Shown piece by piece: positions 1 through 52,866 of a stretch of 52,866 nt of DNA. A program made the position numbers and the translations under genes. The stretch spans positions 1-52,866 of the forward strand of contig JAADVB010000125.1 in assembly GCA_023334545.1 (NCBI GenBank). The letters are read 5' to 3'. Under the pieces are notes generated by a model. It was not told the origin of the DNA. It did no database searches and was given only the letters and a program-made list of their open reading frames with translations. Source of the stretch: Salisapilia sapeloensis CBS 127946 (Eukaryota; Protista; Oomycota). Numbering within the stretch: the stretch's first letter is position 1; each line of letters starts with the position of its first letter.

Positions 1-608
1 CGTCTCAGCTACCATTCCGACTCCCATCGAGCCATACACCGGACGCGAACCGTGTCTAGGTAGGAAAGAGAACGGAACATGCACGCACTGGATTCAACTA
101 GAGTCCAGATATATTTTCGATACTTTCTGGGTGTGGCATTTCCATACCGACTTCTATTGACCTGATAACCTCCGCTCTGGAGGAAGCTGAAGGCGATTAG
201 TAACGCGTCGTCCAAATGAATTCATGCGTACCTTGCAATCTTCTGCGACGTTGCTCTGAACGTTTGGAGGCTGTACGTTCACCATCGCATCGCGGGTCAC
301 GTCGCTTATTCCGATGAGCGGCATCGTGTGTACATAGTTCGTAGGCAGGAAGCAATAAATTTCAGTGAAGGGGAGGATAATTTTTATATCCTCGAGACAT
401 GTCGAGTTGGCCACTTGACAAAAGGATGGGTTTATTCTAACAAAAAAGAACTACTGCGGTTTCGAGGCGGTAGAGAATATTCCTAGTCTTACTTGACCCA
501 GTGAAGATACCAATGTCCATGAACTTGCTTTAATTTATACATAAGTTAGCACGATCTAAGCTTTGCTTTCATGACGAGCATAGTAATCTAGATAATGCAT
601 GACTTTTG

Positions 609-1145
609 TTAGTTGGTGTCAGCTGGCACCATGCGTGGTCTCTTCACAAATTGATCCGTCGGTGCGTCTGACCATGGATTCCATGACCGTTTCTTTGGCA
701 TAGCTGGTGCCTGTGGCTTCTCTTCCTCGTCGGCACGTCGACCGACACGGAGCTCTTTAATGGACAGCTTGCGCGACTTGCGAATCATGTTCGACTCACG
801 AGTGTATTTAAGTATCCGCTCGGCGTCAACGCCTTTGAGCTTGAGGAGCTCATATCTCTCTTTCCTAGAGAAGCGACGTGGTCTATGTTTTTTGCCAGAT
901 GTCTCTTGTTCATCGACGGTGGAGTAGAAGACTTGTGCCGCATTGCTGTCATAGTCGAGTCCGATCGGAGGGCCCTCGCGACTGGGTACTCCAGATTCAC
1001 CAAGCGTCAATTCAAACTCGTAGACAGTTGCTGTGCCCCAACGCAACCGCTTGTTCAAGGCTGGAAGTGAAGGTGCTTGCGAGAGCGAGTGGAGCGCCAG
1101 AGCTGCTTCACTGAGGTCGTCATTAAGCGTAGGCATTTTGCACAT
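609..1145 (-). CDS. Small protein with a CSRNP (cysteine/serine-rich nuclear protein) N-terminal-like motif, ~178 aa
   Basis: Intact ORF. KRLRWGTATVYEFELTLGESGVPSREGPPIGL resembles the CSRNP motif (V-x-F-x-x-V-T-V-Y-x-F...VPSxGGxxLGM), followed by a basic helical region. ATG could be 1145 or 1136. Confidence 0.6.
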   Translation of the reverse strand: MCKMPTLNDDLSEAALALHSLSQAPSLPALNKRLRWGTATVYEFELTLGESGVPSREGPPIGLDYDSNAAQVFYSTVDEQETSGKKHRPRRFSRKERYELLKLKGVDAERILKYTRESNMIRKSRKLSIKELRVGRRADEEEKPQAPAMPKKRSWNPWSDAPTDQFVKRPRMVPADTN

Positions 1146-1761
1146 TGGCTTGCTTCCGGTTGCAACGATGGTGGGAGATGCGATAATGGAAAAGGTCCAG
1201 GCGCACCGCTTGCTGTTCTCCCTCTTCTCTTTTTTCGACTGAAAGCTCGTCGTTCTGGGACGTGATTTTTGCTCCCGACGGTCCTATGTACAGGTGTCGG
1301 CGACAATGATTGGGTCAGCAGCTTCAACTTGTAGATTGGAAATGGCTACATTTGGGGCTGGCCTCGACGACACGGTCGCCTGTGCTGAAACTTCCGCGTT
1401 TGGTCTAGGTGCAGCAGCTCAGGACATGACGGAACTTATCTAGACTTTTGGAATTGTAGCGGAATCCATGGAAGTGTGTATAAATAGAGATTTGCGATGG
1501 TAGAAGATCAGGTCTCAGAGCGAGGTGGGTACAGGGTATAAATATCCGGAAGTAGGTTGATCCTACAGGAGTCATTACTCGTGGTCAGTGGAAAGAGGGC
1601 GCATGCAACCGTGTAGGTACAAGTATCCGGTAATGCCTCACAGCGCTATATGACGAGTGCGTATCTGGCATAAATAGTTATTAAAGATGTATGTGTAATC
1701 AGATAGTGTCCAACGTAAAAAGTCATTCAAGTAGAGGATCGAAGGTGGATTTCAATTTTTC

Positions 1762-4713
1762 TCATGATTCTTTCTCTACGTGGCCAGTACTCTCATGTGC
1801 ACAATCATTTTTCTCCAAGGAAGAGAGTATCACCAGTGGCAGCAACTTGGCCATTTCTAATATATCTCCAGACTGATGGACTTTACTTACTCGTTCCAAC
1901 TCCTTTCGTGCGACCTCTTCTTTATATTTAGAGGCTCCGTCTTCCTCGGGTGATCCATTCTGAGGAGTGCTGATGTCGTGCATTGCTCTTTGAAGTCTGA
2001 ATTGAACACTTTGCAAAAACACATCAAGGTAGTGTCGAACCTGTTCTTCCACCTGCTTCCTCTTGTGATTTTCATTTCGGGATTTATCTGCTTCATCAAT
2101 CATCTACACATGAGAAAATGAGTAAGGCAGTAAAAAGTCTGAACCAAGTTTCCATACCTCTTCACTCCAATTGTTGTACACTTCGATTTGCTCCGTTGCC
2201 TTGAGAAGACGCTCTCTCCAATCCGCAATCTCACGAGTTTTTGTTTCTAATTGATCCTTCCACCAAGCTATCTCTTCTTCCAGAGCTCGTATATCTGCAT
2301 TCAATGATTTAATGATGCCATCTTTCTCCTCTGCTTCTGTCGTCCACTTCTCGAGCTCCTCTTTTTTACTTTCAAGCTTCGAAGCTAAGTCAGTTTCGAG
2401 ATGCATGAACTCTGCATTCTGCTTTAAAACCGTCTTCAGCTGCTTCTTTTGCTTTCGCAACTTTTCTTTTTGCTCCTCCATTAATATCCTTTCGCTTTTG
2501 ACGGACGCATAAGATTCTTTCAGGTCACTTACCTCCTCATCCAAATGATCCAACATGTTTTGAGCTTTGTATAGCTGCATCTCCAGACTAAAAGCTTCAC
2601 CACATGCTTGTTCAGCATCTTGCTGTGCTCTAGTCATCTGGTCGAGCAAGTAGCTGCACGTCGACTCAAGATCAACATTAATACTTTCGTATTCTTCTTT
2701 TTCCTGGATACACATTGCAACCTTGTCCTCCATCTCTAGCAATTTAAGTATAGTCTGCTGTAGTAGGATCACAACTGGATTCTCATGACCTTCGCTTCGA
2801 TCAGCACTTAATACTTTGCTCATCTTTGTTAATCGAGAAACAACTTCCGTGCTAAACTGGTACAACGCAGTTACATGACTTCCGCAATTGGCTCTTGGAA
2901 GCTGTGTATGCTTTGGAACAAGACATGCTGATGGAGGTATGTCTTGAAGTGGATGTAGGATATTTACGGAAGCTAGTGCAGCCGCTTCTAGTTCCACTAA
3001 TCCCTCTCTGATAGTATTATACTTTTCTTTGACTTGGTGAAGCTGTATTTGAATGTCTTGTGATTCGCTTTCCACAGCATCTAATGATTGTGTTAGCACA
3101 GACACCTTGTCATCGTGGTCTTTCGTGGACTGTTCAATTGTACTCTGGGCATTGTAGTACCACATTTCATAATCTTTTGCTCGTTGCTCTGCTTCAGTGA
3201 TTTTCTTCTTTAACTCCAGCATTTCTACATCCTTTGCTTGACATACTGTTGCATGTCCATCCTTGTCTTGCTTGCAAATTTGTTGTATATTCTGTAGCTG
3301 TTGTTGTATCTCCTGTTTTTCGTGTTCAGCTGTGGTAACGTCGTTCACATGCTTATCGATTGTCAATAAAAGCTCTTCTTGTACCCCACGGAGCTCATTG
3401 ATTGTATTATGTAGTTTGCTACTCTCACGCTCTAGTTTCTCCAAACGCCGAGTTTGGTCATCTGAGTATTTTCGAAGATCTTCATAAGCCTTCCGTCCTT
3501 CTCGCCGCTTTTGTTTATCCTTTTCGCGCTTTGATTTTAAATCGTTTGATTCCTTTCTTGTTTCCTCGACTTCGTTCTGTAGTTCGGACAGTTTTGCCGA
3601 TACATTCTCAAAGCTGGTTTCCAAAGCCTGCTTTTCGCTACCTATAATATTCAACCGCGACTTAAGTTTTTCTCTCCCTTCCTCAACTTTGATCTGCATT
3701 GCTTTTAGTTGATTGTATTCTTCTTCTTGGCGTGAAAGGGCATCACTTGTTCGTTCTAACTCCTCTTTCTGTACTGAAATTGTGATGCTATGTCGATGTA
3801 CGGTCTGTCGTAGCTCTGTTAAAACGAGCAAAAGCTCTTCATGGTCACTAACATTGAGCTCATCTGCTTTCATATGCAGGACTTCTTCTAGTACGCGAAT
3901 ATAGCTCTTTTGCCCTGCTTCCGAGTCGGAATCCTCGGAGCCTTCCTCTTCGCTTCGTTTTTGAAACTCTTTTAATGCTGCCTCAACTCGCTTTGCTGTG
4001 GCAATATACTTCTTACGCTCATTCTGCGTTTCCTGGATTTGTTTTTTCAAGACCTCTTCACGTTGGCGTATGCTTGGTGCTTTTGACACTGCTTTCTCCT
4101 TTTTTGCTGTCGTTTTCGTAGGTCTGACAGAGGGATATGTTTGGAGTGCTTTATTTGAAACTTCGAGTCTATCAATCTGCTGCTTCTGTTTCTCGACTAC
4201 CTGCTTTAGTCTTTCAACCTCTTTCAATTTCTGAGCTACTTGCTCATGCGCACCGCTAAGCTCAGTTTCTTGACAACGCAGCTTCTTTGTAAGTATTTCA
4301 AGTGGATGTATGCTCGGCGTCGGCTGAGGGTCATATCTTAAGCTCTCTGTTTCTGTCCCATTCTCGTACTTGCCATCTTCTTCCCCATACTTTTCTTGTG
4401 CAGAGGCCTGTAATCTCTCATCTGCTAACTTTATAGATGAAGTCTGCCTTCCTGAAGTTTCCTTGTGTACCTTTGTCGCTGTAGATGGTTGTAAATTGAA
4501 CTGTGGATTTTCGTCAGAGTAGTACGATGAGAGGGACCTTCCATCAAACGCCTCTGGTTGAAGCAAGTTGTCGCTGAAGATGCCACGTTGAAAAGTGTCT
4601 ACATCAAAGCCGTTGGTTGACTGTGCGGGCGGTATATGGTCCATACTTTGATATCGTCTCGTTCCAGACAAAACAGGTAACGGGGTTGACTGCTCACTCC
4701 AAGACCCCTGCAT
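1762..4713 (-). CDS. Long coiled-coil protein, 2 exons (4713-2158, 2103-1762), ~965 aa
   Basis: 869-aa ORF with heptad-rich E/K/Q/L composition. A 54-nt intron GTATGG...GTGTAG (2157-2104) joins WSEE to MIDEADK in frame. No catalytic motif seen. Confidence 0.8.
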
Positions 4714-4996
4714 CGTTGCATTCGATGTCTGCTTATCTTCGAACTGCTACGTCTCAAATCGTGGCCTTTTAAAAGTTGTCATCTATCGGGATAACCACTA
4801 TTTGGGCCATTTTAGATTTTGAAACGTCATGAAGAGACTTTTGAGGGCAACTTTCTTGCTCATGTTCATTCTAAAGACACCTTTGCGACGTAAAAGACTT
4901 ACAGCTTTCTCACCTGGCTGAAAAACTAATTTGCTTAAGGTCTTTTATATTCATTGCAAATCATACACGCAAGGAAGTTTTAAGGTGAACACGATT

Positions 4997-7572
4997 ATGA
5001 CTGTTCCATCCTCTACGAATCAGCCTCGAGTTCAGATACTGCTAGTCGCGCTCTCGGGACTCTTTCGTTCACACCATCATCCATTTCTCCAGCTTCACTA
5101 TCAAACGAGATGCGATAAGTCTAGCTCAAGAGAGGTTGCTATGGAGGTGGAACCAGTGCGTCAAGGACGCCAACGAGAACCAAATGGCACGTATACAGCA
5201 GTATTTTGTGATGCACCCGATAGCCAAGATTCCAACAATGCAAAGACTTTACCTCAAATCGATTGTGTGCTAGGCGACAGTTGCAATTTAATAGACTTTT
5301 CGAGTGATGTCGATCACATCAATGTTGAAGCTTGGAACTCATTCCAGACGAATCTTAGCATTCACATAGCATCTTTGAAACTATCTATTCGCCAATTTCA
5401 GAGCTACTACTTTTCAAAAGGAAGTGTGGAATTTGGCAAATGGTCTCCGCGGATGTGGTTTCCAATGCAAGCGTCAAAAGAGCATGATTTTCAATCAATG
5501 CAACTACGCCTCCAACTCTGTATTCGTTTTATTGACGACGGAAATTACCCTGAAATAATTCGTAAGCATGAAGGTCATGATAACGAAGATATTGGCGCTG
5601 TCCCCGATCCAGCTTTCTGCTTCCAGTGGCCATCAAAACGTATTAATTGGGACCTTTTAGTAGCCACCAACATCCGTCAAATATTCTACAATGTAAGTTA
5701 TCAGCTAGTAAGCTTATAGCTAGCAATAGTACCGACTCAACTTCGTTGGCAATAGATGGATGTCGAAAGACTTTGTCCTTTTCATGAAGATGTATTGTAC
5801 GGAAATCTCAGTGAGGAATTGGAAGAGGATGAAGAAATGTTCGTTGATGAGACCCATGCGCAAGCATTTCAACTAGCACAATTATCCGGTCAGTATTTGG
5901 ACTACTGCATTCAGCTGCTAAACGACCGCTGTAAAGATTATGAAGAGCAATATCGAGATCTCGTCGAGGCAAGAGATGAAAAGTTGCACCATAAGCGAAA
6001 ACTAGACCACTATCGAAAGAGCTTACAGAAAGAGGAGAATGAGCTGGATACGCTGATCGCCATTTATAAAGGGCTTCTCGATGGACGAACTTCGGGTAAA
6101 GATAATGTAGAGAAAACTGTTAGTACATCCGTAGTCGACCATGTACCAACTTTAGTCAAAGACGAGTTCTCACCTACTAAACCTCACTTCTTAAAAAGTT
6201 GGGAAGAAAGAGAAGAAGAGAGGAAGCGGATAAAGGAAGCAACAAAGCATGAACGCATCGCTCAGCAAAAAGAAATTTTGCAACGAAATCGTAAAGATCG
6301 TCACGATCGAGAGTTGTCTGTCGATATCTTGAACGAAATCCATAGGCTGAAAGAAAAAAGGAGCAGATATCGCATCTACAAATGGATAAGGGAGATTATT
6401 TACAAACGTCTGAACGATAAGATGAACCGGCAAGCAACGCGCATTCAAACTTGGTATCGCTGCCAAAAGTCAATTCGAAACTACCTGCAGTATAAAATGA
6501 GGAACCACGAGTTGGCTTTGATGGCAACAGAAGATGCCGAAATTAAAATACTATCGTGTACTGTTCAGGACGATGTCTGCAGCTTGTGTTCTGATGATGA
6601 TTTTAATTTGGAAAAACAAAGCACAAGCTTTGTGAAAGAGCTCGTGGCTGTCTGGAAAAGAGTGCGTCGAATGTCAATCCTGGCAGCTAGGAAAGGAATA
6701 AGCTTTTTCCAGATCTTCCAAAACTTGGATGGTAAGCACGATGAAATCATTGACAGATACGAGCTTCGCATTGGCCTTCGGGAATGGAGAATTCGGATCA
6801 CACGAAAAATGACTCGAGCGTATTGCTATGATAAGCTTTTTGGCATCTTGATACTGATACATGCTTCTTTAGATTGATTGCTCTTCTCCGGTCCAAGTGC
6901 GGTCTATCAAACTTACCGCTTATCTTCGACTATGACCAGTTCGTTTTCGGCTTTGAGCTTCAGGATCAACCTCCCCTAGAACCCACAATAGTACTGAATG
7001 ACCACACAGAAGGTCCGAAAATACAGCAGGCTGTTAATGAACTACCTGATGAAGGTTTCGAGAGCGAAGTGCCAGAGCCGATGGACACTCTCAGTAATGG
7101 GAACGGAAATGATATGGAGCAAGCTACTACGAGTGAAGTGGATGTACCGAACATAGCTCAGGATAAGACAGCGATACCCTCTTCTTTGTTGGCAAAACCA
7201 ACGGAAGCCTTTAACATTGAAAACGAAGGTGATGCGAATATGTATCTTACAAATGGCAGCGATGCTGTGAACATAGGTCAGGATAGCGCAGCAATACCAC
7301 TTCTTTCGTTGACAGAGCCAATAGTAACTTCCAACAACGAGAACGAAGGTGATGCAGATAGAAATCTTACAAGTGCCAACGATGCAGTGAGCACAGTACA
7401 AGATAACACAAGTTTACCATTGAATTTGTTGACAGAAACGAGCCCAGACACACAGAATAACCCAGAGCTAAAAGCAAAGGAAAGCGATGATGAACTATAT
7501 GCGAGCGATGAGCAGCACTCACCTCCAGCATACGATACATCGACATTCGACTACAGTGCAGACTTTGAGTAG
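4997..7572 (+). CDS. Dzip-like_N (Iguana/DZIP1-type) domain protein with putative N-terminal C2 domain, coiled coil, IQ motif and EF-hand-like pair; 3 exons (4997-5692, 5756-6819, 6873-7572), ~819 aa
   Basis: Introns 5693-5755 (GTAAGT...AATAG) and 6820-6872 (GTATTG...TTTAG) fuse three ORFs in frame. FCFQWPSKRINWDLLVATNIRQIFYNMDVERL...AFQLAQLSGQYLDYC matches the Dzip-like_N pattern. IQ-like QATRIQTWYRCQK; EF-hand-like FQNLDGKHDEIIDRYEL. Confidence 0.75.
7150..7440 (+). repeat. Degenerate 120-bp (40-aa) tandem repeat, ~2.5 copies, in the last exon of the DZIP-like gene
   Basis: aacatagctcaggat (7150), aacataggtcaggat (7270) and agcacagtacaagat (7390) recur at a 120-nt period. gaaaacgaaggtgatgc (7220) recurs as gagaacgaaggtgatgc (7340). 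Confidence 0.85.
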
Positions 7573-7641
7573 CAAGATACAAGAAAGTAATGCAATTCCA
7601 TTTCAAAAAATTCCATTCAAAAATTGTCGTACGGTTTCTAC

Positions 7642-10600
7642 TTACGTAGAGATCCCACACATGATCTTCCCAACGGTATGTACGTCTCCTAGCTGAAGCA
7701 GGCCATCCACCGGATCTTCGTCAAACTGAAACTCAATCGTCGACGCGTTCTGTCCGATTAACTGTATTTCCGTACAAGGATGATTCGCAACACTTTGACG
7801 GTTTACCCACAAGTGCTGAAGTAACTTTTCCACCAACTGATAATACATATTTGTATCATTCAGATCCTCTCGTCGATCCAACGAGTTAATCGCAAGAAGT
7901 GTCGCTAGCATATGACAGAAACCAAGCACGGGGATTCTCTTCACCGTCTTCCTGTAAATTCCTAGCCAGACGTATTTCATAAGGTAATATGATGGAAACC
8001 CCACAACCACATCCTTCCACATCAGCACAAATTGAAACCTTTCCCGATCACGTAGGCAGAAACAAATGCGTTTTGATGATCTTGTAGACTCGCCATTCGT
8101 ATCGAACATCTCTTCTGCTGCAAAGAGTGTCAAGAAGAGAGACGTCGCTGCCGGGACATCCGTATACTTTTTCTGAAGGCGCTGCCACTGGTCATTCAAA
8201 CCATGGTCAGACAAGACAGACCGAAGTACACGCCGATTACACTTCTCTTGTGCCTCTTTCCATACCTTAAGATCTCGTTCTATCGGTTCATCAAGGGTTT
8301 CTAACGCTGGTGGTAAGAAGACACGGAGATCTCCAGATAAACGCTTGGACCATACATCGACCCATATCTTTCCCCATTCGTACCGCTGCTGCTTGCATAC
8401 CAGACTAAACGTCTCAGACAGCTTATCCATTGTAACGTCCTCCCCACTTAGCGTTCGTGACGATGACACACTACGGCGCGTATCTCTAAAGCGAATTGCT
8501 TGAACCGACATCTGGGACAAGCTGTGGTGATACCTAGTCAGGTCGTGATGGCTGCGTTGAATCTGACTTATCTCGTCGGCAGTAGCAATGTCAGCAGGTG
8601 GAAGCTGCTGGACATGAGCAGAGACGTCAAAATCGAGACTGGGGGCTCCAGTAAGGACCAAGTATAGCTTCATCGCAAACTTCAATTCGTTCTCTGTCAT
8701 CAATCGAAGCCAGTTAGACGTATCAGGCGGTTGGTTTGGATCAGCCACATCTTGGCTACTGTCACCCTGAATAGTTTCCGTGGTAAATGGTTGAAGCGGT
8801 TGACCGTCTGACATGTCATCGTCGCTTTCAATCTCAATAATGTTCTGAGCGTTCAGATCCGGACTCGGGGATGGAGTGTTCTCAATTTCCATCGCCTCCG
8901 AGGAAGGTTCTTCCGGTGGACCTTGTTCGGCACTTGTATCTGCTGCTTCAGCTGGTTCTTCGACTTCACCTTCCTCCGATCCATGCTCCTCCATCGCTAC
9001 GTCCGTTTCTTTCTGCTCTTCATCAGCTTCGCCTAGACTCTGGTGAGAGGAGGCGTGGAAGCTGTTCGACGGCAGATCGCTGTGAGCGTTTTCTAGATTT
9101 GACGGTGGTGCAGACGCAGCGTCGACGGAAGAGTTCGAACTATGGGATGTTCGACAATGACTACTACGGTCTCCATCACCCTGCGCTGATCCATCACGTC
9201 CAATCTCACTGTTATAAGATGCATTTTCATCAGTATCTCTATGACGATCCGACATCCCACTATCCATCGTTCGAGCTTCGCTTGAAACAGCAACACTCGA
9301 CCCACTATCATAACGTCCAGCGTAGCGATGAACATAATAGTACTTGTTTTGAGGTGGGTAAGGATCCTGACGTCGAGTACTGTTATCAAACGCTTCCTGG
9401 AAGGAGTTTGAATGCGATGAGGTTGCCGAGTGAGATGGCTGAGGTTCATCATAAGGCCTATGTCTTCTCAAATCAGAACGCGATGGCGAACGACTACGAC
9501 TATGACTATGACGTCTACGAGTGTTATGACTATAGTGGTGTCGGGAATTACCACTACGATGATAACCTGCGTCGGCACGATCCACACGGCTCTTGAGACC
9601 GTATATTGTATACGTCACACTTTGGACACTGTGCTCCAGGGCTCGCAAATCATGTTGTATATCATGCACATCTCGTCCCGTTTTACGCCCCTGTTCGCGT
9701 TCCTTGTCCAGCTCTCCATGCAATTTCTGCTCCAGTGTCTTTATCTTGTCCTCAACACTAGGCATGACGTTATTAACGTTTAGCTTGACGCTTTCAACCG
9801 TATCGTGTACGCCCTTCATCTGCTTTGTCATCGTCTTATTCAAGTTTTCCATGAGTGAAGGAAAACTTGTCGACTCGGTGCCTTTAACCAAATTATTCAA
9901 TTTATCGATAGCTTCTTTTAAAGCTCTCAGATTCTTATAAATCTTGGCGACATCGAGCTTGGTTTGTCCACCTTCACGTACGGCACGTGTTATCTGGTTT
10001 CGCAGACCTTCAAACTCAATTTGAGTCACGAATCCCTCCGTCGATGCTTTGATCGAGGCGACTGGCTGCTGCCGCACTTGCTCCGTCGTATGCGTCTCCT
10101 TCTCACACATGAGTTCCTGTACTTGTCCTTGTAATTTAGCCATATCCACAACTGCTTTATCATATTTCGCTCGATCTTCCTGTTGTTCCTTCAGCACTGT
10201 GTTCAGTTCGTTTGTGTGCTCTTTACGAAGCGATTGGATTGTACTTTCATACTCCTGTCGAAGTAGTCGCATTGCCTCATCCTGTTCTTGAAACTTGGAT
10301 TCTCGACGCTTGACGTCTACCTGAATACTCTGTACTTGCCTCGTAAGTTGCTCAATAACATTTTTCTCTGGATTCACGGAATTGAGTATGGTCTCGACGC
10401 TGTGAATACGTTCCTCGGTAGCTTCTTCCTTCCGTAACAAGTCATCAAATTTCTCCTTTACGTCCTTCTGTAGATCGTCAACTTGAACCCGTACATATTC
10501 ATCCACCAGATTCACTACTTCCACTCGATCTTCCACCTTTTGGATACTTTCTCGTAGAGCTTTACTTCGTTCTTCTTGAGCTCGTAACAATTTATTCATG

Positions 10601-10797
10601 GACGTTATAAACGCATCATGAGCCTCTAATTTCCTCTTCGTTGCTTGATTGATCGTACTAGGAGGTTCAAAACTTTTGCAAGGTAGTCGAATGCCGTCTG
10701 TACGTCTCTTTTTCTTCCCAGAAGACATTCTCGTCACTGCTGCTCGTATGTCTGGAAAAGGAATTTCGTAAATGAACACTTTTGACTGCTGGCCCAT
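7642..10797 (-). CDS. Uncharacterised ~1,050-aa protein: basic NLS-like N-terminus, coiled coil, Ser/Arg/His-rich disordered middle, globular helical C-terminus
   Basis: Single 3.2-kb ORF; first in-frame ATG at 10797 (the track start at 10830 is TTG). SSGKKKRR, heptads, RRRHSHSRSRSPSRS low complexity, Trp-rich C-terminal ~350 aa. Confidence 0.8.
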   Translation of the reverse strand: MGQQSKVFIYEIPFPDIRAAVTRMSSGKKKRRTDGIRLPCKSFEPPSTINQATKRKLEAHDAFITSMNKLLRAQEERSKALRESIQKVEDRVEVVNLVDEYVRVQVDDLQKDVKEKFDDLLRKEEATEERIHSVETILNSVNPEKNVIEQLTRQVQSIQVDVKRRESKFQEQDEAMRLLRQEYESTIQSLRKEHTNELNTVLKEQQEDRAKYDKAVVDMAKLQGQVQELMCEKETHTTEQVRQQPVASIKASTEGFVTQIEFEGLRNQITRAVREGGQTKLDVAKIYKNLRALKEAIDKLNNLVKGTESTSFPSLMENLNKTMTKQMKGVHDTVESVKLNVNNVMPSVEDKIKTLEQKLHGELDKEREQGRKTGRDVHDIQHDLRALEHSVQSVTYTIYGLKSRVDRADAGYHRSGNSRHHYSHNTRRRHSHSRSRSPSRSDLRRHRPYDEPQPSHSATSSHSNSFQEAFDNSTRRQDPYPPQNKYYYVHRYAGRYDSGSSVAVSSEARTMDSGMSDRHRDTDENASYNSEIGRDGSAQGDGDRSSHCRTSHSSNSSVDAASAPPSNLENAHSDLPSNSFHASSHQSLGEADEEQKETDVAMEEHGSEEGEVEEPAEAADTSAEQGPPEEPSSEAMEIENTPSPSPDLNAQNIIEIESDDDMSDGQPLQPFTTETIQGDSSQDVADPNQPPDTSNWLRLMTENELKFAMKLYLVLTGAPSLDFDVSAHVQQLPPADIATADEISQIQRSHHDLTRYHHSLSQMSVQAIRFRDTRRSVSSSRTLSGEDVTMDKLSETFSLVCKQQRYEWGKIWVDVWSKRLSGDLRVFLPPALETLDEPIERDLKVWKEAQEKCNRRVLRSVLSDHGLNDQWQRLQKKYTDVPAATSLFLTLFAAEEMFDTNGESTRSSKRICFCLRDRERFQFVLMWKDVVVGFPSYYLMKYVWLGIYRKTVKRIPVLGFCHMLATLLAINSLDRREDLNDTNMYYQLVEKLLQHLWVNRQSVANHPCTEIQLIGQNASTIEFQFDEDPVDGLLQLGDVHTVGKIMCGIST

Positions 10798-11260
10798 AAT
10801 ACTTGTACATTGGGCAGAATTATCCTGCAACGCTCTTCTCTTACTAGGTTACTGCGTGATCTGTCGCACAATATGCATCTACCACAGCTTACGTATACTG
10901 CCTCCATCATGGATGCATATGCGTTTATTCAGAAATACTTTTATCAAGCATAATTATAGAAGTTATATCCAGATTGATTATCTTGTAAGAACCGTTGATC
11001 GAAGTTGCTCATATAGTTGTGAGTTTCGAATATGCAAAGGAAACCACGAAGTTGAAGACGCATTGATGCTAGGATAGCCTATCTATTGGGGTATAGAAAG
11101 CTCCCTTTGTTCAAAGTTTGGAGGTCCTTTCGTTGAGACACCGCCATCTTACAGTGCTGTCATAAACTACAGATATACCAGACTTTCGACCTTTTCAAGT
11201 GGTTGAGTGGGAGCTACGGCCTACTATTATGATCAAAAGATGTCTCAAGCGATCTAGATA

Positions 11261-11926
11261 CCTGCCCAAACGCAATGTATGAATAGAAAGAATAATATAT
11301 CGTCTAGAGCGAAAAACAAAATTTGACGGGGTGAAAAACTATGGACGCACAACACAAAAAGGTGAGTTTTTTTATTTCTTTTAAAGAATGCAATTGGATA
11401 AATTGTGTATGATAGATAGGTCCAGCTAATCAAGAGTAAATGACACAAATGCGACCGCATAAAGCAAAATGATGCTTATCAACTATTTGGCTATTTTATG
11501 AAAATTGGAGTTAAAGTTTGATGATCAGTCACGTACGAAAACGAGTTTTGGATAAAACGCTATTTTTTATTGCTATAATATAATGCGAAGTATAAGAACA
11601 GCTTTGCAAATGATCAATGTGGGCCTAATAGAAAGACATATTTTACCATATTAACCATACTAGCAGGTCCGCAGCTCCAATTTGACCTTACGGCTAACCA
11701 TAATACTAAATCATAATTTTCCATAGCGGAAAGACACTCTTTTTTATTGTTTCGTTTTCAGGGGAAATGTGAATATGAGTACGTTAGTTACATACAAATA
11801 ACGTAGAGATCAAGCGCTTTCGAATGATGTAAAAAACTCCAAATTTGTACTTTGGTTGATAAGCATCATATTCTTTTACGCGGTCTCATTTTATCCATCC
11901 CTACAACTAAGCGTTGGGCAGTCAGG
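11261..11926. mobile_element. Candidate degenerate non-autonomous TA-flanked MITE-like element
   Basis: AT-rich non-coding block. Left end TA|CCTGCCCAAACGCAATGTATGAATAGAAAGAAT; right end reverse-complemented TA|CCTGACTGCCCAACGCTTAGTTGTAGGGATGGATAAAAT. These are imperfect ~35-bp inverted repeats needing small gaps, with TA on both flanks (11259-11260, 11927-11928). Confidence 0.4.
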
Positions 11927-12063
11927 TATCTTGAAACGGCGTATGATTCTAGCGTTTCAGTCGCGAAATGGAGACGTTTGGCAGAGCGAAGGGACGCCGA
12001 CCACGTACGAGTAGAGGGATTCACACACAAGGAAATGAAAAGATTTATGTCACACCAGAGGTG

Positions 12064-15000
12064 ATGAGTGGAAGGCTGGATGCGACCACTGCCACTCGAG
12101 AGGTAGATTGGATGTGAATAGTTGTCGATGAAGATGGTATTGATGCATGTGTAGCTTGCCAATCGATTGCACTTCCACTCGGGAGCTTCAAGTAGAAGTG
12201 GAGATATCCAGGTACGCTTTAGTATACTTGCCTAGCTATCTATAAGGGTGTTGAATTTACTTGCACCTGTACTAGGTTGTTAGCAGTACGGGACAAGTGA
12301 AAGCTCAGCGACCTTTACGACCCAAGTCAGCGATAGCCAGTATGTACTCTCATCGACTTTTTCTACATACGGCTAGCTGAAATCCGTTCCTTTCTAGTTG
12401 TGCGTCCACAAGCAAAGCATCGTACGCATACGATCTCTAATGCTGAAGAACCCGGCGCACAAGCGCGTAGCACAAATCAGGCTTCGAGTGAAAGCTTGAA
12501 GCAAGATGAGCTCCAGCTTGGGTCCTTCACAAATGAAAAGCGAAATGTGGGAAGCAATCAAACGGAAGACGAAGACTCTCGCCTATCACCTTTATCTGTC
12601 TTGCCTAACGTATCAGTGAAGCGTCCACAGACAGCAGCACCAACATTTACAAAGATAAAACTACGCACAAATTCAGCAGGAGTGGATAGACGTAGTATGA
12701 GGAAGATCGTTACTGCAAAACGCACAGGTAGCTTTCGTCTTTATATCATACAAAGAAGTAAAGATTGATGAGATGAATAGAGTCGAATGTGGTGAAGCAA
12801 AGGATGGAATTGAACACCACTGGGCAATTTAACAATACCTTTGCATACGCCATTCCGCTTCACTGCGTCGATCGCACTCGACTGTATAACCCCTACGATA
12901 TTGCCCTTATTTCTCACGTAATTTTCTTCTTTCATACAATAATGTACGGCATTGTATTCTGACTAGTGCACAGGAACACTTGTTTCCCAACTCGAATGGT
13001 AACCAAAAGTATGAAGCCCTATGCGATTACTACACCATCAGTTCCCAAGGATACACTTTCTATGCGAAAGATGACCACTTTCAAAGTTTCTTTTCCACTT
13101 GTGCAGATTGGGAGCGTCAGAAGAAGCAGTTTGATCATATGAGAGACCTAAAGACCTTTAAAACGTATTTCTAATGTTACATGAAGAATTATGTTTAACC
13201 GCTCATTCTCATGGATGGATGATATAGATTCCGATGTCGAAAAGTACTACTCGCATGGAAGCGAGATATCGTTCTAGATAAGATGACCGTTGCCAAGGAT
13301 CAGTTACTTTGCTCTTTGTTCCTTCTAGAGCCAACGCTATTGATGGGAATGCACAAGGTCTGGTCATTGCTTCGTGACGTTGAGCAAATGATACCGATTA
13401 TAGATTCTCAAGGCCAAACGATCACACTAGATGACTTTTCGTCGCGTCAAGTACATTCCTTTTCGTAGACTCAATGCTATTTTATTCTCATTATCAAGGA
13501 ATAGATGGAGCATATGCATGCCTTGTACGAAAAAATTCAGCGTATTGACAAGGACGTTTTTAATGCAGTGGTTGAGACAGCAGCTCAGTTTCTAGCAGAA
13601 GGAGAAAAGTCGATTCTTCCACCTAAGCTAACCGCGTTATATGAGCGCCCATCGTCGTCAAGATCATGGACGAAAGAAAAGAATGCTGCTAACTATTTTG
13701 TACGCAATCAAGAACGAGTAGCAAAAGCAGAGGCAATGCTGGAACGTCGCTTGAAACGTGAAGGCGTGAATGTGAGTCTCTTACCGTCTGGAAGAAAACC
13801 CAAGGTGTTTAAAGCAAGAGAAGTGGAAGGTGGACAGCCTGGTATACAGTGGACAAGGGCAGCGATGAAACGACGCAAGTGTGCTCGTCTTGCGGCATTC
13901 ATACGTTTACTTGACTACATGCGAATCGATATGTTCTATTTGCTTGTCCAGTCGATGTCAGAGTCGATATTCGATCGATATTGTCGAGGTACACATTCGT
14001 ATCAAGTATCCAAGTTACTGGATGGATCCATTTATTTACGAGCTTTCCATCATACGTATCAGTCGGAGCATAATACAGGTGAAGTACAAACTTTAAACAG
14101 AAGATGCGCAAAGGTAATTTTGTCTAGAGGACAAGTCAAGCGATTTCTGTACAACGCTTGGCAATGTGGTTTGCAGCCGACATCAGCTCCAGAGTCTAAT
14201 TTTACTACCGTGAAGAAACCTACTTTTCACTCGGGCACTTTTGATGAGCTTTTCGGAGCTCTACTAGATGCACGCTTCCCCGAAAACCAGGACGAGTTTA
14301 GTATCGATGAGCTTTTAAAAGTTGTGGAAGCTGATCTGTCTAGACTACTCGTCCTACCAGCGTTTCGTCCGGACGATACAATGTATGCTATGCCTGTCGT
14401 ACAGAAAGTCGTGAATGCGCTTGCGAATACACCGGCATTTGTCGTTCAGCTGTCTCTGAAGGAATGTAATGGTCTCAGCTCTGTGGACATTCAGCCACCG
14501 CTTTGGGAGATAACGTCAGTGACGGATAAAGCTGTGTCTGAACTACATTTGATACTGGAAAAATGCAAATTGCTTGCATTCTTTCCGGAGCTACATCAAT
14601 TTGCCGATGCAGAAGAGTACCGGAGTGACGTTCAAAGTAGTCCGCGCCGTCGGAGTAGTATTACAGGGGAGGCGCGACGTCGTTCGATTATCACAGGCAT
14701 CAGTCTAGCACACGATGTTGAAGAAATGACAGATAATAAGCCGTCTATGGTGTCAGCCTATGTGCAAGAACGGATAGAAGATGATACTCAGCTTCAGTCC
14801 ATTCAAAAGAGAATTGAGGGTTTGATTGAACAAACTGTTCAATCAATTGAAGATGTCGTATCCAAATACGACTCCTATCTCCTTTTGCACGAAGAAAATA
14901 AAGCCATGGATGTGTCTGATCGATGGGCACGATTTCGAAGTGAAGCGTATGATATACAAGATATGGTGAAGGACCTAGAAATGTATCGAAAGCAGGTATG

Positions 15001-18000
15001 TAGTGCCAGTGGATAGAGCAGCATATAATCAAAGTAGACTAAAGTCTGTGCTTGTGTGGTTATTTTTTAGATGGCGGATATTGAAAGCTTCAAGTCATCG
15101 CACATGGTCGGGTTTATACTACTGGATGCCGAACCTTTGAAGCAACAGCTTTTACCATCTGCACGATATTGTTACGAATCACTTTGTCGATTGTTTCCAG
15201 CTATGGCACAGGAGAAATGTACGATCTTCTTACAATTCTTAAGAGACGCAAGCCAAAAGACGAAAAAGCCGAGGACGAGCTCTCTTGATCTGTTTATGGC
15301 GTATCTTATCAATATCCAAGTAAGTCCACGTTGGATGATAATATGTATCCCGCATGCGTTGATTTATATCATTCATCTGTAGGAAATGGACGAAGTCATA
15401 CAAGACAAGGAATATGATTTAACATTTCTGATGAACTTGTTTAATATGCTGAAAGAGCAAGACATTATAATTCCATCCGAGACGTTGGACTTGTTTACAA
15501 TATGTGAACCAGAGCTAGAAGCATTGAAAGCACAAATAGGAACAGGTTTATTGTCAAGAGAGGCGGATTGCAAAGCTTATATTCCACTGCTTCAAGCAGA
15601 AACAGAAAAGGTAAGTTTCCATTCATGATCAGGACTCAGCTAAATTAATTATAGCAATCTAACGCACGAATGTATCTCCATAGCTGCAAAAGGATCTGGA
15701 ATGCCTTCAATCGAGTGCAAACTCTGTCTCGACCGATAGTACTCAGCTACATGAGATTAATGTAGCTTTGGACACCAATCGAGAGCTACAAGCACAAGCA
15801 GAGGTGCTGCAAAACCAGTCCATACGTATTTCCAAAATTGCATCTGTACTTGAAACTGTTTCCAGTCACCCGTGCCACCAAGTCCATGATTTGGGGGCGC
15901 TAACGGAGCAAATGTCCATTTCATTCCGCTTAAAGAATGATATATGGGAAAGTGTTTGTGAATCAACGAGATATCTTGATAGTATGGGGAACACGCGTTT
16001 GAAAGACATTGATTTGCAAAGTATGAATGAACTTGTCTTGCGGATTCGAAAGACATACGAACGTATTCAGCAGGAAACACCATATCTCGTGGAGGTAGAG
16101 GATTTGAAAAAGGCATTGCACATTCTCGAGCGACTCGAACCGGTTATACGTGATTTAAGAAATGAGCATATAACGCTGCATCACTGGTCCAAAATGGAGC
16201 ACAAGATGGAATGTTCCTTTACGACACGCATATGTAAGCGGAAAGATATAGCTGATGAATTAGGAAATACGGAGGAATGGATTGAAGTAGCTCATCTTGA
16301 TCTGCCTTTGAGATATATCCTAGACATCAATGCAACGGAATACTCTGGTGTCATACACCAGATATCCGAGGAAGCGTCTGCGGAAGCTGTTGTACGGGAA
16401 ACGTTTGAAAAGATTATTCGGGAATGGCAACGAAAAGAGCTTCCAATTGTGACCTTGAAAGACCGTCACAAGCGTGACGGGTTTGGCATTGGGGATTGCA
16501 AAGAATTATTGGCACTTGCTGAAGAAAGCGATATGCTACTTCGAGTCATGGATTCTTCTTCATACTCGAACGTCGTACAAGACAGGTTACCAGTTTTTAT
16601 GAAAAACCTTACCGTCGCAAAAGAGATGATTGAGTTACTGCAGATGGTACAGGCGCGGTGGGATGAAATACAACCTTTGTTTTCCCATGATTTTCGCAGG
16701 TTGTTCCCAGAAGCAGCAATGGCTTTCCAGAAAAGTGATGATGCGTGGAAAAAGATGACAAAGGAAATAGCAATGATGCCATCCTGTATGCGGTTTTGCA
16801 CCGACGAAGGCAATGATTCTGCTGTAAGAGATATACTAGCTGAGATGGAACTTGTCATGAAGGCTCTGCATGAGCACTTGGAGAGTAAGCGGACAACATT
16901 CGCACCTTTATATCGGCTGTCGACGTTGGAGTTGGCCTCGTTATTTACTCAGGTGAACGAAGCATCAACTGTACAGCGGTTTTTGTACATGCTTTTCGAC
17001 AACGTTCACCGTATCGTTCTCTCGGATAAGGACCAGAGTATCTCAAGTGTACGATTACTATATTGGATAGGATCGTAGCGATGGGTTATCTAAATGATAT
17101 ATGTGATTTGTAGGTTATTTCGAGTGCGTTCCCCCAATGGGAGAGTATCCATATGGGAATTAATTTAAAAGCCAGAGGACCGGTGGAAATATGGCTCAGT
17201 GCCGCATACAAACGTTTGTGTGAGCAACTGAAGCAATGTATGAAGAATGCCGTCAAGCTTTTGGAATGGGATGAAGAGATTGATCCTTCCAAATCGATTC
17301 AATGTGCATCTGAACTCATGAGACTACCGATGCAGGTACATTTCCCTTTAGGATCTATATTGAATCCAAAATTAACCATGTATATGCCAATGTACTAGTC
17401 TATCACTTTAGCTGATCATGTTAGACGATGCACGATCATCAATGATGTTTACAAAAACTCTAACAGCGCTAATGAAAAGTCATCGGCTCAATCAGCACTC
17501 TTGAAGCTCGAAGAGTATCATCAACATCTTCTTAAAGTGATGGACGATATGTTTTTGGATGAAAAAGCCTTGCACTCAAAGAAAGCTTTCTTACCATGGT
17601 TCATGACCTTGAAAAGCTGCCTTTTCGTTCAGCATGTCGAGTATCGTGATAGAATAGCTTCCTTGGCACAGGATCCAAGTCCGATAAATACAACTGTGCC
17701 ATGGGAACATCAGTTGCAGTACGAATTTGATGAGGCTGTAACAATGACGGATGAGGTGTATGTTCGTATTAATACGTTTGGACGTACATTCGGGTTTAAC
17801 TACGTTACTCCGAGCAACCTAAGTGTGTTATCATCTCAGAGCATACAACAGCTACTATCGATTGGAGCTTGCTTAAAACAGGCGCTAGGATGCTGCTTAA
17901 ATGGTCCAAAAGGAAGTGGAAAAGCTTTCGTGGCACAGCAATGCAGCCAATTGATGGGATGCATGTACTTCGAAGCACGTGTGCACCCGTTTGCTTCGTT

Positions 18001-21000
18001 AGCACAGGTGTTAAAGCTTTTGGCTGGAGCAGTTGTTAGCACCGGTGTCTTTTGCGCGCGATTACAAGCGTGGACAGATAGTACGCTTGGCATTGCCAAA
18101 TCATGCGCTTCACTCTTCATGCAAATACAGGAAGCGACACTTCAGCAACGCACAGTGGAGGGAATAGCGACATGTCCTTTAAGCGTTCACCGTGGCCTCG
18201 CATTATTTATCGCTCACTCCAATACCCCAGTCGATACTGCTGCCACTGACTTAGCGACAAAATTCTGCCACTACCGTAATTCCATCCACGTGATAACGCT
18301 TGTTCAGCTAAACGAAATGTGCCTCATTGAAACGATATTATGTTCACATGAAATCCAAGACCCAAAGACGGTATCTCATTGGATATGCTCTGTCAAAGAT
18401 CAACTTATTATGCTTTCAAGCATGCCTAGTCTTCTGTCATTTGCGTCCATCAAAAATATTCTTGCATCTACATTAAGGAAGACAACTCAACTAAGTCGTT
18501 GCCGAAGTCAATATGATTTTGCGACGTGTTTCTTAGCAGAGCTACGTATATTCTTGGCAGGAAAGATACCACAAAAATTGTATGATGAGTTACCAAGTAT
18601 ATGCACTTACGACTCCATAACTCTATCCGCTTCTTCTCCTGAAGAAGTATTAACGCTACAAGAACCTGATGTGACTGATTATACTAAATTTTCAGCTTAC
18701 TTTCACAGAGCTTGTGAGCAATTATGTCTTGAGAAACGAAGTGAGCTTTATAGGATGGTTTATGAAATGTGTGATGCGCTGGCATTATACAGAGGAGTAA
18801 CTATAACTGGAATTCACCGTAGTGGTAAATCTACCGCGTTAAAGGTATTGCATGAAATGCTCCATTATGCCTGCGAAGTTTATGAAGATGAGTTATTTGA
18901 CGATCGTGTACAGCTATGTACATTGCTACCACGATCACTTTCGTTGGACCAATTGTACGGCAGTTGGTACAGCCCAGACGGATTAAAGTCATCAGTACTG
19001 CATCAACCGATTACAAAAGCTAACGAACTTTATCAAGGAAATGGCAAACTGAATGAGAAGACCGTCGAGAATGTACCACCTTCTTTTTGTCAACTTGTGC
19101 AGATGAAGAGCTTTGTCGGTGTCATTTTTGATGGAGATTTAAACTCTACTTGGGTGGACAATGTTACGAATGTTCTCAGCCCGTTTGATTCACTCTCTCC
19201 ATGGCTTTTGAGGAGACAAGGAGATGTCAAATTTATTAGACAAGATACTTCCATCATACCACCCAATCTTCGCTTCATTTTCGAATCAGTCAGTTTGGAC
19301 CATGCGAGTCCAGTTGCACTTACTTCCGCTATCATATGCACGAATAAAATGATGCAATCAGATAGTGAAGACGAGAAAGGAAATCGTAAGGCAGATCTTT
19401 CATCCTATACTCTTGAAGATTCGCTGCTTCATCAATTTTTAATTAAACAGCAATGGAATATAACACAATCGAACACAACTCCTAGAATGAATGATCTTCT
19501 TCGAGAGTGGCTTGTAGAAAAGGAGGTCGTGATGAAAATACTCGACGTGCTATGTGACTATTTCCCTTCTTCACCTATCGGAAAGGTTCAACGGACAACA
19601 CATTTGTGCGTACTGCTCAGTGCATTAATGCCTTCTATCATTGCAGTCATCAATAAGATTCCAAAGCAACCGGCTCAGGTAGAGCAAGAGCGACAAGTGG
19701 TTGGAGCGACGATAATCTATTCCTTAGTTTGGGGTTTATGTGCTTGTAGTGGAGATTCTCAGCCGCTTCAGAGGATCATATCGGAGATGATCAAGTCTAC
19801 GTTTCTGGACGTGTCTGCAGTGTGGCAGCACAACGGGAGAGAATTTAGTATGTTCGACATGGTACTCGACACCGAGCGAGGTCGATTAATAAGTCCACAG
19901 ATTTTGCTTTCAAGCAAGTCCTATCAACTGGAAACTTTGCAGCATAGTAACTCATGTCAATTTATTCCGTCGAGTCGAAGTATCGCTATCCATGCGTTAA
20001 TGGGTAAAGTCATGGAAAGCCACCAATCCATGATGCTAATTGGTGACTCACGATCTATGAAGACGACTCTTATGAAGAACTATCTCACCCAAATCGACGA
20101 AGTGGAGAGCAGCATTAAAAACGCTAGCCTACTATCTTTTAGTTCGAAAGAACAAAATGCCGGAATTGGCGATGAATTAGCCACTACTTCAGCTAGCACT
20201 TCATCGGAAAACTCCACAGTATTTGCGTCTACGAGTAGAGTTCGCTTTCATCAACTAGCCGTTGTTACCAAGTTAGCTGCTCGATTTCGAAAGCTGAGTA
20301 AACCGACGAATCAACTCCATGGGCAAAACCTTACTAAATCCACAGACGTGTCGATTCGACCATCTACATACTATGTTCCCTTTTACTACGCACTGTCGAG
20401 CACTGAGTCTAGCATTTCGAGCTTAGCCAGGTGCTTGGATAGAATGCTTCAGAGAGAACGTCGTGGTATTTATGAACCTCCTCCAGGAAAAATAGCACTG
20501 TTCTATGTAGATGATTTGCATTTGCCACCTGATGAGGCGTATCCAAGTGTTCATGAGTATCTCAGATCCGTCATTGAAACTCAGACAGTGTACTCTGTGG
20601 ATCATACCAATGCAAAGATATCAATTCATGACCTTATAACGGTCACGTCTTTATCTTCCAATTCCTTCTTCGAACCTAACATCAAGACTGACCTAATAAA
20701 AGCAACTAAAACGCTTTTTCCGATCCAAATTCCACCTGCAGATCACTTGGAAATCCATACCATGTTTGCAACTATACTATACACAGCATGGAATAGATCG
20801 TCAATGTCCATCGAACGCTTGTCCCAGGAAGTCAGACGTGCTGTACCTTTACTTGTAGCTGGAACATTAATACTCTGGGAGCGACTATGTTCCCTTACCT
20901 CGAACTTGCAGCAACCAAAACGGTTTTTTAATCTCCATCAGCTGGCTCATATATTCAAAAGTATTAGCCGCGTGGAGCCATCCTACTTGAGTGACTTTCC

Positions 21001-24000
21001 TACTCTCGTGCGCTTGTGGGAACATGAATGTTTATGCACCTTTAGCGATTCTGTAGCTAGTTACGCCAAAACGCGTCAAGAAATAGTCGGGGAAGTAAAA
21101 ATGATGAAGCGAAATATTGAGTCGATTGAGCGTCGCCAATGGGAGCATCGAAAGGAAAATGGTAATTCTATTGTAGTGTCTACTGCAGCAACAGCGTCGC
21201 TGGGACGATCTCAAAAATCATCCGAAGTACCTACGACTGTAAACGGCTATCTAAATCATCTATCAAAGATGGCTAATGAGCAATGCTCAATACGAAATCC
21301 TCCATTGTTTCAAGGGAGAGCGTCACTGCGGCGGCTTCGTGCTGCTCCAGATGTGAGTAATCAAGCAGTGGTATCTTCTCGTACGACGGAGGCAAGTATG
21401 TGGGCGCTTGTTATTAGCGATATGTACTACGCTATAGTAGAAGATCGACATAACGAGATGGATAATTCTGGTCAAGATGATAGGCGATTACGCAGAAGTA
21501 GCATTGCACTCATTCGTAAGAGTACTTTAAATCTAAAAGCAGCTACCATGAAATACTTGAAGCAGCGTACATATGCAGAAGTGTACACGGACGTGACTCC
21601 ACGAGATGTGATCCACAATCGGATGCAATTGTTCTACGATGCATTTTTGTACTACAGCACTCAACATGGTACAAAACGGAATATTCCAGGCCAATTTTTA
21701 GCATTGGCGAGTGGAGCGAAAGCTACCAATGTCATAAAACCTCAGATTTCCACTGATATGGTAAGTTACTTTTACAGAATATCCTGTCCACATCAATTTA
21801 CAATTCATCCGTAAATGTAGGCAGAGCGGATAGCAAAGATAGAGCGTGTGCATTGTATGCCTGGTTCCAAGCTACTGCTTGTAGGAACACATGGATCGGG
21901 ACGAGAAGAGATTGTTCGATACATCACTTCTCTAAATTCGGAACAGAAGATTTTAACTTATGAACCAGTCGACTGTCTTACTACAACACGAAGAGTTTGG
22001 TATAAACTGCTCAAGGAAATTTTTTATCGAATAGGAGTTGACTGTCAGGATGTGACGCTTCTGCTCCGACACATAGATGACTTGCCATCTGACATTGCTA
22101 CCGATTTGCTATGTTTAAGTTCATCCGGAGATATTTCCAGTCATTTTACGCTAGAGGAACAGATCGAGCTGACAGCGAACGTGCGAGATGAAAAGTTGGT
22201 CTATCTAGAAAACGAACGGGAACGTGCTCTTCGCGAGATTTCGTATAGGAACGAAACGCAGATGAATGAAGCAATCAATGAATGGAAGTTAGAGAATGCA
22301 GAAGCTTCTACATCAGAAGAACAAATTGCGTTCCAAGATATCGAACGGAATTTCGAGCAACTGTTGCTACGAAATGAAAGAAAGGTTAAACTTCGCTTCC
22401 AACAGGAGTTTGATGATTATCACCGTCATGCTGAAGTCGAAACGGACAATATGACATCTACAATCATGTCTTTGATGCGCCCACTCGGCATAACAAGTGG
22501 AAAATGGCAAAAGATTGTTGCTAGCGTGAGACAGAAGCTTCATATTATTATTTGCGTCGACCAAGCAGAGTATACACAGGTGCAAGAGATATATCCAACC
22601 TTGACTGCTACCTATGCATCAATAGATCTACCGCGGCTTCGTGTGGATGATCTACAATCCATCGTTCATGGCCACTTGTGCGCAGAGCTTCAGCAATGTC
22701 GAAAAGAAATGTTGAATTCATTTGCAAATGGCGAAGGTCACTCGCAAGGTTTTGGTATCAAACAAATACTCTCCGAATTGGATCAAAAGCTACAGCTAGT
22801 TGCACGTGTAGTAGCTGAGATGCACACAAGTGCTAGAAAAAGTATTAAGACAGGTTATGCACTTCAGACCAAAGCTGCATTAAAAATTCCTGCTTACTTT
22901 ACCCGCATCTTGATATATCTCTACAACCAGGAAATAGCATCGCTTGAACGGTCTGAACGTGTGGTGCACAGTTGGGACGTTGTTCAAACTCAACTAAACA
23001 ATTTCAAGCTGGAGCATGAACAACAAAAACAGAAGCTAAAGGAGTTAGAACAAAACATTATCCAAAATAGTGCATGTGAAGGTGAACTTAAATTGCTTCT
23101 AAAGCAGCACGAAGCCATTGAGCTAGAGCACAGAATCACAGTTGACAAAGAAACAGAGGTAATGTATGAAATCGAAGCGCAAGCACAACGCGAGTTGCGC
23201 ATACCTCTCCAAATTCTAGACGAAGCAAATGATGCTCTTTCACAACTTGACAAGAGGCATGTCGTCGAAATCAAGTCATTTACAAACCCACCGGCACTCG
23301 TATGTCTTGTACTGGAAGCAGTTTGTGTTCTGTTTAATTTGGAGTCGACCTGGGGCCACGCACGTCGGCTGTTGCATGACTCAAACTTCGTGCAAAAAAT
23401 GTTGACATTTGATAAGGACGCTATATCAGATGAGGTTATACAGACGTTAGAGCAAAACTATCTCCAGCATCCTCAAATGACGAAAGAAGCAGTGGAACGA
23501 CAGAGCGTTGCAGCGGGTAAAATGGTTCAGTGGGTACGAGCCATGCATCAATATGCTGTCATTAAAAAGCAAGTACTTCCGACAGTAACGCTACTGGAGG
23601 AGGCTCGTGAACGTCTAAAATCTGTACAGCATAAATTCTACGTAAGCAAAGAACAAGCAGAGGAAACAAGGGCATCAGTTTTGAAATGCACTGAAGGCTT
23701 AAATGCAAGTAGAGGTACCCAAAAGGAGTGCATCGACAGTATAGAGCTGCTGAACATGCAGATGAAACATGCAACAGACGTGTTAAACGAGTTGCAAGTT
23801 TATGCTGAAAACCATAGAGATATCATTCAAAGCGTGCAAATTGGACAATCTCAAGGTGTAATTTGGTGGAATGCGCTTTTCTATGCTGGATTTATTTCCT
23901 ACAACGCTTACATTGAGAATGCTAACAAACTTTTCAGCGAGTGGGAGCGGATTTACTGGACCTTGTGTACTAATGAAGACACGAGAAGGCATATTCGGTG

Positions 24001-27000
24001 CAGATATATGCCAAGTTTCCATCTTGAACTCTCGACAGAAGAAGATGATAGTAGCGTCAACAGTAGTGATGGTAGCAGCTCCGAAGATGAGCATCAAATG
24101 CCATCTCCAGCAGCTCAAGAAGAAGTTGAAAGTGTTATTGAGCTATTTTATAGGAAAGGCTCGCTTCAATGGGAGTTGTGTCACGCCACAGACACCTTGT
24201 ATTCGATTAAGCAGCTTCGAAACGCTTTTGCTTTCAACCTAGCAATGTCTAGTGACTTTCCACTGATGCTTATTACTCAATACTCGGTAATTGCCGAAGA
24301 AATGCTGCAGAAGAGTTTTGAAGCCTTATGGAAATCATCACGCCCGAAGAAAATTTCTGCGAATGCAAGAGATGTGGAAGACACAATCCTATCTGCCATG
24401 ACTAGTGGACACGTTCTGTTGCTCATGGATGTCGAACCTTCACACTTCATGCTCAATCATGCGCTTCTCAGCGATGCTATTGCATGGAAAACGAAGAATT
24501 ATGATGGAGACGTATACTTGAAACGTACTGTTAATGATGCTGAAAATGCCCAAGACAACACTATTCTAGTTAACAAATCCTTTCGCCTCATACTCACCTC
24601 TTATATGCGTCTGGATACCTTTGGTGAATTACTTGGTGACATTCCCATTATATCAGCAGATCTGCCAAGCTGCCAAGCCAGTATGGAAATAATGGATAGG
24701 CTTTGGGCTAAAGGCAAAGATATTGCGAGTATGCAAGTTCGCGAAAGTCTAAATTCGTACAGTATTCACGACGCTAAATGGAAAGAGATTTATGCGGAAG
24801 TTGGCTTCAAAGTTGAGGCAGTGAGTATGTCGAAAACATATTCACTGTTAGAGATAGTAGATGTTTGTGAACATTATAAACGACTCGTGGATCTGGAGGT
24901 GGTTTGCACAAGGGAGCGCACTGATATTGAAGTCCAGCTACAATCTTTCGATTCAAAGTTACCGATGGCAAAGCTTGGTCAATCTTTGTTTTGTGGTATG
25001 TCATGCAACTTCCAGACAACCTCGAATGGGGATGAGGGTAGACTCTCCTTTGGAGCATTTTTAGAGCTCTTTGTTTCCACTGTCTCTGATGTATTGGCTG
25101 CATCAAAAGATGACCATGGTGCAGAAACGAATATGCAGCAAGATCATGGTTATGGCATATCTTTAAGTGATAAGCTAGGACTGACATTGCGCAGACGTCG
25201 GTCTAAAGCAGAAAGTATGTCTGCTTTAAAGCTTCAAGTACTGGAAAGGATGCTACGATCCTTGTACTTTCTAGTACACGATTCTGCTCATTGGTGCCAT
25301 CTTTTGCTTTACGTCGTACAAGAACTCGAGCAGAAACCTAGAGGAAGTGTCCTCTTTAACCTCACAGACTTACGTGATGAAATTCGGCTCGAAAAATGTG
25401 CTTCGGAAGGCAAATTGAACGCTGATGAAAGTTATGACGACAGTTTAAGCTTCAGAGCATTGTGTATCTTAAAGCAACTAGAGATCATTCTGGGCAAAAA
25501 AACCTCTTTCAAAATACTTCAGAGCGATGTCAGCGACATGGAACTAATTGCTGCGGTTGTACATGATGACAAGCAGGCATCCGATGAGTTAATAAATCCA
25601 TTGCTGGACGATGTCCAGTCGCGCTGGGAGCGCGTATGCATTGCATTATGCATCCGTCCTACGATCGTGCAACCATTGTGTTTTGAGATACTGTCCGTTC
25701 ATGGAATAAGGCTGCATGATTTGTGCTTCACAATTTCCCAGCTTCCATTGCATGAAGCTATGCAACTCTTCCCTGCTACGATGGCAACTATGCTGGTTTC
25801 AAAGGCTAAAGCAAGTAGCTTTTCATTTGCAGCAAATTTATTCTTTCACACGACTAACTCGAACAACACTCGTCTGCAAATTCTTCACTCACTCCTCTGC
25901 GATGAACAGCTGGGCATAAATGATTATCGGACTTGGTGTGACCACTTGGACATTATTTTGGAAGGAGCAGCCAAGTTGGTGTCCTCCAAGCAGCATATCA
26001 GGGACTTGGATAATGAAAAAGAAAGTTTGCTTCTGTATGATATAAAAGACGTGAAGACTGATGAATCATGGCAAGAGGTCTTTCAGTATGCATCTGAAGG
26101 ATTTGAAGCATTGAGAGAATCTCAAGAAGTTAATTGCGGCTTAGATTCAGCTCCGTTGGAAGGAGAGACGATCAGGCCTGATCTGTCGAGCGAGAAATGT
26201 GGCCGATGCATACTGTTGCACTCTACCGATTGCTCAGCCATTCCAAGTCACTTGCGAGAGCGCATCATATGTGCCCAACTTGAAAGAACACATACGGCTA
26301 TAACCAATTACTTTCAGCGTTGTTTGATGGTATCCATCCTACGACTTGCAACTTGTAGCTCGTTTGCAAGGCATTTCAATGCTCAAGAGAAAGATGTGAG
26401 TAAGTTGGAGCAAATTAGAGGCGGCGAAAACTCGGCATCTGATCGACGTACAGTCTGGTACAGTATAAGTGCTCTTGTGCTCGTACATTCACTGCTCACT
26501 CTTCGAAGAATCGCGTCACCACTTTTGCAAAACCGTTTGGAAGGTTTCAATGAATTTAGTGAATCCGAATCGCTGGTCTTAGCTATTAATGAGCTTATTT
26601 CGACAATGCAAAGCACAAAGTCTGGAGTAAGGAGCGCTTTAAAGATGAAGGAAAGGTTTTTGCATGCCGTTCAAGCGTCCTACGGAGTCAAAGCCAAATC
26701 CGAAACAGAAGCCCGCCTTATCGTACGGCTTGCAGACCAATGCTTCTCTCTCATGACATCAAAACTAAATGCTCGTCCTACTCACCACACCTTTTCACCA
26801 AAATTTCCTATCGTAAAAGCTGATAGCGTCAGTCCGTTGACACAGCGAGTTGCTACCGTGAAGACTGGCAGCATGAACTCATTGACATCAATTCCTCTTC
26901 AACCTTCACCTGCTACTCAACCGCTAAAGCAAAAGCCTCTAGGCATACCTCGACTTGGATCATTTGGCCGTGCATACTCAATTCGAAACCTGCACACACT

Positions 27001-28192
27001 GTCAGCGCTTGACTTTCCGATCGATAGCCTCGAAAATGGACCGGAGACACCAGGTGAATGGCTAGAATTGTGGTGGGCGTACAGCACTTCGATCGATACG
27101 AATCTGGAAAAAAGAGTTCTCAGACTATTTGGTCTCTCTACGGTACAATTATCTCGTGCACGATGGGGTTCAAGCTCATTGGATGAAGAGGAAATGGTGC
27201 ACAAATTCATGTCAAGGGATTACCAGGGAACGGTCAATAGCAAACGTCCGCAAATGGTATACAATGATGTCGTCAAGGTGCTTGAAAGTATCATTGATCA
27301 TGAACTACCAAAGCCATCTATCGGGTCCGTACATGGAAAGTTGGATTCGAGTGAAGTGGAAAGAGCCCACCTACAACAACAGGAGAGGTATAACGGTGAA
27401 GTTTCTCATCTTGAAGCAAGTTTCACGCACTTGCTAAAAGCTCTTCAAGAAGGATACGAAGAAGCGAAGCATCAAATCATTACGAATGACGACACCAATG
27501 GGGATTTCGATGATATCTCTGTTCAACAAATTGCAGCATTTAACAGCCATTACCAAAAGGAACTGAAGGATGTGGAGCGTATACTGCGAAACAGAATCCC
27601 TCTTACAGTCACTACGGAGAAGACGAAATGGATGCAGACAGAATGGAATCTCCAGAACTTGTTGGTATATTATCAGTCGTGGGGCCTTATCTTAAACAAG
27701 CATGAAGAGATGGATACAAGCTATTTCCAATTCTATGCTCCGGCGTACAACTCTCCGTCTTGCTTGAGGCAGTTGATTGATACTGCCAAGCAAGAATATG
27801 CGAGTAAAAATGACATTAACTTGAGCTTATTCGATGTCAGCTATGAACTGCTTGTGCATGAGGGTGAAGAGGATTACGATGGAGTATTTGCACTCGTCCA
27901 TGGATTCTGTCTAGCTGGAGCGACGTGGTCAAGTACCTACCGACGCATAGAGATTGATACGTCGACAACGAGTAACAGTCGAGGGAAACCTGTACAGCTA
28001 GTCTGTCGACTGCTTCCTCAAGACAAAGCTCAACAATCGCATGGAGTCGTGCTGTCACGTATCGAACTTGTGCCTCGAATTTGGCAAAATGAAGACTATA
28101 TTAGCTTTGAGCTTCCGATCGACTCTCAAAGTCTCAAGACCGCTCCTTTCGCGACGTCGTATTTGACATGTGACATACCAGCAAAATACTAA
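12064..28192 (+). CDS. Highly divergent axonemal dynein heavy chain-like protein, 14 predicted exons, ~5,100 aa
   Basis: Exons 12064-12102, 12155-12211, 12276-12339, 12398-12727, 12781-12917, 12974-13164, 13228-13450, 13505-14995, 15071-15319, 15383-15610, 15684-17048, 17114-17335, 17399-21760, 21821-28192 join in one frame via 13 GT-AG introns of 52-75 nt. Recognisable: YNPYDI and YYTISSQG tail motifs, DHC_N2, GPVEIWL, four P-loop remnants, FYVDDLHLP, stalk/MTBD, VHGFCLAGATW C-terminus. The first three exons are least certain. Confidence 0.88.
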
Positions 28193-28414
28193 CACGCTAG
28201 ATTTGCTATGATCGATCATTTTCTTTATTTATTCCAATTAACGTTAATGTTTCCTCGAAACTTCGCGTGGAAACGACAAACAATCGATTAACTATTTGCC
28301 TGATCAAGCACGAAAAGCTCCGAAGCCGGAACGTCCCACCGGAATGTACAGCATAAGGCAAAGTACTAGACGGCAAACATTGGTGGGTGCGCCGACCACT
28401 CGGCATCGAATAGC

Positions 28415-28561
28415 TTAGATGTTCATCGGCTTTGGCATCCGGATCGGCTTTTGGTCCGACGCCAACGGGCTCTTGCCTGGTGATCGAACTTGGCTAGAAG
28501 CTTTCGGTGTCGTCGCCGGTGTCGTCGTGTAGTTATCGTTGTTTTTCGATGTATTTTCCAT
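28415..28561 (-). CDS. Possible 48-aa micro-ORF (MENTSKNNDNYTTTPATTPKASSQVRSPGKSPLASDQKPIRMPKPMNI)
   Basis: ATG-to-TAA ORF in a GC-richer island, with TP/SP-rich protein-like composition, divergent from the 28859 gene. No homology recognised. Confidence 0.25.
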   Translation of the reverse strand: MENTSKNNDNYTTTPATTPKASSQVRSPGKSPLASDQKPIRMPKPMNI

Positions 28562-28858
28562 GTCTTAGCGTTGTTTTTCTTGTCTCTGGAGAAAGTCTGG
28601 AAGCTGGGTGCGCGGTCCGAGGCAAATTCGTAAATGAACTGAACGTCGTCGAGTGGCATGTGTCGATTCACAGTACATGAAGAAAGCGAAAAGAATAGCG
28701 AATATTTGCTAAAACAAAGCTTTTACGATGCTAATCCAAGTATCGAAACTTCAAGAACGTCGGTCTATCGAATCCACAAAAGTTGACATTCAAAACGCAA
28801 AAGTCAACAAACAAACTGCCCATAGGAACACAAAACACAAAAGCATCCAGGTAGAACG

Positions 28859-29419
28859 ATGGAGCAAATTGTGCAAATGCAAGATGATATTCACAAGCTC
28901 AAGAAGATGATGGACGCTGTCTTCGAGAAAATGTACTCCTCTAATACTCTACCGAAGTAGTTGTATGACAAGAGTTGTTGAATCGCGATGTGGTTGCTTG
29001 AATGGTAGTGAACAACACACATCCGACTCGCCATATAGTGCAGCAGACGCATACGGTATCCTTTTCTCAATCATACCTCCATATAGGTGCAGTATCATAA
29101 ATAGTATCTACAGGTGACAAAGATCGGATTGTCGAGATGCTCAACCGCCTCAGCTCCAAAGTACATCTTCTCAATAGCCTACTAGCTCCCTGCTTTCTAA
29201 CAGCCCACTTAGATGGCAGACGCAGACATGTCCAACCTAACGGCTGAGCCACTCAAAGACGCCACTGCAGCTGATATAGCTGTATGTATCTCTTAAATCC
29301 CCATGTTTCTATCATCCTAACACTCTCTCCAGGAGCTTAAACGCAAGATCGAAACGACTGAAACAGAACGACAGCACCTCCATCGTCGAGCCGGTGCGTC
29401 TTTCAAAGGTCTACAGTAA
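28859..29419 (+). CDS. Small 119-aa helical/coiled-coil protein, 5 exons (28859-28932, 28973-29055, 29114-29160, 29213-29281, 29333-29419)
   Basis: Four GT-AG introns (40, 58, 52, 51 nt; CTAAC branch-like motifs in the last two) give one continuous frame: MEQIVQMQDDIHKLKKMMDAVFEKIVVESR...GDKDRIVEMLNRLSSKMADAD...ELKRKIETTETERQHLHRRAGASFKGLQ. Confidence 0.72.
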
Positions 29420-29450
29420 GATACCCAAAGACAAATCCATTTTCGTTTTC

Positions 29451-31286
29451 TTATGCAAACGCAAACTCTTGACTCTCTGGCCAAATGTCTTGCGTCAGCT
29501 CCTGTTCTTCCTGCAGCTCCAGCGCTCTCGAAGCATTCGCAATCACATCCACCTTTTGCTTCTTCGGAGTCGGCTCTGCGTCACTGCTCTCCTGACTTCG
29601 CGAAATGGCTACTTGGGCACACTCTTCATCATACTCGGCTTGCAATTCTTCTGCCAGTTGATCCCAAATACCTTCTCGTTGCAGATAGAACTGCAAGTCT
29701 GCTTCGCTCTGGAACCAGTCTTCCCCCAGCACACTCTTACGTGTCGCGCCTGGCTTGAAGTAGTCGTATTCGAATCGACCTGGCTCATACCGCCATCCAC
29801 GTCGCACTAACATGTTCACAGCGATGCCGTTGGTCAATTGACGTGTCTGAGCTTCCACCAGACTAGCTGATCGCTTGCGTTGGACAGGTTCCTCCACCTT
29901 TTTCTCTATCTTGGCCTTGGGTTTCGTGCTTTTCACGTGTTTCTTGGCAGATTTAGGGGCAGGCTTAGATGCAGGTGTGTCCTGTCCAGACGCAGCGTCC
30001 TCTCTGGTAAAAGTAAACTCAGCAGGTTCATTCTTCATAGCTTCCTTCTTGACAGATTTCTTCTTGAGAGCTTCACGTCGTTTCTTATCGTCCAACCGAC
30101 GTTTAGTGCGTCCAAGATGCTTTTCAAATTCATCTGCTTCCATCTCATGGATCATATCGTCATGCTCTTGCTTGAGCTCTTCCCTCACGCGAGCCCAGAC
30201 TCCAGACTCTTTCAAGTAATTTTCCAACGCGACAGACGATTTAAAGTAGTTTTCACCTTCCTTTTGGTTGGACGTATCGTACGTCGGGGAAAAGTAGTCG
30301 TACTCGAACATACCTGGCTTGTGAGTCCATCCTTCTTCCTGTAGTTTATCATAGACGCGTCCGAATTTACATTCAAACGTTGGACCTTCGTACTTGAAGG
30401 TGGAAATAGCCACTTGATATGGATCCTCGTTATCTGTTTTCTTCGGTGCTTTCTTCTTCGCGTGGATCTTTTTATCCGCACTCGCTGTCTTGTATGGAGG
30501 CGTGATGAGGTCTTTTGTCGAAGCCGGAGATGGTGTATTAAAGATCTTCTTCCTTGCCTTCGACGTAGGTTTCTCTGTCTTTTTACTTAGTTTAGAAAAA
30601 TCGAGCTTCTGACGACCGTCAGCAGAGTCGCCGAGGTCAATGATGATCTTTTCATTCGCTAAACAACGACCGATGGTACACGCGACGCTCGTGAACATCG
30701 TTTCGTTCGGAATGAGTTGCGTAAATGGCGTATTCGGTTGGACAAACACTGTTTCCTGACCGAGCGCCATGGACGTCCAGTGAAAGTATTTTTGAGCAAT
30801 GTGCCATAGTCGATCCCACACTTGACGATCCTTTTCCTCTTGCTCCATCGCTTTCGAAGGATGCTTCGAAGCATCTTCCGCTGAAGTATAGAGGAATTTC
30901 CAACATGCATGCTCCTTACTTTCAAAGGTATTAATGTTCGGACGCAAGTCTTGGAACGTAGTGCCTGGCATGAGGCAGTAGGTAGCATCTGGACTCTCTA
31001 ACAAGTTCCATCCGCGGTTCTGAAGGACTTCCCAGATCAAGTCAAAGGATGTTTCGAATCTCTTTTTCGCCGATAAAGGACCTTCCGGAGACGATTGCAC
31101 CGATGTATTCTCCTTTTCTACCTCCTTTTCCCCTCCCTCTTCTACCACTGGTTCCTCTGCTTCATACTCGACGACTTGTGTGTTGGATAGCTGAATGTCA
31201 TCCATGGCATCCGCTCCAGATGAGACGAAGGCATCTGGATTAAAGTCAATATGTTGTTCAGACGATGGAGTATCTATCTCTGTCAT
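29451..31286 (-). CDS. Uncharacterised 611-aa protein with four GW repeats (possibly MBD/TAM-fold-like)
   Basis: Intact ORF; first ATG at 31286 (the track start at 31397 is TTG). Repeats begin IWEVLQNRGW, LWHIAQKYFHW, VYDKLQEEGW and AVNMLVRRGW, separated by Lys-rich linkers. Confidence 0.85.
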   Translation of the reverse strand: MTEIDTPSSEQHIDFNPDAFVSSGADAMDDIQLSNTQVVEYEAEEPVVEEGGEKEVEKENTSVQSSPEGPLSAKKRFETSFDLIWEVLQNRGWNLLESPDATYCLMPGTTFQDLRPNINTFESKEHACWKFLYTSAEDASKHPSKAMEQEEKDRQVWDRLWHIAQKYFHWTSMALGQETVFVQPNTPFTQLIPNETMFTSVACTIGRCLANEKIIIDLGDSADGRQKLDFSKLSKKTEKPTSKARKKIFNTPSPASTKDLITPPYKTASADKKIHAKKKAPKKTDNEDPYQVAISTFKYEGPTFECKFGRVYDKLQEEGWTHKPGMFEYDYFSPTYDTSNQKEGENYFKSSVALENYLKESGVWARVREELKQEHDDMIHEMEADEFEKHLGRTKRRLDDKKRREALKKKSVKKEAMKNEPAEFTFTREDAASGQDTPASKPAPKSAKKHVKSTKPKAKIEKKVEEPVQRKRSASLVEAQTRQLTNGIAVNMLVRRGWRYEPGRFEYDYFKPGATRKSVLGEDWFQSEADLQFYLQREGIWDQLAEELQAEYDEECAQVAISRSQESSDAEPTPKKQKVDVIANASRALELQEEQELTQDIWPESQEFAFA

Positions 31287-31488
31287 ATTCCCTACTCTTT
31301 CTACACCTCCAAGTACGAGTACACTCGATGTACTCAGCTCTAGAAAATTTAAATGGTGCTCCTCGCGCTTTTTGTCCGCTTTTGTCGTTCCCACCAAACG
31401 ATATGATTCGTAGATATTCTAAAACGTAGAATAAGAGTGGTAGAAATACAGGATAAGAAATGTAACTGATATTAAAAGTGATAAGCTC

Positions 31489-31524
31489 TTCCCGCCAAAA
31501 CGTTGAAAAAGGAAGCGCCAAAAA
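31489..31524 (-). promoter_or_regulatory. Two E2F-type sites in the bidirectional CDC6 promoter
   Basis: Reverse complements read TTTTGGCGGGAA (31489-31500) and TTTTTGGCGC (31515-31524), matching the E2F/DP consensus TTTSSCGS, 27-62 nt upstream of the CDC6 ATG. Confidence 0.7.
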
Positions 31525-31531
31525 CCATTTT
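31525..31531 (+). promoter_or_regulatory. Possible initiator (YCAYTYY-type) element upstream of CDC6
   Basis: CCATTTT fits the oomycete-type INR consensus, 20 nt before the ATG. The motif is short and low-information. Confidence 0.35.
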
Positions 31532-31551
31532 CCGATCGACTTCGAGACACG

Positions 31552-34500
31552 ATGGATGGACCATTGGGTGTATACTGGGTGCGTCTAGAGAATCAAAAGA
31601 TGCCGGTCCCTTGGCCGGCTTGTGTCTATCATAGCTATGACGCTGCGAGACGACATGGACATGACGTCTCGGTCTTCTATATGAACAAACCGGCGCTCGA
31701 ACCCGAAGATCGCGTCGTCTTCTTCTTCGGTCTCGATCCCCTTCACTTGAACAAGGACGATTCGATCAGTCCTAAAAAACAGCTTCTAAGCGCCCACCTC
31801 ACTTCGATCCATAAAACACCCTTCGAAGGCTCGTCGACCTTGCGGTCGATCGCCAAGACCATGGGCTTGTCTCGTCCGAACTTGGCGATGGCTGAGGACG
31901 ATGTTGAGCTTGAAGAAGCATGCAGACAAGCGAGTGACTTTTTACGACTGGAGAGTGATGACGCTGCAAGGGAATTCTTCTCGGCCTTAATGCTCCATTC
32001 GATTAATCAAGTGGAGGAGAATGCGTCTCAAGCCAGTGAAGAAGAGGCCAAGGAAGACGAAGAGCACACAAACGAAAATACAGAGCTATCTAGTCAGAAG
32101 ACTCAGCCGATCGAGACTGCATCAGCTCCAGCCTCTGAACCCACCGGTGGATTATCTATCCACATTCAAGACGAATGCTGGAAGAAGATGCAAGACGCTG
32201 GATGGAACACGATGGTGCTTTCTGGACAAGAGTTATTTAAAAAGCCTGGCGTCGGTTTTGGAAGCATGCAGCCTGGTATTAATATCTTCGACAACCTAAT
32301 GGACGCCTGCGCCATCTTTGTCTGTGAGCAACTGCAGAGCGAAAACGCTGATCCAGACCTCGTGTCCATGTTCTGGACGATGCTAGAGCAACAAGGATGG
32401 CAGACGATGTTTCTAAGCGGATCCCCTGTCTACGCCATGCCGAAAGTTAGCTTCGTGACCATGTTTCCTGATGTCAATCTCTTTAAAACGAAGCTAGAAG
32501 CCATCTCTAAGTACTTCAACAACAATGGTATGCTCCAAAGTAAACAGAAAGCAGTCGCCAAACCGAAACCCAAGTCTAAGTCGTCTTCAAATCTGTTTAA
32601 AAAGCCAAAAGAGCATGAAAGGAAAGAACCAACGTATCACCCAAGAGCTAGATCGACGAACAAACGCACGACAAATGTTCCGCATCGATATGACACGGGT
32701 GAAAAGCCCCGATCGAAACGTTCAACGGACGATTTAAAGCCTGGCGTGTTGGAAAAAGCTTTATTGGATCAAGGATGGTTCTATAAAGCTGGCAGCGTGG
32801 GTGGATCCTACACATACTACCGCCCGCACTGCAAAGGTGTCGACATCGAACGTCTGCAGTTCGGTCGTGATTACTACAGTAACCTCGAAGCAGTTGAGAT
32901 GGCTCTAAAAGCCAGTGGCGAGTACTATCCGCTAAAGGAAAAAGCACGAGCACCAATCACTACCACTGTGAAAGCATCTAAACCACAGCCAAAGAAAGTT
33001 GTACGAAAGCCCAAGGCTGAAACGAAGAAGCGAAAGATTAGCGAATCGGAGTTTGAGGATGAAGCAGACTGTATGGAATCGGAAGAGATGGTCACTCCGG
33101 AACCAAAAGAGCGTTTCACGAAGAAACGTAAGGCTTTATCTAACATCTCCAACGTCCGCGACGACATCTCTCCTGATACGGAGAAACCAAAGACACCTTC
33201 TATTCTGAAGAAACCAGCTCCATCTCGAAGTATCGCGACGAACTTTTCTCCAGACGTACATGACACACAACCACTCGAATCGACGGATTTAAACCAACTA
33301 CTAAAAGACGTGATGCCGAGACTGTCGACTGGTTTCATCCCGTCAGCATTTAATTATCGCAAGCAAGAGTGGAGTCAAATCGAAACGTTCCTTCGAGACT
33401 GTTTCCGACACACACAAGGTGCGAGTTTATACCTCTCTGGCGCTCCTGGGAGTGGTAAATCCGCGCTACTTTCGTCGGAAATGAATAATATCAAGGACAT
33501 GTACTATAACGAGACGAAAGACCGATCGGACGTGCCTACCTTTAAGAGTCTACACGTCAACGCCGTGACTTTGAAAGGTACATCTGCTCTATTTCAAACA
33601 GCAGCGAAAGAGCTGACGGGAGACACCTACACGTCTGGCGAGAAAGCATTGGAAGCGTTGGAACGAGCGACAGACATACAGTCGAGTAACGCTTCCATGC
33701 TGCTGTTGGTCATTGATGAAATCGACTTTTTATTGACACACAAGACGTGGGAAGGAGACTTGCTGCGTCTCTTTGAACTCGCACATCGACGCAACCATAG
33801 CCTCCTACTCGTTGGTGTCGCAAATCAAGTAGATTTCGCTGAAAGACATCTCGCGAGCTTACGCAAGCAGATGCCTCAATGCTCTCCTGCAACCGTTGTC
33901 TTCACTCCGTACTCGTTCATGTCGATCCAGAACATCTTGATCGATCGATTAGGCGGACGATCGGCGGCACAGAGACTGCTGGACATGAATGGACTAGCTT
34001 TCCTCGCTCGAAAAGTCTGCTCGACATCTGGAGACGTTCGACTTGCTCTCGACATTTGCCGCCGACTCTTGTCCAACGTCAATCAAGATAAGGAGAATGC
34101 GTTGAAGAAGAAAGGCCCGGTGGTTGGATTGAGTAAAGTGATTTCTGTCGTGAAACAGAGTCTGGATGCAGGTAGCTCGCATGTTGTCGAGTCCTTGCCT
34201 CGGAATCTAAAGCTTGTGCTTCTGGCATGCACTCGAGCGATGACGAGTGGCGGGAAAGATGATTCTGCGCGGTTGATTCCGACGAATGCATTGTACTCGA
34301 CGTATTCGGAGAATTTAGGCTCAGCAGGTGTCTCGAAGCGCATGAGTTCGCGAGAGTTTGCACAGAGCTTAGAGACGTTGGCGTCGAATGGGTTGCTTAG
34401 CTACAATGTAAAGAAGGGAGATACGGTCAAGCTGCTTTTCCGAACGAGTGATGTGCTGCAGACCTTGAGACGAGATGAGTTTATTGCAAGAGTCATGTAG
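31552..34500 (+). CDS. CDC6: Cell division control protein 6 (replication-licensing AAA+ ATPase) with extended N-terminus (PWWP-like domain plus three GW repeats), 982 aa
   Basis: SLYLSGAPGSGKS (Walker A, 33439-33462), LLLVIDEIDFLL (Walker B), LVGVANQVD, VFTPYS, FLARKVCSTSGDVRLALDICRR and a C-terminal winged-helix-like region. These match Cdc6 (SLYLSGAPGTGKT, ARKVSAVSGDVRKALDVCRR) better than Orc1. Confidence 0.9.
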   Translation: MDGPLGVYWVRLENQKMPVPWPACVYHSYDAARRHGHDVSVFYMNKPALEPEDRVVFFFGLDPLHLNKDDSISPKKQLLSAHLTSIHKTPFEGSSTLRSIAKTMGLSRPNLAMAEDDVELEEACRQASDFLRLESDDAAREFFSALMLHSINQVEENASQASEEEAKEDEEHTNENTELSSQKTQPIETASAPASEPTGGLSIHIQDECWKKMQDAGWNTMVLSGQELFKKPGVGFGSMQPGINIFDNLMDACAIFVCEQLQSENADPDLVSMFWTMLEQQGWQTMFLSGSPVYAMPKVSFVTMFPDVNLFKTKLEAISKYFNNNGMLQSKQKAVAKPKPKSKSSSNLFKKPKEHERKEPTYHPRARSTNKRTTNVPHRYDTGEKPRSKRSTDDLKPGVLEKALLDQGWFYKAGSVGGSYTYYRPHCKGVDIERLQFGRDYYSNLEAVEMALKASGEYYPLKEKARAPITTTVKASKPQPKKVVRKPKAETKKRKISESEFEDEADCMESEEMVTPEPKERFTKKRKALSNISNVRDDISPDTEKPKTPSILKKPAPSRSIATNFSPDVHDTQPLESTDLNQLLKDVMPRLSTGFIPSAFNYRKQEWSQIETFLRDCFRHTQGASLYLSGAPGSGKSALLSSEMNNIKDMYYNETKDRSDVPTFKSLHVNAVTLKGTSALFQTAAKELTGDTYTSGEKALEALERATDIQSSNASMLLLVIDEIDFLLTHKTWEGDLLRLFELAHRRNHSLLLVGVANQVDFAERHLASLRKQMPQCSPATVVFTPYSFMSIQNILIDRLGGRSAAQRLLDMNGLAFLARKVCSTSGDVRLALDICRRLLSNVNQDKENALKKKGPVVGLSKVISVVKQSLDAGSSHVVESLPRNLKLVLLACTRAMTSGGKDDSARLIPTNALYSTYSENLGSAGVSKRMSSREFAQSLETLASNGLLSYNVKKGDTVKLLFRTSDVLQTLRRDEFIARVM

Positions 34501-34521
34501 ACGATTTAATATCATGGAGAT

Positions 34522-35297
34522 TTACTTTTTGACGTATCGAGTTTCTATCTTTCGACTTGTACTTTTATAATCCGATTGCACCGTAAGTAGATTTGTGTTT
34601 CTAGATAAGGCTTGATGGAGAAGATGCTGCGAATCGAGTGGTAGAGAGTTGTTGGAAAAGTTCAGGAAGGACAGGTGCGAGTTGAATGTGAGCACGTAGG
34701 AAAGAGCGAGGACACCTGCTTGGTCTCGAAAGAGAGATACAAGGTTGGAAGAAATGTCCAGCGCAGAGATGCAACGGTGGAACGCAACTGCGCCGAGCAG
34801 GATACGGCATCCTTCTGGCTGAAGATCGTTGTCTGCAACGCTAAGCCAACCATCTTAAGATCTATTCGATAGATGTACATGTAGAGAGATCGTACTTGAG
34901 ATAGCGCAAGCTGGAGCGTTTGACTTCTATGCCCTTAGCAAGCGCTTTAACACCGCGGTAGTCTGGCCGATAGGGATTCCCGACAAGGTCAGACGAGTCG
35001 AGTTGCAAAAATTGGATGCATCCATTAAAGATCAAAGCTTTACCGACTATTTCTGCGCCAACGGGACCGATGGGCACATGCGAAAGTCTAGATCGATTTG
35101 ATCAGAAGAGGCAGCTTCCACGCTAGTATACTAACCTACCTCAAGTGGCGTAAAGTCGAACCTGGTTTCCCAATCTCGCTTCCAATCGTTTCGATATCGA
35201 ACTTACCCTCGAAAGAAAAATAGACCCGTGTCTCTTCTTCTCCACATCGATCAATCGCTTCTTGGATTTGACCAGCATCCGCCAACCGATTCCACAT
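34522..35297 (-). CDS. RNI-like leucine-rich repeat protein, 3 exons (35297-35140, 35087-34896, 34840-34522), 222 aa
   Basis: Introns of 52 and 55 nt restore frame. LRRs: LRHLRLSHVPIGPVGAEIVGKAL, LRYLNVADNDLQPEGCRILL, ISALDISSN, LSFLNFSNNSL. Confidence 0.82.
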
Positions 35298-35438
35298 TCT
35301 CTTCCACTTCCAAAGTTCGTTTTGCAAGTAGATATTGTAGATGCTCAGCAAGGCAGAAGAGAAAGATCCAATTCGTATATATAAATGCATTTCTATTTAG
35401 GGAAAGTCTACCTCGACTTTGTATAATATACTTCGCGA

Positions 35439-37034
35439 TTACTTCTTTTGCTTGACGATCGATGTTAACCATTGCTTGAGCGACGTGTGGGTATTCGACT
35501 TGGCGATAAAGATCTGTTCATCCTGCTCTTCACCTCGGACCATAAGATCCTTTAGACCTGCGGCCGAAGCACACATCAACTGTGGATTCGCATTGCTTGC
35601 CAGTAAAAGTTTCACCGTACGCGTCTGACTCATACGACTAGCTTTCAGCAGTGGCGTCTCATTACCGACAGTCAATGCATCCACATACGCACCACGGGAT
35701 AGCAGACACTCGACGACTTGCGTGTTGCCACGTTGACTGGCCAAATGCAAGGCAGTGCAAAAGTCTCTCGTGACACCATCCACAGGAGCCTTCGCTTGCT
35801 TCAGCAGAATCTCGACACACCTCAAGTGGTTCTCCTGAGCAGCCATGTGCAGTGGTGTCTCGTCATTCGGACCCATGGCTACGACTTCAGCACCAGCCGA
35901 AACGAGACACTGGACGATGCAGCTCTGACCTCGAGCGCATGCAACGTACAAGGGCGAGATCCCTCTCCTGTCCCTCGCGTTCACATCGGCTCCCATGGCA
36001 ATGAGCATATCGACGCTCTTCGTGCATAGCTTTTGAGCTGCATGATGCAGCAGTGTCCTGCTCTCCGAGTCTTTTGCTGCTAATACGACTTTGGCATCGT
36101 ACAGACTCGCGATCGCCCGCAAGAGTTTCCGATCGCCTCTGCTGGCTGCATCCAACGCACAGGCTTGAACATGACGCTGGGATGTCACGTCGACACCATC
36201 TCCCAAGAGCAATGGCACGATACGCTTGTGCTTATGCTCCACGGCGACAGACGCGCCGGTGTACAAGAGTCGAGGCTCACTTGCGCCCGTGGACACGACA
36301 AGCGCTTTTACAACGTCCTCTAAGCCGATTCTACACGACGTCAGCAAAGTTTCTTCATCCACCACAGCTCCGTAACGTACGAGTAGTTCGACTAGCGATG
36401 CATTCTGACTGGCACATGCCATGGCGATGCACGATCGAGCACGCTTACCAGCTCGATTCGGCTGTGCGTGTCGTCTTAATAAGAGTCTAGCTACCTTTAC
36501 ATGTCCATTGGCACAAGCGACTTCCAACGGTGTCATGCCACAGACACAAGTGGAGTTGACAAGGTTAAAGCATTCGTTGCCAAAGTAAAAGCTTAGGAGG
36601 TGTTTGAGGACGAGGTGGTCACCATTGCAACACACTGCGTGGATGGGAGACGGTAAGGATGCACTGTCACGATCGTGCGTGCACTCGTCTTCCGTCGGGA
36701 CTGCCTGAAAACTCACATTCTTCTTCCGTTTCACTGGTTCATGCGTCACCGACGAGTCGATTGGCGTGATGGACCCGTCGCTCGCCGCTCGAGTGGACCT
36801 CGTGACCGGCGACGAGTCCGAGTTTAATTCTTCTTCGCTACTAGTAGGTGAGTCGAGCACGACGGGTTGGCCGCCACGTTCTGTGCGATGCAGTCGCTCC
36901 GCATCGACTTTGGTTCGGCCAAAGGAGATGCAGGACCGTTGGCGAGCAAAGTCCGTGCGAGAGGTAGCGCTAACGTCTAATCGCACGGTGTCCTTACTAG
37001 CTTGATTGTCCAACGACAACCGGTTTGTTTGCAT
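35439..37034 (-). CDS. Ankyrin repeat protein, ~531 aa, with a low-complexity Ser-rich N-terminus
   Basis: Multiple ankyrin motifs (GMTPLEVACANGH, SRTLLHHAAQ, GISPLYVACARG, ETPLHMAAQENH, CTALHLASQRGN, ETPLLKAS). First ATG at 37034. Confidence 0.92.
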   Translation of the reverse strand: MQTNRLSLDNQASKDTVRLDVSATSRTDFARQRSCISFGRTKVDAERLHRTERGGQPVVLDSPTSSEEELNSDSSPVTRSTRAASDGSITPIDSSVTHEPVKRKKNVSFQAVPTEDECTHDRDSASLPSPIHAVCCNGDHLVLKHLLSFYFGNECFNLVNSTCVCGMTPLEVACANGHVKVARLLLRRHAQPNRAGKRARSCIAMACASQNASLVELLVRYGAVVDEETLLTSCRIGLEDVVKALVVSTGASEPRLLYTGASVAVEHKHKRIVPLLLGDGVDVTSQRHVQACALDAASRGDRKLLRAIASLYDAKVVLAAKDSESRTLLHHAAQKLCTKSVDMLIAMGADVNARDRRGISPLYVACARGQSCIVQCLVSAGAEVVAMGPNDETPLHMAAQENHLRCVEILLKQAKAPVDGVTRDFCTALHLASQRGNTQVVECLLSRGAYVDALTVGNETPLLKASRMSQTRTVKLLLASNANPQLMCASAAGLKDLMVRGEEQDEQIFIAKSNTHTSLKQWLTSIVKQKK

Positions 37035-37316
37035 CGTGAGAGGTAATGGCACGGACTTGCGGACTATGGCTGGAAAACGAAAGTGAACGATCGGAGGCGC
37101 AAGTGCTCTTTTTATCCGCTTTCTGCGTTACGTGTGACCTGGCGCTTCTCCCGGGAAGCGGAGAATGAAGCCTTTGGATGGGGAAGGTGTGCACTTGACT
37201 TCACCCGGAGTCATACTGGGCAGATGCTGTGACACAAAGCGTCTTCTTCCGGACACATTTTCCGAACTTGCGCGACGGAAGCGCTAAGTCTCTCTGCTAC
37301 GATTTGATTGGCTTAG

Positions 37317-38003
37317 ATGGATGCAACACAGTCACTGGATTGGTATGTTTGGTATCGAAGTCGGGTATGTTTTCAAGGAGGTTTCAGCACGGGGTTATCA
37401 CGAACCATTTTTTCCGGGAGAGTGGTGTACGAGATCAGGGATTATTCCTAGTCCTGGCAGCTACCTTTCGTTCGAGACAAGAAGAGGGAGTTTTCCGGCG
37501 ATATTTTGGATCCCACTGTCCGAGTTGCGTCGCTTTGTGATGACGCCAATTGTAAGTTTCTAACGAGCTGCATGAAGCTCATCTTCCATGGTAACCGTGG
37601 TGGGTGGCGCTGGTATGGGAGGTACACGCGCATAAAGTCTATTTTTCGATGCCAAAGGTCGGAAGAAATCGACAAAATTTCGGATCCTTGCGGTTACATC
37701 AATCGCACACCTGCACCCTACTGGGCTGATCTGCCTTGTCTGACGCGAGCTCACTGTGGGATGCCGTCGCGTACACGAACTGAATGTTGTATCCTAAGGC
37801 AGTTAAACGAGGCTGGATTGATACAGAAAGTAACCATGTCTAAACTAAATGATTTATCTTCTTTCTTTCCACTCGTACCGCCAGTGCTTGCAATCCAACA
37901 GCCTCTTCTTTCCTCCAATTGCGATATGTTTGGCCGGCTTCAGTTTACACTGGAACGCGAAGGCGCCTCCTTGCTACGACGGCTGTCCGAAAGCCACGAG
38001 TAA
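37317..38003 (+). other. Unresolved candidate small spliced gene
   Basis: Overlapping + strand ORFs (37321-37563, 37506-38003) and a strong GTAAGT donor at 37552. An acceptor at 37636 would join them in frame, but other models fit and no motif is recognised. Confidence 0.3.
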
Positions 38004-38048
38004 TGTAGGAAAATCGATAAGTAAACATAACTAATATATCTATAACGA

Positions 38049-40361
38049 TTAAATCTCATACCTTGCGGTGGGCGGTCGTCGACTCGATGATTTCCGAGTG
38101 TTCGTCTTGTCGCCGCGACTTTCTTCCAGACTTTCATCCGCGCCTGACCTTCGGACAGATTTTGTACGCTCAGACGAGGACCGCTTATCTTTGTTCGCGC
38201 CTGCTTGACTGTCCACTCCATTTTCAAAGGTGACTTCGTTCTCGTCACTGATGCCAATGCGATCAAACCAATAGTTGAGCTCCGAACCGTTGAACCCGTA
38301 ATCTAGATCTTTCGTCATGCGCTGGGGCATTTCCATGTCCAGCATTACAACATTATCAGTCCGCCATCGAGGGTTCCCTGGATCAATCAGCCTGTTCTCA
38401 CGCGCGTAATCGCTTTCAATACGCCGCCCATTGCGTCTGCATGATGGTCTTTTCGGCCTTAGTGCATTTGAAACAATCTCTGATCGCTGGATAATCCATT
38501 CATCTTTGTTCAAGTCATATTTGGCTCGTTTCTGTGTTTCCATTGCCTCCTCAGGAGGTACAAAATGGTTGATGAGTAATTGCTTCAACTTGAGTTGTTT
38601 AGTCAGTGCACGAATGGTGTCCAGTAAATCTTCCTTCTCTGATTGGAACTCCATTTGCAAATCTTCAAGCTCGGTCGTGGCCGCCTTATGGCGAGACCAT
38701 AGCTTTTTTAATTTCTTCGTCTTATCCTCCACCTCCTCTTGAAGGGAAGCATGTTGCTCCTCTAGCATCATGTTCGAATCCTCCTTTTCGGCCAATTCTC
38801 GAGCTAACAGCATTTCCTGTCGTTTCTGCTCCTCAATACGAGACTGCGCTTCCAGCAGTTCTCGCTCTTGCTTCACAGCCTTGTCGATAACTTTACCACC
38901 CGAAATCAATTTCTCTTCCAATTGTAGAAGCTCTTTTGCCATTTCTTTCTCTTTCTTTGTCATTGCTTTCTTTTGCTGCGCACGATCTGCCAACTCTTTC
39001 TCGAGTCGTTGTCGCTCTTCCTCCGTACGAGATTGTTCAGCCATCAAAGCCTTCATTTCTTCCTGAGCCTTTTGCTTTAATGCAAGCTTTTCTTGACGAG
39101 CATCCTCTTCCAGCTTTCGCAGTACTTCTTCGCTAACACCTTCTCGTTTCACCACAGTCTTTTCAATCAACTTTTCAATAATACGAGGCGATGCTTTCTC
39201 TCCCTTTGCACCACTGCCTGACCCATTACCAGGGTTCTTCTCTTGTGCTGCCAACGCATCTTTTAACTCTTGTATCTTTTCGCGATACTCACGGATCTTG
39301 GCATCTTTCGGATCCTCGTTTATCTTTGGCTTGTTCTTGATATTCTTCGCTCGGTTCGCGTACCGGAGCGTTGACAACGTTTCATTGTAATTGTAGTCTG
39401 CCGGACCACAATTCGCTATCATGACCGTTTTAGCATTGCCACCGAGTGAGTCTTGCAGTAAGCGTGTGAGCTTCGAGTCGCGGTAAGGAATGTGCTGGGA
39501 CTTGCCGTCGACCAAGGCTGAAATAACGTTTCCGAGCGCCGATAAAGACATATTGATTTTTGTCGCTTCTTTCATACGATCTCCAGTAGCTCCGGTTTTC
39601 GCTTGACGCTCACTACCAGCCAGATCAACAAGATTAAGCTTTCCGACGCAAATGTGGGGCTTGCCATCGGCTCCGAGTTCATTCGAGCACGTCTCAACGG
39701 TGATTGTGAACATGGAATGCGATCGAGAAGATGTTTGGTTCATTAATGTAGCCCCAACACTGCGATTCTTTTTACCTTGTTGCATCACGGCATCAATCTC
39801 GGCCTCCCCTGTAACTTGGCGACTAATAAGATCTTTCACATAGATTCCAGTCTCTAGGTTCTCTTTCAGCTCAAGTCGATTCTTAGGGTCTTGTGCTAAT
39901 AGATCTCGAATCTCTTCGTTGTAGATTTCCAAGTAAGACGCATGGACCATAAACTGCTTCGAATGGGCTTCTACCGCAATGCGATCGAAAATGTGCTTGA
40001 ACGAGTTCGGTATAATTCCTTTCTCCTCTGGTGGGTCGGAATACCCTTCCATCGTGTGTGACTTGCCTGCACCAGTCTGTCCATAAGCGAAGATTGTGCC
40101 ATTAAATCCATTTATGACAGACTCGACGATGTCCACAGCGGAGGAGCTATAAACTTGAGCTTGTGTCGAATTTGGAGAAATTGCTGCGTCAAACGTAAAC
40201 TTCTTTGGAGGCTCCCGATCGTCTGTTTCAGGGTTTGCTAGAGAGATTTCTCCTCGCGCAGTGTCTGCGAAGACAACACATGTGTTTCCATCTTGTTTCT
40301 CCCGTCCGTTCAGGGGTCGAATGCGAACACATACTCGTACGCTCTCGCTTTTACCAGACAT
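38049..40361 (-). CDS. KIF3: Kinesin-2 motor subunit (KIF3/FLA10-like, anterograde IFT), 770 aa, intronless
   Basis: P-loop FAYGQTGAGKS, switch I NQTSSRSH, switch II LVDLAGSER, HIPYRDSKLTRLLQDSLGG, kinesin-2 neck LRYANRAKNIKNKPKINEDPKDA, and a KIF3-type tail FQSEKEDLLDTIR. A/B/C subtype not resolved. Confidence 0.95.
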   Translation of the reverse strand: MSGKSESVRVCVRIRPLNGREKQDGNTCVVFADTARGEISLANPETDDREPPKKFTFDAAISPNSTQAQVYSSSAVDIVESVINGFNGTIFAYGQTGAGKSHTMEGYSDPPEEKGIIPNSFKHIFDRIAVEAHSKQFMVHASYLEIYNEEIRDLLAQDPKNRLELKENLETGIYVKDLISRQVTGEAEIDAVMQQGKKNRSVGATLMNQTSSRSHSMFTITVETCSNELGADGKPHICVGKLNLVDLAGSERQAKTGATGDRMKEATKINMSLSALGNVISALVDGKSQHIPYRDSKLTRLLQDSLGGNAKTVMIANCGPADYNYNETLSTLRYANRAKNIKNKPKINEDPKDAKIREYREKIQELKDALAAQEKNPGNGSGSGAKGEKASPRIIEKLIEKTVVKREGVSEEVLRKLEEDARQEKLALKQKAQEEMKALMAEQSRTEEERQRLEKELADRAQQKKAMTKKEKEMAKELLQLEEKLISGGKVIDKAVKQERELLEAQSRIEEQKRQEMLLARELAEKEDSNMMLEEQHASLQEEVEDKTKKLKKLWSRHKAATTELEDLQMEFQSEKEDLLDTIRALTKQLKLKQLLINHFVPPEEAMETQKRAKYDLNKDEWIIQRSEIVSNALRPKRPSCRRNGRRIESDYARENRLIDPGNPRWRTDNVVMLDMEMPQRMTKDLDYGFNGSELNYWFDRIGISDENEVTFENGVDSQAGANKDKRSSSERTKSVRRSGADESLEESRGDKTNTRKSSSRRPPTARYEI

Positions 40362-40655
40362 TTTCAATGCAAGGATGTGAAGGGGGCAGCATCACGAAGC
40401 CGCAAAGTGAAACGATCATGCCACAGCTAATTTAAGCTGGTGCGTATAGCTCAACTAGCAAATAACCGCGAAGAATTCTTCATTTCTATTCCCATCTTTT
40501 GCTATAGTACACGACCTAAAGATATTGCTAGATTGCTCACAACACAGGTTTTTTGTCCATACAGATCGAACTATCCTATGCTCACCGAATTATAACTTCA
40601 TTGAGTGATCATTGCGACCATGCGAGCCAGGGTACCAAATTTCCGCTTGCTCAAT

Positions 40656-43600
40656 TTAACAGTTGAGCTGGTCGCATAATTCATTAACTACCTTGTGTAT
40701 CTCATCTAGATCAGCTACATTGCTCAGAAGGTTCAGGTCTCCTAACGCGGTGCTGACCACTTTATCCATGAAGTTCCGAGCGATTTCACTGCGGATTTCC
40801 ACGACGCATCGTACTGGACAGTTCGATTTAACTTGTAAAGCGCCAGTCGTTTGGTAGGTGGGATCGGTGGAGGTGGCTTTAGTGTCGCCGCGCACCTCTG
40901 TATCTTCTGGTAGACACGCACCATCCTCTACCGCTTTTGGGACAATATCATCCATGTTTGCGATATTTCGCGTTTTTGGGGAAGGTAGCTGGATTTGAGG
41001 ACCATTATTTTCAGTATAGCATGCTGAATACCACCCATTCGCATTTTCATGGTCATTAGCGACATTCAAACCGTTTAATTTTGGTTGTAAGATGGGTGCT
41101 ACAGCCATATAACCTTCTAAATCCTCGATAAATTTCTTTTGCACTACTTTCTGCCCATTATCAGTTACTTCTAGGAAATCACGAATGTGTGCATCCATGT
41201 ATCCAGCCTCTATCGGCTTTAATGAGTCAGGCACATCTTCAGTGGATGTGTCGAATTTTAGAAGGTCGAGATGTCTGGCCATTGCTGACCTCGTTGCGCT
41301 CTCGACAAACGCAGCCGCTACATTGTGATGTGCGGTCATCATCTTTTCAACTCGACTGAGGACCTCATACTCTTGCTCCACTTTCTTTCGAATATCAGCA
41401 ATGCATGCAGCTACTTCTACATCTAAAGTTTCCATCTTCCATGCAACACCTCCAATCATAATATTGGTATTGTCTAGAGCTGGTATAAGCTGTATTTCTG
41501 TTTTGTGCTCTTTTTCCTTCAAGCCATTTTCACACTGTGTACTAGCCGGTAGTGTTGGTAGTGATACAAGTACCGGCTCGTCGGCAATTGCTTCAGGCGA
41601 TTCTATGGTAGACGCTGGTGCTAATGAGGAACAATAGGAATCTTCGCGGCGTGTTTGATCTTGCGATTCGAATGCCGGTCTTACTTGGTTAAAGCTCATA
41701 TGGTCTTTCGTCTTTAATTGTTCATCCTGATCTCCAAAGCCTGGAACCTGATCAGTAGTGTTTGAAACACATGCATAGTCTGAATGATCAACGGCATTGC
41801 CGACAAGTTTTAGTAAACACAACTCCACGATCTTGCTAATAAACTGTCCAGCTTCATCAGAAATAACCTGATAAGGTGGTTTAAAGCTAAATTTCGTTTC
41901 GGGTTGCTGCTTTTTCTCACCAACATGTTGCTTCTTCTTTTGAAAAACAGAGCCTAAGCATCGCTTCACGACAGCAGTTGCTTGATTATATGCTACAACA
42001 TCTTCATCATTGACCTGAATAAGACTTCCATTATGTGAATCTAGATGAATTTGATCCGGAGACGCTTTTAAGTTATTCTCAATCTCTTGAAGGATAAAGC
42101 TTAGACAGGTTTCCACAGGTATATCTGTAAACTTTTTTGTCTCATCTTTCTCTTTGGTTTCGTCACACTCTTTATCGTTTTCGATGAATTGACATTGACC
42201 TCCAACAGCTTTGGCTACCTGTTCGTCTAATACTTCACTGACAGCTTTTTCCTCTTGATTGCTAGGACTTATAAATTGATCCCATGCTTTGCTTCCAGTA
42301 AATGATGCTTGGCTAATATCGGGTACCAGAGATCTCTCATAGCTATCGTTTTCAACTATCTGCCTGGCCTCAACTTCACTAACTAGAGTTTGTAAAAGCA
42401 GATGGATATCTCCATCTGACTCAGATTCTAGCTCTTCATGCACCAAAATGCTTTCTGAGCAAGATATTTCCATGCCGGTACCAAGACTATAAAAATCTTC
42501 GTCCTCTACTTCTTCAATTACCAAAGATAGCAATGGCTCTACGAATACGTTTGTGTAGGCATCCGTATCGTAGTCATTTAAGTCAGCCTTGGATTCGACC
42601 GCTGCAATATTAGGCGTAGGCTGAACTTCGTACCTAAACGCTTCATCAGCGCACTCTTCTTCAACATCGTCGACAACCTGTGATAGACAAAGCTCGACAA
42701 TCATGTTCCTATATATGTCTGTATCTTTCCGGTGAAGCACGGGTTCGACGTGGTCCGGCTGGGGCTCAGATGTATACCCACTTTTGTCGCTAGGAGCGTC
42801 ATAAGCACATCCATCTTCGAGATCATCAACTACCCGTGATTTACACCGCTCGACTATCACGTTTGTACCGTTTGTTGTCAACAACAGCTCGGATCGGATG
42901 AAGACGTTTTCAGAGTCAGACTGAGTCGACACGGGTTCAGAACCAAGCCGAGCTTCATGGAGGAACACCTGGTCAGTGTATCCATCTTCAACCTCGTCAA
43001 TCATTCCAGTCAAACACAGCTCTACGATCATATTTCTATATACATTTGTATCTTTCCGAGTGAACATATTCTCGGTGCGGACCGATTGTGGTTTATGCAT
43101 AGGCCTGCATTCGTTGATAAAGACCTCGTCAGCGCACCCATCTTCGACATCATCGACAATCTGAGATAGACATAACTCCACAATCATATTCCTGTACATG
43201 TTAGTATCTTTACGAGTAATAGCAGGGTTGGTCTGAATCGATACGAGCTGAGGAGCAGGCTGAGTCAAGATTGGTTCTGGGTCAGTTAAAGCTTCACCGT
43301 CAATCACCTGATCGGTGGAACCTTCTTCTACATCATCCACGACCTCAGATAGACACAGATCCACGATCATATTCCTGTACACGCTTGTGTCTAATCGAGT
43401 CAATAAAGGCTCCGGTGTGACTGACAAAAGTTCAACCGCAGGCTGAGCACAGTCACCGACCACTTCATTGATGATAGCGTCTTCAACTTCGTCAACTACG
43501 CAAGCTAAGCACAGCTCCACAATCATGTTCCTGTAAATGTTTGTATCTTTTCGAGTCAGTATATGCTCGGATTGAATCGAAACACTTTGAGCAGCAGAAC

Positions 43601-46600
43601 GAGCTTCATAGCAAACCGTGTCATCGGTAAATGCGTCTTCTACTTCGTCAATCATTCGAGCCATACACAGCTCTACAATCATGTTGGTATACATGTTTGT
43701 ATCTTTTCTCGTCAAGTTAGGCTGAGGTTGAATAAAAGTAGAATCTAGCTCACATTGAGCTTCCCGGCAGAAGTTAGCAATGTGTCCCTCGTCGCCTAAG
43801 TCCTTAAATGTCGTGCTGTTATTGACAGTGAAAGTAGCCGAGACCGTAGCAACATGGCTATCAATTACGTCTACACGTTCCTCCAGATGTAAAGTTGAGA
43901 TGTCTCGAGATAGTTCTAAAGAGCTATCGATTGCGTCTGCATTTTCTTTTACATTGGTATAGCTTGAAACCACGGCGTTATTACGCGTTACATCGTCTGC
44001 CTCCTTTGTACAGATCCCTTTACGATTGCAAATGGCATCGATAGCAAATTGAATGGCAACCTTGCTTGTTATACTTGCATGCTCAGTGAGTACACGGTAA
44101 TAGCTTTCATCCATCTCTACTAAATTATCCACCAGTACACGGTTTTCATCCGCTACGGATATTACATTTCCTGTCGTAATGCTTTGAGTCGATCGGTCTC
44201 GATCCAAAGAATCAGCTACGCCTTTTGAGAAAGTTGAATCGTACCAATCAGCCTCTAATTTACAAATAAGACTATCCAGACAGTGAATAATTTCTTCAGT
44301 ATCAAACCTGCACTCCACAGAGTCAAAACCAGTTGACCCGACGCAGTCGATGGTATTATCCTTAATCGCTTGTACCAGTTCTTCATTTTCATCAAGTACA
44401 TTAAAGTCGGTAAATTGAAGTTTCACTGTTTTTGGTGAGGAAGTCGGAGTATCGTCCACGTTATCACTCCCTATTTGCCCCAAACGACTCTGGATAATGA
44501 GCTCCAATACATCCGAAATGATTTTGTCAACTTCCATTTGAGCTAGTGTACTCAGCGTTAGAGTTGAAACCAAGCTACCACTGACTGTTTCTTGTACTTC
44601 AACTACTTGGGCATACTTCTCATCATAACGCTCATTATTTTGCATGCTAGCAACTATCAAGTATTCGACAGCTTCTACGATCTCAACCACACTATTTACT
44701 GCCTCATCAATTTCTACCGCATTGCCAATATTTGCAATATCGCCAATGTCCTCCCATTCATCTAAAAGTAAGTTCTTTTGGGAATCTGGCAAGTATTCAT
44801 GTTCGTCTTCGGGAATTGTATGCAGCATGAACGCTTCCCAATCGAGTTGCATCTGGTACACAATTCTTCGACCATGCATGCCTCGTAACGTACGATTGAT
44901 AATCGATGCCGCAGCCAACCAACGCTTGTAACTTTCCGAAGCAATGAATTGCCTTGTATATGCTTGAATCTTAATAATCGCTTGGCGCTGTTTATTAAAC
45001 GTTTGCCGCTTCATCGCTCCACGAAGATGCGCTTGGAAGATAATGACACTGTCTAAGGCTTTATCATATTGCTTCTTATCATAATACAGCTTCCAAACGC
45101 GTTGTATTTTAGCTGCTGATCGATCATGTATAATTCGACGACTTCGTAACAACACTGATCGCCATACCTGCTGAACTCTACTAACACACCTCCACACGCG
45201 AAGATATTTTCTCCTAGCGGTGTGCATTTTCACTATACTTCCCACCAATGATGCAGCACTCTCTCGTCGCTTTTCATGCTTCATATGCTTTAATGCTCTC
45301 CTCCATCGATATTGAATGATTTGCGCTGCACGTTTGCGAATTTGGTACGCACGAATCTCATTTATAACAAGCACACGCTTATCTGCATACTTTGAGTGAA
45401 GAACATGGGCGTACAAGCCGTCGGGAACGGCACTAATGTGTGAAGTTCTTGTCACTCCAACGCGAAGTCTAGTGCGAGAAATAGTCGGAGCAACATTCGG
45501 TGCAGTGTTCGGTCTTAAGATTAAGTTACGATGCGGCCGTGTCGATTGTGAAGTTCGTGGTGGTGACATGGGTGAACGTGGTGGAGGTCGCTGAGGACTT
45601 AGCTGTCCTTCATACATTACAGTAGGAATGCTTTGATCCTTCAGACGCAGTTTTCGTGGACTGGCCAAGCTTTCTTTCGGTACTTTTGGCTGTGGTACCT
45701 GTACCTTTGCGACTTCATGCGTCGAAGAGGATTCGCCAACTCTATTTTGTTCGATGGATATGTCCTCGTCTGCGAGCCGGGTTGCCACAAAGTAAGGACG
45801 TAGTACTTTTGAAGTTTCTATTAACCGTGATGCCACGGGATGACCCTGTGATAAACTTTGGAGGCTAAATTCCATCGCGTCAGACAAGACTTCTCGAGCA
45901 TCGTCAAGCAGGTGCTGTCTCGCCAGCTCCACCGTCAAGTTGTGGAGAGTTGCCACTTTTAAAGTAGTAAATGTGCTAGTAGCTTGAGACGATGAATGCT
46001 GTCCTGCCGATGAGCTCTCTTGCTGACGATCAAGTAGAGATAAACAATCTCGATAGGCAACAATGGCGTTTGAAGGATCATCTAGCAAACCATGTAGACA
46101 AGCTTTCGCAAAGAATGCAAACGGAATTTGATCTTGCAAGGGCAGAGCCGAGCAGCCTTGTACCGCCTTATTGGCCATTTGCAAGGCAGCGTAATATTTT
46201 TTCATAGCTTTGTAGTGACCAGCAAAGCTATGATATACAGTAACACGTTGAACCCGCTTTTTCGAGTACTGCAAACCATCCGAGGACGAGAGCTGTTCCG
46301 CTTTCTTTAGGAGCTAATGATACTGATACATTAAAAGCAGTCACAAGAGAAGTAAATCTGTATGGAAACGTACCAGAAATGGCGTATTAGAAACGGTGCG
46401 ATCTGTTCTATTCGCTCCAGACAAACAGAGACTTACGAGCTGCACGCATCGAATTTCATAATCAATGCGAAGCCATTTGATCTCTTCCATTGAGGCATCC
46501 TCAGACTCGAAACGTTTCTGAATTAGTCGATTGAACATACTATTGGACTGCTCATATGTGTGAACAGCATCCATGTATCTGCCAATACGCTCCAAGTGCG

Positions 46601-47106
46601 TCGCTAGTGCATCTGCTTTCGATATCTTTATTAAAGTTTCTCCTCCAAATCGTGTCGCCTATAAACGATGTGTTTAGTAATAATGACTAAAGGATCCTAC
46701 AGATAAGCCAAAGCACCTTTGTAAACGTGTAGTGCACACTATCTAGTGTCGGCGGCTTTAATATCTCTCGTCCTCCTATGCATGCGGTTACTTCTACCAT
46801 TTTGTATATACCGATATTGTCACGATACCTTGTTCTGGGGCAAGCCATATACAATGCATCCTCTTCTTATCTCGTAAATCGAGTCGCCTACTTGCATACA
46901 CGCTGTTAGAAATGATTTTAGTACAGCGGATACTTGTCCTACCTCTTCGCAAACAAAGAAGGTACTCGAGTAAAAAGCGGCGACTTTGCTCTTTCCTGAT
47001 CTTGCCCATCGATCCTGGGACTAGCAACACGTTCGTCCACTACAATCTCTGGAAGTCTCTGTCCATAACGTGCATCGAGCTTTTCCTTCGCTCCATGAGA
47101 GCTCAT
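40656..47106 (-). CDS. Large TPR-like plus multi-IQ protein with an acidic repetitive C-terminus, 5 exons (47106-46943, 46902-46829, 46775-46717, 46658-46374, 46313-40656), ~2,079 aa
   Basis: Four introns (40, 53, 58, 60 nt) keep frame. TPR-like helices (ATLHNLTVELARQHLLDDAREVLSDAM) and an IQ array (AAQIIQYRWRR, VSRVQQVWRS, AAKIQRVWK, IIFQAHLRG, IIKIQAYTRQ) at ~44890-45335. Confidence 0.85.
42500..43720 (-). repeat. About 8 diverged coding repeats (~50-65 aa period), consensus LTRKDTNxYRNMIVELCLxxhVDhVED
   Basis: Near-identical cores in the translation; DNA copies visible as gtatcttt.cg and acaatcat.tt on the + strand. Confidence 0.9.
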
Positions 47107-47266
47107 CTTCGCAATAGGTGACAAGTAAGTTGCCAATCGAAACGACTGGCAATCTATTTAAAGCCTGGATCGCTGGAATTGAAACCAAGTGGAAGTAAAA
47201 CACTACGACATACGATTTGGATTACTCTCATCTTCCCTTAGTGACAAGATTCAAATCCCCAGACAA

Positions 47267-49273
47267 TCACTCGTCATCGCCACGTGAGCTCTCGCCTGGC
47301 AACTCTGGCTTCTCCCATGCCCCTTCCAACGACGCAGACAAGCGGTCGACACACTGCGTTGCCGCGCTTTCGAGTCTTTCCAACGCTCGCTTGTCACATC
47401 CTCCGTCCTGAGCTACCTTCACCGCTCGGAAGACTCTTTCCACGACCTCAGCATATCGAGCAGCATCTTCCAGCCTCGCTGTCAATAATTCACTGTCTCC
47501 CGTCTTTTGCTTCTTAGAGGCATTCGAATGCACATCATCGTCCAAAAGTCTCTTATTCGTATCCTCTGACTCTGTATCCGATGAATGCGCCTGCCTGTCA
47601 TCCATATTCGAGTCTTCAAAGTTGATACGAGGACGCTTACGCAAGAGAGCTCGAAGAGCCTCGTACCGATCGGATTTGGTTTGTTGCCATTCATGCAGAT
47701 AAAGCAGATCAATCCTGTCATTACAAAGCACCGCTAACGTTTCATTCGATGTAGAATGGCGAATCATATTGATATGAAGCATTCGCTCATATCGCTTGAC
47801 CAAGTGACCCCACATATCCAGCGCTTGCCAAGCACTGACGATATCCACTGAGACTTCAATTGATAGATCAAACAGTGCTTCCAGACTAGATAAAAGTGTA
47901 CTCAGCCGCTCATCGCTTGATCGATACACACGAACGGCTTCGTTCCAAAAGTACATCCACGCTTCATCGGAAGATTTCTCAGGTGGAGGCATTACCTGGT
48001 CAGAGAAGAGAACGTTTAGGAGACGCAAGGCACCTCCCATCTCCTTATCGTGCGCTAATTTAGCTTTTACATCGTGCTTTAAGATCCCCATGGATTGATT
48101 AGAAGTAGTATGAGAGATAGGTTGGAGTCCATGTGACTGGAATGGATTGACAGTCGTGCCGGGGATGCCTTCAGGTTGATGACTTTCATCATGCTCCGAG
48201 ATACTACTTCTCGATGCGTCGATCATTGCACGACCGAGCGCAGAGCGACCTTCCACATTGTCTTCTCTGGTTAAAAAGGAAGTTTGGGATCGAGTGGATA
48301 CGTTTGGTCGAGGTGGAGGATCAAAAAGTGACCTACCGTACGATCCTCTCGCAGTGTAGGATGTATCGGGAGATGGCAACGACTCCGTGTCACCACTTTC
48401 TCGACGTCCATAGCCGTCTTCCTCTAGAGAACCTCCACTCAATGCAATCTTACGACGCCAGTAGTCGGTCAACAATTGGATACATCCATTCTTCTTAAAC
48501 GAAGTGGCGTATGAGCCAATTGTCAGTCCACACAACGTACAAGCGCCGCGCAGTCCGTGAAACTGGCACGTCGATAGTGTACTGCGAACTTCAGCATCCG
48601 AAGACTCGGATGGTATTCGGTGCAGCAACGCCATGACTTCACGTGGCGTCAACTTGTTCCGACCGTGCTTCGCTCGCTTCGTTACAGCATAGTCATCCGC
48701 GCTTTTCACAGGGACAGGTGACTCCTTTTTGCTCACTTTCTTGCTTTGCTTTCCTGCTTTCATCTCTCGTTTCCGTTGCGCACAATAGTTCATAATATCC
48801 TGACGCAAAACCAACGTCGTCGGGTCTTCAGCCAATAGTTGATTGTGCATGACGCCAATAGGCGTGTCAAGTCCTAGCTCCAGCACCTTTTTCTCCTGGC
48901 GCGACGTCAACTTGCGGAAACACGGATGGTCTCTCGGGTTCTTAAATGGTTCGTGATTGTGTTGCGAGACGTGGTGCGTAAGTGCTATTTTACCATCGTC
49001 CGTGCGTCGAAGTAGCATGGAAAACGGGCATCCACATCCTCTTGACTTTCGAGGTCGGATGACCGCTTGGGAAGTATCTGGAGCACTTCGATCACATACG
49101 ACGAACATCCGTTCGAGCATGCGGTCTTTACCCCACTTTCGTCCACTCTTTCGAATGCCATACCCTGCGTGCAAGGCATGGGCTCGAATAAAATCAAATG
49201 CTTCGTCGGCATCGGGAAATGTATTTTCCTCTGGCGGATCCATCTTATATTGTGGGGGATCCTCTTGCGTCAT
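47267..49273 (-). CDS. FAR1/Mutator-type (WRKY-GCM1 fold) DNA-binding domain protein lacking a DDE core, 668 aa
   Basis: FPDADEAFDFIRAHALHAGYGIRK...VCDRS...GCGCPFS...HNHEP...HPCFRKLT...RQDIMNY is the N-terminal pattern of MULE transposases. No MULE DDE domain or SWIM finger follows. Confidence 0.8.
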   Translation of the reverse strand: MTQEDPPQYKMDPPEENTFPDADEAFDFIRAHALHAGYGIRKSGRKWGKDRMLERMFVVCDRSAPDTSQAVIRPRKSRGCGCPFSMLLRRTDDGKIALTHHVSQHNHEPFKNPRDHPCFRKLTSRQEKKVLELGLDTPIGVMHNQLLAEDPTTLVLRQDIMNYCAQRKREMKAGKQSKKVSKKESPVPVKSADDYAVTKRAKHGRNKLTPREVMALLHRIPSESSDAEVRSTLSTCQFHGLRGACTLCGLTIGSYATSFKKNGCIQLLTDYWRRKIALSGGSLEEDGYGRRESGDTESLPSPDTSYTARGSYGRSLFDPPPRPNVSTRSQTSFLTREDNVEGRSALGRAMIDASRSSISEHDESHQPEGIPGTTVNPFQSHGLQPISHTTSNQSMGILKHDVKAKLAHDKEMGGALRLLNVLFSDQVMPPPEKSSDEAWMYFWNEAVRVYRSSDERLSTLLSSLEALFDLSIEVSVDIVSAWQALDMWGHLVKRYERMLHINMIRHSTSNETLAVLCNDRIDLLYLHEWQQTKSDRYEALRALLRKRPRINFEDSNMDDRQAHSSDTESEDTNKRLLDDDVHSNASKKQKTGDSELLTARLEDAARYAEVVERVFRAVKVAQDGGCDKRALERLESAATQCVDRLSASLEGAWEKPELPGESSRGDDE

Positions 49274-49527
49274 GGTGACTTCTTCTCTACTTTTTATTTG
49301 TGAGGACCTAAAGCTTTACTTGAGCAGGATGAAACGAGTATATACAAAAGTCGAGTGTAAAAGATTACTTGATTTTTATAAGAATGGATCGTTTATGTAT
49401 ATGTTTCGTTTTCGAAACGGGCTGAGTTTCCCCATAGCTCGTCTTATCGAATCTATAAGTTAAAGTCGAAGATTAAGAAGTAGTCGTGTTGGATAGAGAG
49501 GTTTGAGATAGATCTTGTCAAGAGCCT

Positions 49528-50846
49528 ATGAGAAGAACTATAATGAGACAGAGTCGAGTTTCATTTTGTGATGCTAACAGTAAGACCAGAATTGTTTATA
49601 GATACGATTTGTCGACAAAGGTATTCCAAACAATAAGCTGTGTTTGCCGTCTGGATATCAAGAGATACCTTGGATTGCTTTCCCTCTTCAAGTCTACTCA
49701 AAAGCTTGAAGATAATCAGCTAGTTGGTACTGGATGGATCAAAGGCATGCTTCTGAGTATGCAGATCTCTCCGTATCCGCAGTAGCCGAGTGAAAGCGAT
49801 ATCTTTTATACATTTTATCGTACGCAGAATGATTAGAAATCACAAAGATACCGAACAACCTACTAGAGTTGTTAGAATATTCTACTAGAAGATATGATGA
49901 AACCGTTTATCTAGTGCTTAGAAAAGAAAGATGACAAAGATCGAATGGCTTCCTTGAAAAATACCAGAGTAATGATGGTCTACTACTCGTTCTTGCAGAT
50001 CTCTGAATGATCAGTACCCAAATCTGGCAAGAGGAAGCCGTTGGAGCACATTCAACTGCAAGGTAAGATCTACTTTAAATGCCGTTGTAATATAACACAG
50101 GCAGTAATCTTAATTTCTAGATAGCGTGCAATTGACTTCATTCTACTTCGTGATGATTGTACACTGGCATTCTTTCACTCTCATCTAGTTTTTGCAATTG
50201 ACGTGGAGAATATTCTGCAGCAGCTAAATGCCTTAAGATCTTGAAAACAAGAAGAATATAGCTTTGAAATGCTTGTACTTCAAAATCTTTATTCACTACA
50301 GACAAATAAAAATTGTCTAGTAGTAGATGCATGAAAGTTGCAGACGGACGCGTACCATCCGCAAAGCCTACACATAAGTTGGTTGCATGTCTTCAAGTCT
50401 GCCAATAAGTTATTGGGTACAACTACGCTACTTGTCTAGGTATGATTTATACATGGATACAATGCTTGCAAAAAATAGAGATGAAAAGGTCGAATGTAGA
50501 TGAATTTTGAGAGCGTGCACATCGTTATTAGCAACAAGGTAATATCAAATAGTGATAGACGAAGCTCAATTAAAGAAAACAGCAAAAGCTAATCGATCAC
50601 TTTGGAAACTATTTGCTGTATAGAGCTTTGTACCTTAAATATAGCTCTGCTTTAACGAAGTACAAGACTACCAAGGAAAAACAACTTGTACAGGTTATTA
50701 GACCGCTTGCGCATCATAACGAGCTAGAGAAACAATTAAGATGCCACAAGGGGATTCAATGACGACTTAATTTTCTAAGAGAATACTTCCAGGAGTCCAC
50801 TGAGCTCCAATACAACTTCAAGCAACTTTACATTTACACTGCCAAA
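49528..50846 (+). pseudogene. Possible decayed coding relic in an AT-rich spacer
   Basis: Several protein-like frames broken by sparse stops, e.g. from ~50574 RKQQKLIDHFGNYLLYRALYLKY...LRCHKGIQ*RLNFLREYFQ. No family recognised. Confidence 0.2.
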
Positions 50847-52475
50847 CTACACGCAATGGCTTTGCTCCAACGCTCTTTCAAGCGTCAAGGTCAAGCGCTC
50901 TACAAACTGAGTCGCTTCATCCCTTAACTCATCCCGTCCACTCTCCTTTATCTGGCCAAACACTCGCTCCACGACCTTTGCAGACCGCATCCCTTCATCA
51001 AACGTCACAAACGTTTCATCCGCACATCTCGGTCTCTTTAAAAACCGCCGAGTCCGTCGCGCGTCCTCCAACACATCTTCCGCATCACTCTCCTCTGCTT
51101 CTCCGTCCCAACTAAATCTATTCTTCAACGCCTCAAATCGCTTCGGTCGGCGACTCCTCCACTCGTGTAAGCTGACGAGATCCACTTGGTCGCCACAAAG
51201 TCGAAGCACAACGTCTGCCTTGGTCTCCTGTTTCACTTGCAGCGTCAACGACATATTCTCATACCGTTGCAACACCCGTCCGAACATGTCAGCAAATTCT
51301 GATCCAGTAGGCACGTTCTCGCCGAGGACAATCCGATGTCCATCCAGCGCTTCCATTTCAGACAAGATGACATTAAACATTGGATCCTCTGGACACTCCT
51401 GATACAAACATTTTGCTTCATCCCAGAATCCATCCCACCTCTCCTGCTCGTCATTCTGTGGTGGTGCTAAGTACCATGAAAAGAGGACATTTAACACTCT
51501 TAAATTCGTCCACGTCTGCTTATCTAACATTAAAGAAGGCTTTGCCGTCTCTCGGACGTAAGTTTCATAATTCGTTAACGCGTTTGAGAGGTATTCATGC
51601 TCTGGGGGTGCCTCCTTGAGACGAGATAACTGGCGACTTGATTCCATCAACAGTGTGACTAGACCATCCTTATTGTTCATGTGCTTGAGTTTACTCCCGT
51701 GCACAGGGATGCGTAGTAACATGCAAGCACCCCGTAGACGCTGCACAGGACTTTCACGTAGCTGGGCTTCGACTGCCTGTTCTGACATTTCACTAGACGG
51801 TAGCATCATCTCGACGATTTGATGTGAAGGAGACTGTAATTCTCCTTTCGTTTGTTTCAACTCCATCTTCTCTAACGTCGCTAATGTCACGTGGCGTTGA
51901 ATCGTACCTTTATACACTTCACTACCTTCCGAAACGCCATGATAAAGTTCTTCTAGCGGTAGTTCCCGACGAAGCTTACTACGATAATTATAAATATCCT
52001 GTCGTCGGATTAATGTTTCTGGATCTGCTGCTCTTAAAGCTTCAAAGAGCTCCGGGATCTTCGTGTTCAAGCCCATGCTGGCGATGATAGCTTTCTGATG
52101 TGGAGTTAATTGACGAAAGCAAGCGTGGTCACTCGCTCGTTCAAACGGAAGGTGATTATGATGCGAATTCTCATGTGATACTCGCCATGCACCGTCCGAC
52201 GTGCGGTGTAAGACGAAGGAGAAGGCACAATGGACGCGACGGCTCTTAAGCGGTCGGACAATTGCCCGAGACGCAGACGCGACGCACCGATCGCAAGTTA
52301 TTCGGACGCGCGAGACACCACGAGACACCACGGTCTCCGTTCGACTGCTTGGTCGAATACCATACCCTGCGCTTCTCGCATGTGACAATACAGCCGAGTA
52401 AGCGTCTTCATAGGTAGGATAGACCTCCTCTGGTGGAGGTGTCATCTCCTTCTTCCCTCCTTCGTCGCTACTCAT
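50847..52475 (-). CDS. Second FAR1/Mutator-type DNA-binding domain protein, tandem paralogue of 47267-49273, 542 aa
   Basis: YPTYEDAYSAVLSHARSAGYGIR...TCDRC...HCAFS...HNHLP...HACFRQLT...RQDIYNY. Shares LRGAC, LRxLNVLFS and LCxDxxDLxxLHEW blocks with the first gene. Confidence 0.82.
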   Translation of the reverse strand: MSSDEGGKKEMTPPPEEVYPTYEDAYSAVLSHARSAGYGIRPSSRTETVVSRGVSRVRITCDRCVASASRAIVRPLKSRRVHCAFSFVLHRTSDGAWRVSHENSHHNHLPFERASDHACFRQLTPHQKAIIASMGLNTKIPELFEALRAADPETLIRRQDIYNYRSKLRRELPLEELYHGVSEGSEVYKGTIQRHVTLATLEKMELKQTKGELQSPSHQIVEMMLPSSEMSEQAVEAQLRESPVQRLRGACMLLRIPVHGSKLKHMNNKDGLVTLLMESSRQLSRLKEAPPEHEYLSNALTNYETYVRETAKPSLMLDKQTWTNLRVLNVLFSWYLAPPQNDEQERWDGFWDEAKCLYQECPEDPMFNVILSEMEALDGHRIVLGENVPTGSEFADMFGRVLQRYENMSLTLQVKQETKADVVLRLCGDQVDLVSLHEWRSRRPKRFEALKNRFSWDGEAEESDAEDVLEDARRTRRFLKRPRCADETFVTFDEGMRSAKVVERVFGQIKESGRDELRDEATQFVERLTLTLERALEQSHCV

Positions 52476-52686
52476 TTTTTAAGATAATCGAAAATCGATG
52501 TTTAGATGTTCAAAAGAAAAGGAAATAAAATTCTTTATTTATTTAATAGCAGCTAATGTATACTCAGGACAAGTGACATGGCAGAGTTCATAGTCCGACA
52601 TATTTATAGGTTGATTTCTACTTTACATGATACGAAGATAGATAGAGTAGGCATGTAGAGTAAGAGCTGATATTGACTTCTCGTTT

Positions 52687-52866
52687 ATACAGTATCAACA
52701 ACAAAAAATACTAATGCAAGATAGTCGATGGAGGTCGATATCCGTTCATGTGCATATCTCGGATGGATGATCTCGAGTCCGTTCGACTGCTCATCGTCCG
52801 TCCCTTCAGTAACCTCGATCGGGACAGTCGATGGATGTCGGGTGCTCGAATCGACATCTCTTGATC
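52687..52866 (-). CDS. Possible 3' end of a gene entering from the right edge
   Basis: GC-richer terminal 150 nt with two open minus frames (e.g. SRDVDSSTRHPSTVPIEVTEGTDDEQSNGLEII...). Frame not resolvable. Confidence 0.25.

What the first reader, a model, noticed from the sequence alone, without database searches (positions are those of the whole stretch)
29451..34500. Head-to-head pair: CDC6 and an ATPase-less gene built from the same repeats in the same order
Seen: both proteins carry two type-A repeats followed by type-B repeat(s). Type A in Cdc6 is CWKKMQDAGW...KKPGVGFGSMQPGINIFDNLMDAC; in the partner it is IWEVLQNRGW...LMPGTTFQDLRPNINTFESKEHAC. Type B in Cdc6 is LLDQGWFYKAG...YTYYRP...FGRDYYSNLEAVEMALKASGEY; in the partner it is LQEEGWTHKPG...YDYFSP...EGENYFKSSVALENYLKESGVW. 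Cdc6 is PWWP-A-A-B-AAA+; the partner is A-A-B-B. Their ATGs are 265 bp apart. Inference: an old inverted partial duplication produced a co-regulated reader-only partner that could compete with, recruit or guide Cdc6 at origins. I know of no description of such a two-gene licensing module.
Basis: partly seen in the sequence, partly recalled or inferred. Interest (0 to 1): 0.88.

Follow-up and report, generated by a model that had tools for sequence, protein, structure and literature searches.

The report
Cdc6 and its reader-only paralog pair
An oomycete replication-licensing gene (Cdc6) sits head-to-head with an expressed, conserved copy of its own N-terminal repeat block that lacks the ATPase, and the same repeat type is also fused to ORC2 and ORC5 in other protists, which suggests it targets licensing proteins to chromatin or DNA.

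Summary
The 982-aa Cdc6-type protein (31552-34500, +) and a 611-aa protein (29451-31286, -) align colinearly (BLASTP E 2e-15). Cdc6 reads PWWP-like-A-A-B-AAA+, the partner A-A-B-B, and the ATGs are 265 bp apart.

What tools added:
- A and B are two subtypes of one small fold and are related to Pfam DUF7650.
- Every other oomycete Cdc6 examined has A-A-B-B, so this genome's Cdc6 has lost B2.
- Repeat trees pair A1 with A1 and A2 with A2, so the block was copied as a unit.
- The head-to-head arrangement was seen directly in six genomes and inferred in a seventh. Aphanomyces instead has a same-strand cluster.
- RNA contigs show both genes transcribed at similar depth, about 50 bp apart.
- E2F-type sites are enriched in all six shared promoters examined.
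- The partner has its own invariant C-terminal peptide motif.

B-type repeats occur in at least 234 protein clusters, including ORC2, ORC5 and BRCT proteins. Strong A-type hits and the A-A-B-B order were seen only in Cdc6, the partner and Aphanomyces paralogs.

A role at origins is inferred, not shown. The MBD assignment is inconclusive. I found no published description. Other first-stage notes on this window flagged the repeats, the PWWP and the E2F sites.

The parts
31552..34500 (+). Cdc6/Orc1-type AAA+ licensing protein, 982 aa, single exon
   Evidence: ORF. Pfam AAA_22, AAA_16 and AAA, with Cdc6_C below cut-off. Best PDB hits are human CDC6 at 114 bits and ORC1 at 99 bits. An RNA contig covers 31424-34461 with no differences.
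31552..31863 (+). PWWP-like N-terminal domain (residues 1-104), present only in Cdc6
   Evidence: Conserved in 13 orthologs. Pfam PWWP is sub-threshold in 6 of 13, best E 6e-4. 46 of 100 Atlas feature hits are PWWP clusters. Absent from the partner.
32164..32328 (+). Cdc6 repeat A1
   Evidence: HMM hits. AF2 tandem model, pLDDT 85.
32359..32523 (+). Cdc6 repeat A2
   Evidence: HMM hits. AF2 tandem model.
32734..32949 (+). Cdc6 repeat B1, the only B; B2 is lost in this genome
   Evidence: HMM hit. Falls in the Cdc6_B1 clade with 96/96 support. AF2 model, pLDDT 89.
33355..34419 (+). AAA+ ATPase with Walker A (GAPGSGKS) and Walker B (VIDEID) plus C-terminal winged helix
   Evidence: Pfam stretches 602-767 and 878-956. 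PDB alignments cover 595-849. Motifs read in the translation.
29451..31286 (-). Partner gene, 611 aa from the ATG at 31286: acidic head, A1-A2, basic linker, B1, basic linker, B2, C-terminal motif; no PWWP, no ATPase
   Evidence: ORF. No Pfam family. Orthologs at about 33% identity. RNA contig 29423-31364/31372.
30885..31049 (-). Partner repeat A1
   Evidence: partner_A1 clade 95/89.
30654..30821 (-). Partner repeat A2
   Evidence: partner_A2 clade 97/99, joined to Cdc6_A2 at 96/88.
30171..30371 (-). Partner repeat B1
29640..29837 (-). Partner repeat B2
29454..29498 (-). Partner-specific C-terminal peptide motif. The window reads LTQDIWPESQEFAFA; orthologs read L/I-T-N-D-I-W-x-N-S-x-x-F-x-F.
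   Evidence: The motif lies at the extreme C-terminus of 19 partner orthologs and of all five other head-to-head loci. It is absent from every Cdc6 and from the Aphanomyces cluster.
31287..31551 (.). Shared divergent promoter region. The untranscribed gap is about 31373-31423. E2F-type sites lie at 31489-31496 (+) and 31515-31522 (-).
   Evidence: Sequence. Transcript ends. Motif matches. Enrichment across six orthologous regions is 9 observed against 0.26 expected.

Best explanation
Shown. This is a real, conserved, divergently transcribed pair of paralogs. Oomycete Cdc6 carries a PWWP-like domain followed by four copies (three in this genome) of a small helix-hairpin-strand-helix module in two subtypes, A1-A2-B1-B2. 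The module is related to Pfam DUF7650. The A1-A2-B1-B2 block was copied as a unit, in inverted orientation, next to Cdc6. The best tree places this after the split from Saprolegniales, in the ancestor of Peronosporomycetes. The copy lost or never had the PWWP and the ATPase. It kept the charge pattern of the linkers and gained an invariant C-terminal peptide motif. Both genes are expressed from a shared region that carries conserved E2F-type sites.

Inferred. The module is a DNA- or chromatin-targeting device for licensing proteins, because arrays of it are also fused to ORC2, ORC5, Orc1-like and BRCT proteins in other protists. The partner would then bind the same chromatin or DNA sites as Cdc6 through its four modules and use its C-terminal motif to dock another factor. 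That would make it an adaptor or gatekeeper of licensing made in the same G1/S window as Cdc6.
For: - Homology and colinearity.
- One fold for A and B.
- Ancestral A-A-B-B in Cdc6 of Phytophthora, Peronosclerospora, Pythium, Globisporangium, Albugo, Aphanomyces and Thraustotheca.
- Positional orthology of the repeats: the A1/A2 split has 96/88 support, the Cdc6_B1 clade 96/96, and Cdc6_B2 joins most partner_B2 copies (7 of 9) at 81/77.
- Timing: Peronosporomycete Cdc6 (99/95) and partner group together, apart from all Aphanomyces copies (98/93).
- Head-to-head synteny in the window, L001-L004 and L006, plus adjacent locus tags in Pythium oligandrum.
- Expression of both genes at k-mer depth 98/80 and 109/123 in two RNA samples, with spliced neighbours proving RNA origin.
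- E2F-type sites, 9 observed against 0.26 expected, Poisson 1e-11.
- Partner-only C-terminal motif.
- B arrays on ORC5 (six clusters), ORC2 (three), BRCT (three), and single BEN, CHD-SANT and PCC proteins.
- DUF7650 hits coincide with B-HMM hits.
Against: - There is no functional data of any kind, and DNA or chromatin binding by the module is untested.
- PDB fold matches are all weak (Z of 5 or less), so the fold gives no firm biochemical lead.
- Pfam and PDB sequence searches with the window repeats find nothing.
- Co-expression rests on two samples.
- The AU test does not reject the alternative that the partner and the Aphanomyces second paralog share one older origin (p 0.063).
- The B-only tree is unresolved.
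- The A profile was never searched exhaustively, so A could occur elsewhere.
- The E2F-like sites lie downstream of the longest RNA contig's 5' end (31424), so their promoter role is uncertain.
Confidence: 0.55

Rival explanations
1. Sir3-like neofunctionalisation. The partner arose from Cdc6 but now works in something other than licensing, such as silencing, repair or transposon control. It stays next to Cdc6 only because the two genes share promoter elements that cannot be split.
For: The same module occurs in BRCT, BEN, CHD-SANT and Tudor/Agenet-type proteins, and by fold in PiggyBac-derived proteins. The partner has a private C-terminal motif that Cdc6 lacks. Long partner-specific branches separate its repeats from those of Cdc6.
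Against: The shared promoter keeps E2F-type sites typical of replication genes in all six genomes examined. The linker charge pattern and module order stay parallel to Cdc6. The module is repeatedly attached to pre-RC subunits.
Confidence: 0.25
2. Pure competitor. The partner is a dominant-negative-like decoy that occupies the Cdc6 N-terminal binding sites and so limits or times licensing, with no recruiting role.
For: It has the same four modules without the ATPase. Transcript depth is similar. Transcription is from the same promoter region.
Against: A decoy needs no extra conserved docking peptide, yet the C-terminal motif is the most invariant part of the protein. The partner lacks the PWWP-like domain, so it would not copy the full Cdc6 targeting.
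Confidence: 0.12
3. The modules are methyl-DNA readers (an MBD/TAM-type fold), and the pair reads a DNA methylation mark, which in oomycetes would be 6mA.
For: Atlas features point to MBD and Clr2_transil clusters. UniRef names one partner ortholog and several relatives 'MBD domain-containing'. MBD and TAM structures recur among weak fold hits, with SETDB2 at Z 3.7, AtMBD6 at 3.4 and MBD4 at 3.3. 6mA is reported in Phytophthora (PMC6211444, listed).
Against: Pfam MBD never hits. Profiles find no MBD chain in the PDB. dsRBD and HicA folds score as well or better. All Z values are 5 or below. The extra N-terminal helix gives a helix-strand-strand-strand-helix order, which from my own knowledge of those folds is more like dsRBD or HicA.
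Confidence: 0.15
4. The partner is a decaying or mis-annotated duplicate and the adjacency has no meaning.
For: None beyond the absence of any Pfam hit.
Against: The 611-codon ORF is intact and transcribed. Orthologs of 554-904 aa occur in Phytophthora, Plasmopara, Hyaloperonospora, Peronosclerospora, Pythium and Globisporangium. The C-terminal motif is invariant. Synteny is conserved.
Confidence: 0.02

Closest known systems
Orc1-Sir3 paralog pair of budding yeast (established knowledge, not tested here)
   Same: An initiator-family gene was duplicated, and the copy keeps the N-terminal chromatin-binding part and takes on a regulatory or chromatin role.
   Different: Sir3 keeps a degenerate AAA+ domain and is unlinked to ORC1. 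Here the copy has no ATPase at all, derives from Cdc6 rather than Orc1, and has stayed head-to-head with its parent in every genome where the pair was seen.
Reader domains on ORC1: BAH in animals (H4K20me2) and BAH-PHD in plants (cited in PMC7058166)
   Same: A chromatin-reading N-terminal extension on an Orc1/Cdc6-family ATPase, joined to it by long charged linkers.
   Different: The host here looks like Cdc6 rather than Orc1. The readers are a PWWP-like domain plus DUF7650-like modules, not BAH.
Pfam DUF7650 (PF24662)
   Same: DUF7650 hits fall on the same segments as B-profile hits in diatom-type and other proteins. Atlas shape TM to a plant DUF7650/DUF7952 cluster is 0.66 for B, and the same cluster is matched by the A tandem.
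   Different: The window's own repeats do not reach DUF7650 even at E 10. No function is recorded for the DUF, and no paper names it.
MBD/TAM domains, and the dsRBD/HicA fold
   Same: Small alpha/beta nucleic-acid-binding modules of about 65-70 residues, with weak fold similarity to both groups.
   Different: No sequence-profile link to either. All Z values are 5 or below, so neither assignment can be made.
ORCA/LRWD1-type adaptors that tether ORC to marked chromatin (established knowledge)
   Same: A non-ATPase reader protein proposed to connect licensing factors to chromatin.
   Different: No homology to these proteins. Here the adaptor would be a paralog of the licensing factor's own reader block.

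Membership tests
Orc1/Cdc6 AAA+ initiator family | AAA+ core with Walker A and Walker B, and best similarity to solved Cdc6/Orc1 chains | tested here: met
   GAPGSGKS and VIDEID are read in the translation. Pfam AAA_22, AAA_16 and AAA are above cut-off. 18 PDB hits are all Cdc6 or Orc1, down to E 6e-32.
Orc1/Cdc6 AAA+ initiator family | C-terminal winged-helix domain (Cdc6_C) | tested here: inconclusive
   PF09079 scores 22.6 bits against a cut-off of 25.1, E 1e-4, residues 878-956. Archaeal Cdc6 chains align through residues 949-950.
Cdc6 rather than Orc1 | Closer to Cdc6 than to Orc1 references, and a separate Orc1 in the same genome | tested here: inconclusive
   Human CDC6 114 against ORC1 99 bits; yeast Cdc6 55 against Orc1 39; but fly ORC1 96 against Cdc6 75. 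The best non-oomycete named hit is an insect Cdc6, and a Globisporangium ortholog is named 'Cell division control protein'. The nearest Atlas clusters are Cdc6-named. A separate ORC1 elsewhere in this genome is only an unchecked scan note. No tree with reference Orc1 sequences could be built.
PWWP domain (PF00855) | Match to the Pfam profile | tested here: inconclusive
   The window sequence gives no hit. 6 of 13 orthologs give sub-threshold hits, best E 6e-4. A profile search against the PDB finds no PWWP chain. Atlas features give 46 of 100 hits in PWWP clusters, top score 0.87. No structure was predicted for this part.
MBD (PF01429) / TAM | Profile match to MBD, and a fold match standing clear of background | tested here: not met
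   No Pfam MBD hit for any repeat or relative. No MBD chain is found with either profile. Fold Z is 2.5-3.7, no better than dsRBD hits.
Pfam DUF7650 | Profile match | tested here: inconclusive
   There is no direct hit on the window repeats. The link is transitive: the B profile and DUF7650 hit the same segments in P0062, P0035, P0044 and P0067, and 15 of 76 further B-containing proteins carry DUF7650. Shape TM is 0.66.
Conserved bidirectional gene pair | The same two genes head-to-head in several lineages, both transcribed | tested here: met
   Seen in the window, L001-L004 and L006, and inferred from Pythium oligandrum locus tags. Transcripts of both genes are seen. Not met in Aphanomyces, where the paralogs are tandem on one strand.

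The most novel reading that the evidence does not exclude
The DUF7650-like module is an origin-targeting DNA or chromatin reader used widely outside animals and fungi, attached in different lineages to ORC2, ORC5 or Cdc6. In Peronosporomycetes it has also been released as a free-standing four-module protein. That protein would be co-expressed with Cdc6 from one E2F-type promoter. It would mark the sites where Cdc6 can act and dock a licensing component through its invariant C-terminal peptide. Together the two genes would form a licensing module with no counterpart in the model organisms.
Probability: 0.2. Interest if true: 0.85.

Novelty: new variant of a known kind. Interest (0 to 1): 0.62.

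Why it matters
How replication origins are chosen outside yeast and animals is largely unknown. Oomycetes include major crop and animal pathogens with no origin maps.

This analysis gives three things. It defines a protein family: A-A-B-B plus a C-terminal motif, always beside Cdc6 where the locus was seen. It defines a domain family that recurs on ORC2, ORC5 and Cdc6 in several protist lineages. And it points to a shared E2F-type promoter.

Together these make a concrete question testable: do these modules target the licensing machinery to chromatin or DNA in these organisms, and does a paralog of the Cdc6 reader block control that step? If the modules bind nothing relevant, the pair is still a clean example of a partial gene duplicate held next to its parent over a long evolutionary span.

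Tried and rejected
- **'PWWP-B-B-B' family in Aphanomyces.** The label for P0037, P0039 and P0042 was an artefact of a phmmer hit to low-complexity sequence. Their N-termini do not align with the PWWP-like domain.
- **P0066 as an Orc1 homolog.** Some sources name this Aphanomyces astaci protein 'ORC1', but it has no PDB hit at E 1e-3. I did not count it as an initiator.
- **Fold searches.** Foldseek against the PDB gave nothing significant for either model. AFDB Swiss-Prot gave nothing either.
- **Sequence searches for a known family.** Pfam on each repeat and two profile searches of PDB sequences gave no known family.
- **B-domain tree with outgroups.** The tree of 65 B domains was too poorly resolved to show that Cdc6 and partner B repeats are exclusive relatives.
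- **Aphanomyces second paralog as partner ortholog.** The best tree says no, but the AU test does not reject it (p 0.063).
- **Literature.** Searches for an oomycete Cdc6/ORC description, PWWP-Cdc6, MBD-Cdc6 in green algae, and DUF7650 found nothing relevant.
- **Organism identity.** The window's organism could not be named. No database protein exceeds about 43% identity in the ATPase part or 36% overall, and run labels are coded.
- **Tool failure.** One alignment call failed internally and was repeated with fewer rows.
Full report
**1.

The window has a 982-codon ORF at 31552-34500 (+). It also has a 648-codon ORF on the minus strand at 29451-31397 that begins with TTG. RNA contigs end at 31364-31372, and the only ATG inside that transcript is at 31286.

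BLASTP of the two proteins gives one long colinear alignment at 22% identity and E 2e-15 for the single comparison. A second hit matches the Cdc6 B repeat to the partner's second B.

**2. The plus-strand gene is an Orc1/Cdc6-type initiator, probably Cdc6**

Pfam finds AAA_22, AAA_16 and AAA above cut-off, and the Cdc6 winged helix just below it. All 18 PDB sequence hits are Cdc6 or Orc1. Walker A and B are intact.

The Cdc6-versus-Orc1 question is not fully settled:
- Human and yeast references favour Cdc6, while fly references favour Orc1.
- The best named non-oomycete hit is an insect Cdc6, and a Globisporangium ortholog is annotated 'Cell division control protein'.
- The nearest Atlas clusters carry Cdc6 names.
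- An unchecked scan note reports a separate BAH-less ORC1 elsewhere in this genome.

I call it Cdc6 with moderate confidence.

The first 104 residues are conserved in 13 orthologs. They give sub-threshold Pfam PWWP hits in six of them and PWWP-dominated language-model neighbours. 'PWWP-like' is fair, but it is unproven.

**3. A and B are one fold**

AlphaFold models built from repeat alignments are confident: B has pLDDT 89 and the A1-A2 tandem has pLDDT 85. Each repeat is helix, beta-hairpin, short strand(s), helix.

Profile-profile comparison of A against B gives 91% probability and E 1e-6. Both models hit the same Atlas structural clusters.

**4. Orthologs, synteny and the ancestral state**

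Partner orthologs occur at about 33% identity in Phytophthora species, Peronosclerospora and Pythium insidiosum. The exhaustive search adds Globisporangium, Pythium oligandrum, [Pythium] brassicae, Plasmopara and Hyaloperonospora.

Cdc6 and the partner are head-to-head in P. boehmeriae, Pythium insidiosum, Peronosclerospora sorghi, P. ramorum and one Logan contig. The same small gene and ankyrin gene flank the pair in most of them. In Pythium oligandrum the two genes carry consecutive locus tags.

Every Cdc6 ortholog examined has A-A-B-B, or A-A-B-B-B in Aphanomyces euteiches. This includes Albugo laibachii, Aphanomyces and Thraustotheca. The window's single B falls in the Cdc6_B1 clade (96/96). 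The uninterrupted RNA contig rules out an assembly gap. So this genome's Cdc6 has lost B2.

**5. How the partner arose**

In the A tree the deepest well-supported split (96/88) separates A2 of both proteins from A1 of both. The window's Cdc6 A2 is a long branch and is misplaced. In the B tree Cdc6_B1 is a clade, and Cdc6_B2 joins most partner_B2 copies (7 of 9; 81/77). The block was therefore copied whole, after A1, A2, B1 and B2 had already diverged.

On concatenated A1+A2, all Aphanomyces copies form one group (98/93). Peronosporomycete Cdc6 (99/95, including Albugo and the window) groups with the partners. This places the duplication after the split from Saprolegniales. However, the AU test does not reject a single older origin shared with the Aphanomyces second paralog (p 0.063).

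Aphanomyces euteiches has a different layout, with four same-strand neighbours:
- a 497-aa B-B-B protein;
- Cdc6;
- a second A-A-B-B protein that keeps an Orc1/Cdc6-like ATPase;
- a 507-aa protein with an A-like head.

The locus is evidently prone to local duplication.

**6. The partner is not a passive remnant**

All 19 partner orthologs with a complete end, and all five other head-to-head loci, finish with the same peptide: L/I-T-N-D-I-W-x-N-S-x-x-F-x-F followed by one to three residues. The window version reads LTQDIWPESQEFAFA. No Cdc6 and no Aphanomyces gene has this peptide.

The partner also keeps the parental charge layout of acidic head, A1-A2, very basic linker, B1, basic linker, B2. 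It lacks the PWWP-like domain.

**7. Expression and promoter**

Runs X1 and X4 (organism A) are RNA-derived, because their contigs remove three GT..AG introns from the neighbouring small gene. They give separate contigs for the partner (29423-31364/31372) and for Cdc6 (31424-34461). There are no sequence differences, and depths are 98/80 and 109/123. A related organism's contig ends in poly(A) at about 34530.

The untranscribed gap can be as short as about 50 bp.

The window's intergenic region holds TTCCCGCC (31489-31496) and GCGCCAAA (31515-31522). Across six orthologous shared regions there are nine TTTSSCGC matches against 0.26 expected from the flanking DNA, Poisson 1e-11. Every region has at least one. 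That these sites bind an E2F-type factor in oomycetes is an inference.

**8. What the module is**

Sequence searches of the repeats against Pfam and the PDB find nothing.

PDB fold searches give only weak matches. The best is Z 5.0 to a phage protein, followed by dsRBDs at Z 3-4 and MBD or TAM domains at Z 2.5-3.7.

AlphaFold DB clusters give TM 0.55-0.87 (by query) to many proteins, apparently mostly stramenopile judging by accessions. Some are auto-named 'MBD domain-containing', others are PiggyBac-derived, BRCT or CAP-Gly proteins, and one is named 'ORC5'.

The exhaustive B-profile search finds 234 representative proteins at E 1e-3 or better, with 87 at 1e-10 or better. Of the 150 listed:
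- about 25 are PWWP-A-A-B-B-AAA Cdc6 orthologs or fragments of them;
- about 15 are partners;
- the rest carry two to sixteen B-type repeats.

In those other proteins, Pfam DUF7650 hits coincide with B hits. The Atlas gives TM 0.66 to a plant DUF7650/DUF7952 cluster.

The accompanying domains are the informative part:
- ORC5 in six clusters, one from the dinoflagellate Durusdinium;
- ORC2 in three clusters, including the two top hits with 13-16 repeats;
- Orc1/Cdc6-like ATPases;
- BRCT in three clusters;
- BEN, CHD SANT-like and PCC, one protein each.

An Atlas cluster of 278 Cdc6-winged-helix proteins, mostly chlorophyte, is auto-named 'MBD domain-containing'.

The module is thus a recurrent N-terminal appendage of pre-replicative-complex subunits and other chromatin proteins. 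This is the main reason to think it targets DNA or chromatin. No binding has been tested.

**9.

- 'Repeats scattered in many unrelated genes' is true for B. It was not seen for A or for the A-A-B-B order, but the A profile was not searched exhaustively.
- 'Not each other's closest repeat relatives' is not the case among Peronosporomycetes, although the B tree with outgroups is unresolved.
- 'Linkage and co-expression absent' fails on linkage, which is conserved. Both genes are expressed, but true co-variation is untested.

**10. Mechanism**

What is shown is a conserved, expressed, divergent paralog pair with a shared motif-bearing promoter and a partner-specific terminal peptide.

What is inferred is that the partner binds the same sites as the Cdc6 N-terminus and docks another factor. 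The rivals are a Sir3-like change of function, a pure decoy, and a methyl-DNA reader role. None can be excluded without experiments.

**11. Novelty**

I found no paper on this pair, on PWWP- or MBD-type Cdc6 fusions, or on DUF7650.

The general pattern is known: a reader-bearing initiator, with a paralog of that initiator recruited to a chromatin role. Examples are Orc1 BAH and Orc1/Sir3. I therefore rate this a new variant of a known kind. The wider association of the module with ORC2, ORC5 and Cdc6 is the most interesting by-product.

Noticed in passing
window 29000-29451 (+): A small spliced gene convergent with the partner. RNA contigs remove three GT..AG introns (29055-29112, 29161-29212, 29282-29332). 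A 107-aa gene sits in the same position in Phytophthora and Pythium loci (86 aa in Peronosclerospora).
   Followed up: partly
window 34462-34523: RNA contigs in X1 and X4 skip 62 nt with CT..AC ends, which is a minus-strand intron. It overlaps the Cdc6 stop codon, while a related organism's Cdc6 mRNA runs unspliced to a poly(A) at about 34530. This looks like a convergent transcript, probably from the downstream ankyrin-repeat gene, overlapping the Cdc6 3' end.
   Followed up: no
L005 5609-17704 (Aphanomyces euteiches): A same-strand cluster of four genes built from A- or B-type repeats: a 497-aa B-B-B protein, Cdc6, a second A-A-B-B protein with an Orc1/Cdc6-like ATPase, and a 507-aa protein with an A-like head. 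Public gene models split or fuse them differently (722, 1172 and 1704 aa).
   Followed up: partly
proteins P0010, P0011, P0082 (ORC2) and P0043, P0057, P0059, P0072, P0074, P0108 (ORC5): Arrays of 2-16 B-type (DUF7650-like) repeats are fused to the N-termini of ORC2 and ORC5 homologs from non-oomycete sources. One is the dinoflagellate Durusdinium trenchii; most of the others come from unnamed metagenome or Logan contigs.
   Followed up: partly
window 31460-31465: A minimal ATG-TAA upstream ORF lies in the Cdc6 leader, if transcription starts at or before 31424 as in the X1 contig.
   Followed up: no
window 33167-34530, runs X5 and X6: RNA contigs of a second, coded organism match only the 3' half of Cdc6 at 95-99% identity with many substitutions. 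This suggests a closely related strain or species in 2025 data sets.
   Followed up: no
window 21848-28192 (+): The long ORF upstream looks like the C-terminal part of a dynein heavy chain. Pythium insidiosum also has a dynein-type gene (Pfam MT) near its Cdc6-partner pair, so synteny may extend further.
   Followed up: no

What the first reader, a model, noticed from the sequence alone, without database searches (positions are those of the whole stretch)
31567..31731. PWWP-like chromatin reader fused to Cdc6
Seen: GVYWVRLENQKMPVPWPACVY...RVVFFFG matches the PWWP pattern (WxKxxGxPxWPA...VxFFG). Known: PWWP domains bind H3K36me and DNA. In yeast, animal and plant licensing the reader (BAH, or PHD in plants) is on Orc1, and Cdc6 normally has only a short disordered N-terminus. 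Inference: chromatin targeting of licensing has moved onto Cdc6 in this lineage.
Basis: partly seen in the sequence, partly recalled or inferred. Interest (0 to 1): 0.72.

Follow-up and report, generated by a model that had tools for sequence, protein, structure and literature searches.

The report
Oomycete Cdc6 with N-terminal PWWP domain
The replication-licensing ATPase Cdc6 of this oomycete, and of every oomycete checked, starts with a divergent PWWP-type chromatin-reader domain that databases do not annotate; whether that domain still reads histone marks is untested.

Summary
Residues 6-60 of a 982-residue, intron-free, transcribed ORF (31552-34500, +) carry the quoted motif.

**PWWP fold: supported, about 85%.**
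- The motif opens a roughly 120-residue domain conserved in 11 oomycete orthologues.
- Pfam PWWP misses the window copy. It hits 5 of 10 orthologues below threshold, and nothing else credible hits.
- The AlphaFold model has five strands plus two helices.
- PWWP entries lead all three structure searches, but with weak scores.
- A protein-language-model search also returns PWWP clusters.
- hhalign against a genuine PWWP gives E 5e-4.

**Cdc6 rather than Orc1: supported, about 85%.**
- The window protein scores 83 bits higher on a Cdc6 HMM than on an Orc1 HMM.
- A rooted tree nests the family inside Cdc6 and outside a well-supported Orc1 clade.
- An AU test does not reject the Orc1 grouping (p 0.28).

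**"Chromatin targeting has moved onto Cdc6": not shown.**
- One of the three canonical cage aromatics is missing.
- The domain is not basic.
- The Orc1 of this genome could not be read. An unchecked scan note calls it BAH-less.

The N-terminal extension also holds three "GW" modules of unresolved fold. These are shared with a divergently transcribed paralogue.

The scan noted this same stretch twice (s1-307750). I found no paper describing the fusion. Verdict: a new variant of a known kind, of moderate interest.

The parts
31552..34500 (+). Single-exon ORF of 982 aa: oomycete Cdc6 orthologue with a ~590-aa N-terminal extension
   Evidence: ORF list. Orthologues of 988-1364 aa in Phytophthora, Globisporangium, Pythium, Lagenidium, Albugo, Aphanomyces and Thraustotheca.
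31474..34553 (+). Transcript-like contig covering the whole ORF without gaps (78-nt leader, ~53-nt trailer)
   Evidence: X1 record 2 spans 31474-34553 with 0 differences. The neighbour's contig stops at 31359 and 31373-31423 is uncovered in both runs. X2 record 4 carries spliced joints. X6 has an A-run plus adaptor at 34530.
31564..31911 (+). Divergent PWWP domain, residues ~5-120: five-strand barrel (6-90) plus two C-terminal helices (94-119)
   Evidence: AF2 model, pLDDT 70.6, strands 6-12, 21-26, 53-58, 78-82, 86-90, helices 94-103 and 108-119. Foldseek top 50 all PWWP. VIA best hit BRPF1 PWWP, Z 5.5. Atlas NSD2 PWWP, TM 0.51. ESM features top hits PWWP clusters. hhalign E 5e-4.
31606..31617 (+). 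PWWP-motif equivalent V-P-W-P (V-F-W-P in most orthologues) at the start of strand 2; W21 and P22 invariant
31720..31731 (+). F-F-F-G at the end of strand 3; F58 sits at the canonical third cage position; G60 invariant
   Evidence: The cage assignment rests on recalled LEDGF/DNMT3 alignments (inference).
31927..32151 (+). Acidic low-complexity stretch, residues 126-200 (pI 4.1)
32158..32547 (+). Two type-A GW modules (G-W at residues 217 and 282)
   Evidence: The same modules in the same order occur in orthologues and in the neighbour gene.
32731..32961 (+). Type-B GW module, residues 394-470: confident small alpha/beta fold of unresolved class
   Evidence: A4 alignment of 22 modules. AF2 pLDDT 91.4. 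No clear fold match.
32962..33321 (+). Lysine-rich linker with four S/T-P sites and K/R clusters, residues 471-590
   Evidence: S/T-P at 515, 540, 548, 566. Their role as CDK sites or a nuclear signal is inferred.
33334..34101 (+). Cdc6-type AAA+ module with intact Walker A (33439-33462), Walker B (33709-33726), sensor 1 (33814-33834) and sensor 2 (34027-34053)
   Evidence: Pfam AAA_22/AAA_16/AAA. Alignment to human Cdc6 8s0e_G. Motif positions.
34183..34497 (+). C-terminal winged-helix domain
   Evidence: Pfam Cdc6_C 22.6 bits, below the cut-off of 25.1. The family profile aligns to human Cdc6 through position 399 of 414.
29451..31286 (-). Divergently transcribed paralogue made only of GW modules (two type A, two type B), without PWWP or ATPase; not part of the protein but of its conserved locus
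   Evidence: The same head-to-head pair occurs in Phytophthora ramorum (L002; 31% identity, E 7e-89).

Best explanation
The gene encodes the oomycete orthologue of the licensing ATPase Cdc6. In the oomycete lineage it acquired a long N-terminal extension in front of an intact Cdc6 AAA+ and winged-helix core. The extension is a divergent PWWP domain at the extreme N-terminus, an acidic stretch, three (elsewhere four) GW modules, and a lysine-rich linker with S/T-P sites.

Shown here:
- The domain is real, conserved from Saprolegniales to Peronosporales, and predicted to adopt the PWWP topology.
- The ATPase module is Cdc6-type with all catalytic motifs.
- The whole ORF lies on one transcript.

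Inferred: the PWWP barrel, perhaps together with the GW modules and basic linkers, tethers Cdc6 to chromatin. Cdc6 would then bring its own chromatin contact to ORC-bound sites before MCM loading.

The ligand is open. W21 and F58 keep two cage positions. The third is Pro, Gln or Met, and the domain is not basic. A canonical H3K36me3-plus-DNA mode is therefore only one possibility, and a modified cage or a protein partner is about as likely.
For: PWWP domain:
- Conservation in 11 orthologues.
- Pfam PWWP hits 5 of 10 orthologues at 16.5-21.3 bits; the only other hit is one chance-level match, E 0.12.
- AF2 topology of five strands plus two helices.
- Foldseek PDB top 50 are all PWWP.
- VIA against 48,161 chains: BRPF1 PWWP first, Z 5.5 over 97 residues. 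Among the leading rows, the matches that span the whole model (barrel plus helices) are PWWP-type.
- Atlas shape search: NSD2 PWWP, TM 0.51.
- ESM features: the top hits are PWWP clusters.
- hhalign against the Pfam-significant PWWP of P0227: E 5e-4 over 68 columns, with 0 of 300 shuffles reaching that score.

Cdc6 identity:
- The profile search of 1.84 billion proteins returns mostly Cdc6-like proteins in the top 150.
- HMM classification: +83 bits for the window and +55 to +113 for all 13 family members. Held-out controls separate cleanly.
- The rooted careful tree nests the family in a 95/89 Cdc6 subclade, apart from the 95/93 Orc1 clade.
- PDB profile scores: human Cdc6 185 against Orc1 154; yeast 123 against 87.
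- Published census: one cdc6 and one orc1 per oomycete (PMC7058166, Suppl. Table 1).

Expression: transcript-like contigs cover the whole ORF.
Against: - The window copy has no Pfam PWWP hit at all, and no orthologue reaches the gathering score.
- Profile searches of PDB sequences find no PWWP.
- Structure scores are weak: Foldseek E 0.04, TM 0.43, VIA Z 5.5. The tool itself says Z under 8 can be a common arrangement.
- The model is only medium confidence (pLDDT 70.6, with loop 61-74 under 50).
- The first cage aromatic is missing in every family member, and the barrel has pI 4.6-8.6. This argues against the classical methyl-lysine-plus-DNA mode.
- The AU test does not reject grouping the family with Orc1 (p 0.28).
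- The Cdc6 training set was chosen by similarity to the family, which may inflate the HMM margin.
Confidence: 0.6

Rival explanations
1. The fold is a PWWP relic that no longer reads chromatin. It serves as a protein-protein interaction or regulatory module, for example for ORC, Cdt1, cyclin-CDK or degradation control. Chromatin contact, if any, comes from the GW modules and basic linkers.
For: The first cage aromatic is replaced in all 11 sequences (cage positions recalled from LEDGF/DNMT3). The domain is near-neutral to acidic in most species. The conserved residues between strands 2 and 3 (S28, Y29, A32, D38, K46, P47, L49, E52, D53) are family-specific and not PWWP-like.
Against: W21 and F58, the two best conserved cage positions, are kept over the whole oomycete radiation. 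The extension pairs the domain with other small modules of nucleic-acid-binder-like shape. Readers on licensing factors have precedents: Orc1 BAH, Marchantia Cdc6 MBD, and environmental Orc1 with PWWP.
Confidence: 0.28
2. The protein is not Cdc6. It is a divergent Orc1, or an undifferentiated Orc1/Cdc6, in which a PWWP replaced the BAH domain.
For: The AU tests do not reject family plus Orc1 as one group. Drosophila Orc1 and Cdc6 tie against the family profile, and Drosophila Orc1 beats Drosophila Cdc6 for the single sequence. The family sits on a long branch (1.07-1.21). An environmental Orc1 does carry a PWWP.
Against: The Orc1 clade excludes the family at SH-aLRT 100 and 95/93. The HMM margin of +55 to +113 bits lies in the range of held-out Cdc6, opposite in sign to held-out Orc1, and above the archaeal control at +23. 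The family profile aligns to Cdc6 through lid and winged helix, but to Orc1 only to position 267. A published census lists both a cdc6 and an orc1 in five oomycetes. A scan note reports a separate ORC1 in this genome (s1-314898, unchecked).
Confidence: 0.1
3. The PWWP-like letters are a chance resemblance on a generic SH3-like or Tudor-like barrel that is not homologous to PWWP domains.
For: All sequence scores are below curated thresholds. Tudor, chromo, SH3 and KOW barrels follow closely in the VIA list (Z 3.5-4.4). One shuffle reached an hhalign score of 25.5 against the real 26.9.
Against: Several different methods all put PWWP first, though most of them rest on the same family alignment or AF2 model. 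Among the leading VIA rows, the matches that also cover the C-terminal helices are PWWP-type. The W-P and F-F-G landmarks fall on strands 2 and 3, as in PWWP.
Confidence: 0.07

Closest known systems
PWWP domains of NSD2, BRPF1, DNMT3A/B and LEDGF (Pfam PF00855, Royal superfamily)
   Same: Five-strand barrel followed by helices. The W-P motif opens strand 2 and F-F-G ends strand 3. These are the top structural and feature matches.
   Different: Below the Pfam threshold. Long family-specific inserts between strands 2-3 and 3-4. The first cage aromatic is absent. The domain is near-neutral instead of basic. It is attached to Cdc6 rather than to a chromatin modifier.
Orc1 BAH domain (animals, yeast) and the plant Orc1 BAH-PHD cassette
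   Same: A histone-reading module at the N-terminus of an Orc1/Cdc6-family licensing ATPase, separated from the AAA+ core by a long linker.
   Different: A different fold (BAH, not PWWP) on a different paralogue (Orc1, not Cdc6). Here no BAH is detectable.
Marchantia polymorpha / M. paleacea Cdc6 with an N-terminal MBD (P0104, P0168)
   Same: A Cdc6 orthologue with a DNA/chromatin-binding domain at its N-terminus. This shows that Cdc6 can acquire such modules.
   Different: The module is a Pfam-significant methyl-CpG-binding domain, not a PWWP. The lineage is unrelated, so the gain is independent.
Environmental Orc1 P0227 (PWWP + BAH + AAA+), sister to Hondaea (labyrinthulid) Orc1 in the trees
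   Same: A PWWP on a licensing ATPase of a probable stramenopile. Its PWWP is the one that aligns to the oomycete domain (E 5e-4).
   Different: It sits on Orc1 and keeps the BAH. Its PWWP passes Pfam at 53.5 bits.
Canonical Cdc6 (human, Drosophila, yeast; other SAR-group Cdc6 such as Bigelowiella P0053)
   Same: AAA+ core, lid and winged helix with intact Walker A/B and sensor motifs. S/T-P sites precede the ATPase.
   Different: Canonical N-termini are 35-260 residues without a Pfam domain. Here about 590 residues (about 800-970 in the full-length orthologues) hold PWWP and GW modules.

Membership tests
PWWP domain (PF00855) | Match to the Pfam model at or above the gathering score (25.6 bits) | tested here: not met
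   Window copy: no hit even at E 10. Orthologues: 5 of 10 hit at 16.5-21.3 bits, E 4e-4 to 1.3e-2.
PWWP domain (PF00855) | Five-stranded beta-barrel followed by a C-terminal helical bundle | tested here: met
   AF2 model from a 7-sequence alignment: strands 6-12, 21-26, 53-58, 78-82, 86-90; helices 94-103, 108-119; pLDDT 70.6, pTM 0.67.
PWWP domain (PF00855) | P-W-W-P-type motif at the start of strand 2 | tested here: met
   V-P-W-P at residues 19-22 (V-F-W-P in most orthologues). W21 and P22 are invariant in 11 sequences and lie on predicted strand 2.
PWWP domain (PF00855) | Significant structural similarity to solved PWWP domains | tested here: inconclusive
   PWWP ranks first everywhere, but the scores are weak: Foldseek E 0.04, TM 0.43; VIA Z 5.5, rmsd 4.1, 97 aligned; Atlas TM 0.51.
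PWWP domain (PF00855) | Three-residue aromatic cage for methyl-lysine | tested here: inconclusive
   By alignment, W21 and F58 occupy two cage positions. The position three residues before W21 is Pro (Gln or Met region in orthologues). The canonical positions are recalled from LEDGF/DNMT3/BRPF1, not computed. No model coordinates were available.
PWWP domain (PF00855) | Binding of methylated histone tails and/or DNA | not testable with these tools
   Only composition could be examined: pI 6.6 for residues 1-95 and 4.6-8.6 in orthologues. This is not the basic surface usual for DNA-binding PWWPs.
Cdc6 | AAA+ core with Walker A, Walker B, sensor 1 and sensor 2 | tested here: met
   G-A-P-G-S-G-K-S at 630-637, V-I-D-E-I-D at 720-725, the sensor 1 stretch at 755-761, and S-G-D-V-R at 826-830, all aligned to human Cdc6.
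Cdc6 | C-terminal winged helix (Pfam Cdc6_C) | tested here: inconclusive
   22.6 bits against the cut-off of 25.1. The family profile aligns to human Cdc6 up to position 399 of 414.
Cdc6 | Groups with Cdc6 and not with Orc1 | tested here: met
   HMM margin +83 bits, with clean held-out controls. The rooted careful tree nests the family in a Cdc6 subclade at 95/89. Caveat: AU p 0.28 for the Orc1 grouping.
Cdc6 | A separate Orc1 exists in the same genome | not testable with these tools
   Only the window is readable. The leads are the census in PMC7058166 and the unchecked scan note s1-314898.
Orc1 | Membership of the Orc1 clade | tested here: not met
   The Orc1 clade of 33 rows (SH-aLRT 100) or 16 rows (95/93) excludes the family.
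Orc1 | N-terminal BAH domain | tested here: not met
   No BAH hit at E up to 1 on the full protein. BAH is patchy in Orc1 anyway (PMC7058166).
MBD/TAM domain (for the GW modules) | Sequence or fold match to methyl-CpG-binding or TAM domains | tested here: inconclusive
   Pfam MBD hits 0 of 22 modules. hhalign against the Marchantia Cdc6 MBD gives E 0.12 over 12 columns. Foldseek's top hit is BAZ2A TAM at E 0.47. In VIA, MBDs score Z 3.1-3.4, below unrelated hits at 4.7 and level with dsRBDs.

The most novel reading that the evidence does not exclude
In oomycetes the chromatin-reading task of origin licensing sits on Cdc6 rather than on Orc1. Orc1 would be BAH-less. Cdc6 would carry a PWWP with a remodelled cage plus three or four GW modules, and a GW-only paralogue expressed from the same bidirectional promoter would compete for or cooperate at the same chromatin sites. 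Where MCM is loaded would then be set partly by what Cdc6 reads.
Probability: 0.25. Interest if true: 0.75.

Novelty: new variant of a known kind. Interest (0 to 1): 0.55.

Why it matters
How origins are chosen outside yeast and animals is poorly understood, and the known chromatin readers of licensing sit on Orc1. A Cdc6 that carries its own reader-type domain, conserved through the oomycete lineages sampled, would be a second route for chromatin to influence MCM loading. It occurs in a group that includes major plant and animal pathogens, some of which are transformable. The domain is invisible to standard annotation: sources name these proteins "AAA ATPase" or "hypothetical protein". The architecture is therefore likely missed in comparative surveys of ORC and Cdc6. 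Together with the Marchantia Cdc6-MBD and an environmental Orc1 with PWWP plus BAH, it suggests that licensing factors pick up chromatin modules repeatedly.

Tried and rejected
- **Word-index search with residues 1-120** found nothing. This reflects the tool's limited sensitivity, not absence of relatives.
- **PDB sequence searches** with the N-terminal profiles (A1, A3) and with the Pythium copy gave only chance hits: CNG channel and mL100 repeats.
- **Orc1 hypothesis.** I first took long proteins in the hit list for Orc1. Pfam showed most are Cdc6 with long N-termini, and only P0100 has a BAH. P0139 (Physarum) and P0086 (Tieghemostelium) were mislabelled by me and score as Cdc6.
- **The unrooted 105-row quick tree cannot decide Cdc6 against Orc1.** The constrained search even found a better tree than the free quick search. 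I therefore added an archaeal outgroup and a careful search.
- **Only one archaeal outgroup** was recovered from genome contigs, so the rooting rests on a single very long branch.
- **Search for an oomycete Orc1** with an environmental Orc1 query returned 77 Orc1 proteins, none from oomycetes. The BAH status of oomycete Orc1 stays untested.
- **GW modules as MBD/TAM.** Not supported by Pfam or hhalign, and ambiguous by fold.
- **Literature searches** for PWWP with Cdc6 and for Cdc6 with Phytophthora or oomycete found no description of this architecture.
Full report
**1. What is at the coordinates**

The flagged stretch 31567-31731 (+) encodes residues 6-60 of a 982-residue ORF, 31552-34500, with no intron. 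The quoted letters are present as written. There is a W-V-R-L strand, V-P-W-P-A-C-V at residues 19-25, and V-V-F-F-F-G at residues 55-60.

Pfam finds only P-loop/AAA models at residues 602-767. It also gives a sub-threshold Cdc6_C winged helix at 878-956 (22.6 bits against a cut-off of 25.1). Nothing at all is found on residues 1-120, even at E 10.

**2. The gene is expressed as one unit**

Contigs of two small public runs from one study lie on the locus in a transcript-like way.
- One contig covers 31474-34553 with no difference and no gap.
- The contig of the divergent neighbour stops at 31359 or 31372.
- The promoter gap 31373-31423 is uncovered in both runs.
- A second contig carries two short joints with CT..AC ends. 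These are introns of a convergent minus-strand gene.

The tool records the RNA label of these runs only as a guess. Contig ends at gene ends, together with spliced joints, are what RNA gives. Two runs of a related organism (90-95% alike) hold the gene in pieces, one ending in an A-run plus adaptor at 34530. PWWP-like head and ATPase therefore sit on one mRNA, and the ATG at 31552 is its first long-ORF start.

**3. The family**

A search with the ATPase part found orthologues at 40-43% identity and 1212-1335 residues in Globisporangium, Phytophthora and Pythium, and a partial one in Aphanomyces. A profile search of 1.84 billion representatives, with name look-ups, added:
- Phytophthora boehmeriae
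- Lagenidium giganteum
- Albugo laibachii
- Aphanomyces euteiches, A. cochlioides and A. stellatus
- Thraustotheca clavata
- two environmental proteins

No member is closer than about 44% identity to the window protein. The genome is therefore an oomycete lineage not held at close range in these collections. An earlier scan note (s1-307709) also calls it an oomycete.

**4. Is the N-terminus a conserved domain?**

Yes. In 11 orthologues spanning Saprolegniales, Albugo and Peronosporales (A3), W21, P22, A32, D38, P47, V55 and G60 are invariant. W9, A23, S28, Y29, K46, L49, E52, D53 and F59 are nearly so. An HMM of this alignment finds the domain only at the N-terminus of family members among the 265 proteins fetched. 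Other SAR-group Cdc6 proteins have short N-termini without a Pfam domain.

**5. Is it a PWWP?**

Sequence evidence:
- Pfam PWWP hits 5 of 10 orthologues at 16.5-21.3 bits (E 4e-4 to 1.3e-2), below the 25.6-bit gathering score. The only other hit is a chance-level SPARC match in one sequence.
- hhalign of A3 against the Pfam-significant PWWP (53.5 bits) of an environmental Orc1, P0227, gives E 5e-4 over 68 columns. The W-V-K strand, the W-P-A motif, the E-D-R..F-F-G strand and the following C-H all line up.
- None of 300 shuffles of that PWWP reaches the real score of 26.9 (mean 11.5, maximum 25.5). The reversed sequence scores 10.4.
- Profile searches of PDB sequences are negative.

Structure evidence:
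- The AlphaFold model from the 7-sequence alignment has pLDDT 70.6 and pTM 0.67. It has five strands followed by two helices, which is the PWWP layout. The strand 3-4 loop (61-74) is poorly modelled.
- The top 50 Foldseek matches in the PDB are all PWWP domains (NSD2, Shuguo, DNMT3A, NSD3, BRPF2). The best has only E 0.04 and TM 0.43.
- An aligner independent of Foldseek, run on 48,161 chains, puts BRPF1 PWWP first (Z 5.5, 97 residues), then other PWWPs, then Tudor, chromo and SH3-like barrels at Z 3.5-4.4. Among the leading rows, the matches that also span the helices are PWWP-type.
- The ESM Atlas shape search puts NSD2 PWWP first (TM 0.51), then Agenet.
- The Atlas feature search returns PWWP clusters as its top hits at 0.86-0.87.

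No single result is strong, and the tools warn that such scores can be chance. Several different methods nevertheless agree on the same small family, although most of them rest on the same alignment or model. The sequence landmarks also fall on the right strands. I put the PWWP fold at about 85%.

**6. Can it read what PWWPs read?**

This is inference. From recalled alignments of LEDGF, DNMT3A/B and BRPF1, the cage has three positions:
- an aromatic three residues before the W of W-P;
- that W itself;
- the aromatic two residues before the G of F-F-G.

Here W21 and F58 are kept (Y in Aphanomyces at the latter). The first position is Pro in the window and Gln or Met in the orthologues. The P0227 PWWP also lacks it. 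The barrel has pI 6.6, and 4.6-8.6 in orthologues. This is unlike the basic surface usual for DNA-binding PWWPs. H3K36me-plus-DNA binding cannot be assumed.

**7. Cdc6 or Orc1?**

- *Single sequence against the PDB:* human Cdc6 113.7 bits against human Orc1 98.6. In Drosophila, however, Orc1 scores 96.4 and Cdc6 74.5.
- *Family profile against the PDB:* human Cdc6 185 against Orc1 154; yeast 123 against 87; Drosophila tied at about 152. Cdc6 is aligned through the winged helix and Orc1 only to position 267.
- *Top 150 of the big profile search:* mostly Cdc6-like by length, Pfam and source names. A targeted search supplied 77 Orc1 proteins from plants, algae, animals, fungi, Hondaea and Anaeramoeba.
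- *HMMs built from 55 Cdc6 and 33 Orc1 sequences:* held-out Cdc6 score +63 to +220 bits and held-out Orc1 score -254 to -63. The window protein scores +83, all 13 family members +55 to +113, and an archaeal Orc1/Cdc6 +23.
- *Quick 105-row tree:* the Orc1 clade (SH-aLRT 100) excludes the family. Unrooted, this cannot decide the question, and a constrained search even found a better tree.
- *Careful 48-row tree with one archaeal outgroup (L001):* the root falls between Orc1 (95/93) and everything else (83/43). The family nests inside a 95/89 subclade of Cdc6 that includes Bigelowiella and other protist sequences.
- *AU test:* holding the family with Orc1 costs 6.4 log-likelihood units, p 0.28, which is not rejected.
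- *Published census:* one cdc6 and one orc1 in each of four oomycetes, and two cdc6 plus one orc1 in Phytophthora infestans (PMC7058166, Suppl. Table 1).
- *Scan note:* s1-314898 reports a BAH-less ORC1 elsewhere in this genome. I could not read it.

Overall I put Cdc6 at about 85%.

**8. The rest of the extension**

After the PWWP come:
- an acidic stretch (126-200);
- two type-A GW modules (G-W at residues 217 and 282);
- a basic linker;
- one type-B GW module (394-470);
- a lysine-rich linker with four S/T-P sites.

Orthologues have two type-B modules. The type-B module folds with pLDDT 91.4 as helix, hairpin and two helices, but it has no clear fold match:
- Foldseek's best hit is the BAZ2A TAM domain at E 0.47.
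- The wide aligner gives Z 4.7 for unrelated proteins, 3-4 for dsRBDs and 3.1-3.4 for MBDs.
- Pfam MBD hits none of 22 modules.
- hhalign against the Marchantia Cdc6 MBD gives E 0.12.

The divergent neighbour (29451-31286, minus) consists of the same modules without PWWP or ATPase. The same head-to-head pair exists in Phytophthora ramorum.

**9. Comparison with what is known**

Readers on licensing factors are known on Orc1: BAH in animals and yeast, and BAH-PHD in plants. BAH is patchy across eukaryotes (PMC7058166).

Marchantia Cdc6 has a Pfam-significant MBD. An environmental Orc1 close to labyrinthulid Orc1 has PWWP plus BAH.

I found no paper describing a PWWP on Cdc6 or the oomycete Cdc6 architecture. 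Source names for the orthologues are "AAA ATPase", "hypothetical protein" or "cell division control protein".

**10. Verdict**

- The evolutionary inference that reading moved from Orc1 to Cdc6, and the ligand, remain open.

This is a new variant of a known kind: a lineage-wide, unannotated reader-type domain on Cdc6. It is of moderate interest and readily testable in Phytophthora.

Noticed in passing
window 29451-31397 (-) and L002:3551-5785 (-): The GW-only paralogue transcribed divergently from Cdc6 is conserved in the same head-to-head position in Phytophthora ramorum (31% identity, E 7e-89). The pair is therefore old, not a local duplication. By the RNA-like contig, the likely start of the window copy is the ATG at 31286, not the TTG at 31397.
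   Followed up: partly
window 32731-32961 (+); also 32158-32547 (+), 30153-30380 (-) and 29613-29846 (-): The GW module is a confidently predicted small alpha/beta domain (pLDDT 91.4) without a clear fold match. TAM/MBD and dsRBD are weak look-alikes. An environmental Cdc6 (P0036, 1564 aa) has similar modules that touch Pfam DUF7028 at 25.6 bits (cut-off 27).
   Followed up: partly
P0104 / P0168 (Marchantia Cdc6), residues 19-85: Liverwort Cdc6 carries a Pfam-significant methyl-CpG-binding domain (50.4 bits) at its N-terminus. This is an independent case of a DNA/chromatin module on Cdc6.
   Followed up: partly
P0227 (environmental Orc1, 924 aa), residues 116-197 and 328-457: An Orc1 with both a PWWP (53.5 bits) and a BAH domain, grouping with Hondaea (labyrinthulid) Orc1. 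Its PWWP is the best sequence match found for the oomycete Cdc6 domain.
   Followed up: partly
window 34462-34523 and 34841-34895: Two short introns (62 and 55 nt, CT..AC, so GT..AG on the minus strand) of a convergent downstream gene. The first spans the Cdc6 stop codon at 34498-34500, so the 3' ends of the two transcripts overlap antisense. One assembler joined them into a single contig.
   Followed up: no
window 31460-31465: An ATG-TAA mini upstream ORF in the leader. It lies inside one run's contig (5' end at 31424) but upstream of the other's (5' end at 31474).
   Followed up: no
P0020 (Aphanomyces stellatus, 1707 aa), residues 69-176: The public gene model of this orthologue is fused at its N-terminus to a copia-type gag fragment. 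This is probably a model or insertion artefact and hides its PWWP region.
   Followed up: no
runs X5, X6 on window 29400-35300: A second organism label holds both genes at 90-95% nucleotide identity in 2025 runs. This suggests a close relative of the window's organism with public data.
   Followed up: no
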